DNA from: an uncultured bacterium
Lineage (GTDB): Bacteria > Oederibacteriota > Oederibacteriia > Oederibacteriales > Oederibacteriaceae
Length of the DNA: 64,000 bases
Direction: 5' to 3'
NCBI GenBank assembly: GCA_965112635.1
Contig: OZ218778.1
Span: 2,752,001 to 2,816,000 of the forward strand
Shown piece by piece: positions 1 to 64,000 of the stretch (positions are counted from its first letter, which is position 1; every line of letters begins with the position of its first letter). Below the pieces are notes generated by a model. The model worked only from the letters and a program-made list of their open reading frames with translations. It was not told the origin of the DNA and did not search any database. The translations under genes and the position numbers were made by a program.

Positions 1-287
1 GGGTTGTCAAAAACATATGAGGGAATTGAGACCTGTCGATAATAATCAAAAGAAATTGAGGGCCTCAGAAAAAGAGTTTCAGCATCGCTGGTACCATAAA
101 GCCAAAACAACTTAACACCATAATATTGCTCATCCTCCTCTGTATCCTCAAGGTTTCCAATCCCAGAATTACTCCCTTCCACCCCAATACCAAATTTAGG
201 ACCTTTCCCTTTTGAAAATACAAAGACTGGCATAATGAATATTACAATTAACAAAAAAACCAATCTTTTATTCATTTTAGCTCTCAT
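1..287 (-). CDS. partial hypothetical secreted/outer-membrane protein (runs off window)
   Basis: Open frame from ATG 287 (or 275) reads MRAKMNKRLVFLLIVIFIMPVFVFS-KGKGPKFGIGVEGS...YYGVKLFWLY...LRPSISFDYY. It has a signal peptide, alternating beta-strand pattern and low GC. Not in the ORF track because it is truncated. Confidence 0.6.
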   Translation of the reverse strand, partial: MRAKMNKRLVFLLIVIFIMPVFVFSKGKGPKFGIGVEGSNSGIGNLEDTEEDEQYYGVKLFWLYGTSDAETLFLRPSISFDYYRQVSIPSYVFDN

Positions 288-1998
288 AGCCTTCGTAGTG
301 GTTGGTCAAGGGCATCCGGCGGTCCCGTCCAAAGGCTTTGGGAGTGATCTTGACCCCTGGCGGCGCCTGCCTGCGCTTATATTCGCTTTTATCCACCATC
401 CCGATCACCTGCCTGACCACCGCCCGGCTGAAACCCGACCCGGCGATCCTCTCCAAAGACTCGTCCTTTTCTACGTATTTTTTCAGGATGGGGTCCAGGA
501 CAGGATAGGGCGGCAGGGAATCCGAATCTTTTTGGTTTTTCCGCAACTCCGCCGTGGGCGTCCGGCTGATAATATGCTCCGGGATGAGATAAAACCCGGC
601 GGCCAGGTTCCGGGTGCGGCAAAGACTGTAAACTTTTTCCTTTAACACATCTTTTAATACGGCAAACCCCCCGGCCATATCACCGTAAAGCGTGGCGTAA
701 CCCATGCTCATCTCGCTCTTGTTGCCCGTGGTCAGGACCAGCCACCCGAATTTGTTGGAAAGGGCCATGAGCAAAGAACCCCGGATGCGCGCCTGCAGGT
801 TCTCCTCCGCGATATCCCACCCGGCCCCTTTGAAAGCGGGCTTGAGAACCTTCAAGTATTCCCTGAACATAGGTTCGATATTGAGGGACATCAAGGGGAT
901 CCCCAGGTTGTCCGCCAGTTCCTGGGCGTCCCGCAGGCTGACCGGACTGGAAAAACGGGACGGCATGAAGACGAGGTGGACGTTCCGCGTTCCGATAGCG
1001 TCACCGGCGACCACGCTGGTCAGGGCCGAGTCCACCCCGCCGCTCAGCCCCACCACCACGTCCGTAAAACCGTTTTTCCGGATGTAATCCCGCGTGCCCA
1101 GGACCAGGGCCCGGTAGATCTCTTCCGTCGCGGAGAGAACAGGGGCCAGGGCTGGCTGCAAAGCTCCAGTTTCATTCCCGCCGGTCCTGACAGCTTTGGC
1201 CGTTACCCTATCCACCCCGGGAAGACCCTTCGGCCGTTTTTCCCGGGCCGGCAGCTCGATATCGAACACGGCCATTTCTTCCTCGAACGCCCTGCAGCGG
1301 GCCAAAACCTCGCCCCGGTCGTTATACACCAAGCTGTGGCCGTCAAAGACCAGCTCGTCCTGCCCGCCTACAAGATTGAGGTAAGCGATAAAGACCTTAT
1401 GGTCCAAAGAGCGCCTTTTGAGGATCGCCGCCCTCTCCCGCCATTTCTGGAGATGATAGGGCGAGGAACTGATGTTGAGGATCAGCTGGGCTCCGGCAGC
1501 CACCTGCCGGCCCGTCGGGCCCTCGTCGGACCAGATGTCCTCGCAGATGTTCACGCCCACCCGAACCTTTTTGAGGTCCAGGACCAGGGGCCGCTGTCCC
1601 GGCGTGAAATACCTTTTTTCGTCAAAAACCCCGTAATTGGGAAGTAAAATCTTGTGGTAAACACCAAGCAGCCGTCCGGCCTGGATGATCCCCGCGGCGT
1701 TGAAAATTTTGCCGTCCTTTTGGTCCACGAACCCGACCACGCAGACCAGCCTTGGTGTTTTTGAGGAGAAATGGACCACGCGGTGCAGGGCCTTGAGGTT
1801 GTCCCGGATAAAGGTGGGTTTCAAGAGCAGGTCTTCGGGGGGATAGCCGGTCAGGACCAGCTCGGGAAAACAGACAATATCCGCTCTTTGGCTGTCCGCC
1901 TGCTGGATATAGTTGCAGACTTTTTCTACATTGCCGTCCAGGTCGCCGACCGTCGCATTGATCTGGCCTAGCCCTAGACGCAGGGTGTTTTTATCCAA
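277..1998 (-). CDS. nadE: glutamine-dependent NAD+ synthetase
   Basis: N-terminal nitrilase domain (FPELVLTGYPPEDLL, NICEDIW) plus synthetase domain (GLSGGVDS, ENLQARIRG, TTGNKSE, SEYKRRQAPPG). Confidence 0.97.
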   Translation of the reverse strand: MDKNTLRLGLGQINATVGDLDGNVEKVCNYIQQADSQRADIVCFPELVLTGYPPEDLLLKPTFIRDNLKALHRVVHFSSKTPRLVCVVGFVDQKDGKIFNAAGIIQAGRLLGVYHKILLPNYGVFDEKRYFTPGQRPLVLDLKKVRVGVNICEDIWSDEGPTGRQVAAGAQLILNISSSPYHLQKWRERAAILKRRSLDHKVFIAYLNLVGGQDELVFDGHSLVYNDRGEVLARCRAFEEEMAVFDIELPAREKRPKGLPGVDRVTAKAVRTGGNETGALQPALAPVLSATEEIYRALVLGTRDYIRKNGFTDVVVGLSGGVDSALTSVVAGDAIGTRNVHLVFMPSRFSSPVSLRDAQELADNLGIPLMSLNIEPMFREYLKVLKPAFKGAGWDIAEENLQARIRGSLLMALSNKFGWLVLTTGNKSEMSMGYATLYGDMAGGFAVLKDVLKEKVYSLCRTRNLAAGFYLIPEHIISRTPTAELRKNQKDSDSLPPYPVLDPILKKYVEKDESLERIAGSGFSRAVVRQVIGMVDKSEYKRRQAPPGVKITPKAFGRDRRMPLTNHYEGYES

Positions 1999-2009
1999 GG
2001 GAAAACCTT

Positions 2010-2876
2010 TCAGGATGTCTTGGTCTTGACCGAGGCTTTGGAACGGGTCTCCTGCAGCTTGATGGTGGCAGTCCGGTGCTCCAGGCAGGCGAGCGAGATA
2101 TCGATGACCTCCTGGGCCTCAAGAGGGGTCATGGTGCCGATAGCGACCAGGTCCTGGTCCCGGATGGTGTTCCACACAAAGGTCAAGCCCTGCAGGGGCC
2201 TCAACTGCCCGGCGGCCAATGGCTTGATGGTCAGCACCGGTTTTTTGGCACTGAGGATGACGCGCTGGACCCAGTCCACCTCCACCTGCATCAAAAAACC
2301 CATGGAATTATAGATGGAGATATAGGTTTCCACGTCCGCCTTGTTCTCGTCCGCGTAGATGATGGTCTCGGGCATGTGGGTCGAAAGACCGGGGATCATC
2401 CCGCGCTCGCGGATCATCTTGGTCAGCGTGTCGATATGGCGGATCTTGCGGGTGCACCGGTCCACCAGGTTATCGGTCGTGCACTGGTGCGGCATGCAGA
2501 TCTTGACGTGGGGCATCTTGGCCAGTTCATCCAGCATCCGGCTGGCCTCATCGAGGTCAAGTCCCTTGGCCGGGGTATCGGGCGTGGTTGTGAAGTTGGG
2601 GATGGCGGCTACGTTCATCCTGCGGCCGCTTTTGTCTTCAGCGTCCTTGATAGCGTCGGTCATGAAAGGCCGGGTCGTGTCGCCGATCAAAAGGTCCACT
2701 CCCGCTTTCATAAACACGGTAAGAATGTCCGCGATTCGCTTGCGCTCTGTGAAATATTCCTTAATGAACACGTCTTTAGCATTAGTGGTGTGGCTGAAAC
2801 CAAGAAGCCAGTTGGTCCCTATGACCATTCTGGAAACGGACAAACCGCCTATCGAGGTCCTGGGAAATTCGCTCAT
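2010..2876 (-). CDS. conserved hypothetical protein, aldo/keto-reductase-like TIM barrel
   Basis: Starts like AKRs (RTSIGGLSVSRMVIGTN) and contains IPGLSTH and KPVLTIKPLAAG. Confidence 0.6.
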   Translation of the reverse strand: MSEFPRTSIGGLSVSRMVIGTNWLLGFSHTTNAKDVFIKEYFTERKRIADILTVFMKAGVDLLIGDTTRPFMTDAIKDAEDKSGRRMNVAAIPNFTTTPDTPAKGLDLDEASRMLDELAKMPHVKICMPHQCTTDNLVDRCTRKIRHIDTLTKMIRERGMIPGLSTHMPETIIYADENKADVETYISIYNSMGFLMQVEVDWVQRVILSAKKPVLTIKPLAAGQLRPLQGLTFVWNTIRDQDLVAIGTMTPLEAQEVIDISLACLEHRTATIKLQETRSKASVKTKTS

Positions 2877-2918
2877 GGCACGTTATCCTTTCAAAAGAAT
2901 GGATGTAAGAACAAGAGA

Positions 2919-2947
2919 ATTATAACAAAAGGAAATCTGCTTTGCAT
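2919..2947 (-). promoter_or_regulatory. putative sigma70 promoter (extended -10)
   Basis: TGtTATAAT (-10 at 2919-2924) with ATGCAA 17 nt upstream, ahead of the 2876 start. Confidence 0.4.
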
Positions 2948-3137
2948 TTCTCAATTAGACGCTTTGGAGCACCAGAAAAAGGGCAGAAATATTGGAGAGT
3001 GCTGTGGGTTAAGCGGCCTGAAGGATCGTTCCTCCAAGCTCAAGTAATTTTTTAGGGCATACGCTCCAACATACACCTTTTGGGAGTAATCATGACTAAA
3101 AATTGCTCTCTCATCCTGAAATAGCGCAGAGAGATAT

Positions 3138-4394
3138 TCAATTACTTGCTGTTTTGATCTTTTTGAGGGCATCAAGGGCTTGCTTGCGCACATCCAGGTC
3201 ACCGTCTTTGAGCGCTTTGGTCAGGCCGGGCAAAACCTTTTTAGCCTCTGGCCCTATGTTACCCAAAGCTTCGGCCGCAGCCGCCCTTGTCTCGGCATCT
3301 GTATCGCCCAACGCCTTGTCCAGGCTGGAAACAGCCTCTCCGGCCAATGGCCCCAACCCACCGAGACCGTTCGCCGCGCTCTTGCGGACGCCGGAATTTT
3401 CATCAGCCAGGGCCCTCATAAGGCTGGGCAAGGCATTTTTAGCTGACTGTCCCATCCTGGCCAGGGCATCAGCGCTGCCTGAACGAATATGCGGGTCTTT
3501 ATCCAACAGCGCCCTAATGAGGCTGGGTAAACCAACCTTCCCGATAGAACCTAGGGCATCCGCAGCGACCTCGTGGCAATATTCATCCCCCAGGGATCTG
3601 ATCAGTTCAGGCACAGCTTCCTGAGCCGCTGGGCCTATCTCTCCCAGGGCGTTCGCAACACCTTCCCGAATATCGGTGTTTTTATCGCTCAGGGCTTTAA
3701 TGAGTTCAGACACAGCAGCTGGCCCAATGGCGCTTAAGGCCTCAATGGACGCATCCCGGCTGAATTGGTCTGCGATGGCCCTGATAAGACTGGGAACCGC
3801 CCCTTTGGCTTGCAAGCCCATAGAGTACAGCGCATTGGCCGCGTGCCTTCGTAAATCCGGATTTTCATCGGTTAAAACTTTGCAGAGGCCCGGGACAGCC
3901 TCATGGGCCTGGGGCCCCATCTTGGCCAGGATATCCACCGCACCCATCCGCACATGGAGATTTTCATCCCCCAGCTCCTGGACCAGCAGAGGCACGTCCT
4001 TAACGCTGGGCAAGCCGATATTATTCAGGGCATAGGTCACATGAATGGGGACCATATGGTTGCCATCCCCTAGCATCTTGATGAGGAGCGGCACGGCCCT
4101 TCTGGCCAGGGGACCCATCTCACCCAGCGCCTCGGCCGCGGTCTCACGCACGATCCAATTTTCATCTCCCAGCGCCTTGACCAGGCTGGGGATAGCCTCT
4201 TTGGCATCGGGACCCATCTTTCCCAGAGCTTCAGCGGCAGTTACGCGGACATCTGAACTGTTGCTGGAAAGCTTCTTGATGAGGCTGGAGACATCGCCTC
4301 CGGCTAAGAGCCTGCTATGCGGAAATAGCAGAACAACCATAAATACAACCAGATAAAAAATAATGTTTTTAGGCTTGGTGTATTTCAAAAACAT
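3138..4394 (-). CDS. secreted/membrane-anchored HEAT (PBS-lyase-like) repeat protein
   Basis: N-terminal hydrophobic segment, then ~31-aa repeats of the form VR.AAAEALG.MGP.A.EA.P.L.KAL.DE. Confidence 0.9.
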   Translation of the reverse strand: MFLKYTKPKNIIFYLVVFMVVLLFPHSRLLAGGDVSSLIKKLSSNSSDVRVTAAEALGKMGPDAKEAIPSLVKALGDENWIVRETAAEALGEMGPLARRAVPLLIKMLGDGNHMVPIHVTYALNNIGLPSVKDVPLLVQELGDENLHVRMGAVDILAKMGPQAHEAVPGLCKVLTDENPDLRRHAANALYSMGLQAKGAVPSLIRAIADQFSRDASIEALSAIGPAAVSELIKALSDKNTDIREGVANALGEIGPAAQEAVPELIRSLGDEYCHEVAADALGSIGKVGLPSLIRALLDKDPHIRSGSADALARMGQSAKNALPSLMRALADENSGVRKSAANGLGGLGPLAGEAVSSLDKALGDTDAETRAAAAEALGNIGPEAKKVLPGLTKALKDGDLDVRKQALDALKKIKTASN

Positions 4395-4410
4395 TCTGTT
4401 TTCCTTATAT

Positions 4411-6243
4411 CTAGGCTTCGGCCGAGGCTTCCCTTTTCTGCACGCGCTTGCGTTCGGTTTCGCCCAGCAGTCTTTTCCTTAGGCGTAAATTTAGGGGCGT
4501 CACTTCCAGCAGTTCGTCTTTTTCCAAATATTCCAGGCATTGTTCCAGGCTCATTTTACGGTATGGGGTCAAGGTCAGCGCCTCATCCGAGGCTTTACTG
4601 CGCATATTGCTCATGGCCTTGGTTTTGCATACATTGACCACGATATCGTCATCCTTGCAGTTTTCTCCGACGATCATGCCGCCATAAACATCTACCCTAC
4701 TGGGGATGAAAAAAGTGCCCCTGTCCTGCAGTTGATACATGGCATAGGCCGTGGAGATCCCTTGCTCCATGGCGATCAAAACACCGCGGTTCCTGCCTGG
4801 CAAAGCCCCTTGGTATTCTCCGTAACCGTCGAACATATGGTTCAGGATGCCCTCGCCCCGGGTATCCGTCAAAAACTCTGACCGGTATCCCAGCAATCCC
4901 CGGGACGGTATCCTAAATTCCAGACGGGTATGCCCTTCTCCGGAAGGGTGCATATTGGCCATGTTCCCACGGCGGACGCCGGTTTTTTCCATGCATACGC
5001 CCACGTATTCCGTGGGCACGTCCAGGACCAGGTACTCGTAAGGCTCCAAGGTCTCACCCTTGGGCCCGGCCTTGAGGATGACCTCAGGTTTGGAGACCAT
5101 GAACTCATACCCTTCCCGGCGCATGGTCTCGATCAGGATGCCTAAGTGCAGTTCGCCCCGGCCGGAAACTTTGAGGGAATCCGGGCTGTCCGTATCTTCC
5201 ACCTTTAAGCTCAGGTTGGTCAGCGCTTCTTTATAAAGACGTTCCCTAAGATGTCGGGAGGTCACGAATTTGCCTTCCTTGCCGAAAAAGGGGCTGTTAT
5301 TGGAGGAAAAGATCATGTTCAGGGTCGGCTCGTCCACCTGGATAGCCGGCAAAGCCACCGGGTTTTCCACCGAAGCGACGGTTTCACCTATCTTGATGTC
5401 TTCTAGCCCTCCGACCGCCACGATATCTCCGGTCCCGGCCTGCTCGATCTCCACCCGCTTGAGCCCCTCATAGGTGGAAAGATGGGTGACCTTAAAATTG
5501 ACCACATCCCCGCCCAGCCTCACGCAGGAAACCTGCTGGTTCTTGGCCAGGGTACCGTTGGAGATCCTGCCCACGGCCAGTCTGCCCAGGTAATCGCTGT
5601 AATCCGTAGTGGTGACCATCATCTGCACCGGGGCGTTTTCATCGCCCTCGGGAGCCGGGATCTTTTTCAGGATGGTTTCCAGCAGGGGCCGCAGGTCCTT
5701 GCCCTCCTCGCGGAGATGCTCTTTGGCCATGCCCTGCCGGGAAGAGGCGTAGAGGAGAGGAAAATCCAGGTGGTGCTCCTCGGCTCCCAAAGCGATAAAA
5801 AGATCCAGGATTTTATCCAGCGTTTCCGCGGGCTGGGCATCCTTGCGGTCGATCTTGTTGATGACCACGATGATCTTGAGGTTTTTCTCCAGGGCTTTTT
5901 TAAGGACGAACTTGGTCTGGGGCAAAGGCCCTTCGGCGGCGTCCACCAAAAGAAGCACCCCGGAAACCATCTGCAAAATGCGCTCCACTTCCCCGCCGAA
6001 ATCCGCGTGCCCGGGGGTGTCCACGATGTTGAACTTGACGCCCTGATAAACAATAGAAGCGCTCTTGGAAAAAATGGTGATGCCGCGCTCCCGTTCCAGC
6101 TCGTTGCTGTCCATCACGCAATCCAGGACCTGCTCATTCTGCCTGAACACGCCGCTCTGCCGCAGCAGGCCGTCTACCAGCGTGGTCTTACCGTGGTCCA
6201 CATGGGCGACAATGGCAAAATTCCTTATGTTCTTTTTATCCAT
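4411..6243 (-). CDS. typA: translational GTPase TypA/BipA
   Basis: [49 protein letters not shown] motifs. Alternative TTG start at 6252. Confidence 0.97.
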
Positions 6244-6306
6244 AATATTCAAATCCTCATTTCAGTTTCTTTTTGGGAGAAAGGGTTTGCAAGATGGAAA
6301 GGCTGG

Positions 6307-7011
6307 TTAGGCGACTTCCAAAGGTCCCTGATACCGCCCCAGGATCAGGTCGGCCAGCACCAGATCTTCGGGCACCGTGATCTTGATATTCTCGTAAGAG
6401 CCTTCCACGATCCGGACGGGCTTGCCCAGACGCTCCACCAGGGAGGCCTCGTCCGTGGAAACGAACTTGTCCGCGAGTGCCTTTTCAAAAGCCTCAAAAA
6501 GCAGTCCGGTCTCAAAGACCTGGGGCGTCTGGGCGCTCATGAGCTTGCTCCGGTCCAGGGTCTCCTGGATGACCATGGAGCTTTTGACGGACTTAATGGT
6601 GTCTTTGACTGCCACTCCCAGGATGGCCGCCTTGGTTTCCCCAGCTGTTTCCACCACTTTTCGCACCAGTTCCGGCGGGCACAGCGGCCTGACCGCGTCA
6701 TGGACCAGGATCAGGTCCCACTCCCTGCCGGCTTTTTTCAGGGCATTCCACACCGACTCCTGCCGGGTCTTGCCCCCGACCACCACCTCGGCCACTTTCT
6801 GCAAATGATATTTTTCCACCATCAACCCGCAGGAGGAAACCTCTTCCTGCGGTCCGGCCACCCAGATCTTCTCAATAAAGGGCTGTCTTTCCAGCAAATC
6901 CAAGGTATGGGCCAGGATAGGCTTGCCTTTCAAAAGTAAAAAAGGCTTTTTAACCTTGCCCTTCATCCTCTTGCCTTCACCCGCGGCCGGAACAATGGCA
7001 GCGACCCTCAA
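6307..7011 (-). CDS. ispD: 2-C-methyl-D-erythritol 4-phosphate cytidylyltransferase
   Basis: [36 protein letters not shown] motifs. Confidence 0.95.
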
Positions 7012-7024
7012 AAAGCCCTCCTGT

Positions 7025-7152
7025 TAACAGTCTGCCAAAAGAGTGGTTTTTCACATTCATTCAGCAGACTGTTACTCCGAGATTTCCTCTGAAATCGAGG
7101 AGCTTCGTCCTTCTTGTTGAGCTGAAAAAGTCTCTAATTGGACTTTTTCAGC
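7025..7152. repeat. cluster of three inverted repeats (REP/MITE-like or structured RNA)
   Basis: TAACAGTCTGC 7025-35 pairs with GCAGACTGTTA 7064-74; GATTTC 7081-86 with GAAATC 7091-96; GCTGAAAAAGTC 7121-32 with GACTTTTTCAGC 7141-52. Confidence 0.7.
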
Positions 7153-7164
7153 GGACTCTTGGTT

Positions 7165-8139
7165 TTAGTGGTTATCCGCCTTGCGGGTAAAGATCATGCG
7201 CCCGGCAGTGGTCTGCAGAACGCTCGTCACCACGGCGTCGATATCCTGTCCGATGTAATGCCTGCCGTTCTCCACGATCACCATGGTACCGTCGTCGAGA
7301 TAACCCACTCCCTGCCCGCTTTCCTTGCCTTCCTTCAGGACCTTGATCCTCATGACTTCGCCCGGCATGACCACGGATTTGACCGCATTGGCCAGGTCGT
7401 TGACGTTGAGGACCTTGACCCCCTGCAGTTCCGCGACCTTGTTGAGGTTAAAATCGTTGGTCACAACAACGCCCTGGAGGACCTTGGACAACTCCACCAG
7501 TTTTTCGTCGACCTCCGGGATATGGGGAAAATCCTTCTCAAAGATCTTGATATCCACGCCTTTCTTTTTCTGCATCATATTCAAGATGTCCAGGCCCCGG
7601 CGCCCCCGCGCCCTTTTGATAGGGTCGGAAGAATCAGCCACCCGCTGGAGCTCCTGCAAAACGAACCGCGGGATAATCATCGGCCCTTCCACGAAACCCG
7701 TGCCTACGATGTCCGCAATGCGGCCGTCGATGATGACGCTGGTATCCAGTATCTTGGATTTGGCGTTGAGAGCCGGGTCGAACAGGGCGATCTCCTGCCT
7801 CTTTTTGATGCCGACCATCAGGCCCAGGTAACCGAAGAAGAAATACAAAAGCAAGCGGCCCAGGTTCAGAACAGTCTCCTCATTGATGATGGCGGTCATG
7901 GGCAATGAAATCAAAAATGCCAGTAAAAGCCCGAAAGCCAGGCCGATCGCGCCCAATGCGGTTTCCTTGAGGGAAATGTTATCCAGGGTGACTTCCAAAA
8001 GAACGATGATGCCGGAGATCAGGAGGCCGCCAGCGGCGCCCACCCAGATGGAAAAACCCCTTTCCATATTCCTCAGGATCAGCGCCCCGGCCAGAGCGCC
8101 GCAGAAAACAAATAGAACTCTAAGTCTTTTAACTCCCAT
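7165..8139 (-). CDS. membrane PIN/TRAM domain protein (YacL family)
   Basis: TM helices, then ILDTSVIIDGRI, RGRRGLD, TNDFNLNKVA, GKESGQGVGYLDDGTMV, SVLQTTAGRMIF. Lies between radA and ispD as in Bacillota. Confidence 0.92.
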   Translation of the reverse strand: MGVKRLRVLFVFCGALAGALILRNMERGFSIWVGAAGGLLISGIIVLLEVTLDNISLKETALGAIGLAFGLLLAFLISLPMTAIINEETVLNLGRLLLYFFFGYLGLMVGIKKRQEIALFDPALNAKSKILDTSVIIDGRIADIVGTGFVEGPMIIPRFVLQELQRVADSSDPIKRARGRRGLDILNMMQKKKGVDIKIFEKDFPHIPEVDEKLVELSKVLQGVVVTNDFNLNKVAELQGVKVLNVNDLANAVKSVVMPGEVMRIKVLKEGKESGQGVGYLDDGTMVIVENGRHYIGQDIDAVVTSVLQTTAGRMIFTRKADNH

Positions 8140-8206
8140 TCCGTAACACCTCCTGTCTTTTTAAAACAAACCCCCTCACCCGTCGATCTTTAGGCAAGGT
8201 CGGTGA

Positions 8207-9595
8207 TCACGATAAAACTTTTTTGAGATCTTTTCTGCGTAAAAGCTGGTCAATGGCTTCTCTCAGGTCCGCGACCCCGATGACCTCCAGGGGCGCCTTT
8301 TTGCCCAGCGATTTAAGCTGGTGCTGGGACAAATAACATTTTTTAAATCCCTGCTTGGCCGCTTCCATGACCCTTTTTTCTGCGTGCTGGACCCCCCGGA
8401 CCTCTCCGGCCAAGCCAATCTCGCCGAAAACGACCACTTCTTCAGGCACCGGGCAGTCCAGAGCGCTCGAAGCAATGGCTAGGGCCAGCCCCAAGTCGGT
8501 CGCCGGTTCCGTGGTCCTGAAACCGCCGGCCACGTTGGCAAAAATATCGTTTCCCTGCAACGGCAATCCGGCCTTTTTCTCCAGAACCGCCAACAGGATG
8601 CAAAACCGGTTGTAATCCACCCCGGTGGTCACACGCTGGGCCACCGGAAAGTTGGCCGGGCTGACCAGTGCCTGGATCTCGATCAGGAAAGGCCTGCTCC
8701 CCTCCATCGCGGGCACCACCACCGAACCCGAGGAACGGCTGGGCCTTTCGCTCAAAAGGAGCCGGGAGGGGTCCTTGACCTCCACCAGTCCCTGTTCCTG
8801 CATCTCAAAAAGGCCGATCTCGTTGGTCGAACCGAACCGGTTCTTGACAGCCCTCAAAACCCTGAGGTTGAGGAACCGATCGCCTTCAAAGTATAACACA
8901 GTATCAACCAGATGTTCCAAAACCCGCGGTCCCGCCAGGGACCCGTCTTTGGTAACGTGGCCCACTAGGAAAACGGGAATGCCCAAGTTTTTACACAGGG
9001 AAAAGAATAGGTGGCTGCACTCCCTTACCTGGCTGACACTGCCCGGCGCCGCCGGGACCTCGGGACGGTAAAGGGATTGGATGGAATCGATGATCACGCA
9101 ATGAGGCTTTTGTTGCTGGATGTGCTGGGCAATGACATCCGCGTTGTTCTCGGACAGCACAAAAAGGCCCGGGGCGTCCGCCTTGAGACGACTGCTCCGC
9201 AGTTTGGTCTGTGACACGGACTCCTCGCCTGAAACATAGAGAACCTTGGAGCCCTTCTCCGCCAGGGAGTGGCACATCTGGAGCAGCAGAGTGGACTTGC
9301 CGATGCCCGGCTCACCACCGATCAAAGTAAAACTTCCCGGCACGATGCCTCCGCCCATCAACCGATCCAGTTCCCCCAGCCCGGTGTTCAGGCGCTTGAC
9401 GTCCTCCTCTTTGACCTCTCTTAACGAGGTGACCTGGGCCGGGTTCTTGGAAAAGGGCAGGGTCTCATGGGGGGATTCTTCAGCTTGGACCTCTTCCTGG
9501 AGGGTATTCCACTTGCCGCAATCGGGGCAGCGGCCCAGCCAGCGGGCCGATTCATAACCGCACTCCTGGCAAACAAAGCTGGTCTTAGTCTTCAC
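8207..9595 (-). CDS. radA: DNA repair protein RadA/Sms
   Basis: CQECG...CPDC zinc finger, GEPGIGKST, KNRFG motif, Lon-like C-terminus. Confidence 0.97.
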   Translation of the reverse strand: MKTKTSFVCQECGYESARWLGRCPDCGKWNTLQEEVQAEESPHETLPFSKNPAQVTSLREVKEEDVKRLNTGLGELDRLMGGGIVPGSFTLIGGEPGIGKSTLLLQMCHSLAEKGSKVLYVSGEESVSQTKLRSSRLKADAPGLFVLSENNADVIAQHIQQQKPHCVIIDSIQSLYRPEVPAAPGSVSQVRECSHLFFSLCKNLGIPVFLVGHVTKDGSLAGPRVLEHLVDTVLYFEGDRFLNLRVLRAVKNRFGSTNEIGLFEMQEQGLVEVKDPSRLLLSERPSRSSGSVVVPAMEGSRPFLIEIQALVSPANFPVAQRVTTGVDYNRFCILLAVLEKKAGLPLQGNDIFANVAGGFRTTEPATDLGLALAIASSALDCPVPEEVVVFGEIGLAGEVRGVQHAEKRVMEAAKQGFKKCYLSQHQLKSLGKKAPLEVIGVADLREAIDQLLRRKDLKKVLS

Positions 9596-9601
9596 GTCAA
9601 G

Positions 9602-10477
9602 CTACTTCTTCCACAAAAGTTTCCAGGGGTTTTTCTTGAGGTCCGCCACCAGGGATTTGATGTCATCCGCGAGCTGTTTGTCCGAAACCAGGGCGCCGAC
9701 CGTTCCCTCGCCCCTATCGATCTTCTGAGTGATGGAAGAAAGGGATTTTGAGGTCTGTTCCAGTTGGCTGGTGATGGTCCCCAGGTTGCTGATGGCTTTC
9801 TGAATCTGTTCTTTGTTGGTGGCGCTCGTGAGGTCGTTGAGGTTGCTGATCAAAGTGCCCAGGTTCTTGGCCAGGCTGTTGAGGGTCTCGGAGGCCTGGC
9901 TGAAGTTCTTCATGCCGTTATGGATGGCCGCCTTGTTGCCCTCCAGGATGTCATTGAGGTTCTGCATACTGGTCCCCGCGTTGCGGACCGTTCTGATGAG
10001 AGCCTCTTTCATCTGAGGGTCGCCGATGACCCCTCTTAATACATCCGCGATCTTATGCAGGGTCACCATAGTCTCGTCGCCGCTGACCGGGTCGTTGCCC
10101 CTCACCTCCGCGTTATTTTCCAGGTAACCGACACCGGCTTGGCGTGTGGGCACGTTGATCTCCACGTACTTTTCGCCGAGCAGACCCTGGGAATAGATCG
10201 TGATATCGGCGTCTTTCCTGATCTTGACCCCGGGGTCAATGGCCAGGACCACTTTGACCAGGTCTCCTTCAGACTTGAGGGCCTGGACCTTGCCGATCCC
10301 CACCCCGCCGGCGTATAAAACCTTGGCGTCGGTCTTGATGTTATTGACGAAGGAAAACAACACGTTGACAGTATAACCGCCGTGCCAGAAAGATAATCTT
10401 CCGACCATAAAAATAAAAATGGTCAGGAGGATCAAAGCGCTGGTGGCCATGATACCCACTTTGGTCTCTGGTTTCAT
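9602..10477 (-). CDS. mlaD: MCE/MlaD family lipid-transport substrate-binding protein
   Basis: N-terminal TM, GLLGEKYVEI, helical extension, C-terminal LKKNPW. Confidence 0.85.
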   Translation of the reverse strand: MKPETKVGIMATSALILLTIFIFMVGRLSFWHGGYTVNVLFSFVNNIKTDAKVLYAGGVGIGKVQALKSEGDLVKVVLAIDPGVKIRKDADITIYSQGLLGEKYVEINVPTRQAGVGYLENNAEVRGNDPVSGDETMVTLHKIADVLRGVIGDPQMKEALIRTVRNAGTSMQNLNDILEGNKAAIHNGMKNFSQASETLNSLAKNLGTLISNLNDLTSATNKEQIQKAISNLGTITSQLEQTSKSLSSITQKIDRGEGTVGALVSDKQLADDIKSLVADLKKNPWKLLWKK

Positions 10478-10478
10478 T

Positions 10479-11258
10479 CTACCCCCTCATAATATCGATA
10501 GGCCCGACCGCCTTGCCGTTGATGAACTGCTGCACTACAGGGTCCTGGCTCGATTTGATCTCTTCCGGCGACCCCTCGGCGATGATCTTGCCCTCGTAAA
10601 GCATAGCGATCCGGTCCGCGATCTTGTAGGCGCTCACCATGTCGTGCGTCACGACCACCGAGGTCTTGTGGAGCTTTGCCTGCAGGTCCAGGATCAGGTC
10701 GTTGATGGCATCCGCCATGATCGGGTCCAGGCCCGTGGTCGGTTCATCGTAAAGGATGATCTCCGGGTTCATGGCGATGGCCCGCGCCAGGCCCACCCTT
10801 TTGCGCATACCGCCGGAAAGTTCGGCCGGCTTTTTACGCTGCACCCCCGGCAGACCCACCAGGGCCAGCTTTTCCCTGACGACCGCCGCTTCCTGGTCCG
10901 GGGTCAGATCCCCGTAACGGTGCAGCCCAAAACTGACGTTCTCTTCCACGTCTAGGGAGTCAAAAAGTGCCGCTCCCTGGAAAAGCATGCCGAACTTCCT
11001 CCGCAGGATGGTCATCTGGTCCTCGTTTAGCATGGTGATATCCTTGCCGTCGACAAAAATATTACCGCTGTCCGGACGCAACAGGCCGATCAGGTGCTTC
11101 AAAAGTACGCTTTTGCCGCAGCCGCTCCGCCCGATGATGACCAAAGTCTCGCCCCGGTAGATCTTGAGATTGGTCCCATTGAGCACGATCTGCCCACCCA
11201 GGGATTTACCCAGGTTAGCGACCTCAATGATCACATCCTTTTGTTCGGGCATAAACAT
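10479..11258 (-). CDS. mlaF: MlaF-type ABC ATPase
   Basis: GRSGCGKS, FQGAALFDSL, LSGGMRKRVGLARA, YDEPTTGLDP. Confidence 0.9.
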   Translation of the reverse strand: MFMPEQKDVIIEVANLGKSLGGQIVLNGTNLKIYRGETLVIIGRSGCGKSVLLKHLIGLLRPDSGNIFVDGKDITMLNEDQMTILRRKFGMLFQGAALFDSLDVEENVSFGLHRYGDLTPDQEAAVVREKLALVGLPGVQRKKPAELSGGMRKRVGLARAIAMNPEIILYDEPTTGLDPIMADAINDLILDLQAKLHKTSVVVTHDMVSAYKIADRIAMLYEGKIIAEGSPEEIKSSQDPVVQQFINGKAVGPIDIMRG

Positions 11259-11273
11259 CTCCTCAGCGGATAG

Positions 11274-12050
11274 CTAAAATAATAAAGCCGTTAGAAAATA
11301 ATCCGATACCAGGATACCCATTAAAGAAACGACTACCGACCAGGTCGTGGACTGCCCCACCCCCTCGGCTCCGCCCGTGGTCTTGAAACCTTTGTAGCAG
11401 CCGACCATGGCGATGATCGCCCCGAAGAAAACGGTCTTGATGAGACCGCTGAAAATATCTTTTAAGGTCAACATATCCAGAGCGTTATCAATAAAACTGG
11501 TCCCGGACAGGTTCAACTTGGCCGTAGCCACGATAAAACCCCCGAACACGCCAATCACATCCGCGAAAATGGTCAGAAGCGGCAGCATCACCAGGCAGGC
11601 TAGCAACCTGGGGACGGCGAGGTACTTAATGGGGTTGGTGGCCATAGTCACCAGGGCGTCGATCTGCTCCGTGACTTTCATGGTCCCAATTTCCGCGGCA
11701 ATGGAGGAGCCGATACGACCGGCCACGATCATGGCGGTCAGAAGCGGCCCCAATTCGCGCACCATCGGAATGGTGACCACTGCTCCAAGGTACTGGGAAA
11801 TGCCCACCATCTTGGACTCCAGCGTGATCCCTGACTGCAGGGCGAGGATCATTCCCGTGGAAAGCGCCGTGATCGTGGTCACGACAAGGGAATTGACCCC
11901 GATCTCTACCATCTGATTGATGGTATTGCGGATCTCCCAGGGCCTCTGCAGGGACAGCTGCAGGGTCTGGAAAAACAAGACGAGGATCTGTCCCAGGTCA
12001 TCCACAAAAGCAATGACCGTCTTGCCTACCGCCCGGATGTATTGCAGCAT
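11274..12050 (-). CDS. mlaE: MlaE-type ABC permease
   Basis: RELGPLLTA, AGRIGSSIAAEIGTMKVTEQIDAL, GGAEGVG motifs. Confidence 0.92.
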   Translation of the reverse strand: MLQYIRAVGKTVIAFVDDLGQILVLFFQTLQLSLQRPWEIRNTINQMVEIGVNSLVVTTITALSTGMILALQSGITLESKMVGISQYLGAVVTIPMVRELGPLLTAMIVAGRIGSSIAAEIGTMKVTEQIDALVTMATNPIKYLAVPRLLACLVMLPLLTIFADVIGVFGGFIVATAKLNLSGTSFIDNALDMLTLKDIFSGLIKTVFFGAIIAMVGCYKGFKTTGGAEGVGQSTTWSVVVSLMGILVSDYFLTALLF

Positions 12051-12062
12051 AAAAACCCTTCT

Positions 12063-13199
12063 TTAACCAGTTTTGGCGACCCTGCGAACCCGCTGGGTGA
12101 TCAGGGTCGTGACTTCGTAATTAATAGTATTTAACTTTTTAGCAATTTCCTCAACAGTAATAATATCCTTACCCTGCCTGCCTATCAAGACGACCTCATC
12201 GCCGATCCTGGCATTTTTGATCTTGCCCGCATCGACCATGCAGGCGTCCATACACACGACGCCAACGACCGGGACCCTTTTCCCGTGGAGTAAAACCTCA
12301 GCCTGGTTGCCCAGCCGTCTGAGATACCCGTCCCCATAACCAACAGGAAGAGTCGCAATGAGGGTTGGTTTTTTAGTCCTAAAAGTGTGGCCGTAACTGA
12401 TCCCCGTGCCAGCGGGTACCCTTTTGAGGTAATCCACCCGCGTTTTCAGCGTCAGGACGGGTTTTAAGGAGATGTGTCTTTGGTGGGCTGGATGAGGATA
12501 CAACCCGTACAGGATAAGTCCCGGCCTGACCATATCCAGATGCGACTCGGGAAAAGACAGCAAGGAGGTGCTGTTGGCCATGTGTCTGCAAAATCCTCCC
12601 AAACCCCGGCCTTCCAGGTCAGTCAGCGTCCTGTTGAACATTTTGATCTGGTCCAGGCTGAACTGCTTGTCCGGGTAGGACAGGGGGAAGTGGCTGAAGA
12701 TGCCTTTGATCCTCAAATGAGGCAGCCGGGAAACTTTTTCCATGAACGGAAGGACGTCTTGGGGAAAAATGCCCAGACGCCCCATGCCCGTGTCCACTTT
12801 GATATGGACATTGGCGGTAAGGGATGGGCGCTTCAGGGAACGCGCCAGCCTTGACGCGGCCCGGGACAAAGCCTCGGCCAAGTCCAGAGTGCAGACCGAG
12901 GCCTCCAGGCCGGCCTCCACGACTTTTTCGGCTTCTTGGGGGAGGGCTTGAACGAGGAGCAGGATAGGCTTTTTAATCCCCAGCTTTTTGAGGGCCTTGC
13001 CTTCCCAGGGGGTTGCCACTCCAAAGGCATCGACCCCGCTGCGGTCCAGCACCGGCGCGACCAGCGAACTGTCATGGCCGTAGGCATTGGCCTTGACCAC
13101 GGCCAAAATCTTGGTGCGGGGTTGGAGCTTATTCCTGATCGCAGAAACATTGTGACGCAGGGCTTCGAGGTCTATTTCGACCCAAGTCTTGGGGTTCAA
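12063..13199 (-). CDS. alr: alanine racemase
   Basis: AVVKANAYGH (PLP lysine), HIKVDTGMGRLG, GISYG, GYGDG, CMD, TINYE. Confidence 0.97.
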   Translation of the reverse strand: MNPKTWVEIDLEALRHNVSAIRNKLQPRTKILAVVKANAYGHDSSLVAPVLDRSGVDAFGVATPWEGKALKKLGIKKPILLLVQALPQEAEKVVEAGLEASVCTLDLAEALSRAASRLARSLKRPSLTANVHIKVDTGMGRLGIFPQDVLPFMEKVSRLPHLRIKGIFSHFPLSYPDKQFSLDQIKMFNRTLTDLEGRGLGGFCRHMANSTSLLSFPESHLDMVRPGLILYGLYPHPAHQRHISLKPVLTLKTRVDYLKRVPAGTGISYGHTFRTKKPTLIATLPVGYGDGYLRRLGNQAEVLLHGKRVPVVGVVCMDACMVDAGKIKNARIGDEVVLIGRQGKDIITVEEIAKKLNTINYEVTTLITQRVRRVAKTG

Positions 13200-13209
13200 G
13201 GGAGGGGGC

Positions 13210-14583
13210 CTACTGTTCTTCGGGTTCTTGGGCCATGGAATACGGCCTGAAACTGGTGAACTCTTTCATAAACACCAGCTTGAGCGAACCAAGCGGCCCG
13301 TTGCGGTTCTTGGCCACTTCCAAAATGCGCGTCCGGTCCTCTTCGCTCTCTTCTTCTTCGTTCTTCTTGAGCTCCTTGTAGAGCAACAAAACGACGTCCG
13401 CGTCTTGCTCCAGGGAGCCGCTCTCCCGCAGGTCCGACAGCTGGGGCTTGCGGCGGCTCTCCCCGCGCGCCGCCCCTTCCATGTTGCGGGTGAGCTGGCA
13501 AAGCGCCAGGACGGGGATATTGAGCTCCTTGGCCAGGGCCTTGAGAGAATGCGAGATCTGGCTGACTTCGACCTGCCGGCTTTCCACCCGGCGGGTGTCA
13601 TGGATCAGCTGGAGGTAGTCCACGATGATGATGCCGATGTCCTTGTCGGCTTTGATACGCCGCGCCTTGGCCCTGAGCTCCATGGAGCTCAAATAGCTGG
13701 AATCGTCGATGTAGATCTGGGCTTCGTCATACAACCCTGCGGCCGTGGCCAGCTTGGTGACATCGTCGCTCTGGGAAAATCCTGTATAGAGGTCGTGGAG
13801 GTTGACGCTTGCCTGGGCACAAAGGAGCCTTCCCACCAGTTCGGGGGCGGTCATTTCCAGGGAAAAGAAGGCGACCGGCACTTTTTGGGTGATACTCAGC
13901 CACCGGGTGATATCCAAAGCCAGGCTTGTCTTGCCCAGCGAAGGACGGGCGCCCAGGATGATGAAATTGCCGTTTTGGAAACCTCTCAGATAGTGGTCCA
14001 GCTGTTCAAACCCGGAGGTGACCCCGGAGTTCCAACCCTCTCCGTGCTTGATGCTGGCCATCTCGTTATAGGTGCTCCGGACAAGGGATTTGAAGTCCTT
14101 GAAATCCTTCCTGAGGGCCTGCTGGGAGATGGAAAAGATCTGCGACTCGGCGAAATCCACCAGCTTGTCCACTTCTTCCTCAGCCTTAAAAGAACGGGTG
14201 GCGATCTCGTTGGCCGCCTGGTTGAGGCGCCGCAGCATCGCGTTGTCCTTGACAATCTGGGCATAGTGGGCGGCATGGGCCGAAGTGGCCACGCTGTCGA
14301 GGATCTCGGTCAGGAACACGGCGCCTCCGACCCGTTCCAGCAGATTCTGGCGCTTGAGGTCGTCGCTCACCGTGATCAGGTCGATGGGCTGGTTCTTGTC
14401 GTAAAGGTTAAGGATGGATTGGTAGACGGTCTTATGGGAATCAAGATAGAAATCCTCGGGGCTTAAAAGCTCCCGGATGTTGATCAACGACTTGGGGTCC
14501 CTGAGGATCGCTCCCAAGACCGAGCGCTCCCCTTCCAGGCTGTGCGGAGGCACCTGGAAAGGGGCTGGAGAAGACGGAACCAT
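13210..14583 (-). CDS. dnaB: replicative DNA helicase
   Basis: PPHSLEGE, GARPSLGKT, IVDYLQLI, SDLRESGSLEQDAD, KNRNGP; no intein. Confidence 0.97.
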   Translation of the reverse strand: MVPSSPAPFQVPPHSLEGERSVLGAILRDPKSLINIRELLSPEDFYLDSHKTVYQSILNLYDKNQPIDLITVSDDLKRQNLLERVGGAVFLTEILDSVATSAHAAHYAQIVKDNAMLRRLNQAANEIATRSFKAEEEVDKLVDFAESQIFSISQQALRKDFKDFKSLVRSTYNEMASIKHGEGWNSGVTSGFEQLDHYLRGFQNGNFIILGARPSLGKTSLALDITRWLSITQKVPVAFFSLEMTAPELVGRLLCAQASVNLHDLYTGFSQSDDVTKLATAAGLYDEAQIYIDDSSYLSSMELRAKARRIKADKDIGIIIVDYLQLIHDTRRVESRQVEVSQISHSLKALAKELNIPVLALCQLTRNMEGAARGESRRKPQLSDLRESGSLEQDADVVLLLYKELKKNEEEESEEDRTRILEVAKNRNGPLGSLKLVFMKEFTSFRPYSMAQEPEEQ

Positions 14584-14586
14584 GGA

Positions 14587-15108
14587 TTAGCTCTCCTTAT
14601 CAGCCTTCTTGGTTCGTTTCGCGGCTGGCTTTTTCTCTGTCTTTTTGGCGGCCTTTTCCGGGGCGGCCTGCGCGACCACCTGGACGCTCAGGTTGGCTTT
14701 GATTTCGTGGGCCAGGGCGATCGGGATGGAAAATTGGCCGACGGTCTTTAAGGGTTCCGCCAGTTCGATCTTGCGCCTGTCCACCTCGAACCCCTTGGCC
14801 TTGAGGGCCTCGGCAATATCGTGGGCGGTCACGGACCCGAACAACTTGCCTTCTTCCCCGGTGGTCTTCTCGATCACCAGCGAAAGGCTCTCCATCTGCT
14901 TGGCCAGGGCCTCGACCTCCGTCTTTTCCTTGGCGGCTTTGGCCGCGTGGGCCTTTTGAAGGTCCGCCACAAGCTTCAGATTGCTCTCGGTGGCCTCGAG
15001 GACGATCTTTTTGGGGAGCAGGTAATTCCGGGCATACCCTTCGGCCACGCTGACGACTTCGCCCACTTTCCCCAGCTTTTCAATGTTCTCTTTCAGGATC
15101 ACTTTCAT
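14587..15108 (-). CDS. rplI: 50S ribosomal protein L9
   Basis: MKVIL...GYARNYLLP, GKLFGSVT. Confidence 0.97.
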   Translation of the reverse strand: MKVILKENIEKLGKVGEVVSVAEGYARNYLLPKKIVLEATESNLKLVADLQKAHAAKAAKEKTEVEALAKQMESLSLVIEKTTGEEGKLFGSVTAHDIAEALKAKGFEVDRRKIELAEPLKTVGQFSIPIALAHEIKANLSVQVVAQAAPEKAAKKTEKKPAAKRTKKADKES

Positions 15109-15171
15109 TTTGACACCCTCCTCGTTAATTTTGGATAGATGATATCCAGCATATTTCCAACCGGGCCTTGA

Positions 15172-16119
15172 TCAGACCACCCGGAGCTTCCTGAAGTCGA
15201 ACCAAAAATCAAACGCCCCCAGGACCGCTACCAAAATGGCTAAAAAAGGCTCCAGCATGATCACCACTAAAAGCATAACGGTCCAAAAAAAGGACCGCTG
15301 CCATTTCTGAAAAAAGAAAGCAGCAATAGCCATACCCATCATAAAATAAATCGACGCAAAAGTCGTCAAAAGATTCACGCTCAGGTTCGTCAAAAAGGTC
15401 ACTTTCAGATACGACGCGGCAAAGTAAAGGAAAAAACTGACGATAAAAACCCAAATCCAAAGGTCCGGCACCTTCCATTCCGTAAAAGGGGCAAAATCCC
15501 CGTCGAACCAGTCAACCCTTTTCAGGTATTTCGCGACTAGGCTGTAATTGAACCAGCTGATGGTCAGGGTAAAACTAAAAAGGAGCGCAGGGACCGTGAT
15601 CCTGATATATTCCAGGGTGTTCTCACACAATTCTCTGGCCATCCCCACCTTGGCCGCGTCCCCGCCGTTGTCCTGATAGGTCTTGATAGCGCTTTCCATC
15701 CATGTCCGCAACTGGGACAGGCTTGAACCGACGACATCCGCGTGAAAAAGCCTGGGTGAATAAATCAGCAGAACATAGATCAGGACAAAACTGATCAGGC
15801 TGCCGCTGAAAACCGCCTGGTTAAGGCTCCCGCGTCTGCGGATGACCAGCCCCAAGCAGGTAATGATGGGCAAAAACCCCAGGATCCAGATGAGCGTGTC
15901 CAGGGGGCCCGCCAAAAAAGTGACGACGGCCACGCTGACCGCTCCTCCCACGCTGCCCCATCCAAAACCGTACCGCACAAGAAGGATCAGCAGGGGCAAT
16001 GGGATGAACAAGACCACAAAAACGGCCGTGCCCGGGAAATGCAGGCCATAGGCGAGGAATGCGGAAGCCAGGCCTCCCAAAACGCTATCCTTTACTTTAA
16101 GCCAGAACGTTTGTTCCAT
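15172..16119 (-). CDS. DUF2232/YybS family membrane protein
   Basis: Multi-TM protein, FTEWKVP, C-terminal LGAFDFWFDFRK; canonical position between rpsR and rplI. Confidence 0.85.
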   Translation of the reverse strand: MEQTFWLKVKDSVLGGLASAFLAYGLHFPGTAVFVVLFIPLPLLILLVRYGFGWGSVGGAVSVAVVTFLAGPLDTLIWILGFLPIITCLGLVIRRRGSLNQAVFSGSLISFVLIYVLLIYSPRLFHADVVGSSLSQLRTWMESAIKTYQDNGGDAAKVGMARELCENTLEYIRITVPALLFSFTLTISWFNYSLVAKYLKRVDWFDGDFAPFTEWKVPDLWIWVFIVSFFLYFAASYLKVTFLTNLSVNLLTTFASIYFMMGMAIAAFFFQKWQRSFFWTVMLLVVIMLEPFLAILVAVLGAFDFWFDFRKLRVV

Positions 16120-16201
16120 GATAGGTCCCGGTTTCCCTCAGAAGTTTTACGTAACGGATTGCCGGTGGAATGACTGCGGCCAGAGATTCAATGACGATGG
16201 A

Positions 16202-16504
16202 CTATTCGGCGGTGTAGGCAAGCAACGCTACGTTCCTGCCCCTTTTGATGGCCCTGGTCAGCTGCCTCTGATGCTTGGCGCAATTGCCCGTGACCCGCCG
16301 GGGAACAATCTTCCCCCGCTCGGAAAGGAAAGTCCTCAGCCTCGCAAAGTCCTTAAAGTCAATATGGACGACCTTCTCAGCGCAAAACCGACAGACCTTT
16401 TTCCGTTTGCGCTTAGGCTCTATGAAATCGAGGTCTTCCCTGCCCTTAGGCCTTCTTTTTTTGAACGGTTTCTTACCTTTTTTTATAGGCGGCACTTTAT
16501 TCAT
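16202..16504 (-). CDS. rpsR: 30S ribosomal protein S18 (zinc-binding type, basic N-terminal extension)
   Basis: [31 protein letters not shown]. Confidence 0.96.
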
Positions 16505-16510
16505 CCTTCT

Positions 16511-16939
16511 TTAGAAGGGGACTTCTTCCCCTTCAGTTTCTGTAGATGTTTCAACTGCTGGCGTACCTTCAGACGCTGGGGCCGGCGCTTCGCTCGCCTG
16601 TGCACCCTTGATCTTCCCGATGAACTGCACCCTGAGCGCCACGACCTCGAGGATGTTGTGCTTCTTGCCGTCTTCCGATTCCCAGCTCCGGCTCTGCAGA
16701 CGGCCTTCCACAAAGATTGGGCTGCCCTTGACCAAATACTGGCCGCAGCTCTCGGCCTGCTTGCCCCACACCACCACGTTGAGGTAACAAACGTCCTCTT
16801 TCTGCTCGCCTGTGGCGGATTTATAAGTATGGTTGATCGCCATCCTCAGGTTGGCGACCGGCGACCCACCCGCGGTGTATCTGAGTTCCGGGTCCTTGGT
16901 CAGATTACCCATCAAAAGGACCTTGTTCAAGTTAGCCAC
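16511..16939 (-). CDS. ssb: single-stranded DNA-binding protein
   Basis: LNKVLLMGNLTKDPELRYT, VEGRLQSRSWE, acidic C-terminal EEVPF. GTG start after AAGGAGG. Confidence 0.97.
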   Translation of the reverse strand: MANLNKVLLMGNLTKDPELRYTAGGSPVANLRMAINHTYKSATGEQKEDVCYLNVVVWGKQAESCGQYLVKGSPIFVEGRLQSRSWESEDGKKHNILEVVALRVQFIGKIKGAQASEAPAPASEGTPAVETSTETEGEEVPF

Positions 16940-16978
16940 CGTGCCCTCCTTCAACTTCCCAAAACTGGCCTTGAGATA

Positions 16979-17347
16979 TTACGCCTTGACCGCCGCTGGC
17001 CTCGGAACCTCTTTCTTTTTCTTCTTCTTCGACAGCTTGGCGGGGATCTTCTTGACCTTGATGACCTTGACCGTCATGTTCTGCAAAATCTCTTCGGTCA
17101 CCCGGCAGGTGCCGCCCAGCTCCGCGATGGTCTGGGGGGAAGAGGTCTTGAATAAAAAGAAGAAAAAGTTCCCTTCCTTTTGCCCATTGACCTCATAGCT
17201 GAACTTGCGCTTGCCCCATTTATCGGCCTTTTCGATGGTCCCGCCGTTTTGGGTGATGATCTGGCTCAGCTTGTCGATCAGCTTGGCCGCTTTTTCGTCC
17301 TCCACTCTCGGGTCCAACGCGATGATGCTTTCGTAATAGTTTTCCAT
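16979..17347 (-). CDS. rpsF: 30S ribosomal protein S6
   Basis: YESII, WGKRKFSYEV; rpsF-ssb-rpsR order. Confidence 0.93.
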   Translation of the reverse strand: MENYYESIIALDPRVEDEKAAKLIDKLSQIITQNGGTIEKADKWGKRKFSYEVNGQKEGNFFFFLFKTSSPQTIAELGGTCRVTEEILQNMTVKVIKVKKIPAKLSKKKKKKEVPRPAAVKA

Positions 17348-17363
17348 TTCTCTCTCTTCCCTT

Positions 17364-17897
17364 CTAAAATCGGTTCTGAACCAGCAATATCGGCTGGCCT
17401 TGCGGCCCCAAGCCGATGGTCGGGGTCAGATGATGCTCCTGATTATATTCCTCGGCCGCGATGGGCGCGTGCAAAAAATCCGCCGCCCAAGTGATCAAAA
17501 AGACCGCCGACGCCCCCCAGATGATATTGGCCCCGCTGGATTTGTCCCACGCCCAGATGCTGCCGATGGCTCCGCTTTGCACATCGTCAGCGGCCTGCCT
17601 CAGCCCGTAACCCAGCATGGCCAGGGACACCATTTCACCGCCGAATAAAGCGTATCCGGTCCTCAGGTCGTCCGCCATAACATGTCCAAGTCCGTGCACG
17701 ACAAACCCCGGGATCACAGCGACCATGAACACATTTTCCGGGGCCCTATAAGTGAACTCGGCCTGGGTCTGGGGCGCTTTGGTCTCGGATTGCTCTTCTT
17801 CAGTGGCCTCGAATCCCGCGGCCCAAACAGGAAGGGTGGCCATAAAACCCGCGATAACGAACCCAGCGATTCCCACCCCTATTTTGGCCCAATTCAT
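17364..17897 (-). CDS. hypothetical membrane/secreted protein
   Basis: Signal-like N-terminus, hydrophobic segments (IPGFVVHGLGH), C-terminal beta-strand ending in F. SD GGAG present. Confidence 0.65.
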   Translation of the reverse strand: MNWAKIGVGIAGFVIAGFMATLPVWAAGFEATEEEQSETKAPQTQAEFTYRAPENVFMVAVIPGFVVHGLGHVMADDLRTGYALFGGEMVSLAMLGYGLRQAADDVQSGAIGSIWAWDKSSGANIIWGASAVFLITWAADFLHAPIAAEEYNQEHHLTPTIGLGPQGQPILLVQNRF

Positions 17898-17961
17898 TTT
17901 TTCTCCAATATCTGCAACGACAAAATCAACTATTTATCTATGCAATTCGGTTGAGGGTGCA

Positions 17962-17990
17962 AAAATATCATACTTCTTAACCCCTGTCAA
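17962..17990 (-). promoter_or_regulatory. putative sigma70 promoter for the hypothetical-rpsF-ssb-rpsR operon
   Basis: TTGACA (17985-90), 17 nt spacer, TGaTATTTT (-10 at 17962-67). Confidence 0.5.
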
Positions 17991-18017
17991 CCAATACCCC
18001 CAAACTTGTGCTAACGA

Positions 18018-19289
18018 TCAAAAAAGTTCTATCTGGCCGGCATTTTTCTTTTTTTTCGAGCTCAAGCCCGCGCTCCGCTTGCTTTCCTCAAAGATCAGGA
18101 CCTTGCCGTATTCCCCGTCAAAACCGGGGATTATGTCGATATTCCCTTCCCTGACCCGGCGGATCCCTTCCAAAACCTTGGGCGGCACCGCCTTGGCCGC
18201 CTGTTCCAGGCTCATTTCCAGCAAAAGGTCCAGCTCCGAGATCCCGTGGCTGAGGATTTCCTCGTAGCATCTGCCCGCCTTGACCGAGGTAGGACCGGTG
18301 CCCAGGGCCTCCGCGATGATCTCGATCAACTGGACGCTGTGCTTCTGGGGTACAAAGCGCTCGTCGCTAAAATCCCACGGCCGGTCGGCCAGCTCCTCCA
18401 CCCTGTGCAGGACCCCAAGGGTCAAGGGTTTGTAACAGCGGGGACACCGATTTTGTTTTTCTTTGGATTCCCGCGGATGCAGGGATACTCCGCAATCCTT
18501 GTGCCCGTCGTAATGGTACCTGCCCTCGTCCGGGTAATATTCTATGGTACAGAGGAACTGTTTCCTGTCGTTGCTCTTGATCGCCCTTACGATCCCCTCG
18601 TAGCTCAGTTTGCAATCCAGGACATTGGCCTCCCGGCCCAGACGGCTGGGCGAATGGCTGTCCGAATTGGAGATCAGAGCCACGTGATCCAGGGCGGAAA
18701 GCCGGCGGTTCATGGTCATGTCCGAGGACAGGCCCGTCTCGATGGCGTAAATGTGCTTGGCCTCCTCCTCGAAACATTCTTCCAGGGAGTCGAACCCGGA
18801 TTTGGAACCAAAAACGGCGAACCAGGGCGTCCAGGCATGGGCCGGCACCAGGAAACAGCGGTCGTCGATGCCCAGGACGATCTTGACCAGCTCTTTGACC
18901 GGCAGTCCCAGGATAGGCCGTCCGTCCGAGGCGATATTTCCCCTGCTGGCCAGCTCCTTGTTGATCTTTTCCACCGAGGCGAGATCTGGCGCGAAAATAA
19001 GGGTGTGGACCCGGCGCGTCTTGCCTCCCTGGGAATAGATGCTACTGATCTCGCTGGTCAGCATGAAGTGGGTGCCACAGCCCCCTTTTTTCAGGAGATA
19101 CAGGCCGTCCGGCCCCTCTTTGAGTTTGCTTTTGAGCAGCTTGAAATATTCCGGGTGGGTGAAGTCGCCGGTCCCCAGCACCTGGATCCCCTTTTTCCTG
19201 GCCCAGGGGTCCATGCTCTCCACTTCCATGAGCGGGCTGGTGGCGCGGCTGAACTTGGAATGCACGTGCAGGTCGGCGATGATCTTCAT
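18018..19289 (-). CDS. endonuclease Q family PHP-domain protein (TIGR00375-like)
   Basis: ADLHVHSKFSRATS, GTGDFTHP, PAHAWTPW, ETGLSSD, SNSDSHS, C-x2-C zinc motif, PGFDGEYG. ATG 19289 preferred over the ORF-track start. Confidence 0.9.
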   Translation of the reverse strand: MKIIADLHVHSKFSRATSPLMEVESMDPWARKKGIQVLGTGDFTHPEYFKLLKSKLKEGPDGLYLLKKGGCGTHFMLTSEISSIYSQGGKTRRVHTLIFAPDLASVEKINKELASRGNIASDGRPILGLPVKELVKIVLGIDDRCFLVPAHAWTPWFAVFGSKSGFDSLEECFEEEAKHIYAIETGLSSDMTMNRRLSALDHVALISNSDSHSPSRLGREANVLDCKLSYEGIVRAIKSNDRKQFLCTIEYYPDEGRYHYDGHKDCGVSLHPRESKEKQNRCPRCYKPLTLGVLHRVEELADRPWDFSDERFVPQKHSVQLIEIIAEALGTGPTSVKAGRCYEEILSHGISELDLLLEMSLEQAAKAVPPKVLEGIRRVREGNIDIIPGFDGEYGKVLIFEESKRSAGLSSKKKKNAGQIELF

Positions 19290-19341
19290 AGGCGTGGCCG
19301 TGCTCTCAGAGGACCCTCCGGATTTGTCCCTTCCATCCTGA

Positions 19342-21759
19342 TTACAGGACGACCTTGATCTTGAGGTCCAGCCCCAGGGACTCAAAGGCCTTGACCCATT
19401 TCTTCGCTTCGCTGTCCCCGCAATCGGCCTGGAGCTTGGTCGGCTTGTAGACCTCTTGCCATACCTCGTAATAAATGTTCTGGGCTTCCCACAGGTTGAG
19501 CTCCAGGTTGATGGACCTGAGCAGGCGCAGGATGTTCTGCATTTCGTTGAAAAGAGCCGTGTTTTCCGAGTGTTCCTTGATCTTTTTCATGAAATTGTTG
19601 ATCCAGCCGCTGGCCACGAAGCCCAGGGCTTTGACCCCGACCTTGAGGTTCCATTTTTGGGCCTCTTTGATGAGCTTTTCCAGCCTGGCGGTGTCGATCC
19701 GCTCCGTATCAAAAAGTTTTTTGAGGTCCCGATTGACCACTTCTTCGATGGATACGAAGAACTGGCTGGGAAGCGGGATGCGCAGGGACTGGAAGAAGTT
19801 CATGATGGCGTAATTGTCCTCGTAGATATGGCGGTAGGTGTCCTCGATCTCGTCGTAGGTCATCTGCAGGATCTGGTTAATGATCTTCCGCTGCTCGTCC
19901 GTGAACAGATGGCTGATGGAATAATTGTTGTAGCCGAAATGTTTGTCCATGAGCCGGATGACGTCGGACACGTCCCCTTTTTCGTAGGCGTTCTGCATGT
20001 CCTCTTTCATCGCCGTGAACTCCGCGTCCCCCTTGAACTTCCTGACCCCCGCGTTGATGTTATGGTCGCCCAGATGCAGGACCGCGTAATCAATGACTTC
20101 CTCGTTGAGGGTGATCTGGGACATGATCCGGGACTTGCCGATGGCCAGGCGGGACCTTCCGGCCCCCAGGCTGAAATACGACTCCTGCTTGGCCCGGTAA
20201 CAAAAGCTCTCCTCCGCGTGGCCTTCGCTGAAAAGGGCCGTGATGGCGTAATGCGCCCCGACCCGGAACAGGTCGGCCATGGCCGGCTTGGCGTACATCT
20301 CGTAGGCCTTGGCCCCGCTGGGGACAAGATTGCTGGGCGCTTTCTCCAGGTCCTTGACGAACTCCCCTTCCAGATTGACCCCCTGGATCTCCTCAATGAG
20401 GTGCATCACCCGGGCGGCGTACTGCATCACCTGCACGGTCTCGATGCCCGAGATCTCGTCGAAGAACCAGCCGCAGCTGGTGAACATGAGCATGGCGTTC
20501 CGTTGCATCTCCATCAATCTCATGGCCAGCGTCTTTTCGTCGCGGGTAAGCTCCTTGAGCGCGTTCTCCTGGAGGAACTTATCCACCTGCGCCTCATTGC
20601 GGTCCAAAATGACCTCGATATACCTGTCCCGGGCCTGCCAGGGGTCTTTAAAAAGCTTGGCGCTTTCCTGGACAAAAAGGATCACCCCGTAATCCCTGAG
20701 CCAATTGAGGGCCTCCCGGAGGGGTTTGCGCCACTCCTGGGTCCAGCCCGGATGCATTCCCGAGTTGCATCCGCAGTTATCCCGCCACCGTTCCACGCCG
20801 TGGGCGCAGCTCCAGGAAGAGTTCTCCAGGATCTCCGCCTGGAACTGCGGGGGATGTTTTTCCAGGTATTCGCCGTAATTGGTCAGCCGGGCCAGGTTGT
20901 TGGACTCGATGAAATGCAGGCAATAGGTCAGGGCCATCTCGCCGAACTGGTGGTGGTGGCCGTAAGTTTCGCCGTCCGTGGCGATATTGGAGATCTGCGG
21001 CTCATCCTCCCGGTTGAGGACCCCCAGTAGCCTCCTGGCGAAATTTTCCCCGTTGTTCAAAAGATCGCCGAACGCCACCTCATGGGAGATGTTGCCGTCG
21101 TAAAAGAACAGGTTGATGGTCTTGCCGGAGGGGAGCACGCACCGGTAGGCCCTCGTGGTATCGATCTGGCCGTTCTTGACCTCGGCCCATTCCCCGCCGG
21201 AAAGGGGCTTGACCCTCCTGGCCTGATGCGGGGCCAGCACCGTAAAAAGGACCCCCCGCTCCGCCAGCATCTCCAGGGATTCGGTGTCCACCGCCGTTTC
21301 CGGGAGCCAGATGCCTTCCGTCTCCCGGCCGAACCTCTTTTTGAAATCATACAGTCCCCAGTTGATCTGGGAAGCCTTGTCCCGGTGGTTGGCCAGAGGC
21401 AGGATCATGTGATTATAGACCTGGGCCATGGCTGACCCGTGTCCGGAGAACTTTTTCATGGAAAGTTTGTCGGCCTCCAGGATGGCCTCGTAAATGACCG
21501 GCTGGTGCTTTGCCATCCAGGACAACAAAGTGGGCCCGAAATTGAAGCTCATCTTGGAATAGTTGTTGATGATGCCGATGACGCGCTTTTCGTTGTCCAG
21601 GATCCTGGAAGCGGCGTTGGTCCCGTAGCATTCGGCCGTGATCCGGTCGTTCCAGTCATGGTAGGGATAGGCGGAATCCTGCAATTCCACCTCTTCCAGC
21701 CAGGGATTTTCTCTGGGCGGTTGGTAAAAATGGCCGTGGATACAAACGTATTTTTCCAA
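19342..21759 (-). CDS. GH57 family glycoside hydrolase with DUF3536
   Basis: IHGHFYQPPRENPW, WLPETAVD, ATDGETYGHH, SWSCAHGVERW, MFTSCGWFFDE. Confidence 0.92.
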   Translation of the reverse strand: MEKYVCIHGHFYQPPRENPWLEEVELQDSAYPYHDWNDRITAECYGTNAASRILDNEKRVIGIINNYSKMSFNFGPTLLSWMAKHQPVIYEAILEADKLSMKKFSGHGSAMAQVYNHMILPLANHRDKASQINWGLYDFKKRFGRETEGIWLPETAVDTESLEMLAERGVLFTVLAPHQARRVKPLSGGEWAEVKNGQIDTTRAYRCVLPSGKTINLFFYDGNISHEVAFGDLLNNGENFARRLLGVLNREDEPQISNIATDGETYGHHHQFGEMALTYCLHFIESNNLARLTNYGEYLEKHPPQFQAEILENSSWSCAHGVERWRDNCGCNSGMHPGWTQEWRKPLREALNWLRDYGVILFVQESAKLFKDPWQARDRYIEVILDRNEAQVDKFLQENALKELTRDEKTLAMRLMEMQRNAMLMFTSCGWFFDEISGIETVQVMQYAARVMHLIEEIQGVNLEGEFVKDLEKAPSNLVPSGAKAYEMYAKPAMADLFRVGAHYAITALFSEGHAEESFCYRAKQESYFSLGAGRSRLAIGKSRIMSQITLNEEVIDYAVLHLGDHNINAGVRKFKGDAEFTAMKEDMQNAYEKGDVSDVIRLMDKHFGYNNYSISHLFTDEQRKIINQILQMTYDEIEDTYRHIYEDNYAIMNFFQSLRIPLPSQFFVSIEEVVNRDLKKLFDTERIDTARLEKLIKEAQKWNLKVGVKALGFVASGWINNFMKKIKEHSENTALFNEMQNILRLLRSINLELNLWEAQNIYYEVWQEVYKPTKLQADCGDSEAKKWVKAFESLGLDLKIKVVL

Positions 21760-21790
21760 TTAATGCTCCTAGAACACAAGGAATATGCGT

Positions 21791-21825
21791 AAAAAAATAG
21801 GGTAGAGGCACAAGCCTGCTACCCT
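21791..21825 (-). terminator. intrinsic terminator-like hairpin in the GH57 leader
   Basis: Minus strand AGGGTAG-CAGGC-TTGT-GCCT-CTACCCT followed by ATTTTTTT. Confidence 0.65.
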
Positions 21826-21838
21826 TAAATTAACACGC

Positions 21839-21867
21839 ATTTTAGCACACGGCCCCGTGGCCCGCAA
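21839..21867 (-). promoter_or_regulatory. putative sigma70 promoter
   Basis: TTGCGG (21862-67), 17 nt spacer, TGcTAAAAT (-10 at 21839-44). Confidence 0.55.
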
Positions 21868-21883
21868 GACGAGGAGTCGGAGC

Positions 21884-22477
21884 TCATTTCCCGTAGTTGA
21901 GGATGCCGGTCATGATAAATTTCACGGCGATGGCCGCCAGGATCAGGTACATGATCTTGGAAATGAGCTTGGCCCCAAAATCTCCCAGTACTCTGAAAAG
22001 GGGGACCATGAAACGCAGGGCGAGCCAGACCATGAAAAAAACCAGGAACACGATGAAAGCCGCCATGCCCAATCCGTCCTTTTGCTGGAGTAAAAGCGCC
22101 GTGACGATCGCGCCCGGTCCCACGAGCAGCGGGAACGCCAGCGGCACCGCGCTGATCTCCGGTGTGGTCTGGCGCTCCACCTCGGCGCGGGAATAGAGCC
22201 TGAAGACCAGGCTGCGGATGGATAGGACCAAAAGGATCACCCCGCCTGCTATTTTAATATCGTTGAAGCTGATGTGGATGGCGTCCAGCAACTCCTGGCC
22301 CAGCAGGGTGAAAGCGAGGAGGATGATGAGCCCTATAAGCGGAGCCAGGTTGAGGGTGGCGGCTTTCTTCTTGGCGGACCAGTTGGCCATGAGGTCCATG
22401 AATACGGGAAAATTCCCTATAGGGTTGACGATGGCGAACAGGGTGAGCACGTCAGCTAAAAATTCGCGTAGTTCCAA
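21884..22477 (-). CDS. MarC family membrane protein
   Basis: LFAIVNPIGN, IAGGVIL, VPLAFPLLVGPGAI; six TMs. Confidence 0.92.
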   Translation of the reverse strand: MELREFLADVLTLFAIVNPIGNFPVFMDLMANWSAKKKAATLNLAPLIGLIILLAFTLLGQELLDAIHISFNDIKIAGGVILLVLSIRSLVFRLYSRAEVERQTTPEISAVPLAFPLLVGPGAIVTALLLQQKDGLGMAAFIVFLVFFMVWLALRFMVPLFRVLGDFGAKLISKIMYLILAAIAVKFIMTGILNYGK

Positions 22478-22499
22478 ATCCTAACCTCCCCAAGCCCGC

Positions 22500-23024
22500 T
22501 CAATCCCTTTTAAAAGGCTCGATATCCACGTCCAGGTTGAGCTTATCGCAGAGTTTGACCAGACTGTCCTTGAACTCCCTGAACGAAGTGTTCCCAGGAA
22601 CTTCGGCGACGATGTGCATGTTGAATATTTCCGTTCCCGAGTGCGGGGCCGGGGCGATCCAGGTCTCCATGCTGGCCACGTTGGCGCCCTGCGTCTTGAG
22701 GTGGTGGGTGATCGAGCGCACCAAACCCGGCGCGTCGTTGCCCATGATCCGGATGGCGTATTCGAAACGGTCCTCAGAGAGGCTCCGCTGGCTGACTTCC
22801 TTGACCTGCGCGGCCAGGCTCTTGATGCCGTTGACCTCCGCCGTCAGCCCGGCCAGGTTGGAGGCCTCTCCCGCTATCAGCATCAGCACCGAAAAATGGT
22901 CTCCCAGGATGGCCATGCGCGAGTCGGAGATGTTGAAATGGTTCTTGAACACGCTGCTGCTCAGCTCATCGACCAGCCCTTTGCGGTCCGGCCCGAAAGC
23001 GCTGATAATATAGTGGTTGGCCAC
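22500..23024 (-). CDS. tandem ACT-domain protein (GcvR-like)
   Basis: ISAFGPDRKGLV...NISDSRMAILG, then a second ACT domain GNDAPGLV. Confidence 0.85.
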   Translation of the reverse strand: MANHYIISAFGPDRKGLVDELSSSVFKNHFNISDSRMAILGDHFSVLMLIAGEASNLAGLTAEVNGIKSLAAQVKEVSQRSLSEDRFEYAIRIMGNDAPGLVRSITHHLKTQGANVASMETWIAPAPHSGTEIFNMHIVAEVPGNTSFREFKDSLVKLCDKLNLDVDIEPFKRD

Positions 23025-23131
23025 TAAAACTCCTTGCTCGCAAAAGTTTGTTCAGGCCTGTTAACAGACTCAACTCTACCATAATGTATTTCCCCTGAAA
23101 AGAAGCCCTTACCCGCTTTTGAACAAATCTC

Positions 23132-23160
23132 CTGCCATAGAACGGGTTTTGGGATAGAAT
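23132..23160 (+). promoter_or_regulatory. putative promoter giving a leaderless mRNA
   Basis: CTGCCA (23132-37), 17 nt spacer, TAGAAT (23155-60), ATG 6 nt later, no SD. Confidence 0.45.
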
Positions 23161-23166
23161 AACCAC

Positions 23167-25812
23167 ATGCAAAAAAATAGACTGCTTAAAATCTTTTTCC
23201 TCGGGTTCGCTCTGCTATGGATCCTTTCCTTATTCCTTGAGGCCCAGACCACCTATGCCCCGGCTATGTTCCCATTTGTCATTCCCTGGGATGACGCAAG
23301 TATGACAATCACCGATGTTTCTTCCTTAAACCCCGCTCCCCTGACCGAGCAGAGCCGGGTTGTGGCCAAAAACAGCCACTTTTTCGACCAGACTGGCCGC
23401 CGGGTGAAATTTTTAGGTACCAACTTCACCTTTAACGCAAACTTCCCGAATAAACCGGACGCGGAAAAAGTCGTGGCCCGTCTCCACAAGTACGGGTTCA
23501 ATATGGTCCGTATGCACCATATGGACTCCCGCAAGGCGCCCTTTGGGCTCTGGGACAAAGCTTTTCCGGACACCCAGCATCTGGACAAGGACCAGCTCGA
23601 CCGCATGGACTATCTAATTTCCCAGTTCAAAAAACAGGGTATTTATGTGGACCTCAACCTGCACGTGGGCAGGGAGTTCAACAAGGCGGACGGTTTTCCG
23701 GACACGGACAAGCTGCCCCGCCACAGCAACATCGTGACCTACTTTGACCCAAAGATGATCCAATGCCAAAAAGATTACGCCCGCGACCTGCTGACCCATT
23801 TCAACCCCTACACCAACTCTAAATATATCGATGAGCCGACCGTGGCCCTCATAGAGATAGACAACGAGGACACTTTGCTGGGCGCCGCCCAGAGCAAAAA
23901 CCTTTCCAGCCTCCCTCCTTATTATCTTGGCGCGCTCACCTGGCAGTGGAACGACTGGCTTATAAAAAAATACAAAAATACAGCGGCCCTTAAAAAATCC
24001 TGGAACATGCAAAGCGAAACAGGCCAGCCCAACCTTCTCGCCAACGCGAACTTCTCCCAGAGTGCCAACTCCTGGCATCTGGAAAAACACGCCGTTGCCC
24101 AGGCCCAGCTCAGCGTAGAGGACATTCCGGGGTCTGATCAAGTCCCGCTCGGCAAAGCCGCCCATATCGCCATCACCCAGCTGAGCGATGCGACCTGGCA
24201 CATCCAGTTCAACCAAAGCGGCCTTGACCTCAGCCAGGGCCAGGCCTACACCCTCTCCTTTTGGGCCAGGTCCGCAGCTCCCCTGACCATGCAGCTTTTC
24301 GCGGGTCTGGATAAGGAGCCGTGGGGCCACATCGGACTGGATGAAACAGTCAATCTCACCGGCGAGTGGAAAAAATATGTTTATTATTTCACCCCGGACA
24401 AGCCCCAGCCCAACCACAACCGCCTCAGCTTTGTCCTGGGCGGCGTTTTGGGACAGGTTTGGTTCGCCGACTTCCGCCTGATGAAAGGCTCCATCATCCC
24501 TAGAGAGGCTCATTGGTCCCTGCAGGCCAAGAATCTTGAACTGCCGGTTTCCTCCCTGTCCAGGCAGGGCCTGGACTACACCGCCTTTCTGGTGGAAATG
24601 GAAAAGCGCTACAGCCAGGGCATGCGGGATTATATAAAGAAGGAGCTTAAGGCCAAAGCTATGGTCACCTGCTCGCAGGCCAGCTATGGCGGCCTGGGTG
24701 GAGTTGATCGGGAATCCCAAATGGACTATGTGGACATGCACGCCTACTGGCAGCATCCCCGTTTCCCCCATAAACCCTGGGACCCTGTGGACTGGAACAT
24801 ACTTAACACCGCCATGGCCAAGGACGCTTCCGGAGGCACGCTCTGGCGTTTGGCTGCCTACCGTGTGGAAGGAAAGCCTTTTACGGTCAGCGAATACAAC
24901 CATCCCGCACCCAGCGACTACGCCTGTGAAGGCCTGCCCATGCTGGCGTCTTTTGCCTTGCAGCAGGATTGGGACGGCATCTTTTTGTTCGATTACAACG
25001 GTGACAGGACCAAGTGGAATAGCGATAAAATAAAAGGGTATTTCGATATCGACACCAACCCCGGCAAGATCGCCTTTATGCCCAGCGCGGCCAGGATATT
25101 TTTGGGAAGCGACTCAGCGGCCCAGCCATCCGCCAAAAAAGTTTTGGTCATTCCCACCGACAATCTCATCGAGCTTATTGCAGGCCAGGGTAAAAAAATG
25201 GAAGACCTTTGGCAAAGCCAAAATACATCCTGGACGGACACGCTCACCAGCCAGCTTTTCATCCGTCTTGTCTCCGCCAAAGGCTCACCGACCGTTGAGA
25301 CTACTGGTCCCGCTGTTGAGCTTTCCAGTCAGCCCGTTAACCTGGCCTGGCAGGACGGCCTCTATAGCTTTGATAACCCGGTCTCACAGGGCATCATTGG
25401 TTTCCCAGCTACGCGTACCGCTACCAGCAGCCCCCTGTCCATTACATCCGCAGACGCTAATTTTCTTACTTTAGTTTTAGCTAGTATGGACGGCCAGCCT
25501 GTCCGTCAATCCCACTCCCTTCTTTTGACCGCGGCGGGTAAAGTGGAGAACCAGAACATGGGCTGGAATGCGGACAGGACTTCGGTTGGCCGGGATTGGG
25601 GTATTGGCCCTACCCTGTGCCAGGGTATTAACGCCGAGGTGAGCCTTGAGACCGAGGCGGCCGCAGCCAAAGTCTACGCTCTGGACTCGACCGGCCAGCG
25701 CCTGAACACCGTCCCCTGCAGACTGGAGAACAAGCGCCTTTCCTTCCGCCTCACCCCGGATTACAAAACAGTTTGGTTCGAGATCCAAAGCTCTGCAACT
25801 TCCCCGCAGTAA
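23167..25812 (+). CDS. secreted glycoside hydrolase (clan A, GH5-like) with inserted CBM4/9-like module
   Basis: Signal peptide; NMVRMHHMD, IYVDLNLH, EIDNE (acid/base), VSEYNHP (nucleophile), QDWDG. Internal NLLANANF...WHIQFNQ...YTLSFWAR CBM. Confidence 0.85.
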   Translation: MQKNRLLKIFFLGFALLWILSLFLEAQTTYAPAMFPFVIPWDDASMTITDVSSLNPAPLTEQSRVVAKNSHFFDQTGRRVKFLGTNFTFNANFPNKPDAEKVVARLHKYGFNMVRMHHMDSRKAPFGLWDKAFPDTQHLDKDQLDRMDYLISQFKKQGIYVDLNLHVGREFNKADGFPDTDKLPRHSNIVTYFDPKMIQCQKDYARDLLTHFNPYTNSKYIDEPTVALIEIDNEDTLLGAAQSKNLSSLPPYYLGALTWQWNDWLIKKYKNTAALKKSWNMQSETGQPNLLANANFSQSANSWHLEKHAVAQAQLSVEDIPGSDQVPLGKAAHIAITQLSDATWHIQFNQSGLDLSQGQAYTLSFWARSAAPLTMQLFAGLDKEPWGHIGLDETVNLTGEWKKYVYYFTPDKPQPNHNRLSFVLGGVLGQVWFADFRLMKGSIIPREAHWSLQAKNLELPVSSLSRQGLDYTAFLVEMEKRYSQGMRDYIKKELKAKAMVTCSQASYGGLGGVDRESQMDYVDMHAYWQHPRFPHKPWDPVDWNILNTAMAKDASGGTLWRLAAYRVEGKPFTVSEYNHPAPSDYACEGLPMLASFALQQDWDGIFLFDYNGDRTKWNSDKIKGYFDIDTNPGKIAFMPSAARIFLGSDSAAQPSAKKVLVIPTDNLIELIAGQGKKMEDLWQSQNTSWTDTLTSQLFIRLVSAKGSPTVETTGPAVELSSQPVNLAWQDGLYSFDNPVSQGIIGFPATRTATSSPLSITSADANFLTLVLASMDGQPVRQSHSLLLTAAGKVENQNMGWNADRTSVGRDWGIGPTLCQGINAEVSLETEAAAAKVYALDSTGQRLNTVPCRLENKRLSFRLTPDYKTVWFEIQSSATSPQ

Positions 25813-25813
25813 A

Positions 25814-25850
25814 AGAAAAAAGCCCGGGACATGACCCCCAGGCCTTTTTA
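25814..25850. terminator. imperfect bidirectional terminator between convergent genes
   Basis: AAAAAAGCCCGGG...CCCAGGCCTTTTT; imperfect stem flanked by A and T tracts. Confidence 0.45.
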
Positions 25851-25880
25851 TAATCGGTTCCTATTTTGTTCTAAGGTAAC

Positions 25881-26222
25881 CTATTTGTTCCCTGTTAGGT
25901 TTTTCTTCAATTGCTTTTGCTGGCGCCGGAGTTGCCTGGCAGCGGCTTTCAGTTTCATGTGGTCGCTGGTCAGCTGTCCCCAGTCTTTCTTGAGCTGGGC
26001 CCTGTCCGCCTCCACCGCGGCCTTGTTGCCGCTGGCGATGTCGGCTTTCATTTTTTCCCTGTCAGCATTGAGAGCAGCCTGGTCGGCCTTGACCGCGTTG
26101 TGGTCTGCTTCTACCATCGCTTTGGTGACCGGGGTCACGCTGGAGGTCTGGGCCGGCAATACGGAAGCACCGCAAAATGTAAAAACTAAAATAACGAGCA
26201 AGAAAATTTTAATAAAATCCAT
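25881..26222 (-). CDS. small secreted coiled-coil protein
   Basis: Signal peptide, then heptad-like AD(H/Q/R)..(V/L)K repeats. ATG 26222 follows GGAGG. Confidence 0.65.
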   Translation of the reverse strand: MDFIKIFLLVILVFTFCGASVLPAQTSSVTPVTKAMVEADHNAVKADQAALNADREKMKADIASGNKAAVEADRAQLKKDWGQLTSDHMKLKAAARQLRRQQKQLKKNLTGNK

Positions 26223-26318
26223 ATCTTCCACCTCCATCCAGATGCTCTGCCTTACCAGGGCTCATATTTCATTAACAATCCAGCTGCTCATTAAATTTCG
26301 AAAAACTCATAGAATTCC

Positions 26319-27869
26319 CTACTCTTTCCGCATATTTCCATCCCAGGCCGTAAATTTATTGCGGGCTATCTGGCGCCGGGCTTGTGAAATATACACCTTT
26401 TTCTCGATTTTCTCCGGGTTCCACTGGGCCAACAGGGCCTTTTTCAGGCGTTGGGACGGCCCCTTGTAGCCCGGTTTAGCGTAAAGGTCCTTTAACTCGT
26501 CCGGGTCTTTGGCGAGGTCGTAGAGCCGGCATTCTGCCGTGTGGTTATAAACCAGTTTAAAACGCTTGTCCCGGATAAACGCCCGCGGATGGTTCCAGCC
26601 TTCGCCGTTACATTCGCCAAACACCAGCCCTTTCCCGAATTTGTCTTTTCGCTCCCATTTGCCCTTTCCCTCCAGGGCCGGCAAAAGGGACGAGCCGGAC
26701 AAAGGCAGGTGGGGCGGCAGTTCCACGCCGGCGATGTCCACAAGCGTGGGAAAAAGGTCGATCAAGGAGGCCGGCTGGGCCACCCTTTTGCCAGAGGGAT
26801 AATGACCGGGCCAGCTGATGACCAGGGGCACCTTGACCGAGCTTTCCAGCATCACCACTTTGAACCATAACCCGTGCTCGCCGGCCATCTCGCCGTGGTC
26901 GGACACATAAATGACGACCGTGTTGGGGTCATCCTTCACGACATCAATGAGCTTGCCGGTTATTTCGTCCATCTCCGTGATCATGGCAAAATAAGTTTCC
27001 CTGCACCTGAGAATGGCTTCCTTGGGCAGGTCCACCAGGTTGCCGTTATATCGCTGAATATATTTGTCGCAGGTGTCCAGGCCCAGGCCTTTGGTGTTGA
27101 CCGGCAAATCAGCCTTACCCTTGTAGGTTTCTAAAATATCTTTCCTGGCCTTCCAGGGTGGATGGGGCAAATTGATGCTCGCGCATATGGCCCAGGGTTG
27201 CCCGGCCGGTTCCTTTTTCTTTTCCTTCAAAATTTTTAGAGTTTTTTCCAGGACCTCGTAATCGCGCCGCGTGGCCGGCATCCGCTCCGGCTTGTCCGCC
27301 CCGGCTTCCATGATCGCGTCCCAGTCGCTTTTGCCTCCTCCGCTCCTGTAATCGTCGCTGCTGTAGGGCAGAGGCTTGGTCCAGTCGTGGCTGACGCGGA
27401 TGCCGTAGGAAAAGAACTCCTCGCCGCTGGACCCTTCGCCGATGGGCCTCTGGTCAAACCCGTAATATTTTTGGTAGCCGTTGAAATGCATCTTACCGAC
27501 GAGGGTCGTCTCATAACCGGCCAGGGAAAGGATATGCGCCCAGGTCACCGTGTCCTCGGGCATGGCGCAGGAATTGTCCCACACCCCTATTTCGTGGCAG
27601 TACAGCCCGGACATAAAGGACTGCCGGCTGGGCGAGCACAAAGGATAGGGACAGTAGGTGTTTTCAAAGACCACGCCTGTCCGGGCCAAACGGTCCAGAT
27701 TGGGCGTGCGGACTACAGGGTGCCCGCTAAACCCCGCGTAACCCGCGTTGTGCTCGTCCGAATTTATAATAAGGATATTGGGAGGCCTTTTGCTGGTCTT
27801 CCTGGGCAAACGCTCATACCCCAGCGCATCCCCGTAATATCTCTTATATTTCGAAAAATCCGTCGCCAC
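26319..27869 (-). CDS. formylglycine-type sulfatase (choline-sulfatase-like)
   Basis: PNILIINSDEH, CSPSR (CxPxR), GKMH, SDHGEM; no signal peptide. Confidence 0.92.
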   Translation of the reverse strand: MATDFSKYKRYYGDALGYERLPRKTSKRPPNILIINSDEHNAGYAGFSGHPVVRTPNLDRLARTGVVFENTYCPYPLCSPSRQSFMSGLYCHEIGVWDNSCAMPEDTVTWAHILSLAGYETTLVGKMHFNGYQKYYGFDQRPIGEGSSGEEFFSYGIRVSHDWTKPLPYSSDDYRSGGGKSDWDAIMEAGADKPERMPATRRDYEVLEKTLKILKEKKKEPAGQPWAICASINLPHPPWKARKDILETYKGKADLPVNTKGLGLDTCDKYIQRYNGNLVDLPKEAILRCRETYFAMITEMDEITGKLIDVVKDDPNTVVIYVSDHGEMAGEHGLWFKVVMLESSVKVPLVISWPGHYPSGKRVAQPASLIDLFPTLVDIAGVELPPHLPLSGSSLLPALEGKGKWERKDKFGKGLVFGECNGEGWNHPRAFIRDKRFKLVYNHTAECRLYDLAKDPDELKDLYAKPGYKGPSQRLKKALLAQWNPEKIEKKVYISQARRQIARNKFTAWDGNMRKE

Positions 27870-27870
27870 C

Positions 27871-30021
27871 CTAACCTCCTACTCTGTTATACATGACCAA
27901 CTGACTGGTCATGGGGCTTTCCAGGCGGATAGCTAGGCCGGTCATGGCTAGTTCCTTGCCGCTGGTCCTGAACTTCTCCTGCTGGTTGTCCATGGCCACC
28001 TCGTAGGTGGCTCCCAGCTCAACGCCCCGCAGCCTCAAAAGGTACTCGTCCGCACCGCTCCCCACCTTGAACACTCCGGCGTACCCGGCCTTTTTATCCG
28101 GCATGGTGTATTCCAGCACGCACCACTCCGCCGGGCTGTACAGGCCGATGTCAGGGGTATGGTGATAAACAACCGGCTTGGCGGCCATGATGGGCCAGCA
28201 GAATTTTTTACCCATCTGGATATACCGCCTGGTTTTCTCGAAATAAGCCGTGCTCCGGTCAGCGTCCTGCCCTCCGAAACCAACAAAAACAGGCTTGGCA
28301 AAAAGCGTGACCCGCAAATGGGTGTCCAGGTCCGTCTTTTGGTGCGCCACCGGCATGTGGTTATGGTAGTAGCACAGGGCTTCGGGCGGCAAAAACCGCG
28401 TCAGGCCGTTGATGGCCCGGATGCTGCGCGGGAACATGGAAAAGTCCGACTCGCAGGCATAGTGGAACCGCGACATCATACCCAGGTCGTCGCGTCCGCC
28501 CCCGCTGGCGCAGCATTCCAGCGCCACCTGGGGCATTTCCCGGCGCACCTGGTCAAAGACGCTGTAGAGCGTCTCGTAATGCCTCCACCCTTCGCTCTCG
28601 CGGAACCCCAGGCGCTGCCTCTGCCCGCCCTCCTCGACACGCTCGTTGTAGTCGATCTTGAAAAAGTCCAGTTGGTGCTCTTTGATGACCCGGACCACCT
28701 CTTGCCTGAAGAACGCCGCGGCCTGGGGATGGCTCAGGTCCAGCACCTTCCTAATCTCCCGGTTATCGTCCGTGCGGAGCATCCATTCCGGATGTTCCCG
28801 GTTGAGCTTGCTCTTGACTCCGACCGTTTCCGGCTCCATCCACAGCCCAAAAAGAAGGCCCTTTTTGTGGCACAGGTCCCGGCAGGTTTTGAGGCCGCCA
28901 GGCAGCCAGCTCCCCACCTGCCAGTCGCCCCTATTCTCCGGCCAGCCTGCAAAATCATCCCCATACCAGCCCGCGTCCACCATGAAAGACTGCACGCCCA
29001 TTTCAGCCGCTATCTCTATCTCCCGGTGTATCCAGGTCCCGGGCTGTTCCACCACCCGGCCCGCCACGCTGAAGACCTCTTTGCCCCGCGGAGCCTGCGG
29101 GATGACCGAGGCCCGCAAATGTCCGTGCCAGGCTCCCACCATCTCATCCTCCCCGCCATGCAGGAGGCCCAGATGCGTTTCCGGCGTCTGGATGGTCTCG
29201 CCCGGCTCGATCACCCTCTGCGGCCCCGGAGCATGCGGCCCCATGCGGAAGGCCAGGTTCAGTCCCCTGGCCGGCTGGTTGGCCAGGTCGCGAAAGGGGT
29301 CGTTCCAAAATTCGGCGTACCAGTTGCCTGACCAGGCCAAAGACATCATGGCCGTCTCGCCGTTGGCCTGGTTGCGTACTACAAAAAACGGGTTGCCAAA
29401 TCCGCTCTGGCCAAAAGTGCTCTCCACCCGGCGCCAGCCTACAGGCAATTTTTCCCATTGAAAATTGCCTTCCGAGCCCTGGCACAGACCATTGAACCAC
29501 CCTAAAGAAAAGTTCCCTTCTTGAGCGGGAGCCATTTCACCCCAGTGTTCGCCCTGGTTCCAGGTCCACAACAGGCCTGACCAGGGGCTGACCCGGGAAA
29601 GGGCCGCGGGCCGGCCTCCCGTATTGGTGATGGCCAGGTAACGGCATAAAAAGGGCGTGCCATCCAGCCTAGTGATGACCTTGACCGTCAGCGGCCGCAG
29701 GGTATGGCGCAGTTCCACCACGGCTTCTATAGTATTAGGGCGTGCTCCCTCGCGCTGGCTTGTGGACACCATTTCCCAGCCGTTACGCAGGTCCTGGCCG
29801 TCTATTTCCAGGTCAAAAGCATGATAGGGCAGGACAATGGTATCTTCTTTGGGCAGGCTGGCCGCGAGGTTCTCCCTTTGCACCTGTCCGCTGGCCGACC
29901 AGTAAAGCCCTATCCAGCGGCCGTGGTGGAGCGCTTCCTCGTAAACAAGGGTGCCGGAAACATAACGGCTGGCTTTCCGCGCTCCCTGGTCATAAAAACA
30001 AACTTCCATTCCTTTGCTCAT
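27871..30021 (-). CDS. GH36 alpha-galactosidase-like
   Basis: FMVDAGWY, GDW, FGLWMEPE, FFKIDYN, ECCASGGGRDD. Confidence 0.88.
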   Translation of the reverse strand: MSKGMEVCFYDQGARKASRYVSGTLVYEEALHHGRWIGLYWSASGQVQRENLAASLPKEDTIVLPYHAFDLEIDGQDLRNGWEMVSTSQREGARPNTIEAVVELRHTLRPLTVKVITRLDGTPFLCRYLAITNTGGRPAALSRVSPWSGLLWTWNQGEHWGEMAPAQEGNFSLGWFNGLCQGSEGNFQWEKLPVGWRRVESTFGQSGFGNPFFVVRNQANGETAMMSLAWSGNWYAEFWNDPFRDLANQPARGLNLAFRMGPHAPGPQRVIEPGETIQTPETHLGLLHGGEDEMVGAWHGHLRASVIPQAPRGKEVFSVAGRVVEQPGTWIHREIEIAAEMGVQSFMVDAGWYGDDFAGWPENRGDWQVGSWLPGGLKTCRDLCHKKGLLFGLWMEPETVGVKSKLNREHPEWMLRTDDNREIRKVLDLSHPQAAAFFRQEVVRVIKEHQLDFFKIDYNERVEEGGQRQRLGFRESEGWRHYETLYSVFDQVRREMPQVALECCASGGGRDDLGMMSRFHYACESDFSMFPRSIRAINGLTRFLPPEALCYYHNHMPVAHQKTDLDTHLRVTLFAKPVFVGFGGQDADRSTAYFEKTRRYIQMGKKFCWPIMAAKPVVYHHTPDIGLYSPAEWCVLEYTMPDKKAGYAGVFKVGSGADEYLLRLRGVELGATYEVAMDNQQEKFRTSGKELAMTGLAIRLESPMTSQLVMYNRVGG

Positions 30022-30066
30022 CCCATCCTCCTTGGCCGATAAAGCCTCTGCCCTTCCTTAGTAAGG

Positions 30067-30094
30067 AAAAAAAGGGCGGTTTTTAGGCCGCCCC
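30067..30094 (-). terminator. intrinsic terminator downstream of the PorV-like gene
   Basis: Minus strand GGGCGG-CCTAAAAA-CCGCCC followed by TTTTTTT. Confidence 0.85.
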
Positions 30095-30132
30095 TTTTCT
30101 CTTTTCTTGTTTGTTTTTAACCTTGTCTGTCC

Positions 30133-31029
30133 TTACTGCCCCAATTGGTACACCAGGCTGATCTGTTGTGAAGACCCCAGGTCTCCATAGGGTAAAAATG
30201 CGTAGTCCAGCACCCACTTTTGCATCGTGAGCCCGAGCCCAAAACTAAGCCCATTGAGCCCTCCCTGCTGCTGGTCCGTAAAATTGGCCACATAACCGAT
30301 CCTTCCGGCTATCAGGGAATTATAACTGTCCTCCACGCCGAACTCCGCTTTGCCGTCCCCGCTGGACTCAAAATCCAGGGCCCCGGCGAACAGCATATTG
30401 TTTTTATCCCCGGCCGTAGTGTTATAGGAACCTCCGACCTGGGCTCCCGACGCCCGGTTGCTGCCGCCCACCTGGGTGCCGAGGTTGGTATAGGCCAGGC
30501 CCAGCCTCACGCCTTGGGCCGCCTTCCAGATGACCCCGAGGTCCGCTCCCAGGGAGTTGTAGTTCTGATCGGACAGGGTCTGCATAGTATCCTTGAGGGT
30601 CAGTCCCGCGTTCCATCCTTTGGCGACCTCCAGCCCCCAGCCCGCACCTATTTCTATATCTGAGGCGTTAAAACTGCCTGTTAACAATCCCGTGCTGTCC
30701 CGCTGGTCAAAGGAACCGAAGTTGACATAACCCAGGTAAGCTGCCATGCCTCCCATATTTTTGACCGGCATGCCGAAAACCACGGTATCTTTCATGGTGC
30801 TGGCTATCCACGAATTATGATGCACCGCCGCCTCCATGCCCGTAAGGCCGGCCAGGCCCGCCGGGTTCCACAAGATGGCGGAGGAATCATCAGCCACGCT
30901 CACGAACGCCGAACCCAGAGCCCCGGCTCTGGCACCGCCGCCGCTATTTTCCATGCCCAGGGCCGAGCCTGCCGCAGAAAGAGGGTTCTCGGTAGCGGCA
31001 TGCGAAAAACTCACTGCCATCAAGATCAC
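30133..31029 (-). CDS. PorV/PorQ-like (FadL-superfamily) outer-membrane beta-barrel; probable frameshift in signal peptide
   Basis: GARAGALGSAFVSVADDSSAILWNPAGL hallmark, amphipathic strands, LDYAFLPYGDLG...QISL. The SD-preceded ATG at 31058 is out of frame by one A. Confidence 0.85.
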   Translation of the reverse strand: MILMAVSFSHAATENPLSAAGSALGMENSGGGARAGALGSAFVSVADDSSAILWNPAGLAGLTGMEAAVHHNSWIASTMKDTVVFGMPVKNMGGMAAYLGYVNFGSFDQRDSTGLLTGSFNASDIEIGAGWGLEVAKGWNAGLTLKDTMQTLSDQNYNSLGADLGVIWKAAQGVRLGLAYTNLGTQVGGSNRASGAQVGGSYNTTAGDKNNMLFAGALDFESSGDGKAEFGVEDSYNSLIAGRIGYVANFTDQQQGGLNGLSFGLGLTMQKWVLDYAFLPYGDLGSSQQISLVYQLGQ

Positions 31030-31070
31030 TGCGGCCGCGAGGATTATTGTTTTTTCATTTTTTCCTCCTC

Positions 31071-33623
31071 CTACTTGATCACTACGAATTTTTTGGTGGA
31101 TTGGGTCTCCGAACTGCCGTCGCTGTAGCTGATCCGGACGATGTAGAAATACACGCCCGGCGCAAAGCTTTTGATGGAGAACTGCACGCTGTTGGTGCCG
31201 GCCGCGCCGGTCCCGTTCAGGGTGTCCACCAGCCTGCCGCCTTCGTTATACACCAGAACCTTGATCGTGCCCGGCCCTTTCAGGGCCACGGCCACGCCGG
31301 CCGTATCGCCCCTGGCGGGCTGGGGATAGACATAGGAGCTCCCGCTGGGCGCGGTTACGACGGGGTTGGGCGTGGGCTGGACGATAAGAAAGCCCAGCAC
31401 ACGGTTGTTATTTTCATCAGCCACATAAACATTGTTCCCTGCCGCGCAAACACCATATGGAAAATACAGGTTGTTAGGGCCGGTATCTACATTGTCGTTG
31501 GGCTTTCTCGTGGTGAAATCAGGATGGCCCAAGACCAGGTCTGCCGAGGCCCCGCTGCTCGTGGGGATGGTGTTGAAGACAAGCACGCGGGAATTGCCGT
31601 TGTCAGAGACGAAAAGCTGTCCGTTGCTTGCCCAAACTCTGACAGGGCAGTTCATGGTGCTGGCGCTGTATCCCGTACTGCCTGAGTTCAAATTGGCCTG
31701 GCCGATCACCATATCGGCCGGCCTGGCGTAGCTCCCGTTGCCCGGGAAAGAATTGAATACCAGCACCCGATTATTATAGAAATCCGCCACAAAGATCCTG
31801 GTCCCGTCGCTCCAGACCCCGTGCGGATTGTTCATGGTCGTTGCGCTGCATCCGGTTCCAAAGTTGGTGCCGTTCGTTTGTCCTAGGATAGCGTCCGCGG
31901 CAGCTCCGTCGCTCGCGGGAAAACTGTTGTAGACCAGGACCCGGTTATTGTAGTCGTCGGCGATCAAGACACGCGTGCCGTCGCTCCACACTTCCGCCGG
32001 GCCATTCAGGGATGACTGCGACGTCGCTCCGCCTGCGTTCGCGCTGTGATTCGCCATGTTGACCTGCCCGATGACCCTGTTGGCCGAGGCTCCGGCGGCC
32101 GGAAGGCCCGCGACGTTATTATAGACCAGCACGCGGTGATTCAGCGTATCGGCCACGAACAGGTTCCCACCCCCGATACAGGCTGACCAGGGATAGTACA
32201 GGCCCGTGGCACCCCCGGCACTGGGGGTATTGCTGACCATATTGGCCTGCCCCACCACGATGACGGGGGTGCAGTTGGTTGTGGGCAGGGTATTGTAGAT
32301 GAGCACCCGGCTGTTTTCGATATCTGTCACCACCAGCCTGGTCCCGTCCGTGGAGATTCCGCTTGGAGAGGCCAGGGTCGAGACAGTGCAGGCCGTGGCT
32401 CCCAGGTTGACATTGCCAGAAACGAAATCCGATTGGCCCACGACCACGCTGGCTGAAGCGCCGCTGGAGGTGGGAATGCTGTTGTAGATCAAAACCCGGC
32501 AATTGGAATTATCGGCGATGAAAAGTTTGGAGCTTTTGGCGAAACAACCGCTGGGCGCGGCCAGACTGGTCTGGCTCGTCCCGGGGTTGGAAGCGCTGAC
32601 CAGGTCTCCCTGCCCCACGGCCACATTGGCCGAAGCGCCCGGGGTCGTCGGCACCGTGTTATAGATCAATACCCGGTTGTTTTTGTAGTCAGCGATATAT
32701 AGCTTGGTCCCGTCGCTCCAGGTTGACCAGGGATCGTATAAGGTTCCGGCAGCTACACTGCCTCCCTGGTTGGGGCTGTTCCCCGTATAGTTGGCCTGCC
32801 CGACGACATTGTCCGCGGCCACATGGTCCGCGCCCGTGGGGAGGGCGTTGTAGATCAAGACCCGGCTGTTGTTCTGGTCCGCCACAAAAAGCTTGGTGCC
32901 GTCGCTGCTCACCCCGTTCGGACCGTAGAGAGAGTACTGCGAACATGCCCCGCCCTCGTTGGCGCTGCTCGCGGTCATATTGGCCTGGCCGATGACATGG
33001 TCGGCGGTACCGTTGCTGACCGGCAGAAGGGCAATATTGTTGTACACCAAAACACGGTTATTTCCGTAATCCGCCACCACCATTCTGGTCCCGTCGCCCC
33101 AGACGGCATAGGGCGAGCTCATGGTCGCACTGGTCGCTGAAGAGCCCCAGTGTCCCACCACGGTGTCCGCGGCCTGGTTGTTGGCCGTCGGCACGGTGTT
33201 GTAGATCAGGACCCGATTATTGCCGGTGTCGGCGATATAAAGCCGCGTCCCATCGCAGTAAACCCCCTGGGGGTCGCTGAGATAGTTGTTTAGGGTAACG
33301 AAATCGTTCTGGTTGGTTTCCACATCACTCAAACAGGTCTGGCCGATGACCACATCGGGTCTGGCCAGATTGGAGGTCGGGATGGTGTTGTAGATCAAAA
33401 TGCGGTCATTGTTCGCATCCGCGACAAAAAGCCGTGTGCCGTCACTACAAACAGAACCAGGGTAATTGATTCCCAGGCTTCTTCCCACAGTGCCGTTGGC
33501 CCCGTTGTTCGTGTAATTGGTCTGCCCCAGCACGCACTGCGCGCTTTGGAAATTGGTCAGCGCCCAGACCAGCACCCCCGTGACCAGCATCAAACTTATT
33601 GCTAATAATAAAGCCCTTTTCAT
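31071..33623 (-). CDS. secreted NHL-repeat beta-propeller protein with T9SS-like C-terminal domain
   Basis: Signal peptide MKRALLL; 12 repeats with SDGT.L.VAD..N.RVLIYN; PTP linker; CTD YVYPQP...VYNEGGRLV...APGVYFY...KKFVVIK. Confidence 0.88.
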   Translation of the reverse strand: MKRALLLAISLMLVTGVLVWALTNFQSAQCVLGQTNYTNNGANGTVGRSLGINYPGSVCSDGTRLFVADANNDRILIYNTIPTSNLARPDVVIGQTCLSDVETNQNDFVTLNNYLSDPQGVYCDGTRLYIADTGNNRVLIYNTVPTANNQAADTVVGHWGSSATSATMSSPYAVWGDGTRMVVADYGNNRVLVYNNIALLPVSNGTADHVIGQANMTASSANEGGACSQYSLYGPNGVSSDGTKLFVADQNNSRVLIYNALPTGADHVAADNVVGQANYTGNSPNQGGSVAAGTLYDPWSTWSDGTKLYIADYKNNRVLIYNTVPTTPGASANVAVGQGDLVSASNPGTSQTSLAAPSGCFAKSSKLFIADNSNCRVLIYNSIPTSSGASASVVVGQSDFVSGNVNLGATACTVSTLASPSGISTDGTRLVVTDIENSRVLIYNTLPTTNCTPVIVVGQANMVSNTPSAGGATGLYYPWSACIGGGNLFVADTLNHRVLVYNNVAGLPAAGASANRVIGQVNMANHSANAGGATSQSSLNGPAEVWSDGTRVLIADDYNNRVLVYNSFPASDGAAADAILGQTNGTNFGTGCSATTMNNPHGVWSDGTRIFVADFYNNRVLVFNSFPGNGSYARPADMVIGQANLNSGSTGYSASTMNCPVRVWASNGQLFVSDNGNSRVLVFNTIPTSSGASADLVLGHPDFTTRKPNDNVDTGPNNLYFPYGVCAAGNNVYVADENNNRVLGFLIVQPTPNPVVTAPSGSSYVYPQPARGDTAGVAVALKGPGTIKVLVYNEGGRLVDTLNGTGAAGTNSVQFSIKSFAPGVYFYIVRISYSDGSSETQSTKKFVVIK

Positions 33624-33767
33624 TGCCTGTCTCCTCTCAAAATGCATTAATTTTATGAGCTTAATTTAGCTGGTAAAAGAAAGAAGTCAAGTTAGAAAAA
33701 TATCCTGGTGGAAAATAATCGTTGTCAAAAATTCTTTCGGCCCAGGCCTCCGTTTTTTCCCCATTCC

Positions 33768-33778
33768 TGCTGTATAAT
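33768..33778 (+). promoter_or_regulatory. putative -10 box in divergent intergenic region
   Basis: Perfect TATAAT at 33773-78, 45 nt before ATG 33823. Confidence 0.35.
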
Positions 33779-33822
33779 CTAAAGAAAGACATCGCTAAGG
33801 TTAGGAAAGGCAGAAAAATCAC

Positions 33823-36402
33823 ATGGAACTGCAAAAAAATTCCGTCTCTGTCAGGGAAAAGGTCAAACTCCTGGTCTATTTTGACGTGGTTTTGGACCGT
33901 CCCATCATCGTGGACCTGGTCTTCGAGGGCGAGACCCCGGACATAGACAAACTGGCCCAGATCATCAACCTCGAGGACCTGGTCGAATCGGTCCGACAAG
34001 CCCATAAAAAGCTGCCCTTTGAGGAGATCTTTTCCCCCGAGCAATCCGGTAAAGAGGCAACAGTCTCCCCAGTCGGCCCCCAGACAACGTTTAAGATACC
34101 CGCCGAACTGATGGACAAAAGGTTCGTGTTCCCGGCCTCCATCAAGAAGATCTTGGCCAAAGCGCCTCCCGCCGAGGTCAGGACCCTGCTTTACGGCCAC
34201 GGCGAAGGAGAACTCTTTCACAGGTACGGCCTCCTGGGCCGGGCCGCCCAACAGGAGCTCATGGCCTCCTCGGAACTCCCTTTTTACTGCGCCACCCTGG
34301 CCGTGCTGGCGAACTGGGCCAGCGATGAACTGCACAACCAGCTTCTGGAACCCGGCAAGGTCAAGGAAAGCTACGACAGCCTGCGGGTCAAACTGCACAG
34401 CCACACCATCCACCTGCCCGAAGCCGTGATGAACGGCATGATGGCCAAGCGCATCCTGGACAGCCCCCTGTCGCTCTATGCCCTGCGGCGCAAACCCGCG
34501 CCCGGCCCCGTGGACGAAGTGGAACAGCTTTACCTGGCCTACCCCAACGCTTACTTCCTGACCCCGGCCCTGGTGCAGTGCCTGGACAGGCTTTTCGAGG
34601 CCGAGCCCAACACCTTGGGCCACAATGAAAAGACCTACGAAACCCTGGTCGAAAGATTGGAAGACACAGCCGAGCACATCCGCCAGGCCGGCCAGTTCTG
34701 GAAAAAGCAAAAGTCCCGCAACGGGTTGAACTGGTTCCTCGCCATCGTCTGTTTTTTAGTGGTCAGCGGCGCGCTCTTCCTGCCCTGGCTCCTCAATCCC
34801 TTTAACCAGGAACTCATCCAGGACAAACTTTCCCGGCCCGAATGGATCAGCCGTCTGGTCCAGGCCCTGACCGCCGGGGCGGCCGCGGGGGCCGTCTGGT
34901 TTCTGGGAGGCAGGGCCGTTAACATTTGGAAGCGGGCAAGGTCCTCAGCCTGGCAAAAATTCCGCGAGTTCAAGAAGATGCTCTCCACCATCCCCCTGTT
35001 CCGGAGGCACGCGGCCAAGGCCGCGGTCTATGCCAAGCTCACCAAGGCGTTCGCGGCCAGCCTGCCGGAGTTCGCGGTCACCAAGCTCAACGACCTGTCC
35101 GGCCTGCTGCCCTACTGGAAAAAAGCGCCCCACGAGATGCGGCGCCTGGCCCGCCAGGCCAGGAAGGCCAAGCGTCTTTCCCAGGCCGGCCTTCTCAGGG
35201 AACTGCCCGCCATCCTGGAGAACTACGCCCGGCTCAAAATGGACGAGCTGGACTACAAAAAACTCAGCAGCCTGCAGCTGCCTCCCCTGGATTTTTCCGG
35301 CCAGTATTCGGATGACCAGCTCATGGAAAAATGGTCCCAAAACTCCTGCGTCTGCTACGACGACCCCTTCCCCAACCTCATCTCCGGCCAGGTCAAGCAG
35401 GGCGGGGTCTATTTCATCGATGTCATCGGCTCCACGGAAATGTCCACCCGCCAGAACCTGAGCAACGCCCTGGAGGTCTACGGCCGTCTGCTCTACCAGG
35501 TCAACGAGTCCGGCAGCACCCCCCTCTGGCGCAAGGAAGTGGGGGACGGCCGCATCTACTGTTTCCCGCCCCAGGAGGCCCTGGCCCGGGCCGTGCTCAC
35601 GGCCCAGGGAGCGGCCCACCCCAAGATCGGCCTGTCCATCGGCGTCGGGCTTTCCGTGGGCGAGCTCTACACCGATGTCCGCACCGGCGACTACCAGAAC
35701 GAGGTCACCAACCGGGCCTCGCGCCTTAACACCCGGGATGAGACCGTGGGCGCCTATGTCCGGACGCGTTACGCGGACCAACCTTTCAAGGTGCACGTCA
35801 AATACGGCCGCCTGTATAACAGCGGCATCGCCCTGGATGAAAAGGCCCTGCACAGCCTGGGGCTGACCGATTGCCCGGCCCTGGCGCCCGACCCCTGTTT
35901 TGAATGGCGCTTTCCCCTGGTGGACAGGTTCGGCCTGTCCGGGTCCGCGGGCACCATGGCCTATATCGTGGAGCGCCTCGAGCCGGACAAGCTCCAGTCG
36001 CGGGTCAGGGCCATGGCCAAGATGATGAAACCCGAGCATGACTTCCACAGGATGCACAGGGATTTTGACGGGGTCAATGAGCTGGCCTTCGAGGTCTTTT
36101 GCTCCAAATCCGACCCCACCCTTTATTACGGCACCCATTTAGAGGAAGCCGGGGTCCGGGAATACCTCCGTGCCCACGGCGTGACGGACCTGAGTTTTGC
36201 TTCCGCGGAGGTGGAACATCAGACGCCTGTGAGCGTGGCCCAGGTCAGCCTTCCCAACATGCAGAACGTCAGCGTGTTCCTCAAAGAGCGCAAGACCGTC
36301 CTCAAAGGGCTGGGAGCCACGACCATCGCCGAAGTGAATATTTCCAGGGCTTTCCTCGGGGAGGACCAGGTAGGCCTCAAAGGCTTTTTGTCCAGGCTTT
36401 GA
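33823..36402 (+). CDS. two-TM membrane protein with divergent class III adenylate/guanylate cyclase domain
   Basis: FIDVIGST (35410-), KEVGDG, IGVGLSVGE, GDYQNEVTNRASRL, C-terminal LKGLG...AEV. TMs at about 34720-34920. Confidence 0.8.
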   Translation: MELQKNSVSVREKVKLLVYFDVVLDRPIIVDLVFEGETPDIDKLAQIINLEDLVESVRQAHKKLPFEEIFSPEQSGKEATVSPVGPQTTFKIPAELMDKRFVFPASIKKILAKAPPAEVRTLLYGHGEGELFHRYGLLGRAAQQELMASSELPFYCATLAVLANWASDELHNQLLEPGKVKESYDSLRVKLHSHTIHLPEAVMNGMMAKRILDSPLSLYALRRKPAPGPVDEVEQLYLAYPNAYFLTPALVQCLDRLFEAEPNTLGHNEKTYETLVERLEDTAEHIRQAGQFWKKQKSRNGLNWFLAIVCFLVVSGALFLPWLLNPFNQELIQDKLSRPEWISRLVQALTAGAAAGAVWFLGGRAVNIWKRARSSAWQKFREFKKMLSTIPLFRRHAAKAAVYAKLTKAFAASLPEFAVTKLNDLSGLLPYWKKAPHEMRRLARQARKAKRLSQAGLLRELPAILENYARLKMDELDYKKLSSLQLPPLDFSGQYSDDQLMEKWSQNSCVCYDDPFPNLISGQVKQGGVYFIDVIGSTEMSTRQNLSNALEVYGRLLYQVNESGSTPLWRKEVGDGRIYCFPPQEALARAVLTAQGAAHPKIGLSIGVGLSVGELYTDVRTGDYQNEVTNRASRLNTRDETVGAYVRTRYADQPFKVHVKYGRLYNSGIALDEKALHSLGLTDCPALAPDPCFEWRFPLVDRFGLSGSAGTMAYIVERLEPDKLQSRVRAMAKMMKPEHDFHRMHRDFDGVNELAFEVFCSKSDPTLYYGTHLEEAGVREYLRAHGVTDLSFASAEVEHQTPVSVAQVSLPNMQNVSVFLKERKTVLKGLGATTIAEVNISRAFLGEDQVGLKGFLSRL

Positions 36403-36567
36403 CCCTTGCTACAGGCTTTCCGAAAGAAACCATTTATTATCCACCGCATTATTGCATTGAAACCAAAGGGTCCATGCCTCTAATAAAAACCTAACAATTG
36501 CAATAAGCTGCAAAATAGTCTATATTTGTCTGAAAATTACAAAAACTTTTTATGAAAGGTTTTAAAT

Positions 36568-36999
36568 ATGACAAACAGTTCCGGAAAAGCCATATTGTTT
36601 TTACTATTGTTAATGGTTGCTCTTTCTCCGGCCCTAGTTTTAGCTACTGGGATATCTTCTCCCACTTTCACTAGTACCGCCACTTCAACCTCTACCGCTA
36701 CCTTTACTCCCACCCAGACCCCCGTACCTGCTCCCAGGATGATTGTGGCGCCGGTGCCGGTCAAAGCCGGCCAGCCGGTGTGCATGTACTTTGATATCAC
36801 CCCGGTAACCGCCAAATGGACGGTCTACAACACCGTTGGAGAGGTCATCGCCACTTTGAACTTCAGCGGACCGGCCAAGCAGTGCTGGGACACCGGAGCA
36901 GCCAAGCTTGCTCCCGGCCTCTACTGGATAGAAATAAAAGTGGTCGATCCTGACACCAACGTATTCACCGAGTGGAAACGCATAGCCATACAACCCTGA
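36568..36999 (+). CDS. secreted protein consisting only of Thr/Pro linker plus T9SS-like CTD
   Basis: Signal peptide, SPTFTSTATSTSTATFTPTQTP, then a 90-aa CTD (APVP...VYNTVGEV...APGLYWI...KRIAIQP). Confidence 0.8.
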   Translation: MTNSSGKAILFLLLLMVALSPALVLATGISSPTFTSTATSTSTATFTPTQTPVPAPRMIVAPVPVKAGQPVCMYFDITPVTAKWTVYNTVGEVIATLNFSGPAKQCWDTGAAKLAPGLYWIEIKVVDPDTNVFTEWKRIAIQP

Positions 37000-37005
37000 C
37001 CAAAA
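36727..37005 (+). repeat. duplicated CTD-coding segment, copy 1 (copy 2 at 38438-38716)
   Basis: 74 of 90 aa identical by manual count. The last 36 nt, including stop and CCAAAA, are identical (36970-37005 = 38681-38716). Confidence 0.92.
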
Positions 37006-37024
37006 CTAAGGAGAAAGAAGTCTT

Positions 37025-38710
37025 ATGCTCAAAAAACTGAGTTTGCTGGGATTTATATTTCTGCTCCTGGCCCTATTTTCCAGGGCAAACGCCATGAAAG
37101 CCCTCATCGGAACCCCGGGCCACGCCATCGTGGAAGCGTTAGCGGATAATGGCCAATGGATGGAGGTGGGGCAATTAAGTTTTAACTTAACGCCATCCAA
37201 GCAGAAATTGGATTTTCCAGCAGCGCTGTTCGGAAAGAGCACTGAGTTAAAACTTCGCATCACTCAGCCTGATAACGATGAAAGCCAGTACGACTATATA
37301 GCCCTGGAAGCGGACGGTGTCCTCATGAAACCCCGGGCGCTCCTGCACCAGGAAACCAATGAGTCGCTTATTAAGAAACTGGCCAAGGTTGACCATGATG
37401 TCGCGGAAATGCACGGCCAAACCCTCATCGGGCAATGGCCTAAATCAGCCCGCGCCCGCAGCTTGACTTTGACCCTCATGGGCCGCAGTTCCAAGACCAG
37501 CGACCTCCCTTTCAGCCCTTTTACTCTCTATGATCAGAAAAAATCCCAGCAAACAAAATCATTCGTTCCTTATACCTTCAGCGCCAAACCGGGCAGTACG
37601 CTTAATTTCAAGACTGAAAAACTAGACACCAATTCAGGTCACCCCAGCGCCCCCATTGCCGTGAATATGGTCATAGAAAAAGACCGGCTCAAAGGGCATT
37701 TGGATTTCGGCCCGGATAACGACCCAGGTGACGATGATTTTGCCTCCATCCTGGCCTTCGGCGATAAGGGCGAGGTCAGAAAATTTAAAGTCACCCCGCT
37801 GGATTCGCACTGGGGCCAGGCCCAATGGGCTTACAGCCCCCTGGTTCCGTGGCAGCATATGAGATTTGATTTTAATATTCCGCTTAACGAACTACCTCAG
37901 CGCGGGGATGGGAAGGTAGCCATCGCCTTCCTGGCCTATGGGACATGCGGCTATTCTATTACGAACGGCACTGGTAGTCTGGATTGCTATAATGGCGAAG
38001 AGGACTGTTGGACAGGTTCAAATTGGTATGCCAACGTCGCCAGTTCTTCCACGCCAACATCATTTTCCGTACCTGTCGGCACTCCCCTGTGGTTCTATAT
38101 CAATACTAAGATGGTAACTGGAACCACCACTTTCCCGACCGGCACACCCATTAATGTCACCATGATCTTGAAAATGTATAATGCCTCCAATACTTTGGTC
38201 TACACCTCCACCATTACGGACAGCTTTACTGCCCCCAGTCCGGGGGGTACGATTTGGCTCCCTTGCGATGGATTCACCTATACTCCATCCTGCAGTGGAA
38301 CCTTCAAAATAAAGGGATCAGCCTCGATCGCCGGAGACACCAATACCGCCGATGACATGGGGATCCCTTATCAGCCTGAATTAGATATGACCGTGACCGG
38401 AGGTTCCCCCTGTTACACAGACACCCCCACCCCCATCCCTGCACCCAAGATCATCATGGCTCCGGTGCCGGTCAAAGCCGGCCAGCCGGTCTGTATGTAT
38501 TTTAACAACACCCCTTCTTCCGCCAAATGGACGGTCTACAACACCGCCGGGGAGGTCGTGGCGGTCCTTAATTTCAGCGGCCCGGCCAAACAGTGCTGGG
38601 ATACCGGCGCGGCCAAACTTGCTCCAGGCCTCTACTGGATAGAGATCAAAGTAGTCAACGCGGATTCCTCCATGTATACAGAGTGGAAACGCATAGCCAT
38701 ACAACCCTGA
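37025..38710 (+). CDS. secreted modular protein with T9SS-like CTD
   Basis: Signal peptide MLKKLSLL; beta-rich middle; Thr/Ser/Cys-rich Ig-like part; TPTP linker; same CTD as 36568. Confidence 0.82.
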   Translation: MLKKLSLLGFIFLLLALFSRANAMKALIGTPGHAIVEALADNGQWMEVGQLSFNLTPSKQKLDFPAALFGKSTELKLRITQPDNDESQYDYIALEADGVLMKPRALLHQETNESLIKKLAKVDHDVAEMHGQTLIGQWPKSARARSLTLTLMGRSSKTSDLPFSPFTLYDQKKSQQTKSFVPYTFSAKPGSTLNFKTEKLDTNSGHPSAPIAVNMVIEKDRLKGHLDFGPDNDPGDDDFASILAFGDKGEVRKFKVTPLDSHWGQAQWAYSPLVPWQHMRFDFNIPLNELPQRGDGKVAIAFLAYGTCGYSITNGTGSLDCYNGEEDCWTGSNWYANVASSSTPTSFSVPVGTPLWFYINTKMVTGTTTFPTGTPINVTMILKMYNASNTLVYTSTITDSFTAPSPGGTIWLPCDGFTYTPSCSGTFKIKGSASIAGDTNTADDMGIPYQPELDMTVTGGSPCYTDTPTPIPAPKIIMAPVPVKAGQPVCMYFNNTPSSAKWTVYNTAGEVVAVLNFSGPAKQCWDTGAAKLAPGLYWIEIKVVNADSSMYTEWKRIAIQP

Positions 38711-38716
38711 CCAAAA
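38438..38716 (+). repeat. duplicated CTD-coding segment, copy 2
   Basis: See copy 1 at 36727-37005. Confidence 0.92.
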
Positions 38717-38730
38717 AGGAGATTAGAGAT

Positions 38731-39660
38731 ATGAAAAAATTTCTTTGTTTTTTTATTCTGGCCTTGATCCTGGGGGGTTCAGCCTATGCCGACAATGCCT
38801 CGGTGGCCGTTCCCTGGCTCAAAATATCCAGCAGTCCCAGGGCGACCGGCATGGCCGAAGCCTTTGTGGCCGTCGCGGATGACGTACAGGGTTTGCAATC
38901 CAATCCTGCCGGCCTGGCCTATATGGACAAGCAGCAGCTTTTACTGGCCAACAATATGTGGCTCCAGGATTCCATGATCCAGCACGTGGTCTGGGGCTTG
39001 CCCCTGGGCAACAGCGCTCTGGCCGCCAGCGTGGACTATATAACTTTCGGCAGCGTGGATAAATACAGCCTGGACCCCAACACCGGCCTTCCGGTTGGGC
39101 AGGGCAGCTTCACTCCCACCGCTATGCATGTGGACCTGGGTTACGGGCTCCTGGTCGGCGATTTCAGTTTGGGCGCCGCGGCCAAAGTGCTCAACCAGAC
39201 CATCGACAGCTCAACCCTCTCCGGCTTTGCCGCGGACCTGGGTGCCGGCTGGAGATGGCAGGGTACGGGGCTGTCCCTGGCCTGCGCGGTGCAGAATATC
39301 GGCGGCCAGGTCAGCGGTTCGGACCTTCCCCTGAACCTCAAGGTGGGCACAGCCTATCGGTCCGCTTTTACCTTAAAAGGCGATACTGAAAAAAATAATT
39401 TCATCGTTGCCGCGGATGCCAACCTGTCCCCAGCTGACAGCAATGCTGATTTTTACTCCTTGGGAGCGGAACTATGGCTCAGGTCGTTGATGGCGCTGCG
39501 GGGTGGGTATAAATTGATGAACCAGGGTGATGTGAACGGCGCGACCGGCTTCACCTATGGGTTGGGCTTCCGCATGTCCTCAGCCGAGATCAACTACGCC
39601 CTGATGCCCCGCGCCAATATGGGCCAGAGCCAGCAGCTCTCCATACTCTTCACTTTCTGA
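38731..39660 (+). CDS. PorV/PorQ-like outer-membrane beta-barrel
   Basis: SD AAGGAG then MKKFLCFF signal peptide; WLKISSSPRATGMAEAFVAVADD...NPAGLA; INYALMP; C-terminal LSILFTF beta-signal. Confidence 0.88.
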   Translation: MKKFLCFFILALILGGSAYADNASVAVPWLKISSSPRATGMAEAFVAVADDVQGLQSNPAGLAYMDKQQLLLANNMWLQDSMIQHVVWGLPLGNSALAASVDYITFGSVDKYSLDPNTGLPVGQGSFTPTAMHVDLGYGLLVGDFSLGAAAKVLNQTIDSSTLSGFAADLGAGWRWQGTGLSLACAVQNIGGQVSGSDLPLNLKVGTAYRSAFTLKGDTEKNNFIVAADANLSPADSNADFYSLGAELWLRSLMALRGGYKLMNQGDVNGATGFTYGLGFRMSSAEINYALMPRANMGQSQQLSILFTF

Positions 39661-39680
39661 TCCATCTTCACCTGCAAATG

Positions 39681-39712
39681 AAAAAAGCCCTGGAAACCTC
39701 CAGGGCTTTTTT
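39681..39712. terminator. bidirectional intrinsic terminator
   Basis: Perfect AAAAAAGCCCTGGA-AACC-TCCAGGGCTTTTTT between convergent genes. Confidence 0.92.
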
Positions 39713-39731
39713 GTTTCACTCCTAACTAGCG

Positions 39732-40415
39732 TTACTGCTTGTCCCCTATGGTGGTGAGATGCGTGTCCGTGGACAGGGCTTTGAGAAGCTCCTCGGCGAT
39801 GATCATATGGCCGACCTGGTCCGGGTGCACCGGCTCGGGACCGAAGAATTCCGGGTCGCGGTGGTGCAGGTGTCTCTGGAAGATCTGGTGGGTCTTTACG
39901 ATATGGGCCTTGTAGGTCTCCGCCATCTCCTCGACGGTCTTTAAATACTCCGGCAATATCCTCAGGACATCTCTCTGGAAAGCGTCCTTGGCGTCCTCCC
40001 GGCAGATATAGAACGGCTCAATGAGGACGAAGGAAGTGCCCCACAGGTTCTTCTTGGTCTTTTCCATCAGGGCTTCGTAGGTTTCCCGGTATTCCTCCGG
40101 CGACACGCCGCGCGGGTCTCCGGCCAGGTGGAGGTGCAGGTCATTGATGCCCACACCAACGCTCAGCCAGTGGGGCTTTTCCCGGAGCACTTCATCATCC
40201 CACCGCGCTTCCAGGTCAGCGATGGTCTCCCCGCCGATACCTTTGTTCACGTAAACAATGAGCCGCTCCGGATACTGGGCCGTGGCCAGGTCCGCGAAAA
40301 AATGCACATAGCCGTTGCCCAGGGGCCCGAACTCCTCCCGGCAGCCGCAGTCCGTGATGCTGTCCCCGATGAACACTATCTTCTGTCCGTTGTTAACTTT
40401 TAAAGAACCAACCAT
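39732..40415 (-). CDS. SGNH/GDSL hydrolase
   Basis: FIGDSITD, NKGIGG, GIND, EPVHP. Confidence 0.9.
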   Translation of the reverse strand: MVGSLKVNNGQKIVFIGDSITDCGCREEFGPLGNGYVHFFADLATAQYPERLIVYVNKGIGGETIADLEARWDDEVLREKPHWLSVGVGINDLHLHLAGDPRGVSPEEYRETYEALMEKTKKNLWGTSFVLIEPFYICREDAKDAFQRDVLRILPEYLKTVEEMAETYKAHIVKTHQIFQRHLHHRDPEFFGPEPVHPDQVGHMIIAEELLKALSTDTHLTTIGDKQ

Positions 40416-40451
40416 CCTCAACCTCCTAATACAGTCTGACTTTGGACTGTT

Positions 40452-41624
40452 TTACATTACCTCATCCGCCGGGCCCGCAGGCAGGCACGGGATGACTTCC
40501 GCCCGGATGTTGTAGTGCCGTTTGTACTGATTGACCACGTGGACCTGGAACTTCTCCAGGCTGGCCGTGCTGACCAGGTTGACCGTGCACCCCCCGAACC
40601 CCGCGCCGGTGAGTCTGGCGCCGTAAACGCCCTGCACGCTCATGGCCACATCGACCAGAAAATCCAGCTCGGGGCAGCTGACCTCATAGAGCCGGGAAAG
40701 GCTGCGGTGGGATTTGACCATCAACTCGCCGAAACCCTTGGCGTCCCCGGCCATGAGACAGGCTTTGGCCTTGTTGACCCGTTCGTTCTCATAGACCACG
40801 TGCTCGGCGCGTTTGCGCGGCACTTCGGGCAATACGCTCTTGTAGCGCTCAAAAGCCACGATCCCGAGGTCCCGCAGGGCCGTGTATTTGGGGTTTTTGG
40901 TTTTCAACAGGCTGAGCGCTTCCCCGCATTCCTGCCGGCGGGTATTGTATTCGCTGGTCTTGAGCTGGCGGCCCAGGCCCGAATAGACCGCCACGAACTG
41001 GGTGTCCTTAAAAGCCACCGGAATATTCTCGTATTCGAAAGAACGGCAATCCAGGAAAAGCGCCTTGCCCGGCTGGGAGGCGATGATGGCCAGCTGGTCC
41101 ATGATGCCGCAATTGACCCCCACGAATTCCCGCTCGGCTTTTTGGCAGATCTTGGCCATCCTGACCGGCTCCCATTGCCAGTCGCCCAGGCAGGTCACGG
41201 CCCGGGCCGTGGCCACTTCCAGGGCCGCCGAAGAGGACAAACCCGCCCCCTGCGGCACATTGCCGCTGATGGCGAGGTTGTACCCATCCACGTGGTGCCC
41301 GGTGTTCTGCAAAGCCCACAAGGAGGCTTTGACATAATTGGCCCAGCCGTGCTCGCCCTCTTTTTTGAGGGTGCCCAGGGAGGTCTCCACCATCTCCTGG
41401 AAATCCATGGAATAGATCAGGGTCTTGTTGTCCTGCCGGCGCTGGGCCGCGATAAGGATGTCCCGGTCAATGGCCATGGGCAGGACGAACCCTTCGTTGT
41501 AATCCGTGTGCTCGCCGATGAGGTTGACCCGTCCCGGCGCCCTGACCACGACCAGCTTGCGCCCGCTGTTGGTAAATATCTCATTGAATTTCGCTTTTAA
41601 CGCTTCAACCCTTTGGTCGGCCAT
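40452..41624 (-). CDS. galK: galactokinase
   Basis: APGRVNLIGEHTDYN, PQGAGLSSSAA, CGIMDQ, GARLTGAGFGG. Confidence 0.97.
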   Translation of the reverse strand: MADQRVEALKAKFNEIFTNSGRKLVVVRAPGRVNLIGEHTDYNEGFVLPMAIDRDILIAAQRRQDNKTLIYSMDFQEMVETSLGTLKKEGEHGWANYVKASLWALQNTGHHVDGYNLAISGNVPQGAGLSSSAALEVATARAVTCLGDWQWEPVRMAKICQKAEREFVGVNCGIMDQLAIIASQPGKALFLDCRSFEYENIPVAFKDTQFVAVYSGLGRQLKTSEYNTRRQECGEALSLLKTKNPKYTALRDLGIVAFERYKSVLPEVPRKRAEHVVYENERVNKAKACLMAGDAKGFGELMVKSHRSLSRLYEVSCPELDFLVDVAMSVQGVYGARLTGAGFGGCTVNLVSTASLEKFQVHVVNQYKRHYNIRAEVIPCLPAGPADEVM

Positions 41625-41639
41625 CTCATTCTCCCTTGT

Positions 41640-42587
41640 TCAAACCTGGACATTCCGCAGCTGCTCGGCGGCCCACTCTGGCGACATATCTGTGATGAAC
41701 ATGCCCGCCCCGGTCTCGCAGCCCGCGATGAATTTCAACTTGTCCGCGCCGCGATGGAGCGGCAAAAAACTGATGCGAAAATGGTAATAGGGGCGCTCTT
41801 CCCCGTCCGTGGGTGCCGCGTGCTGCAGCATCATATAGGGAAGGGAAAACCCAAATAGCCCGTCATAGCGCCGGGTGATGTCCCTCAATATTTCGTTAAG
41901 GTCCTTGGTTTCTAAAGCATTAAGCTCGATGAGGCTGCCTGCGTGCCTCCTAGGCAGCACCTGCACCTCGTAAGGGTAACGCGCGTACCACGGCACCGAA
42001 GCGACCCAGCTCTGGTTCTCCAAAACCACCCTCACCCCGGCCTCGGACTCGGCCCTGGCCAGTTCACAGCCCAGGCATTTCCCCTTTTTCTTGTGATAAC
42101 CCTTTTGGCTCTCTATCTCTTTATTCATTTTGGGCGGGACATGGCCAAAGGCATAGATCTGGCCGTGCGGGTGCGGGATGGTCGCGCCGATCACCTCGCC
42201 CTTGTTCTCGAAAATGAACACATATTTGATTTCGTTCATCAGGCCCAGCTTTTCGTAACGGTCTTTCCACAGGGCCAGCACCTTATCCACTTGGCTCTCG
42301 GTCAGGGTGGAAAAGGTCTGGGTGTGCTGCTGGGAATACAGAACCACTTCGCATGCCCCAGTGGCCGGAGCTAGGCCAAATAGTTCCGAGGGAGCCTGGC
42401 CTGACTTGGAATCCAGATGCAGGGAAGGAAAATCGTTTTTGACGGATATGGCCTCATATTGGGCCGGTACTTTGGGAGAGCCCGGACAGAATGGGCACTT
42501 CTTTTTAGGCAAGTTGGGCCTGGCCTGGCGGTCTGCCGAGACTGCGACCCACTCTTCGTAAAACGGATGCCAATGCAATTCTGACAA
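41640..42587 (-). CDS. galT: galactose-1-phosphate uridylyltransferase
   Basis: CPFCPG, NDFP, FENKG, HPHGQ active-site motif. Confidence 0.95.
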   Translation of the reverse strand: MSELHWHPFYEEWVAVSADRQARPNLPKKKCPFCPGSPKVPAQYEAISVKNDFPSLHLDSKSGQAPSELFGLAPATGACEVVLYSQQHTQTFSTLTESQVDKVLALWKDRYEKLGLMNEIKYVFIFENKGEVIGATIPHPHGQIYAFGHVPPKMNKEIESQKGYHKKKGKCLGCELARAESEAGVRVVLENQSWVASVPWYARYPYEVQVLPRRHAGSLIELNALETKDLNEILRDITRRYDGLFGFSLPYMMLQHAAPTDGEERPYYHFRISFLPLHRGADKLKFIAGCETGAGMFITDMSPEWAAEQLRNVQV

Positions 42588-42649
42588 AGATTTACTCCTT
42601 TAAAAGTCTATCTTAACCCACGCTGGTAGATCTCCGCCACCGGTCTTTT

Positions 42650-43306
42650 TCAGCTTTCCTTTTGCTTAAAGAACTCGTTCACCCGGGCCGCGATAAGACG
42701 GTGGACTTTGCTGATGCTCATCCCTTCCACTTCCAGCACAAAAAACCGGTTGGGCTCGGCCTTGGCCAGGGCGAGGTAGCCCTGACGGACCCGCCTGTGG
42801 AAATCTATATCTTCCTGCTCAAACCTGTCGCCCTTGTTCTTTTGGCTCTGTTTTTTCTTTGTTTTGACCGCCCTGACCAAACCCTTGGCCGGGTCTATGT
42901 CCAGCAGGATGGTCAGGTCCGGCTTGACCCCCGCCGTGGTCAGATGGTGCAGCTCGTGCAGGAGCTTGAGGTCAATGCCCCGGCCATAACCCTGGTAAGC
43001 CAGGGTCGCGTCGTGGTGCCGATCGGAAATAACCACATATCCCTGCTGGAGCGCGGGCAGGACCACTTCGCGGACATGCTGGGCCCGGTCCGCCAGCATC
43101 AAAAATAATTCGGCGCTGGGGCACAGATTCTTGGTCTTGTAGGAAAGCAGCACTTCCCTCAATTGCTTGCCGATCTCCGTGCCGCCCGGCTCCTTGGTCG
43201 TCAGGACCGGGTAGCCGTCGTCGTCCAGGTGTTTGGCCAGCAAATCCAATTGCGTGCTCTTGCCGCAACCCTCCGGCCCTTCCAAGGTAATAAAGGAACC
43301 TTTCAT
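42650..43306 (-). CDS. tmk: thymidylate kinase
   Basis: FITLEGPEGCGKST, EPGGT, ADRAQH, SDR, AYQGYGRG, PDLT. Confidence 0.96.
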   Translation of the reverse strand: MKGSFITLEGPEGCGKSTQLDLLAKHLDDDGYPVLTTKEPGGTEIGKQLREVLLSYKTKNLCPSAELFLMLADRAQHVREVVLPALQQGYVVISDRHHDATLAYQGYGRGIDLKLLHELHHLTTAGVKPDLTILLDIDPAKGLVRAVKTKKKQSQKNKGDRFEQEDIDFHRRVRQGYLALAKAEPNRFFVLEVEGMSISKVHRLIAARVNEFFKQKES

Positions 43307-44226
43307 GACTCCCTCCTCATCTCTTCTAGAAAATCCTTCATCTCTTTCGGCATCTCCGACTCCAGGGTCAGCCTTTTCCCTGTCCGCGGATGGTTCAAAC
43401 CCAGCCTGGCGGCGTGCAGCATCATCCGCGTCTTGTCCGTCTTGCCCCGGCCGTACATCACATCCCCCCAGACCGGGTGTTTGAGATAGGACAGGTGCAC
43501 CCTGATCTGGTGCGTCCTTCCAGTCTCCAATTTTACCCTAAGGAAGCTCGAAGCGTCACGGGGGAACTGCTCCAAGACCTCGAAATGCGTGACCGCCTCC
43601 CTACCCTTGCCCGGGCTGACCATGAACTTTTTACGGTCATAATGAGCCCGTCCCAAGGAGAGACGGATGGTGGCTTTAACCTCACTGAAAAGGCCGTGCA
43701 CTACAGCCAGATACTCCCTGCTCATTTCCCTGGTCTTAAGCTGTTCCTGAAGGCTGGCATAGGCTTTTTCGGTCTTGGCCACGCATAATAACCCCGAAGT
43801 ATCTTTGTCCAGCCGGTGCACCAGCCCGGGCCGCAGCTTCCCGCCGATGCCCGCCAAATCTTTGCAGTGGTGCACCAGGGCGTTGACCAGCGTGTCCTTG
43901 GGATGCCCGACTGCCGGATGAGTCACCATGCCGCTGGGCTTGTCCACCACGACGATATCCTTGTCCTCATACGCGATGGACAGCTTGATGGCCTGGCCCA
44001 CGACCTCCCACTTTTCCGGCTCAGGTATTTCCACGGACACTTTGTCGCCGGCCTTGACCTTGTCATGCGCTTTAGCCGGAGCACCATTCAAAAGGACATT
44101 GTTTTCTTTAATTAGCCTCTGCGCCTGCTCCCGCGAAAACACTACCTCGCTCTGAGCCACGAACACATCCAGGCGTTTACCAACCATATCCTGGTTAACC
44201 GATAAGAGCTTTTTTACGACAGCCAT
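43303..44226 (-). CDS. rluD: RluA/RluD family pseudouridine synthase
   Basis: S4 domain, VHRLDKDTSG, LETGRTHQIRVH, LHA. Confidence 0.92.
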   Translation of the reverse strand: MAVVKKLLSVNQDMVGKRLDVFVAQSEVVFSREQAQRLIKENNVLLNGAPAKAHDKVKAGDKVSVEIPEPEKWEVVGQAIKLSIAYEDKDIVVVDKPSGMVTHPAVGHPKDTLVNALVHHCKDLAGIGGKLRPGLVHRLDKDTSGLLCVAKTEKAYASLQEQLKTREMSREYLAVVHGLFSEVKATIRLSLGRAHYDRKKFMVSPGKGREAVTHFEVLEQFPRDASSFLRVKLETGRTHQIRVHLSYLKHPVWGDVMYGRGKTDKTRMMLHAARLGLNHPRTGKRLTLESEMPKEMKDFLEEMRRES

Positions 44227-44246
44227 TTTTTACCGCCCGGACCTTT

Positions 44247-45023
44247 TTACGCTTTCCGCGCTTTTTTCCCAAAAACGATTAGCATCACCACAGCCAATGG
44301 CACCAGCACTAGACTTATCCACTGGGAAGGAGACACCCACCCGACCATAGCACCCCGGTCATCGCCCCTTAAAAATTCCAGGAGGAACCTGAGGACCCCG
44401 TAAAGCACCACATAGCCCCAGATAAGCTGGCCGTCAAAGGATTTGCGTTTTTCCTTCCACAGGAGCAAGGCGAAGATGAGGAGGCAGCCAAGGGACTCAT
44501 AGATCTGCGTGGGATGCAACGGGACCGCCCCGTATTGCAAACAAGGGTCAGACCCTGTTGGATAGACCAGGCCCGGCAAAAAATTAGAACGCACCGGCCC
44601 GCCGTAGCAGCACCCGTTGAAAAAACACGCCCACCGGCCAATGGCCTGGCCCAAAGCAATGGCCGGCGCCAAAATATCGCCGGTCTTCCAGGTGTTCATC
44701 TTGCGGCTCCACAGGAAATACAGGGTCGCCAAAAACCCCCCGATGAACCCGCCGTAGTACACGAACCCGCTATAGGGCGGGATGATGATCTTCCAGAGAT
44801 TGTCCCGGAAATAGCCCCACTCCAGGCATACATACAGCAGCCTTGCCCCGACCAACCCGGAGATCATGATCCAGATGCCCAGGTCCACGATCTTGTCCGG
44901 GTCTTCGCCCTGAGACTTGGCAATGCGGCTGGCCAGCAGGATGGCCGCCAAAAATGCCAGGGCAATAAAAAAACCGTAGCTGGGGATGCTCAAAGGTCCG
45001 AGCTTCAACAGGGTGGGGAACAC
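44247..45023 (-). CDS. lgt: prolipoprotein diacylglyceryl transferase
   Basis: GARLLYV, YGGFIGG, GQAIGR, NGCCYG, HPTQIYE, EFLRGD. Confidence 0.96.
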   Translation of the reverse strand: MFPTLLKLGPLSIPSYGFFIALAFLAAILLASRIAKSQGEDPDKIVDLGIWIMISGLVGARLLYVCLEWGYFRDNLWKIIIPPYSGFVYYGGFIGGFLATLYFLWSRKMNTWKTGDILAPAIALGQAIGRWACFFNGCCYGGPVRSNFLPGLVYPTGSDPCLQYGAVPLHPTQIYESLGCLLIFALLLWKEKRKSFDGQLIWGYVVLYGVLRFLLEFLRGDDRGAMVGWVSPSQWISLVLVPLAVVMLIVFGKKARKA

Positions 45024-45024
45024 C

Positions 45025-45504
45025 TCAGGCTCTCCTTTTCTTCTTTTTGGTGCCCGTGAAAAACATGAAATAAACTACGACCAGGCAGATCCCGACCGTG
45101 ATAGCCGAGTCCGCGACGTTAAAAATATACCACCGCCAGCTGCCACACCCGAAATCCAAAAAGTCCACGACCTGGCCGGACAGCCTGAGCCTGTCCAAAA
45201 GATTGCCAAAAGCCCCGCCCAAAATAAGCCCCAGGGAAAGTCTTACCCGCCAGTCCCTGGGCCATTGCCGGGACGAGACGAGAATGAGGACGATGGCGGT
45301 AAAGGAGAGCAGGACCAGCAGCACCTGCTGGAACGGGAAAAAAGAGCCGGCCATGATGCCGAACGCCGCCCCGCGGTTGCCGATGTAGGTCAGCTGGAAA
45401 AAGTTAGGGATGACCGTGATGGTCTCCCCGAAGTGCATGAAGTGCCTGACCAGGAATTTGCTGGCCTGGTCCACCACAAAGACCGACAGGGCTGTCCAGA
45501 AAAT
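45025..45504 (-). CDS. lspA: lipoprotein signal peptidase II (start uncertain)
   Basis: DQASK, NRGAAFG, GGAFGNLLDR, VVDF, FNVADSAI. The hydrophobic first helix extends upstream of GTG 45477 to ATT codons at 45504/45510 after GAGGAGG. Confidence 0.93.
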   Translation of the reverse strand: MFWTALSVFVVDQASKFLVRHFMHFGETITVIPNFFQLTYIGNRGAAFGIMAGSFFPFQQVLLVLLSFTAIVLILVSSRQWPRDWRVRLSLGLILGGAFGNLLDRLRLSGQVVDFLDFGCGSWRWYIFNVADSAITVGICLVVVYFMFFTGTKKKKRRA

Positions 45505-45541
45505 TAGAATATGGCCTCCTCGTTCCTGTCAAACCTGGATT

Positions 45542-45886
45542 TTAATGTTTTTTCACGACCAGATGGGTGATATATCCTACAAAATCCTCGAACCTTTGTC
45601 CGACCCAGGGTAATCCGCCCAAAAAATGGATCAAGATACCGACAAGTGCCACCACAACTGCCAGGGCAACCGCCCCGACCAGTCCCCCGCCCAGGAGCAG
45701 GCCGACCCCGCGGGCCATGCCGGAAATAAAATTTGTCCAGATAAGTCGTTTAGGCTTGCCGATCAGGTCCAGGTAATCCTGCATCTCTTTTTTGTCCAGA
45801 TGGGTGGCCAGCCTGTCGATGCTTTTCTGCAATAAACTTATTTTTACCGAAAGATCTTGCTCCTTATCCTCGTGTTCCCCCGCCAT
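45542..45886 (-). CDS. DUF5665-like small membrane protein
   Basis: YLDLIGKPKRLIWTNFISGMARGVG. ATG 45886 follows GAGGAGG. Confidence 0.75.
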   Translation of the reverse strand: MAGEHEDKEQDLSVKISLLQKSIDRLATHLDKKEMQDYLDLIGKPKRLIWTNFISGMARGVGLLLGGGLVGAVALAVVVALVGILIHFLGGLPWVGQRFEDFVGYITHLVVKKH

Positions 45887-45897
45887 CAAAAACCTCC

Positions 45898-48699
45898 TCA
45901 ACCGATATGCTTGACGCAGCGTTCGCACAGTTCCGGGTGCCGGGCATCCTGTCCGACCTTTTCGCTGTAGTTCCAGCAGCGACCGCACTTCTGGCCCTTG
46001 GCCTTGGTCACGCTGACCGCCATATCTTTGACCTCGCCCTGGAACGCCCCCTGCCCGGTCTGGCCATCCTTGGCCAGCTCCACTTGGGACACGATGAAGA
46101 GCATGGGGAGGTCCTGCTCCAGTTGTTTTAATAGGTCAAGAGTTTCGCCTGCCTTGACCCCCAGGGTCACCCGCGCCTCCAGGCCCGTGCCGATGGTCTT
46201 GGCTTGCCGGGCGATTTCCAGCGTTTTGGACACGTCGCTTTTGACAGCGATGAGCTTTTGCCATTTCTGCCACAGCCCTTCGTTCTCCCACTCCTTGGGG
46301 GCCGCAGGCCAGCCGCTCAAATGCACGCTCTCCGCTTCTTTCATGAGCAGAGGGCTGTTCTGCCACACCTCTTCAGCGGTAAAGGAAAGCACCGGCGCCA
46401 TGGTCTTGGTCAGCACCTGGAGAATGGCGTAAAGCACGGTCTGGGCCGACCGCCTTTCCCTGGAATCCCCGGGGAAGGTATAAAGCCTGTCCTTTAAAAT
46501 ATCGAAGTAAAAAGCGCTTAAATTGACGCTGCAATACTGGTGCAGCCGCTGGTAGAACTTGTAAAAATCAAAGGCTTCGAAGTTGGCCGTGGCGTCCTTG
46601 AGGTAAAGGGCCAGTTCATGCAGGGCGAATCGGTCTATTTCCAGGAGGCTGGCATAGGGGACCGTGTGCCTGTCCGGCTCAAAGCCGTGCAGGTTGCCCA
46701 GGATGTAACGGCAGGTGTTGCGCAGCCTGCGGTAGGCGTCGGTCAGCCTCTGCAGGATCTCTTCGGACAGCCGCACGTCCTCCTGGTAGTTCTCGGATGC
46801 CACCCACAGCCTCAGGATATCGGCCCCGTACTTGCCCGTGATCTCCTGGGGCGCCATGGCGTTGCCCGCGGACTTGTGCATGGCCAAACCCTTGCCGTCC
46901 AGCACCCAGCCGTGCGTCAGCACGGAGCGGTAGGGCGCCGTGCCTTTGGTCGCGCAGCTGGTGATGAGCGAATACTGGAACCAGCAGCGGTGCTGGTCGC
47001 TCCCCTCCAGATACAGGTCCGCGGGGAAGGTCAGGCCGAACTTTTCGTTGAGGACCGCCGCGTGGGAGAGCCCCGAGTCGAACCACACGTCCAAAATGTC
47101 CTTTTCCTTCTGGAAAGAGGTGGAGCCGCATTTGGTGCACTTGCATCCGGCCGGCATGAGCTGGGAGGCCTCCTCGATGAACCAGGCATCCGCCCCGTTC
47201 TTCTTGACCTCTTCCACGATCTTCTTGAAGGTCGCCTCGCTGTAAAAAGTCTCCCCGCACTTGGAGCAGTAAAAGAGCGGCAGGGGCACTCCCCAGTAAC
47301 GCTGCCGGGAAATGCACCAGTCCGGCCTCATCTCCACCATGGCCGTGATGCGGCGCTCGGCCGCGGCCGGGAACCATTTCACCTTGGTGATGCTCTCGAC
47401 CATCTTTTTGCGCAGGTCCTTGTGGTCTATCTTGAGGAACCACTGCCGGGTGGCCCGGTAGACCACCGGGTTCTTGCACCGCCAGCAGTGCGGGTAGGTG
47501 TGGTTGAGCTTGCCCTCGCTGACCAAATTGCCCTTTTCCTTGAGGATGCGGATCACTTCGGGGTTGGCGTCGAACACGAACTTGCCCAGCAGGCCGAAAT
47601 TCTTGAGCTGCGGCTCCTCGTCCGTGAACCTGCCCTTGTTGTCCACCGGCGACAGGATGGGAAGTTTGTACCGGACGCCCGTGTGGTAGTCCTCTTCGCC
47701 GTGCCCCGGGGCCGTATGCACGCAGCCCGTGCCGTCCTCTTTGGTCACATAGGTGGCCAGGACGCCCCGGGAATCTTTTTGCAGGAAAGGATGCTCCAAA
47801 ACGCAACCCTCCAAAAGGCCGCCCTTGGCCGTGCCGATCTCCTTGCCCTTGAAAAGCCCTTGTTCCATAAGGGGATTGACACGGTCTTTGACCAGGACGA
47901 GGACCTCCGTATCGGTCTCCACGGCGGAATACTCAAAATCGGGATGGAAGGCCACGGCCACGTTGGCCGGAAGGGTCCACGGGGTCGTGGTCCAGATGAG
48001 CACATAGACCGGTTTGTCCGGAAGCTTGGGGAAGGCCTTGGCCAGGCCGGACTTGGCCTTGAACCTGACATAGATGGAAGCCGACTCGTGGTCGTGGTAC
48101 TCCACCTCGGCGTCAGCCAAAGCCGTCTCGCACGAGGCGCACCAGTAAACGGGCTTGAAGCCCCGGGTCACGTAACCCTGTAGGACCAGCTGGCCGAACA
48201 CTTCTATTATTTTCGCCTCGTATTCGTAGTCCATGGTGATGTAGGCGTGGTCCCAGTCCCCGAAAACGCCCAGGTCCCGGAACTGCTTCTTCTGCACATC
48301 CACGAACTTCTGGGCGTACTGCCGGCACTCCTTGCGGAACTTCTCCGGGTTGGCCGCCGCGTAGTCCTTGGGTTTGTCCTTGGCCAGCTGGTGTTCGATG
48401 GGCAGGCCGTGGCAGTCCCATCCCGGCACGTAGGGCGCGTCCATCCCGGCCTGGGACTTGTATTTGACGATGAAGTCTTTGAGGACCTTGTTGAGGGCCG
48501 TGCCCATGTGGATGTCGCCGTTGGCGTAAGGCGGGCCGTCGTGCAAAAGGTAGGTCGGCCTCCCCTGCCGCAGCTGGCGCAGCTTAAGGTAGGTCCCCTG
48601 GTCTTCCCAGAACTTGAGCCACTTGGGCCCCTGCTTGGCCAGGTCCCCTTTCATGGGAAAGGACGTTTCGGGTAAATTTAAAGTGTCTTTGTATGCCAT
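45898..48699 (-). CDS. ileS: isoleucine--tRNA ligase (type 1)
   Basis: [52 protein letters not shown]-terminal CxRCW zinc finger. Confidence 0.98.
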
Positions 48700-48756
48700 C
48701 GCTTGGTCTCTTTTCGGCTCCCTGTCAGTATCCGGATCCCCCAAAAGGGTGTCCGC

Positions 48757-49809
<1,053 letters not shown>

Positions 49810-49833
49810 GCTGTCCTCCTCTGGACTTTTAGA

Positions 49834-50655
49834 TTAAACTTTTACTTTTTGAACGACCAGCCGCATCAGCTTGGTGAGCTTGGGCTCGGTCTGCATGGCG
49901 ATGCGGATGATGGTCGGCACGTCCGCCGCTTTCAGGTTCTCCGGAACGCATTCGTCGGTCACCACCGAGATGCCCAGGACCCGCATCCCGCTGTGCCTCG
50001 CCACGATCACCTCGGGCACCGTGGACATCCCGATCACGTCCGCGCCGATGGTGCGCAGGAACCGGTATTCCGCGGCGGTCTCCAGGCTGGGCCCGGTCAT
50101 GGCCGCGTAAACTCCCGTGTGGCACCGTATCTTCTGCTCCTGGGCGATCTTAGCGGCCAGCTGGATAAGGGCCGGGTCGTAGGTCCCGAACATGTCCAGG
50201 AACCTGGGCCCCAGACCGTTATCATTGGGGCCGATCAAGGGGTTGTCGCCCAACAGGTTGATGTGGTCGCTGATGACCATCAGGTCGCCGGGACGGTAGA
50301 GCCCGTTGATGCCCCCGCAGGCATTGGAGACCAGCAGGACCTTGGCGCCGAGAGCTTTCATCACCCGCACCGGGAAAGTGACCTGCTGGAGAGTGTAACC
50401 CTCGTAACGGTGGAAGCGGCCCTCCATGGCCACGACCTTTTTACCGGCCAGTTTGCCCAAAGCCAGCTGGCCTGTATGGGTCTCCACGGTGGATAAGGGG
50501 AAATGGGGGATGTTCTTGTAAGGGATGACGGTTTTTGACTTGATTTCCTTGGCCAAAGCGCCCAAACCCGTACCCAGGATGATGGCGATATCAGGCTTGG
50601 ATCTGGAATACTGCCGGATGGTTTCGCAGGCTTCCTGTATCTGTTGCTTTAACAA
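49834..50655 (-). CDS. punA: purine nucleoside phosphorylase (trimeric PNP I type)
   Basis: IILGTGLG, GRFHRYEG, SNACGG, GPSLET, GMSTVPE. TTG 50655 follows GAGGAGG. Confidence 0.92.
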   Translation of the reverse strand: MLKQQIQEACETIRQYSRSKPDIAIILGTGLGALAKEIKSKTVIPYKNIPHFPLSTVETHTGQLALGKLAGKKVVAMEGRFHRYEGYTLQQVTFPVRVMKALGAKVLLVSNACGGINGLYRPGDLMVISDHINLLGDNPLIGPNDNGLGPRFLDMFGTYDPALIQLAAKIAQEQKIRCHTGVYAAMTGPSLETAAEYRFLRTIGADVIGMSTVPEVIVARHSGMRVLGISVVTDECVPENLKAADVPTIIRIAMQTEPKLTKLMRLVVQKVKV

Positions 50656-50785
50656 ATACCATACCTCCTCGGTGCGTTTTGGAGTAAACACTTTAACACA
50701 ACGAGGTTATTCCCTCAACCCCGTATCCAAATCGTTGTTTTCCCCTTGTAAAACAAGGAGGAAGGCTGGGGCTTAAAACCCGGAT

Positions 50786-51097
50786 TTACCTCTGCCAGAG
50801 CAGGGTGTAGCTGGAAAGCCAGAATAGGAGGGGCGAGAGGTACCTGACGCACAGGAAGCACAGCGCCAGGGCAATGATGGGGCAAAGCAGGCTGGAATCG
50901 AACTGCCCGATGAACCTGTCCACGAACTTTTTGACCAGGTTGACGAACCAGTCGCTCCACCCGGCCCATTTCCTGAACAGCCGCATCCTGTGGGAAGGCA
51001 CGAAGAACAGGAGGACCTTCAAGAGGATGAGGAGGAACAGGATGGTAAAGAGCGTGTCGAACGCCCACACGATGCCGGAGAGGATCCAGTGCAGCAA
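50786..51097 (-). CDS. YggT-like membrane protein
   Basis: TTG 5 nt after GGAGG overlapping the proC stop; TM, then IGQFDSSLLCPIIAL; usual proC-yggT linkage. Confidence 0.65.
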   Translation of the reverse strand: MLHWILSGIVWAFDTLFTILFLLILLKVLLFFVPSHRMRLFRKWAGWSDWFVNLVKKFVDRFIGQFDSSLLCPIIALALCFLCVRYLSPLLFWLSSYTLLWQR

Positions 51098-51098
51098 G

Positions 51099-51911
51099 TT
51101 AACCTCCGGAAAGCTGGCGCGACCGGCGCCAGGCCGCCGCGAGGGCCTGCTGGACGATTGTCTTGAACTTCTTGCTCTCAAAAACCTCCAAGGCCGCCTG
51201 GGTCGTGCCGCCTTTGGAGGTCACCTTTTGCCGTAAAACCGCCGGGTCCTCCCCGGTTTGCCGGGCCAGGACACTGGCTCCTCCCACGGTCTGCAGGGCC
51301 AGCGCCAAACTGGTCTCTCGGCCTAAACCCAGCTTGGCTCCTGCCTCCTGCAAAGCCTCCAGTAACAGGAATACATAGGCCGGCCCGCTGCCGCTCAGGG
51401 CCGTGACCGCGTCCAGCTGCTTTTCCGGCAAACAGAGCGCCTTGCCCACGGCCTGGAAAAGGCCCAGGGCCATTTGCTCCTGCTTCCTGCCGGCGTATCT
51501 TCCCCTGCTGATGACCGACATGGCCTCTCCGACCAGGGCCGGGGTGTTGGGCATGACCCGGATAAGAGGCACTTTGGCCACGAACTGTTTTTGGAGCCTG
51601 TCGAGCCGCACTCCGGCTGCAATGGAAACGACCGTCTGCCCGGCTTCGACCACGTCGCCTATCTCACCAAGCACAGCGTCCATCATCTGGGGCTTGACGC
51701 ACAGCACAATGACCTTGGCCTTGAGGCAAACCTCGATATTGGTGGAGCAGGCCTGGATGCCGCTCTTGTTCGCCAGCTTCTTGACCTTAAGCCTGTCCAC
51801 ATCGCTGGCCAAAACTTGGCTGGGCTTGGCCCATTTGGCCTTTAAAATGCCTTTGATCAAGGCCTCAGCCATATTGCCCGCGCCGATAAACCCTATCTTG
51901 CCTTGGAACAT
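51099..51911 (-). CDS. proC: pyrroline-5-carboxylate reductase
   Basis: GFIGAGNM, VKPQ, RVMPNTP, SGSGPAY, VTSKGGTT. Confidence 0.97.
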   Translation of the reverse strand: MFQGKIGFIGAGNMAEALIKGILKAKWAKPSQVLASDVDRLKVKKLANKSGIQACSTNIEVCLKAKVIVLCVKPQMMDAVLGEIGDVVEAGQTVVSIAAGVRLDRLQKQFVAKVPLIRVMPNTPALVGEAMSVISRGRYAGRKQEQMALGLFQAVGKALCLPEKQLDAVTALSGSGPAYVFLLLEALQEAGAKLGLGRETSLALALQTVGGASVLARQTGEDPAVLRQKVTSKGGTTQAALEVFESKKFKTIVQQALAAAWRRSRQLSGG

Positions 51912-51941
51912 CTCAAAACTCCTTCTTTAATAGATGGCTCC

Positions 51942-53057
51942 CTAGATCCCCAATTCCTTTTCCATGGCTTTGGCCTGCTCCGGCGATTCCGCGTTGGTGG
52001 AAAGGAACAGTCCGGCCTTGTTGAACCGCTTGGTGAAACCGACCACATCCTTGGCCGGCAGGTTGATGACGATCCGCTTATTTCCCTTTTGGATACGGTC
52101 ATAAAGGGGATACCATTCCGGGTCCTCGCACTGGGGCTTGTTCGCTCCGGGCACCCACTGGATGGCGTCCAGTTCCGGGATGGCCAGCAAAAGGTCCAGG
52201 TGCGGGATCTCGCCGACCCCGTCCCAGTGGTAAACGCTGTTCTGCAGATACTGGCACTGGTCCCTCAGGATGGGAGCGATGAGCTTTTCAAAATGCCTGG
52301 GCGAGATCATGTAGGAAAAATCAGCCTGCAAAGGATACCACCGCTGGGGCGCCCACAGGCCCATCCAGGCCGAGCTGCCGTCGTTGCCTTCGGCCTGGTG
52401 GAGCTGGTAAAGCTCCTCGTAGGCCTGCTTCCACAGCTTGTTGATATGCCAGCACGCCTCCAAAACCAGGTCAGTCTCCGCGGCCACGTCCTCGATGAGC
52501 TGGAGGCTGGTGCGCAGGGACGCCAGGATGTCGATATTGCCCCCCAGGTCCGGGATACCCACATGGTAGCGGTCTTTCCTGTTACGCAGGAGTATCTTGG
52601 TCATCTCCAGCGTCCTTTTCCACCAGATGTTCTCCGGGTCCAGTTTGAGGGACATGATCTTGTCCCAGGCCATGGGCTCGGAGAGCTCGAACCAGCTGGT
52701 GTCGCCTTCCTTGCTGAACTTGAGGAAACCGGTCAGGCAGGCCGCCAAAGAGCCCGGCCCGAAATTGACGAAGAAATAGGGGTAGGCGTGCCCAAAAAAC
52801 TCCTCGTTATCAAAATGGCGGTCGTAACTTTCCAAAAGCTCATTGATCCGGCTCATATCGGTCTGTCCCGACCCGGTCAGCCACTGCATCGTCCACCACC
52901 AGGGGTCCTGGCCCTTCATCCAGTCGTACTTTTTCTGGGGTGCGGCATTGGCCTTGCGGTAGTTGATCTCCACCACCGGGCTGCCATGGGGGGTTTTCCA
53001 GTAATTAAGGAACCCCTGCTTGGCCCGTTTCCCGTTCCTCAGCTCTTCGAATTTCAT
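51942..53057 (-). CDS. URO-D/MT2-fold TIM-barrel protein of unknown function (paralog A)
   Basis: GPGSLAA, GGNIDILASLR, LQADFSYMISP, YHWDG, IQWVPGA. Confidence 0.7.
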   Translation of the reverse strand: MKFEELRNGKRAKQGFLNYWKTPHGSPVVEINYRKANAAPQKKYDWMKGQDPWWWTMQWLTGSGQTDMSRINELLESYDRHFDNEEFFGHAYPYFFVNFGPGSLAACLTGFLKFSKEGDTSWFELSEPMAWDKIMSLKLDPENIWWKRTLEMTKILLRNRKDRYHVGIPDLGGNIDILASLRTSLQLIEDVAAETDLVLEACWHINKLWKQAYEELYQLHQAEGNDGSSAWMGLWAPQRWYPLQADFSYMISPRHFEKLIAPILRDQCQYLQNSVYHWDGVGEIPHLDLLLAIPELDAIQWVPGANKPQCEDPEWYPLYDRIQKGNKRIVINLPAKDVVGFTKRFNKAGLFLSTNAESPEQAKAMEKELGI

Positions 53058-53113
53058 TTATGCCTCCCTGGATCACGAATCAAAGAAATATTGCACAACA
53101 CTCTAACACACCC

Positions 53114-54739
53114 CTAAGACTCACTCAACCCCGTGCCGCAGACGAACACCTCCGCGCCCAGCTCCCTCATGGCCCCGGCCTTGGCCAGCAGGGCGAGCCG
53201 GGCCTTTTCCATCGTTGGGGCATAGGCGACCTGGATATGGTTGGATTTATGCCGGGCCATGAACTGGTCCCGGCTGATGCCTTTTAAAACCGCGTTCATC
53301 ATAGGCCACTGGGGAGTGGTCAGCCTCCACCTCTCCGCAACCTCATGGTCCGGAAGTTGGACACACTCAGCCAGGCCGATATCCATTTTGACCCTGTTGT
53401 TTTGCACGAAAACCCTGCTCCAGACAATGGGTCCAGGCTTGCTCACCCCCCGGATGGTGGACCCGCCTTGGGGAAAGAACATGGCCGGCTGCCTCATGCC
53501 CACAGCGTCCCGATATCCCCTGGGAAAATGGACCGGAGGGACCGCTCCGGAAATGAGGAAAAGCCAGACAAATTCATCTTTGCCGTCCATCCAGTATGTC
53601 CGGCCCCAGCGCACGTCGTGCAGGGTGTTTTCCGGGCTCAGGCCCAGTTTGCGCCAGATGCGATAGGTGATGAGGCCGTCCACGCCCGCACTCTCGTCGA
53701 CTTCGTTGAAATGGGGCACGGCCTCTCCGCTGAAAAGCACCTTGCCAGTGGTCTCATGGCGCACCGGCGGCCGGTCTACATTATTAAGTAGTCCCTCGAC
53801 CAGGTCAGAGGCCGGGCACAGGTCTTTAAGACCTTGCTGGTATTGGATGCCGATGACCGAACAGCCGAATTCGTCCGCTATCCGGACAGCGGCTACATAC
53901 ATCTTGCACTGGCCCAGCACTTGCTTGAGGGTCAGGTCGGTCTTTTCGTTCTTCCCGAACTGGAACCGCATGCCTTTTTTGACCAGCCAGTTATAAACCT
54001 GCCGGGCCTCCTGGTCGAACACGGTCAGCATCCTGGCATACAGGGCCGACTGACTTAGCCGCTCCTTGAAAATACCCAGCGGATGCAAAAGCTCTTCGGG
54101 GATGATGGCGTTGAACATACCCATGCACCCCTCGTCAAAACAGCCCATGATGGCCTTGTTCTTCAGTAGGTCGCTGGCCACTGCCTTAGCCGCGGCTTTG
54201 GCCCTGGCCGGAATATTATATTCTTTAAGCGGATGGACATGGCTCAGGTCGTGTTTCACCAAACCTTTGGCGAGCCAGGACCTCAAACCTCTGAGGAAAA
54301 ATTCATCCGTAAAGTCTTCGCTCCACAAAGAACTGTAGGGGATATTGGCCTTGGCCAGGCAGGCGCACAGGTTCAGCATCCCCACCAGGCCGGGCCACTG
54401 TCCGCTCCAGTTGGCTACCACCAGGATGGGGCCGGTGTGGGTGTAGAGACCGGGAAGCACATGGTGGCTGTATTCCCAAACCGCCTCAGCCACGACCAGA
54501 GGCGCGTCAACCGGTATCTTTTTGAAAACCTCCATTCCCATCTTCTGGCTGTGAATGAAACTGTGCTTTTCCACGGGGTCATAGCCATGCGCCCGCTGGA
54601 CCGACCAGCCCTGGGCCCTGATAGCCGCTATAAGTTTTGATTCCATTGCTCTCTGGGCTGCTTCGCATTCCTGGTTGGCCGAAAGCCTGAGGTCGCCGTT
54701 GGCGATAAGGTAAACCGTCTTAGCTTGTTTTCTAGCCAT
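53114..54739 (-). CDS. L-fucose/L-arabinose-isomerase-like protein
   Basis: FDEGCMGM, GIQYQQG, PHFNEVD, TLHDVRWG, SNHIQVAY; FucI-like metal ligands. Substrate unknown. Confidence 0.7.
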   Translation of the reverse strand: MARKQAKTVYLIANGDLRLSANQECEAAQRAMESKLIAAIRAQGWSVQRAHGYDPVEKHSFIHSQKMGMEVFKKIPVDAPLVVAEAVWEYSHHVLPGLYTHTGPILVVANWSGQWPGLVGMLNLCACLAKANIPYSSLWSEDFTDEFFLRGLRSWLAKGLVKHDLSHVHPLKEYNIPARAKAAAKAVASDLLKNKAIMGCFDEGCMGMFNAIIPEELLHPLGIFKERLSQSALYARMLTVFDQEARQVYNWLVKKGMRFQFGKNEKTDLTLKQVLGQCKMYVAAVRIADEFGCSVIGIQYQQGLKDLCPASDLVEGLLNNVDRPPVRHETTGKVLFSGEAVPHFNEVDESAGVDGLITYRIWRKLGLSPENTLHDVRWGRTYWMDGKDEFVWLFLISGAVPPVHFPRGYRDAVGMRQPAMFFPQGGSTIRGVSKPGPIVWSRVFVQNNRVKMDIGLAECVQLPDHEVAERWRLTTPQWPMMNAVLKGISRDQFMARHKSNHIQVAYAPTMEKARLALLAKAGAMRELGAEVFVCGTGLSES

Positions 54740-54751
54740 ACTCGTCCTTTT

Positions 54752-55786
54752 TTAAAATAGCCTGGGGGAAAGCTTGATCTTTAGCGTTTTGGCGTGTTTT
54801 TTCAGGCCTTTTGCGGTCAGGCCCAGGTCAATGGTATCCGTTGATTTAACCTTGGCCGAGGCCAGCAAAGTGGCCAATCCCATGGCCGAGGCCACGGTTC
54901 TTTTATCCGCCTGCCCCTTGTTGAGGAAAGGCAAACCTTTGGCCAGGCCAATGATGAGTCCGGAAACGAACGCGTCCCCTGCCCCGGCTGAATTGACCGC
55001 CTTGACCTTAAAGCTGGGGAAAAACTGCCAGCCGCCCGCCTCATAACCATAGGCGCCCTTGCTTCCCAGAGTTACGGATATCCTCACAGCCGGGTTGAAC
55101 TTCCTGAGCAGCCCGGCAGTCCTGTGCAGCACCCGGCTAACCTTGGCCTTAGCGCTGACCCCGGCCAACGCGCTAGCCTCGTCCTCGTTCAAACACACCA
55201 GGTCTGTCTTGCTGAACATCCTCATCCTCAGAGCCTGCCTGGCTTCGCCTGAGGTGATGGCCGCGATGCGGAAAAACCTATACTGCTGAGCCAGGGTAAG
55301 AAGCCTCATCCGGGCTGCGATGGGCACTTCTGGCGCGGCCAGGGCTAGGCCGCGGCCGGTATACTTTTTAAAAACCGATAACAGGGCCTGCATGTCTTTG
55401 GGGGTAACCCGGGAGCTGGCGCTGTCCTTGGTCGTGATATTCCCGCCTGAACGGTCAGGATACAGGAAACAGGTGGAAAAAAGAGTAGGTACTCCGGGGA
55501 TGGTTTTGACGCAAGAGGTGTCTATACCGGCTTTTTTCATCAGGCCCAGCAAATCCTGGCCTGCCCTGTCTTTCCCCACCGCTCCGGCCAGCACGACTTT
55601 GAATTTTTTTCCGAGCAGTTTGGCCGGATAATGGAGGATGATGTGGCCTTTGCAAAAATCATGGAAATTTCGCAGGCGTGCACCCCGGCTTTCGTTCCTG
55701 CCCAGGGTATGGTGGCCTTCCAGCTCGAAGAAATCGCCCGACCCGATGCCGCCCGTGCCGACCAGGCAGGCGTAGCAGGAGGACAT
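54752..55786 (-). CDS. PfkB family carbohydrate kinase
   Basis: GAVGKD..G, LNEDEA, VTLGSKG, NSAGAGDAF. Alternative start at 55804. Confidence 0.88.
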   Translation of the reverse strand: MSSCYACLVGTGGIGSGDFFELEGHHTLGRNESRGARLRNFHDFCKGHIILHYPAKLLGKKFKVVLAGAVGKDRAGQDLLGLMKKAGIDTSCVKTIPGVPTLFSTCFLYPDRSGGNITTKDSASSRVTPKDMQALLSVFKKYTGRGLALAAPEVPIAARMRLLTLAQQYRFFRIAAITSGEARQALRMRMFSKTDLVCLNEDEASALAGVSAKAKVSRVLHRTAGLLRKFNPAVRISVTLGSKGAYGYEAGGWQFFPSFKVKAVNSAGAGDAFVSGLIIGLAKGLPFLNKGQADKRTVASAMGLATLLASAKVKSTDTIDLGLTAKGLKKHAKTLKIKLSPRLF

Positions 55787-55788
55787 TT

Positions 55789-56676
55789 TCAAAGCAGTTC
55801 CCATTCCGGGTGGACGCTGATGGGATGCGTGGCGGTCTCTATGGTCGCGGTGATGACAGCGTCAGGATGTTTTTGGAGCAGGGTCATGGGATATTCCGGC
55901 GTGAGGGGCCCGAACAAGGCGACCCGCAAAGCCGTCTGTTTCCAGGCTCCCGTGTCGCTGAATACCCTCACTTTTTTGGCGGACAGGCACTGCTTGATGC
56001 CCAGGGTGATGGACATGGGCGGCACGAACTGGTAAGCCGCGCCAAAAGTCCTTTGGGCCAGGGCCAAAACCGTGTCCCAGTTGTTGTCCTGCATCCTCAC
56101 GGTCGCGTTTTTGAGGTCCTCGATATTGACCTTGCTGTAAGGGTGCCTGCGGGTCTGGTTGTAGGCCACATGACCGTCCTGCCCCCAGCCTCCCAGGGTG
56201 AAATCCACCGGGGCCTCTGCAATGCGCCGCTCCACTTCCAGGAAGGTATTGGGCAAAAGCCAGTGTCTGTGATACTCCGGTACGGCCAGGTCCGGATTGA
56301 TGCCGCCGTAAAAATGCTTTTCCATGAAAGTCTTGAAATTGTAGGGGTGGTTCTTGGGCAGCAAACGGCCCTGCCAGTCCAAGCACTCGTCCATATGGAA
56401 CACTTCGAGGTTCCTCAGGCTCACCTTTTCCTTGTTGACCAGGCGGGTAAAAGGCTCATACCAGCACGCGGGCCCGCAGGGAATGATGGCACGGGTCTGC
56501 TCGCCTTTTTTATTGTGCTTCTTGATCTCGTCCGCCAGTTCCCGGGCCATCAGCCGGCCCATGGCCGCGCTGTCCTTGACCAGCCTGAAAGGGACTTTGG
56601 CCTTCCGGTGGCCGGCTAGTTTTTTGGCTGGGATTTTGCACCACTCATACAGGTCTTTTAACAGGATGTCCGCCAT
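55789..56676 (-). CDS. NagB/glucosamine-6-phosphate-isomerase-like protein
   Basis: IIPCGP, FHMDE, GGWGQDGHVAYN, SITLG, YPMTLLQKHP. Confidence 0.8.
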   Translation of the reverse strand: MADILLKDLYEWCKIPAKKLAGHRKAKVPFRLVKDSAAMGRLMARELADEIKKHNKKGEQTRAIIPCGPACWYEPFTRLVNKEKVSLRNLEVFHMDECLDWQGRLLPKNHPYNFKTFMEKHFYGGINPDLAVPEYHRHWLLPNTFLEVERRIAEAPVDFTLGGWGQDGHVAYNQTRRHPYSKVNIEDLKNATVRMQDNNWDTVLALAQRTFGAAYQFVPPMSITLGIKQCLSAKKVRVFSDTGAWKQTALRVALFGPLTPEYPMTLLQKHPDAVITATIETATHPISVHPEWELL

Positions 56677-56690
56677 GTTCTCTCCTCAGT

Positions 56691-57377
56691 TTATTTGATC
56701 TTGTAAAAAATGTTTTTGCGTTTGGCTGCCTGACCGTAAACATGATGGTAACGGTAGTAATACTTCTGCGCTTCCCTGGCCGGCAGGGGTTTGGGGTTGC
56801 CCAACAGCAGGGCCAGATGGCAGGTCTTGGCGATATCCTCTATCATCACCGCCGCCTTGACCGCAGCCACTGGGTCCTTGCCAAAGGTGAACACCCCGTG
56901 CTGCCTCACCAGCACTGCCGGCATCTGGGAGTTTTTAAGAGTTTCCCAAATGGCCCTGCCCGTGTCGTCCGGGTCTGAAGAGGCGAACCGGGTCACGGGC
57001 ACGGTCTCGCCGAACTCATCCGCGTGGCTGGTCAGATAGACCGGCAAAGGCTTGCCCAACAGGGCGAAACTGGTGGCATAGTTGGAATGGGTGTGGACAA
57101 TGCCGCCCAGGTCCGGCCTTTTGAGGTAGATGAGCAGATGGGAAAGCGAGTCCACCGAGGGCGCGTGCTTGCCCCCCACCACATCTCCCTTGCTGCTGAC
57201 CACGACCATATCCGTAGGTTTTAATTTGTCGAAAGCCACGCCGCTGGGCTTGATGACCATGCACCTGGTCTTCCGGTCAAACCCGCTGACATTGCCGCTA
57301 GTCATAGTCACCAGGCCGTGGCCCGGTAAGGACCGGTTCATTGCGCAAACCTGTTTTTTCAGAGCTTCAAGCATCAC
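56691..57377 (-). CDS. araD: L-ribulose-5-phosphate 4-epimerase (class II aldolase family)
   Basis: SGNVS, IKPSGV, PSVD..SH, VHTHS, HADEFG, QHGV, C-terminal YGQ. Confidence 0.85.
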   Translation of the reverse strand: MMLEALKKQVCAMNRSLPGHGLVTMTSGNVSGFDRKTRCMVIKPSGVAFDKLKPTDMVVVSSKGDVVGGKHAPSVDSLSHLLIYLKRPDLGGIVHTHSNYATSFALLGKPLPVYLTSHADEFGETVPVTRFASSDPDDTGRAIWETLKNSQMPAVLVRQHGVFTFGKDPVAAVKAAVMIEDIAKTCHLALLLGNPKPLPAREAQKYYYRYHHVYGQAAKRKNIFYKIK

Positions 57378-57406
57378 GCCCCCCGTTTTGAAAATAAGAT
57401 ATCCTG

Positions 57407-57415
57407 ATTATAACA
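57407..57415 (-). promoter_or_regulatory. putative extended -10 promoter for araD-nagB-pfkB-fucI unit
   Basis: TGtTATAAT about 30 nt upstream of araD. Confidence 0.4.
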
Positions 57416-57448
57416 AACTTTCCCTGCCGGGTCTTTTCCAGTCGCGGC

Positions 57449-58576
57449 CTAGGAATGAATTCCCAGCTCTTTTTCCAGCTCCCTGGCCTGCCCTGGGGTT
57501 TCGGCCCTGGTGGTCACAAAAACCCCGGTCCGGTCGAACCTGCGGCAGAAATTCACCACCTCGGCCGGAGGCAGGATCACCACCAGCCTTTTCCCCGCTT
57601 TTTGGATGCGGTCGTAAAGAGGGTACCATTGCGGGTCTTCCCACTGGGGCTTTCCTGCCCCAGGCACCCATTGGATACCGCCCAGTTCAGGGATGTCCAG
57701 CAGGGTATCCAGGTGCGGTATCTGACCCATTCCGTCCCAGTGGTAAATACTATGCTGCAGGAACCGGCACTGGTCCCTCAAAATGGGCCCCTCTATTTTT
57801 TCGAAATGTTTGGGTGAGATCATATAGGAAAAATCAGCCTGCAAAGGCGACCAGCGCTGGGGCGACCAGGGCCCCATCCAGGCCGCCGAAGTCCCCTCGT
57901 CGCCTTCTGCCCGGTGGAGCTGGTAGACCTCCTCGTAAGCCTGCTTCCACAGTTCGTTGATATGCCGGCAGGCCTCCAGGACCAGGTCCGGCTCAGCGGC
58001 CACATCCTCGAGAAGCTGGAGGCTCGTGCGCAGGGAAGAAAGGATATCCATGACCCCGCCCAGGTCAATGATGCTGATGGCGTACCGGTCTTTCCTGTTG
58101 CTCAGGAACATCCGGGACAGCTCCAGAGTTTTTTTCCACCAGTATTGCTCCGGGTCCAGCTTCAGGGACAGGATCTTGTCCCAGGCCATGGGTTCAGGAA
58201 GCTCGAACCAGCTGGTCTCGCCTTCCTTGCTGAACTGGAGGAAGCCCGTGAGGCAGGCCGCCAAAGAGCCCGGCCCAAAATTGGTGAACAGCATCGGGTA
58301 AGCGTCCCCGTAATAACCCTGAGCGGCAAAATGAGCGTCGAACTTTTCCAAAAGCTCCGGGAAGGTAGCGTTGCCGTCCTTGCCCGGTCCGGTCAGCCAC
58401 TGCAGCAGCCACCACCAGGGGTCTTCGTTCAAGACCCAGCTGAATTTTTTTGGGGTTTTTGGGGCGTCCGGCTTGAGGCAGGTGATCTCCGCCAGGGGGC
58501 CGCAATGGGGGTCATTCCAAAAACGGGTGAATCTTTCTTTGGTGCGGGGCCAGTTAGGGGCCAAACCTGGTTCCAC
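57449..58576 (-). CDS. URO-D/MT2-fold TIM-barrel protein of unknown function (paralog B)
   Basis: Same motifs as 51942-53057, with long near-identical stretches (NFGPGSLAACLTGFL.FSKEG.TSWFEL.EPMAWDKI). Confidence 0.7.
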   Translation of the reverse strand: MEPGLAPNWPRTKERFTRFWNDPHCGPLAEITCLKPDAPKTPKKFSWVLNEDPWWWLLQWLTGPGKDGNATFPELLEKFDAHFAAQGYYGDAYPMLFTNFGPGSLAACLTGFLQFSKEGETSWFELPEPMAWDKILSLKLDPEQYWWKKTLELSRMFLSNRKDRYAISIIDLGGVMDILSSLRTSLQLLEDVAAEPDLVLEACRHINELWKQAYEEVYQLHRAEGDEGTSAAWMGPWSPQRWSPLQADFSYMISPKHFEKIEGPILRDQCRFLQHSIYHWDGMGQIPHLDTLLDIPELGGIQWVPGAGKPQWEDPQWYPLYDRIQKAGKRLVVILPPAEVVNFCRRFDRTGVFVTTRAETPGQARELEKELGIHS

Positions 58577-58585
58577 GAGGACTCC

Positions 58586-59395
58586 CTAGAACTCGAACAG
58601 TTTTAACTTTTTAAGCGCGCCAGCCCGATAATGCCTTTTTCCATCCCTGTATTCGTCCTGGTCCTCTTTGGTTTTGAGCTTGCCCGGCACTTCCAGGCTC
58701 ATCAAATATTCCATGGTCCTTTTGAAATCCTGCTCTATCTTCTGGCAGGATAAGGGGTCATAGCCCCGCTCCATGCCGTAGAGATAGCTCCGCTCGTCCT
58801 TATAGGCCCAGTCCGCTTTGGTCCCCGCCTTGACCTCAGGGATCGTGTAAACGCCCTGGTCCACCAGGGCCAGCACAAAGGACCTGGCGGCCTTGAACTT
58901 TTCCGCCACTTTGTAGACCCTGAGCCTTTCCAGCACGGTCGCGGTCTTCATAAATTGGTTGCCCATGGTCCGCAGTTCCTTGGTCAGGCTGGCCAGTTCG
59001 CTGAGTCTTTCCTTGTTCTGGTAGCGGTACCCCAAAAGCTCGCTCCAGCGGTAAAAGGTCCTGCCCATGCGTTCCAGCAGTTGGGCCTGGTGGCCTTTGA
59101 TGCCGGTCTCCTTGAAAAAATATTCGAACGAAGCCTCGGCTTCCTCAGGATGTCCGCCGTAAACATATTGCAGGTATTTCAAGGGATGGGAAATGGTAAA
59201 AGGCTGGTCCAGCATTTTGCCGTAGGTGGGTATTTCCTCCGGCCCGAAAGTCACCTCGCCGAAAGGGTCGTCCAGGTAATGCCTGGTCTCTTCTGCCGGC
59301 GTCTGGCCCCGCGCCCCCGGAGCCGCAAAAACAACCCCGAGCAGCAACAGCACGCACCCAAGTTTGATAAATTTCCGCAAAATGACTCCCGTCAA
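58586..59395 (-). CDS. hypothetical secreted helical protein
   Basis: Signal peptide (RKFIKLGCVLLLLGVVFAAPGARG); no recognised motif. Confidence 0.65.
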   Translation of the reverse strand: MTGVILRKFIKLGCVLLLLGVVFAAPGARGQTPAEETRHYLDDPFGEVTFGPEEIPTYGKMLDQPFTISHPLKYLQYVYGGHPEEAEASFEYFFKETGIKGHQAQLLERMGRTFYRWSELLGYRYQNKERLSELASLTKELRTMGNQFMKTATVLERLRVYKVAEKFKAARSFVLALVDQGVYTIPEVKAGTKADWAYKDERSYLYGMERGYDPLSCQKIEQDFKRTMEYLMSLEVPGKLKTKEDQDEYRDGKRHYRAGALKKLKLFEF

Positions 59396-59455
59396 AAAAG
59401 TTTCTGGTGAATTTCATTCAATTGTAGCTGAAACTGGCCAACTTGCTACCCCGGT

Positions 59456-60241
59456 TCAGCGTCCTGCCGGTGTTGGGGTCAGGTCCGGCTGGGGATTGCC
59501 CAGATCAAAAAAGTCGGCCTCGACCTTCCCGCTCTGATACACGCTGTAAAGGCCGTATTCGCCTTTGGCTTGCTTGCCTAAAACAGTGTTGACCTGGTTA
59601 AAACACGGAGTGCCGTAAACTTTTAAGTGCCGGTGCACATTCACCCGGCCCGTGATCATCACCCGGACATTGGCGTATTTAATAAGGGTGGTCCAGGGCT
59701 CGTCCGTCTCCATGGGCTTGGATAGGTCCAGGGCGTAATCATCCTTGGCCGGCGGGACCGGCTGGCAGTAAATGACGGGCTTGCTAGCCGCTACCCGGTC
59801 CAGCTCTTGCTTGAGCCAGTCCATGGGCAAAGTGGCTCCGCAAATCCAGATAAAATGAATGCCCTTGTGGTCAAAGCTATAGGCCGGGCTGGCCTGGAAT
59901 TCCTTTAGCCAGGTCTTGTTGGGCTTGAACTTTTTCTCGTCGTCTCCGGGCAAGGCATAGACCTGGACCTTGCTTTGGCTGGCCATCTCTTTGAGCCGAA
60001 TCAAACTCTCCAAAGTCTGCCCGCTCCAGTCTCCCAGCACCAGGATAAAATCGGGCTTTTGCCCGGCCATCTGCTTGAGGCAGGGCTTGAGCCCCAGCCA
60101 CTGCCCTGTGGGCGTCAGGGGCGTATAGGCGATGACCCCGAATTTGAACAGCAGGCTGTCCGTATCCTGCGCCCGGCCGATGGTTCCGGAAACCAGGACA
60201 ACCGCAACTAACAATAAAATCACTGCAAGCAATCTATTCAT
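59456..60241 (-). CDS. secreted calcineurin-like metallophosphoesterase-fold protein with degenerate metal ligands
   Basis: FKFGVI, PDFILVLGD, YALPGDDE, YSFDHKGIHFI, MITGRVN; spacing matches the MPE fold. Confidence 0.7.
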   Translation of the reverse strand: MNRLLAVILLLVAVVLVSGTIGRAQDTDSLLFKFGVIAYTPLTPTGQWLGLKPCLKQMAGQKPDFILVLGDWSGQTLESLIRLKEMASQSKVQVYALPGDDEKKFKPNKTWLKEFQASPAYSFDHKGIHFIWICGATLPMDWLKQELDRVAASKPVIYCQPVPPAKDDYALDLSKPMETDEPWTTLIKYANVRVMITGRVNVHRHLKVYGTPCFNQVNTVLGKQAKGEYGLYSVYQSGKVEADFFDLGNPQPDLTPTPAGR

Positions 60242-60268
60242 ATTCTCTCCCCTGCCGATTATCCTTAA

Positions 60269-61036
60269 TTATCTTTCTTGCTTTTTCACCAGATGCGGGA
60301 TTTGTTTCCAGTCAAACCCCAGCAGCTGGGCCGCAGTCCTGTCCACTTCCACAGGATCAAACCCGGCCACGAGCTTATTGACTGGAGGGTCGCATTGCCG
60401 TCCGCCCATATGATATTCCTGCAGGCCGATGGTCGCGTCCAAAACCGTCAGATCCGGGGTGCGGTAACGGTTCAGCTCAATGATGGACTCGTGCATGCGG
60501 CTGTGAAAAGCTGATTTTTTCCAGTGCCCGCCCTGCTGGTAATACTTGGGCGGGGCAAAGCCCATCATGTTCTTGAGCGTGCCGGTGATCTTGGCAAAGC
60601 TGTGGGCCTTGAGCACAGGCACGGAAATGACAAAATGGCTTAGGGCTATTTCCGGCAGATGGAACTCAGGGAACACCTTGCAAGACTTGTTCTTGCACAG
60701 CAGGGTTTTGGCGTGGTTTAAATCCACCAGGGGAACTTGCAGCCTCTGGGAAAGCTCGGTGTAACCCAGCACCTTGAAAGACTGGTCGGTCTCATGCTGG
60801 GCTGCGCCGCACCCCTCGGCAATCACTACTTCGGCTTTGGAGCAGGCCCGTATGTATTTAACAATAGCCTCGCAGCACTGCACCGGCGTGGTCACCGGCG
60901 GCGCAATGGCCTCTACCAGGTTGGGTTTGATGAGGATGGCCTTTTGCCTGGCCAGCACCTCAGCGCCGCCTATCCCATCCAGCGCTTCCTTGACGGACTT
61001 TTCGTAAGAGACGAATTCTACGATTTGCATAGCCAT
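60269..61036 (-). CDS. DUF362 domain (Fe-S) protein
   Basis: ILIKPNLV, IAEG, SVPVLKAH, TLKNMMG, DPVEVD. Confidence 0.88.
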   Translation of the reverse strand: MAMQIVEFVSYEKSVKEALDGIGGAEVLARQKAILIKPNLVEAIAPPVTTPVQCCEAIVKYIRACSKAEVVIAEGCGAAQHETDQSFKVLGYTELSQRLQVPLVDLNHAKTLLCKNKSCKVFPEFHLPEIALSHFVISVPVLKAHSFAKITGTLKNMMGFAPPKYYQQGGHWKKSAFHSRMHESIIELNRYRTPDLTVLDATIGLQEYHMGGRQCDPPVNKLVAGFDPVEVDRTAAQLLGFDWKQIPHLVKKQER

Positions 61037-61228
61037 ACCTATCTATTTTCGACCTAAATGGGCTAAAGTCAAATTCTAAATCGGTGAGTAGAAAGCATTG
61101 ATAGTGGTGCTAAAATTGACGCTGGGCGGCTATTTCAGGCATACAGAAAATTAAAAAAGCTCCCTTGAGTTAATTCTGTTCCGGAAGAATTTACGTGACC
61201 ACTACATACATTAAAAATTGAAATAAAT

Positions 61229-61741
61229 TTAATGACAAAAAAGTGGTGATATAATAATTCCTAGAGTCATGCCAATAAACAACCCTGCTAATAAACCACC
61301 CTGCTTTGAGTCATTTGGTGATAACGATGCACCTAGTATGCATCCAATACCACCCCCAACAATGCCAACACCAACAGAACATAAGGATTTAACGATTAAT
61401 TTATCCGTATCATTTGTTTGAGATGTTTGGGTTAACGTACTTGTAGATTGGTCGGGAATATTGTTCTGAGCTAGAACAAGTACACCCACATAATCATTTT
61501 TATTTTGGTTCAAATTCGACTTGTCAAATAGCCCTGCCTTACCCTTTTCTATCCAGATATCATCACAGAGGGCATGACTACCATCATCCGATTTATTCAC
61601 AACCCCCTTTTCAATTATTCTCTGATTACTGGCAAGAGGTAAACCAGAATTCAATGCCAACGCCGAACCAGCTGGCAGTACAACTATTAATAATGACAAC
61701 ACTATTGATGTCTCTTTTGTAATTCGGTTAATAAATTTCAC
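61229..61741 (-). CDS. hypothetical secreted/membrane protein with C-terminal glycine-zipper helices, low GC
   Basis: Signal peptide; VGVGIVGGGIG...GGLLAGLFIG. Confidence 0.55.
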   Translation of the reverse strand: MKFINRITKETSIVLSLLIVVLPAGSALALNSGLPLASNQRIIEKGVVNKSDDGSHALCDDIWIEKGKAGLFDKSNLNQNKNDYVGVLVLAQNNIPDQSTSTLTQTSQTNDTDKLIVKSLCSVGVGIVGGGIGCILGASLSPNDSKQGGLLAGLFIGMTLGIIISPLFCH

Positions 61742-62154
61742 TTTTCCTCCACCAACCTAAAATCATTGTCAACTACCCCCTCATTTATCCTATTAATTAG
61801 ACTTGTCGTATGAGTTACTACCTCTAGTCCATCACTGCCCTTCATAATAGTTTTTATCTTTACCGGCATCCATTTCCCCTTGATTTTTTCAATCTCCTCC
61901 ACCTGTAGATCAACTACAATGTCTCCCTTACGGTTTAAAAACTTGGCATCCGTGATGAACCCTTTCTCAACATTTACAGTCCAAATCATAGGTGGCATCA
62001 TCTCTGTTTCTTTTTTTGGCAATGTCTTGACAACACATATATTTTCTTCCGGTTTGCTGGTTTTATGGTCTATCTCAATATCGTAACCTTTCATCAATTC
62101 TTTCAGGCTTGTTCCCATATCCATATTGCCCTTGATCTGGTTCATCATGCTCAC
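61738..62154 (-). CDS. LolA-like/lipoprotein-sorting-fold fragment, probably 5'-truncated
   Basis: IWTVNVEKG...EKIKGKWMPVKI...INEGVVDNDF resembles LolA-like C-termini. No signal peptide, and an upstream in-frame TAG. Confidence 0.45.
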   Translation of the reverse strand: MSMMNQIKGNMDMGTSLKELMKGYDIEIDHKTSKPEENICVVKTLPKKETEMMPPMIWTVNVEKGFITDAKFLNRKGDIVVDLQVEEIEKIKGKWMPVKIKTIMKGSDGLEVVTHTTSLINRINEGVVDNDFRLVEEK

Positions 62155-62441
62155 ATCTGCCTTATGATGATGTGTAGTGTGTAACCAAATTCTTTCTGGA
62201 ATAACAGAGGTCTAAGGCAAAGGATACCGCCTACTAAGGAGCTGGTCAATGCCAGCCAAGGAGGCGGAAACAACTACCCAAGCAGAGAATACATCCTTTC
62301 CAAGGGCATCTGGAACACAAGCCAAGGAAGTATTTTTTCCAGGCCTTAGTCCTATCAATCTAAGGCAAGCTTTTCTCCAATTTTATCAGCCTCCTCATTC
62401 ACATCCAACCCGCGCACCAAGCCCTGGCTGGCCCAGGAATA

Positions 62442-63407
62442 TCAGCCCTGGCCGGAATTGCTCGTTTTCGGCTGATAGTACACATCGCTGGTCGTGCCTT
62501 TTCGTTCTATCCTGGCCTGGTCCACCAGACCCTTCAATAACCGCTGGCAGGTCCTTTGCCTGAGGCTGAACCTGGCCGTGAGGTCATCCACCGTCGCCCT
62601 GCCTTTTTCCTCTATATAGAGCGCCACCTGCTCGCTCATTTTAGAGATGACCCTTTGCCTTGTTTTCCTGGGATGACCGGCCTGGTTTTGGCCCTGAGCC
62701 GGCCCAACTGCCCCGCTCCCGGGTTTAACAGCCTCTCCGGCCTGGCTCCCCGTACCGGACCCTTTCTGATCGTCCTCTCTCCCCAAATCCCCGGTATCCA
62801 GCATGGAAAGGACGAATAAAGCCAGCAAACGGTCTTTCCAGGGAATGGCCAGGGCTTTTTTGATGGCCTGCGCCTCTGTAGCCGCGGCCTGCGCACCAAT
62901 GCTTTTGGCGTGAGCTAGGAACCGCTGGCTCAGCCATTGCAAAGGCGCCAGGATCAGGCAAAACTTGATGGTCAGATCAAGGAAAATAATGTTGTTGAAA
63001 TCTTTGTCCCCCAAATAGAATCCGAGTGAATAAGCGCCCAGGATATGCAGGGTGAGCCAGAACAGGACCCAGAAGAACAAGGCATTGATGGAGATTAGCT
63101 CCTGCCAGCCAGGACTGGGCGTTTCCAGGCCCGCGCCAAACCGCGCCCAGGCCCTGAACTCCCGCCAAAGGACATAGAGGCACAGGAGGGTGATATAAAT
63201 GACGAATAAATGGCCAATTTGGGAGAAGTCATTAATGACGTTGATATCATTCCCAAAAGACCTAAAAAAACCAGGGCAATGGGTAAATAGAAAGCCAGTC
63301 AGGCGCATAGAGCGGACTCTAAGAAGAATAAGGGCCAGATGCAGGCTGCCGCTCACCCAGACCAGCCTGGCCAGGGTGCTTTGGGGGAATTTGATGAGTT
63401 TAAACAT
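62442..63407 (-). CDS. multi-TM protein with C-terminal winged helix-turn-helix
   Basis: 4-5 TMs, Gly/Ser/Gln linker, then YIEEKGRATVDDLTARFSLRQRTCQRLLKGLVDQARIERKG...YY wHTH. Confidence 0.75.
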   Translation of the reverse strand: MFKLIKFPQSTLARLVWVSGSLHLALILLRVRSMRLTGFLFTHCPGFFRSFGNDINVINDFSQIGHLFVIYITLLCLYVLWREFRAWARFGAGLETPSPGWQELISINALFFWVLFWLTLHILGAYSLGFYLGDKDFNNIIFLDLTIKFCLILAPLQWLSQRFLAHAKSIGAQAAATEAQAIKKALAIPWKDRLLALFVLSMLDTGDLGREDDQKGSGTGSQAGEAVKPGSGAVGPAQGQNQAGHPRKTRQRVISKMSEQVALYIEEKGRATVDDLTARFSLRQRTCQRLLKGLVDQARIERKGTTSDVYYQPKTSNSGQG

Positions 63408-63414
63408 GGGAGGC

Positions 63415-63443
63415 ATTATACCAAAGGCTCCGTCTTGCGCCAA
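63415..63443 (-). promoter_or_regulatory. sigma70 promoter giving a leaderless mRNA for the TM-wHTH gene
   Basis: TTGGCG (63438-43), 17 nt spacer, TGgTATAAT (63415-20), ATG 7 nt later, no SD. Confidence 0.65.
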
Positions 63444-63590
63444 TAAGGCAGCCTTGCCTTATCTCGCGCCAATTAAGGAGCGCAGGCAGGACGTTTTAAC
63501 TATTACAGCTATTAAACAAATATAATATCCCTCTGGGCCATCTTACGCCAATAAGCCATCCACCCTGCATCCCCATCTTACGCCAATGAA
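63433..63590. repeat. four direct repeats TCTYRCGCCAAT (operator-like)
   Basis: 63433 TCTTGCGCCAATAAG; 63462 TCTCGCGCCAATTAAG; 63541 TCTTACGCCAATAAG; 63576 TCTTACGCCAATGAA. Also inverted repeat ATAAGGCA-gcct-TGCCTTAT at 63443-62. Confidence 0.8.
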
Positions 63591-63607
63591 CTTACCTTGC
63601 GGCTGTT

Positions 63608-64000
63608 TTACCACTTGTCGTAATGGATGATCTCGCTCAGGGGCTTGCGGTTCAAGGTCCCGGTGTCCAGGGAATAGCCCAGCGGGGTCATGGCCAAAAT
63701 CTGGATGCCTGCTGGCACTCCCAGGGTTTCCCTGGCCTTTTCTTCATTGAGCGCTCCCACCCAGCAGGTCCCCAGACCTTCGTTATAAGCGGCCAGGACC
63801 AGGTGGGTCATGGCAATACCCAGGTCAACCATGGCTTCATTAAGCCCGTCCTTGCGCACCCAAGCCTTGGACTGGTCCACGCATCCTACGATAATTACCG
63901 GCGCCGTATAAAACCAAATATTCGGATATGCCTCTTTTAATTTGGTCTTGACCTTTTCGTCCTTGACCACGATAAAATGCCAAGGTTGCCTGTTGGCTGC
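63608..64000 (-). CDS. nitroreductase family protein (5' partial)
   Basis: AANRQPWHFIVV at window edge, DLGIAMTHLVLAAYNEGLGTCWVG, LGY, RKPLSEI. Confidence 0.93.
   Translation of the reverse strand, partial: AANRQPWHFIVVKDEKVKTKLKEAYPNIWFYTAPVIIVGCVDQSKAWVRKDGLNEAMVDLGIAMTHLVLAAYNEGLGTCWVGALNEEKARETLGVPAGIQILAMTPLGYSLDTGTLNRKPLSEIIHYDKW

Follow-up and report, generated by a model that had tools for sequence, protein, structure and literature searches.

The stretch of DNA analysed here (the window, 64,000 nucleotides of contig OZ218778.1 from an uncultured member of the Firestonebacteria) contains two divergently oriented gene units, each of which combines secreted proteins ending in a putative C-terminal sorting domain (CTD) with a predicted outer membrane barrel. 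In unit 1, which lies entirely on the reverse strand, the cargo gene (31071..33647) encodes a secreted protein of 858 aa composed of an NHL-repeat beta-propeller (Pfam NHL, E 2e-42) and a C-terminal CTD. The last ~70 residues of this protein score 23.6 bits with the CTD model TIGR04183 (cut-off 23) and 20.8 bits with PF18962 (cut-off 27), and its final 90 residues (31074..31343) align to the CTD profile of the genome itself with an E of 1e-19. The cargo gene is followed by the gene for barrel A (30133..31029; 298 aa when counted from a GTG start), assigned to the PorV/PorQ family by NF033709, and by an intrinsic terminator with a G+C-rich hairpin and seven T residues (30067..30094). Genes for a glycoside-hydrolase-like protein and for a sulfatase adjoin the unit. 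Unit 2 lies on the forward strand and begins with a small protein of 143 aa (36568..36999), in which a signal peptide is joined to a CTD by a Thr/Ser/Pro-rich linker and a passenger domain is absent. Next is a cargo protein of 561 aa (37025..38710) with a signal peptide, a passenger, a Pro/Thr linker and a CTD (38438-38707), followed by barrel B (38731..39660), a PorV/PorQ-family barrel of 309 aa with a signal peptide, and by a terminator with a 9-bp hairpin and six T residues (39686..39712). The passenger of the 561-aa protein matched no Pfam family, and a search of a protein atlas with it came back empty. All genes of both units are located where the first-pass annotation had placed them. 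Between the units lies a forward-strand gene for a membrane protein of 859 aa (33823..36402), which the first-pass annotation of the units had left unmentioned. It is not assigned to either unit, and its sole Pfam match, DUF2207_C, was below threshold. The atlas linked it to adenylate/guanylate cyclase-like clusters (score 0.90-0.91), a weak match that serves as a lead only.

It had been proposed that each barrel gene starts within about 20 nt of the cargo stop codon. This holds for barrel B, where the gap is 20 nt, and only in part for barrel A. An ATG at 31058-31056 is located 12 nt past the cargo stop and is preceded by a strong Shine-Dalgarno sequence (31070-31063), but it is one base out of frame in the assembly, and the earliest in-frame start is the GTG at 31029, 41 nt past the cargo stop. 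The ATG is directly followed by a run of six A residues (31055-31050, reverse strand; the whole start region spans 31050..31070), and a seventh A in this run would restore the reading frame. Such a seventh A is present in a single 151-nt contig from a peat metagenome (run X1), which is weak evidence since the depth of this contig is 2.7. As assembled, barrel A thus has no proper start, which we count against the interpretation developed below.

With the PorV/PorQ family model NF033709 (cut-off 90 bits) barrel A scored 121.6 and barrel B 156.6 bits. Neither reached the cut-off of the PorV equivalog NF033710 (44.2 and 71.4 bits, respectively, against 250) or that of the PorQ equivalog NF033711 (98 and 92.7 bits against 220). 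Based on these profile scores, both proteins are predicted members of the PorV/PorQ family and orthologues of neither PorV nor PorQ. Barrel B also matched Pfam PorV (27.3 bits, cut-off 27), and both barrels exceeded the cut-off of UPF0164 (PF03687; 37 and 22.9 bits, cut-off 21.4), a model for Treponema outer membrane proteins, with partial alignments. This Pfam family of no known function overlaps with PorV-like barrels. The first-pass annotation had raised the possibility that the barrels group with FadL transporters, and the results spoke against it: matches to Toluene_X/FadL (PF03349, cut-off 29.7) stayed at 15.9 and 16.5 bits and covered short N-terminal stretches only (E 0.003-0.0045), and a profile of 30 barrels from the genome found PorV in the PDB at 6.1e-31, whereas the next best entries were at ~1e-3 (TodX, 0.0017). 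An AlphaFold2 model of barrel B (pLDDT 90.6) showed a FadL-type barrel with an N-terminal plug segment, and in a Foldseek search with this model PorV chains came out on top (8gl6_F, 8.2e-17; 6h3i_F, 7.4e-14; TM 0.73-0.75), while FadL followed at 8e-9. The solved PorV chains exceed barrel B in length by ~60-80 residues, and the loops that bind the CTD may therefore be different. The two barrels share 32% identity, in line with their earlier description as divergent paralogs, and identities between barrels fall to 22-32%. A shared-word search with barrel B alone found no relatives. Four of the seven long barrels of the genome carry a C-terminal TPR domain, with matches below the threshold of the Slam TPR model; barrels A and B do not have this domain. 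Iteration of a barrel profile led to drift toward TPR proteins, as TPR domains are fused to some of the barrels, and we therefore dropped this profile and relied on the NF033709 coordinates.

The tails likewise appear to be CTDs of the kind known from type IX secretion systems (T9SS), and they differ between the units as had been suggested. The two unit 2 CTDs are 82% identical to each other (~78% at the DNA level), and they share 23% identity with the unit 1 CTD. Both were recognized by the CTD profile of the genome (E 5.6e-15 for the 143-aa protein and 2.2e-16 for the 561-aa protein). With the general models, the small protein had no TIGR04183 or PF18962 match, and the larger one scored 16.5 bits with TIGR04183, below the cut-off of 23. 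Genome-wide, TIGR04183 gave 29 matches over the cut-off, and some barrel-paired cargos exceeded the cut-off of PF18962 or FlgD_ig. The unit 1 CTD belongs, according to class scores, to class 'A', which also occurs in three other barrel-paired cargos of the genome and in cargos of relatives. The structural model of the unit 2 CTD is a seven-strand Ig-like sandwich (pLDDT 89.3), and a fold search with it was unspecific, with generic Ig-like folds on top and PorZ at rank 48. When the CTD profile of the genome was compared to the PDB, the best matches among T9SS entries were the C-terminal domain of PorZ (3.2e-9) and that of PorU (1.8e-8), and two cargo CTDs solved on the translocon were matched far more weakly (0.002 and 0.039). 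By this profile comparison, the tails appear closer to the retained tails of PorZ and PorU than to cleaved cargo tails. The PorU model NF033707 gave 19 matches in the genome, each confined to the tail part of the model.

The two units are part of a genome-wide cargo-barrel pattern. The 2.88-Mb genome contains 37 PorV-family matches, 31 of them over the NF033709 cut-off, and 80 CTD proteins, based on its own CTD profile, among ~2,267 genes. For 24 of 36 barrel matches (24-25 overall) the end of a same-strand CTD protein lay no more than 400 nt upstream, compared to ~1.3 expected (binomial P ~1e-26 under a rough model). The adjacency also recurs in relatives: barrel matches were found in all 31 Firestonebacteria genomes searched (10-55 per genome), 13 of 30 sampled barrels were located directly behind a CTD protein and two more were the second barrel of a tandem, and barrel-A-like barrels were behind a CTD protein in 13 of 13 cases. 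Across the 31 genomes the barrel count correlated with the CTD count (Spearman 0.61), but we discarded this as evidence, since both counts track genome size (correlations 0.61 and 0.51). The passengers of 20 cargos included six kinds of propeller, two subtilases, DUF11 proteins and CTD-only proteins; the latter measure 131-210 aa, and the largest cargo 8,344 aa. As these passengers are mutually unrelated, the CTD is the common partner of the barrel. The earlier proposal of one barrel per CTD type was only partly right. It fits the many units with one cargo and one barrel, but about half of the CTD proteins (39 of 80) lack a same-strand barrel in the 15 kb downstream and the 2 kb upstream of them, some units combine two cargos with one barrel or two barrels with one cargo, and there are cargo-less barrels, some of which are conserved between families.

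The first-pass annotation had placed the units outside a canonical T9SS context, and this did not hold for the genome as a whole. Outside the window, at genome positions 115017-120557, a single gene encodes a SprA/Sov-type translocon of 1,846 aa that matched TIGR04189 with 244 bits (cut-off 200) in five pieces of the 2,319-position model, and a homologue was present in all 31 phylum genomes searched. The search for the remaining components, which had been suggested together with that for sprA, gave the opposite result. GldK, GldL and GldM had no match in the genome, whereas the profile searches detected all three in both Cytophagales control genomes; GldL was not found over the cut-off in any of 99 phylum genomes, and GldN in none of 31, the latter by a profile search without a positive control. 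The C25 domain of PorU was not found in the genome by a search that was positive in both Cytophagales controls, and it was present in 8 of the 99 phylum genomes. PorP/SprF (TIGR03519) also had no match in the genome, compared to 8 and 5 matches over the cut-off in the two controls. By profile search, a GldKLMN motor/ring and a PorU-type sortase were thus not found in this genome, although divergent analogues of the motor and ring may be present. Two genes encoding FliF-FliG fusions, one of which is accompanied by a MotA and a MotB, are located beside units of a barrel and a giant cargo and are a candidate motor for at least the adjoining units. As a phylum-wide motor they were rejected, since fused forms were seen in few genomes and in most phylum genomes fliF and fliG are normal-sized genes that are not fused.

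These data are best explained if both units are local copies of a T9SS-like pathway for surface display that extends across the phylum, and we think it probable that the cargos are exported in a SprA-dependent manner and that each is then held by its uncleaved tail on the co-encoded barrel. Judging from N-terminal signal peptides read by eye, both cargo and barrel would be exported by Sec, and the barrel, given its family membership, would insert into the outer membrane. By analogy with Flavobacterium, the Ig-like CTD would target the cargo to the single SprA/Sov-type translocon, the gene for which is present, and the PorV-family barrel encoded downstream would act as the carrier that takes over the CTD at the translocon. 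Since no PorU-type sortase was found, the CTD is presumed to stay uncut, and the cargo would remain non-covalently held on the barrel, as is the case in Porphyromonas for PorU with PorV and for PorZ with PorQ. Joint transcription of the two genes would provide one anchor per cargo. The 143-aa and 561-aa proteins, with their near-identical tails, would share barrel B, and the CTD proteins without a barrel of their own, about half of the total, would use shared barrels, for example the conserved cargo-less ones. The lack of a detectable motor counts against this scheme, since in the flavobacterial T9SS the step that needs energy has been deduced to be the one at which the translocon releases the carrier-substrate complex, according to the available text of PMC10994853.

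The same export path could also operate with no cognate recognition at all, any PorV-family barrel carrying any CTD, in which case the adjacency would reflect co-expression or dosage and the units would have spread by duplication. We regard this as unlikely. On a barrel tree of 42 rows the CTD class changed 5 times, whereas 500 label shuffles gave a mean of 18.8 changes and a minimum of 14, none of them reaching 5, a congruence between the CTD and barrel trees that had been put forward as a check. The unit 2 CTD class was found only beside barrels of the barrel B clade (3 of 5 by score, and one more by eye, versus 0 of 26 elsewhere), in three families. By these class assignments, CTD class tracks the barrel tree across families with few switches, and this conserved pairing suggests at least partial cognate recognition. 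In addition, the divergence among barrels, with identities down to 22-32%, is arguably more than expected for a generic carrier. Within the genome, barrel and CTD distances were also correlated by Pearson (Mantel r 0.46, reached by 0 of 5000 permutations), and for 7 of 25 pairs the two matrices agreed on the nearest neighbour. Other data fit a generic carrier better. By rank the distances were hardly correlated (Mantel Spearman rho 0.12, reached by 305 of 5000 permutations), and the correlation was driven by a few recent duplicates, such as a pair with barrels 74% and CTDs 63% identical. In family f8, near-identical barrels are located behind two different CTD classes, which also goes against one barrel per CTD type, and the CTD proteins without a nearby barrel point the same way. 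In Flavobacterium one PorV recognizes all type A CTDs, as described in the available part of PMC12618676. Since linked genes are inherited together, neither the tree congruence nor the Mantel correlation proves recognition.

Alternatively, each barrel could, independently of SprA, serve the neighbouring cargo as a dedicated exporter or as an assembly factor, as in Slam/type XI or two-partner secretion, which would match the motor-independent system envisaged in the first-pass annotation. In Slam proteins, TPR repeats occur together with a 14-strand barrel, and the gene lies next to that of the cargo; in Neisseria this TPR-bearing outer membrane barrel adjoins the displayed surface protein, the C-terminal domain of which is recognized. 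The gene order of one cargo and one barrel in many units, the failure to find a T9SS motor and the TPR domains of four long barrels would all fit such a role. Yet the barrel family is a different one, the TPR domain is at the opposite end of the protein and occurs in only some barrels, A and B not among them, and a SprA-type translocon is encoded in every one of the 31 phylum genomes. Moreover, the barrels are small and plugged, of the PorV/FadL type, for which passage of folded or giant proteins is not known, and the cargos reach 8,344 aa, so that we consider a role as exporter improbable. A role of the barrels as FadL-like uptake channels, working in a PUL-like manner with the surface enzymes or binding proteins encoded next to them and having no connection to the tail, is very improbable, for although PorV and FadL have their fold in common, weak Toluene_X matches exist and unit 1 adjoins glycoside-hydrolase-like and sulfatase genes, the Toluene_X scores are far below the cut-off, the barrel profile prefers PorV to TodX by many orders of magnitude, the partners have only the CTD in common and some consist of little else, barrel A and the hydrolase gene are set apart by a terminator, and of the search tool's own control genomes only Bacteroides matched NF033709.

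Display by an uncleaved tail on a co-encoded barrel, the reading that we prefer, has a parallel in Bacteroidota. The genes porU and porV are neighbours in many of them, and in both Cytophagales controls the C25/PorU gene immediately precedes the PorV gene, both on one strand. In the attachment complex of Porphyromonas gingivalis an uncleaved CTD keeps the protein bound to a barrel of the PorV/PorQ family, according to the text available for PMC10202324. The retained CTD proposed here would be analogous to the PorU-PorV and PorZ-PorQ pairs, the tails of which were the best T9SS matches of our CTD profile. The differences are that the arrangement is used ~25 times in this one genome and for ordinary cargos (propellers, subtilases and giant proteins), that the barrels do not reach the PorV and PorQ equivalog cut-offs, and that PorU was not found, which would leave no route for cleavage or attachment to lipopolysaccharide. 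The linkage of a cargo gene to a dedicated barrel is shared with type B CTD cargos, among them SprB-SprF of Flavobacterium johnsoniae, which require a linked PorP/SprF-like barrel for secretion and localization (available text of PMC12618676 and PMC9143113). However, the barrel family differs, there being no PorP/SprF match here, and the tails are of the type A/FlgD-Ig kind, whereas type A tails are, in the available part of PMC12618676, all served by one PorV. With the SprA-PorV core of Bacteroidota (PDB 6H3I and 8GL6) the genome has in common a giant protein of the SprA type, PorV-like carriers and Ig-like C-terminal sorting domains. It differs in that the GldK/L/M/N motor-ring genes and PorU were not found, in the length of the SprA homologue (1,846 aa versus the 2,319 positions of the model), in the number of barrels over the cut-off (31 versus 3 and 1 in the control genomes), and in belonging to the Firestonebacteria, a phylum outside Bacteroidota and their allies, consistent with the earlier statement that the organism is not a member of the Bacteroidota. 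With IleRS as a taxonomic probe, hits were spread over many phyla and did not exceed 50% identity.

In the published texts available, type IX secretion is attributed to Bacteroidota or to the FCB group. None of the papers among the matches listed for Firestonebacteria and T9SS contained the name of the phylum, and PMC7031533, a match for Firestonebacteria and secretion system, contained nothing on the cargo-barrel pattern. In the text available for matches to Elusimicrobia and type IX secretion, the terms occurred together only through reference lists or unrelated text, the search for PorV-like, PorV2 or PorQ-like proteins gave none outside Bacteroidota, and that for T9SS with candidate phyla, SprA or metagenome-assembled genomes gave nothing relevant among the matches listed. 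The cargo-barrel pairs suggest a stripped-down T9SS outside the bacterial group in which the system is known.

The T9SS of Bacteroidota requires a proton-driven motor and uses a sortase to attach cargo to lipopolysaccharide. A phylum that combines pore and tails with dozens of carriers, and for which no motor or sortase genes were found in the genome studied here, bears on what the minimal core of the T9SS is and on what its energy is needed for. It is conceivable, though we would not expect it on present data, that Firestonebacteria have a minimal type IX-like pathway of SprA pore, CTD tails and PorV-family carriers that operates without a GldKLMN motor or a sortase, with each cargo class permanently docked on its own co-evolving barrel. 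If so, pore and carrier would be the ancestral core of type IX secretion, and release of the carrier would be spontaneous or powered by an unknown motor. The large number of natural CTD-barrel pairs also provides a ready set for working out how PorV-type proteins recognize tails, and they could become modular parts for surface display. For the organism itself, the pairs would define much of the cell surface, in the form of propellers, proteases and giant adhesin-like proteins.

Two divergent units of the window each combine proteins that carry a C-terminal sorting domain (CTD, or tail) in the style of type IX secretion (T9SS), referred to here as cargos, with a gene for a barrel protein. In unit 1, on the minus strand, the cargo is an 858-aa NHL-repeat propeller (31071-33647; Pfam NHL, E 2e-42), and its last ~70 residues score barely over the cut-off of TIGR04183, the type A sorting domain model (23.6 versus 23), and under that of the Pfam sorting-domain model (20.8 versus 27). 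It is followed by barrel A (30133-31029), with 121.6 bits against the PorV/PorQ family model NF033709 (cut-off 90), and by a clean intrinsic terminator in the sequence at 30094-30067. Unit 2, on the plus strand, begins with a 143-aa protein (36568-36999) that consists of a signal peptide, a Thr/Ser/Pro linker and the tail, and nothing else. Then come a 561-aa protein (37025-38710), the passenger of which matched no known family in Pfam/NCBIfam profile and protein-atlas searches, barrel B (38731-39660; NF033709, 156.6 bits; Pfam PorV, 27.3 bits, cut-off 27), and a terminator, again read from the sequence, at 39686-39712. The two tails of unit 2 are 82% identical at the protein and ~78% at the DNA level, and 23% identical to the unit 1 tail, and barrels A and B share 32% identity. 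The gene layout, family scores and identities thus show that the observation of the first-pass annotation, paired CTD-cargo and barrel units closed by terminators, was correct in every main point.

The units flank a plus-strand gene for an 859-aa membrane protein (33823-36402) without a family match, the C-terminal part of which points only weakly to adenylate/guanylate cyclase-like clusters. Downstream of unit 1, and separated from it by the barrel A terminator, are genes for a sulfatase, scoring under the cut-offs of choline-sulfatase/arylsulfatase models, and a 716-aa glycoside-hydrolase-like protein (26319-30021, minus strand).

A strong Shine-Dalgarno site and an ATG are present 12 nt downstream of the unit 1 cargo stop codon, and in the assembly the reading frames of this ATG and of barrel A are offset by one base at a run of six A's (ATG and run at 31050-31058, minus strand). 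The earliest start codon in frame is a GTG, 41 nt past the cargo stop, from which the signal peptide would have no charged beginning. In a 151-nt peat metagenome contig (a single contig, depth 2.7) the run contains one extra base, the rest being identical, and with this seventh A the ATG falls in the barrel A frame and the signal peptide is normal. The likeliest explanations are a homopolymer assembly error or natural variation in run length; a decaying gene is a third reading.

The description of the barrels as PorV-like in the first-pass annotation was borne out: besides the NF033709 scores of both barrels, a profile of 30 barrels of the source genome favored the PorV of the solved translocon in the PDB (6.1e-31) by far over the next matches, OmpF and TodX (~1e-3). 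The AlphaFold2 model of barrel B (pLDDT 90.6, pTM 0.85) is closest in fold to the PorV chains of 8GL6 (E 8e-17) and 6H3I (7e-14), with TM scores of 0.73-0.75, FadL ranking behind them (8e-9). Both barrels stay under the cut-offs of the PorV and PorQ equivalog models and, judged by these profile scores, are members of the PorV/PorQ family and not orthologues of either protein. They are of a plain type without extension; of seven long barrel ORFs tested, four have a C-terminal TPR domain and one has fibronectin type III domains (loci L006, L018, L021, L023 and L010).

The unit 2 tail is modeled as a seven-strand sandwich (pLDDT 89.3), for which the fold search was unspecific. The best PDB matches of the tail profile were FlgD Ig-like domains (6.5e-10), followed by the C-terminal domains of PorZ (3.2e-9, residues 674-758 of 758) and PorU (1.8e-8, residues 1058-1154 of 1156), and the two cargo tails from solved translocon structures reached only 0.002 and 0.039. 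PorU and PorZ are described in a passage of PMC10202324 as T9SS proteins with uncleaved tails, bound to PorV and PorQ. Among barrel-linked cargos (20 of 25 scanned, the cargos of the window separately), the passengers comprise FG-GAP, BNR, PQQ-like, Kelch and SBBP propellers, two subtilases and DUF11 proteins. Other cargos are giant proteins that match no family, or small ones with hardly anything besides the tail; the tail is the sole feature that the scanned cargos have in common.

The source genome is a single contig (C1) of 2,876,006 bases, 96.9% complete. The nearest genomes compared share only the phylum with it. The SprA homologue of one of these relatives, G028, is matched at 57-58% by four Candidatus Firestonebacteria records, and a passage of a 2019 paper places Firestonebacteria beside Elusimicrobia and Goldbacteria (PMC7031533); because of this affinity and placement, the source genome lies outside the Bacteroidota. 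NF033709 matches 37 places in it and exceeds its cut-off at 31 of these, compared to 3 and 1 over the cut-off in two Cytophagales controls. Using our own CTD profile, derived from the 25 barrel-linked cargo tails, we found 80 ORFs with a CTD at the extreme C-terminus. Cargo-barrel adjacency is enriched in this genome: 24 of the 80 end at most 400 nt upstream of a same-strand barrel match, whereas a rough binomial model predicts ~1.3 of 36 barrels behind a CTD protein by chance, given ~2,267 genes (P ~1e-26). This profile did not detect the 25th linked cargo, of 6,061 aa, which a second, alignment-derived profile matched. Another 8 CTD ORFs have a barrel 0.4-5 kb downstream and 7 have one at 5-15 kb, one giant CTD protein has a barrel directly upstream, and 39 of the 80 have none nearby. 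In two regions (C1:204124-229008 and C1:366904-378927), CTD proteins of ~700-1,280 aa occur in runs of as many as seven without a nearby barrel, several of them paralogues with repeated Ig-like domains ahead of the tail.

The 31 phylum genomes first searched all contain barrel matches (10-55 per genome) and CTD matches (11-128). Thirteen of 30 top-scoring barrels from eight relatives directly follow a CTD ORF, which is a lower bound because the CTD profile was built from one genome, and another 2 stand second in a barrel tandem that follows a cargo. The best matches of barrel A in other genomes have a CTD ORF directly upstream in 13 of 13 cases, those of barrel B in 5 of 11 by profile and in one more by eye.

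Barrels that lack a preceding cargo also occur, and these share 61-74% identity between families, whereas cargo-linked barrels share at most ~45%. The best-scoring barrel of each relative is of this kind (loci L081, L082, L086; L083, L087, L088; L089, L090), and so are their closest counterparts in the source genome (C1:2292704, 2335528, 504549 and 1816941). The conserved cargo-less barrels are candidates for general, shared PorV-like carriers.

For the 25 pairs of the source genome, barrel and tail distances gave a Pearson correlation of 0.46 (reached in 0 of 5000 permutations) and a Spearman correlation of only 0.12 (reached in 305 of 5000), with the same nearest neighbor in both matrices for 7 pairs. 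This correlation is driven by a few families of duplicated units, one of which includes unit 1 and three other paired barrels. We also built a tree of 42 barrels, a chosen and not a random set, made up of the best barrel A and B matches from the phylum, 13 barrels linked to a cargo in the eight relatives sampled above, and six source-genome barrels. The unusual unit 2 tail class occurs beside barrels of the barrel B clade (SH-aLRT 88) only, in three families, and the barrel A clade (18 rows, support 99) has cargos mostly of the unit 1 class. The first-pass annotation had proposed one barrel per CTD type; tail class needs 5 changes on the tree, compared to 18.8 on average and never fewer than 14 in label shuffles (0 of 500 reach 5), but in one family closely related barrels sit behind either the unit 1 class or a very different class. 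Since neighboring genes are co-inherited, this congruence reflects a long-kept linkage, which would be compatible with cognate recognition but is no proof of it.

The remaining machinery was searched with profiles against six-frame translations at E up to 0.001, a search that very divergent or unrelated substitutes would escape. The SprA/Sov model was passed by one 1,846-aa protein (244 bits, cut-off 200), the gene of which adjoins lptF and lptG, and a SprA homologue was found in 31 of 31 phylum genomes searched. GldK, GldL, GldM, the PorU C25 peptidase domain and PorP/SprF gave no match in the source genome, and all were found in both Cytophagales controls. The first-pass annotation had suggested a possibly motor-independent system outside the canonical T9SS context; motor independence may apply, but with the SprA-type pore gene a part of that context is present. 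GldL exceeded the cut-off in 0 of 99 phylum genomes, with one match at E 7e-4, and GldN was found in none of 31 genomes, in a search that had no positive control. A C25 domain occurs in 8 of the 99 (G011, G018, G043, G047, G050, G082, G098 and G100), in ORFs of 596-1,676 aa that may encode PorU-like sortases or gingipain-like cargos.

The source genome also encodes two FliF-FliG fusions, in addition to fliF and fliG as separate, normal-sized genes. Downstream of one fusion (C1:1811106-1829004, locus L137 and beyond) come MotA, MotB, a 496-aa unknown protein, a TPR protein, a PorV-like barrel and a 3,740-aa CTD protein; the other, near C1:25715-29113, has a barrel-TPR fusion and an 8,344-aa CTD protein directly ahead of it.

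The most likely mechanism is one in which cargo and barrel would be produced together, the tail would bring the cargo to the SprA-type pore, and the co-encoded PorV-family barrel would then take over the tail. If a sortase is indeed lacking, the cargo would remain on its own barrel at the cell surface, and in unit 2 the tail-only protein and the larger cargo would share barrel B. The scheme builds on established points, namely the order of the genes, their family memberships, the modeled fold of barrel B, the pore gene and the negative searches for motor and sortase genes, whereas binding, retention of the tail, pore use and specificity are all presumed. Its main difficulty is the energy supply; in PMC10994853, release of the carrier-substrate complex from the Flavobacterium translocon was deduced to require the motor. 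Our literature searches turned up no description of type IX-like secretion in either Firestonebacteria or Elusimicrobia, nor of PorV-family barrels that each serve a single type A cargo; automatic annotation with the curated NCBI models would nevertheless label both the barrels and the pore. The arrangement would parallel the type B tails with their PorP/SprF shuttles, with another barrel family and another tail type, and it would apply the holding principle of PorU-PorV and PorZ-PorQ to ordinary cargo.
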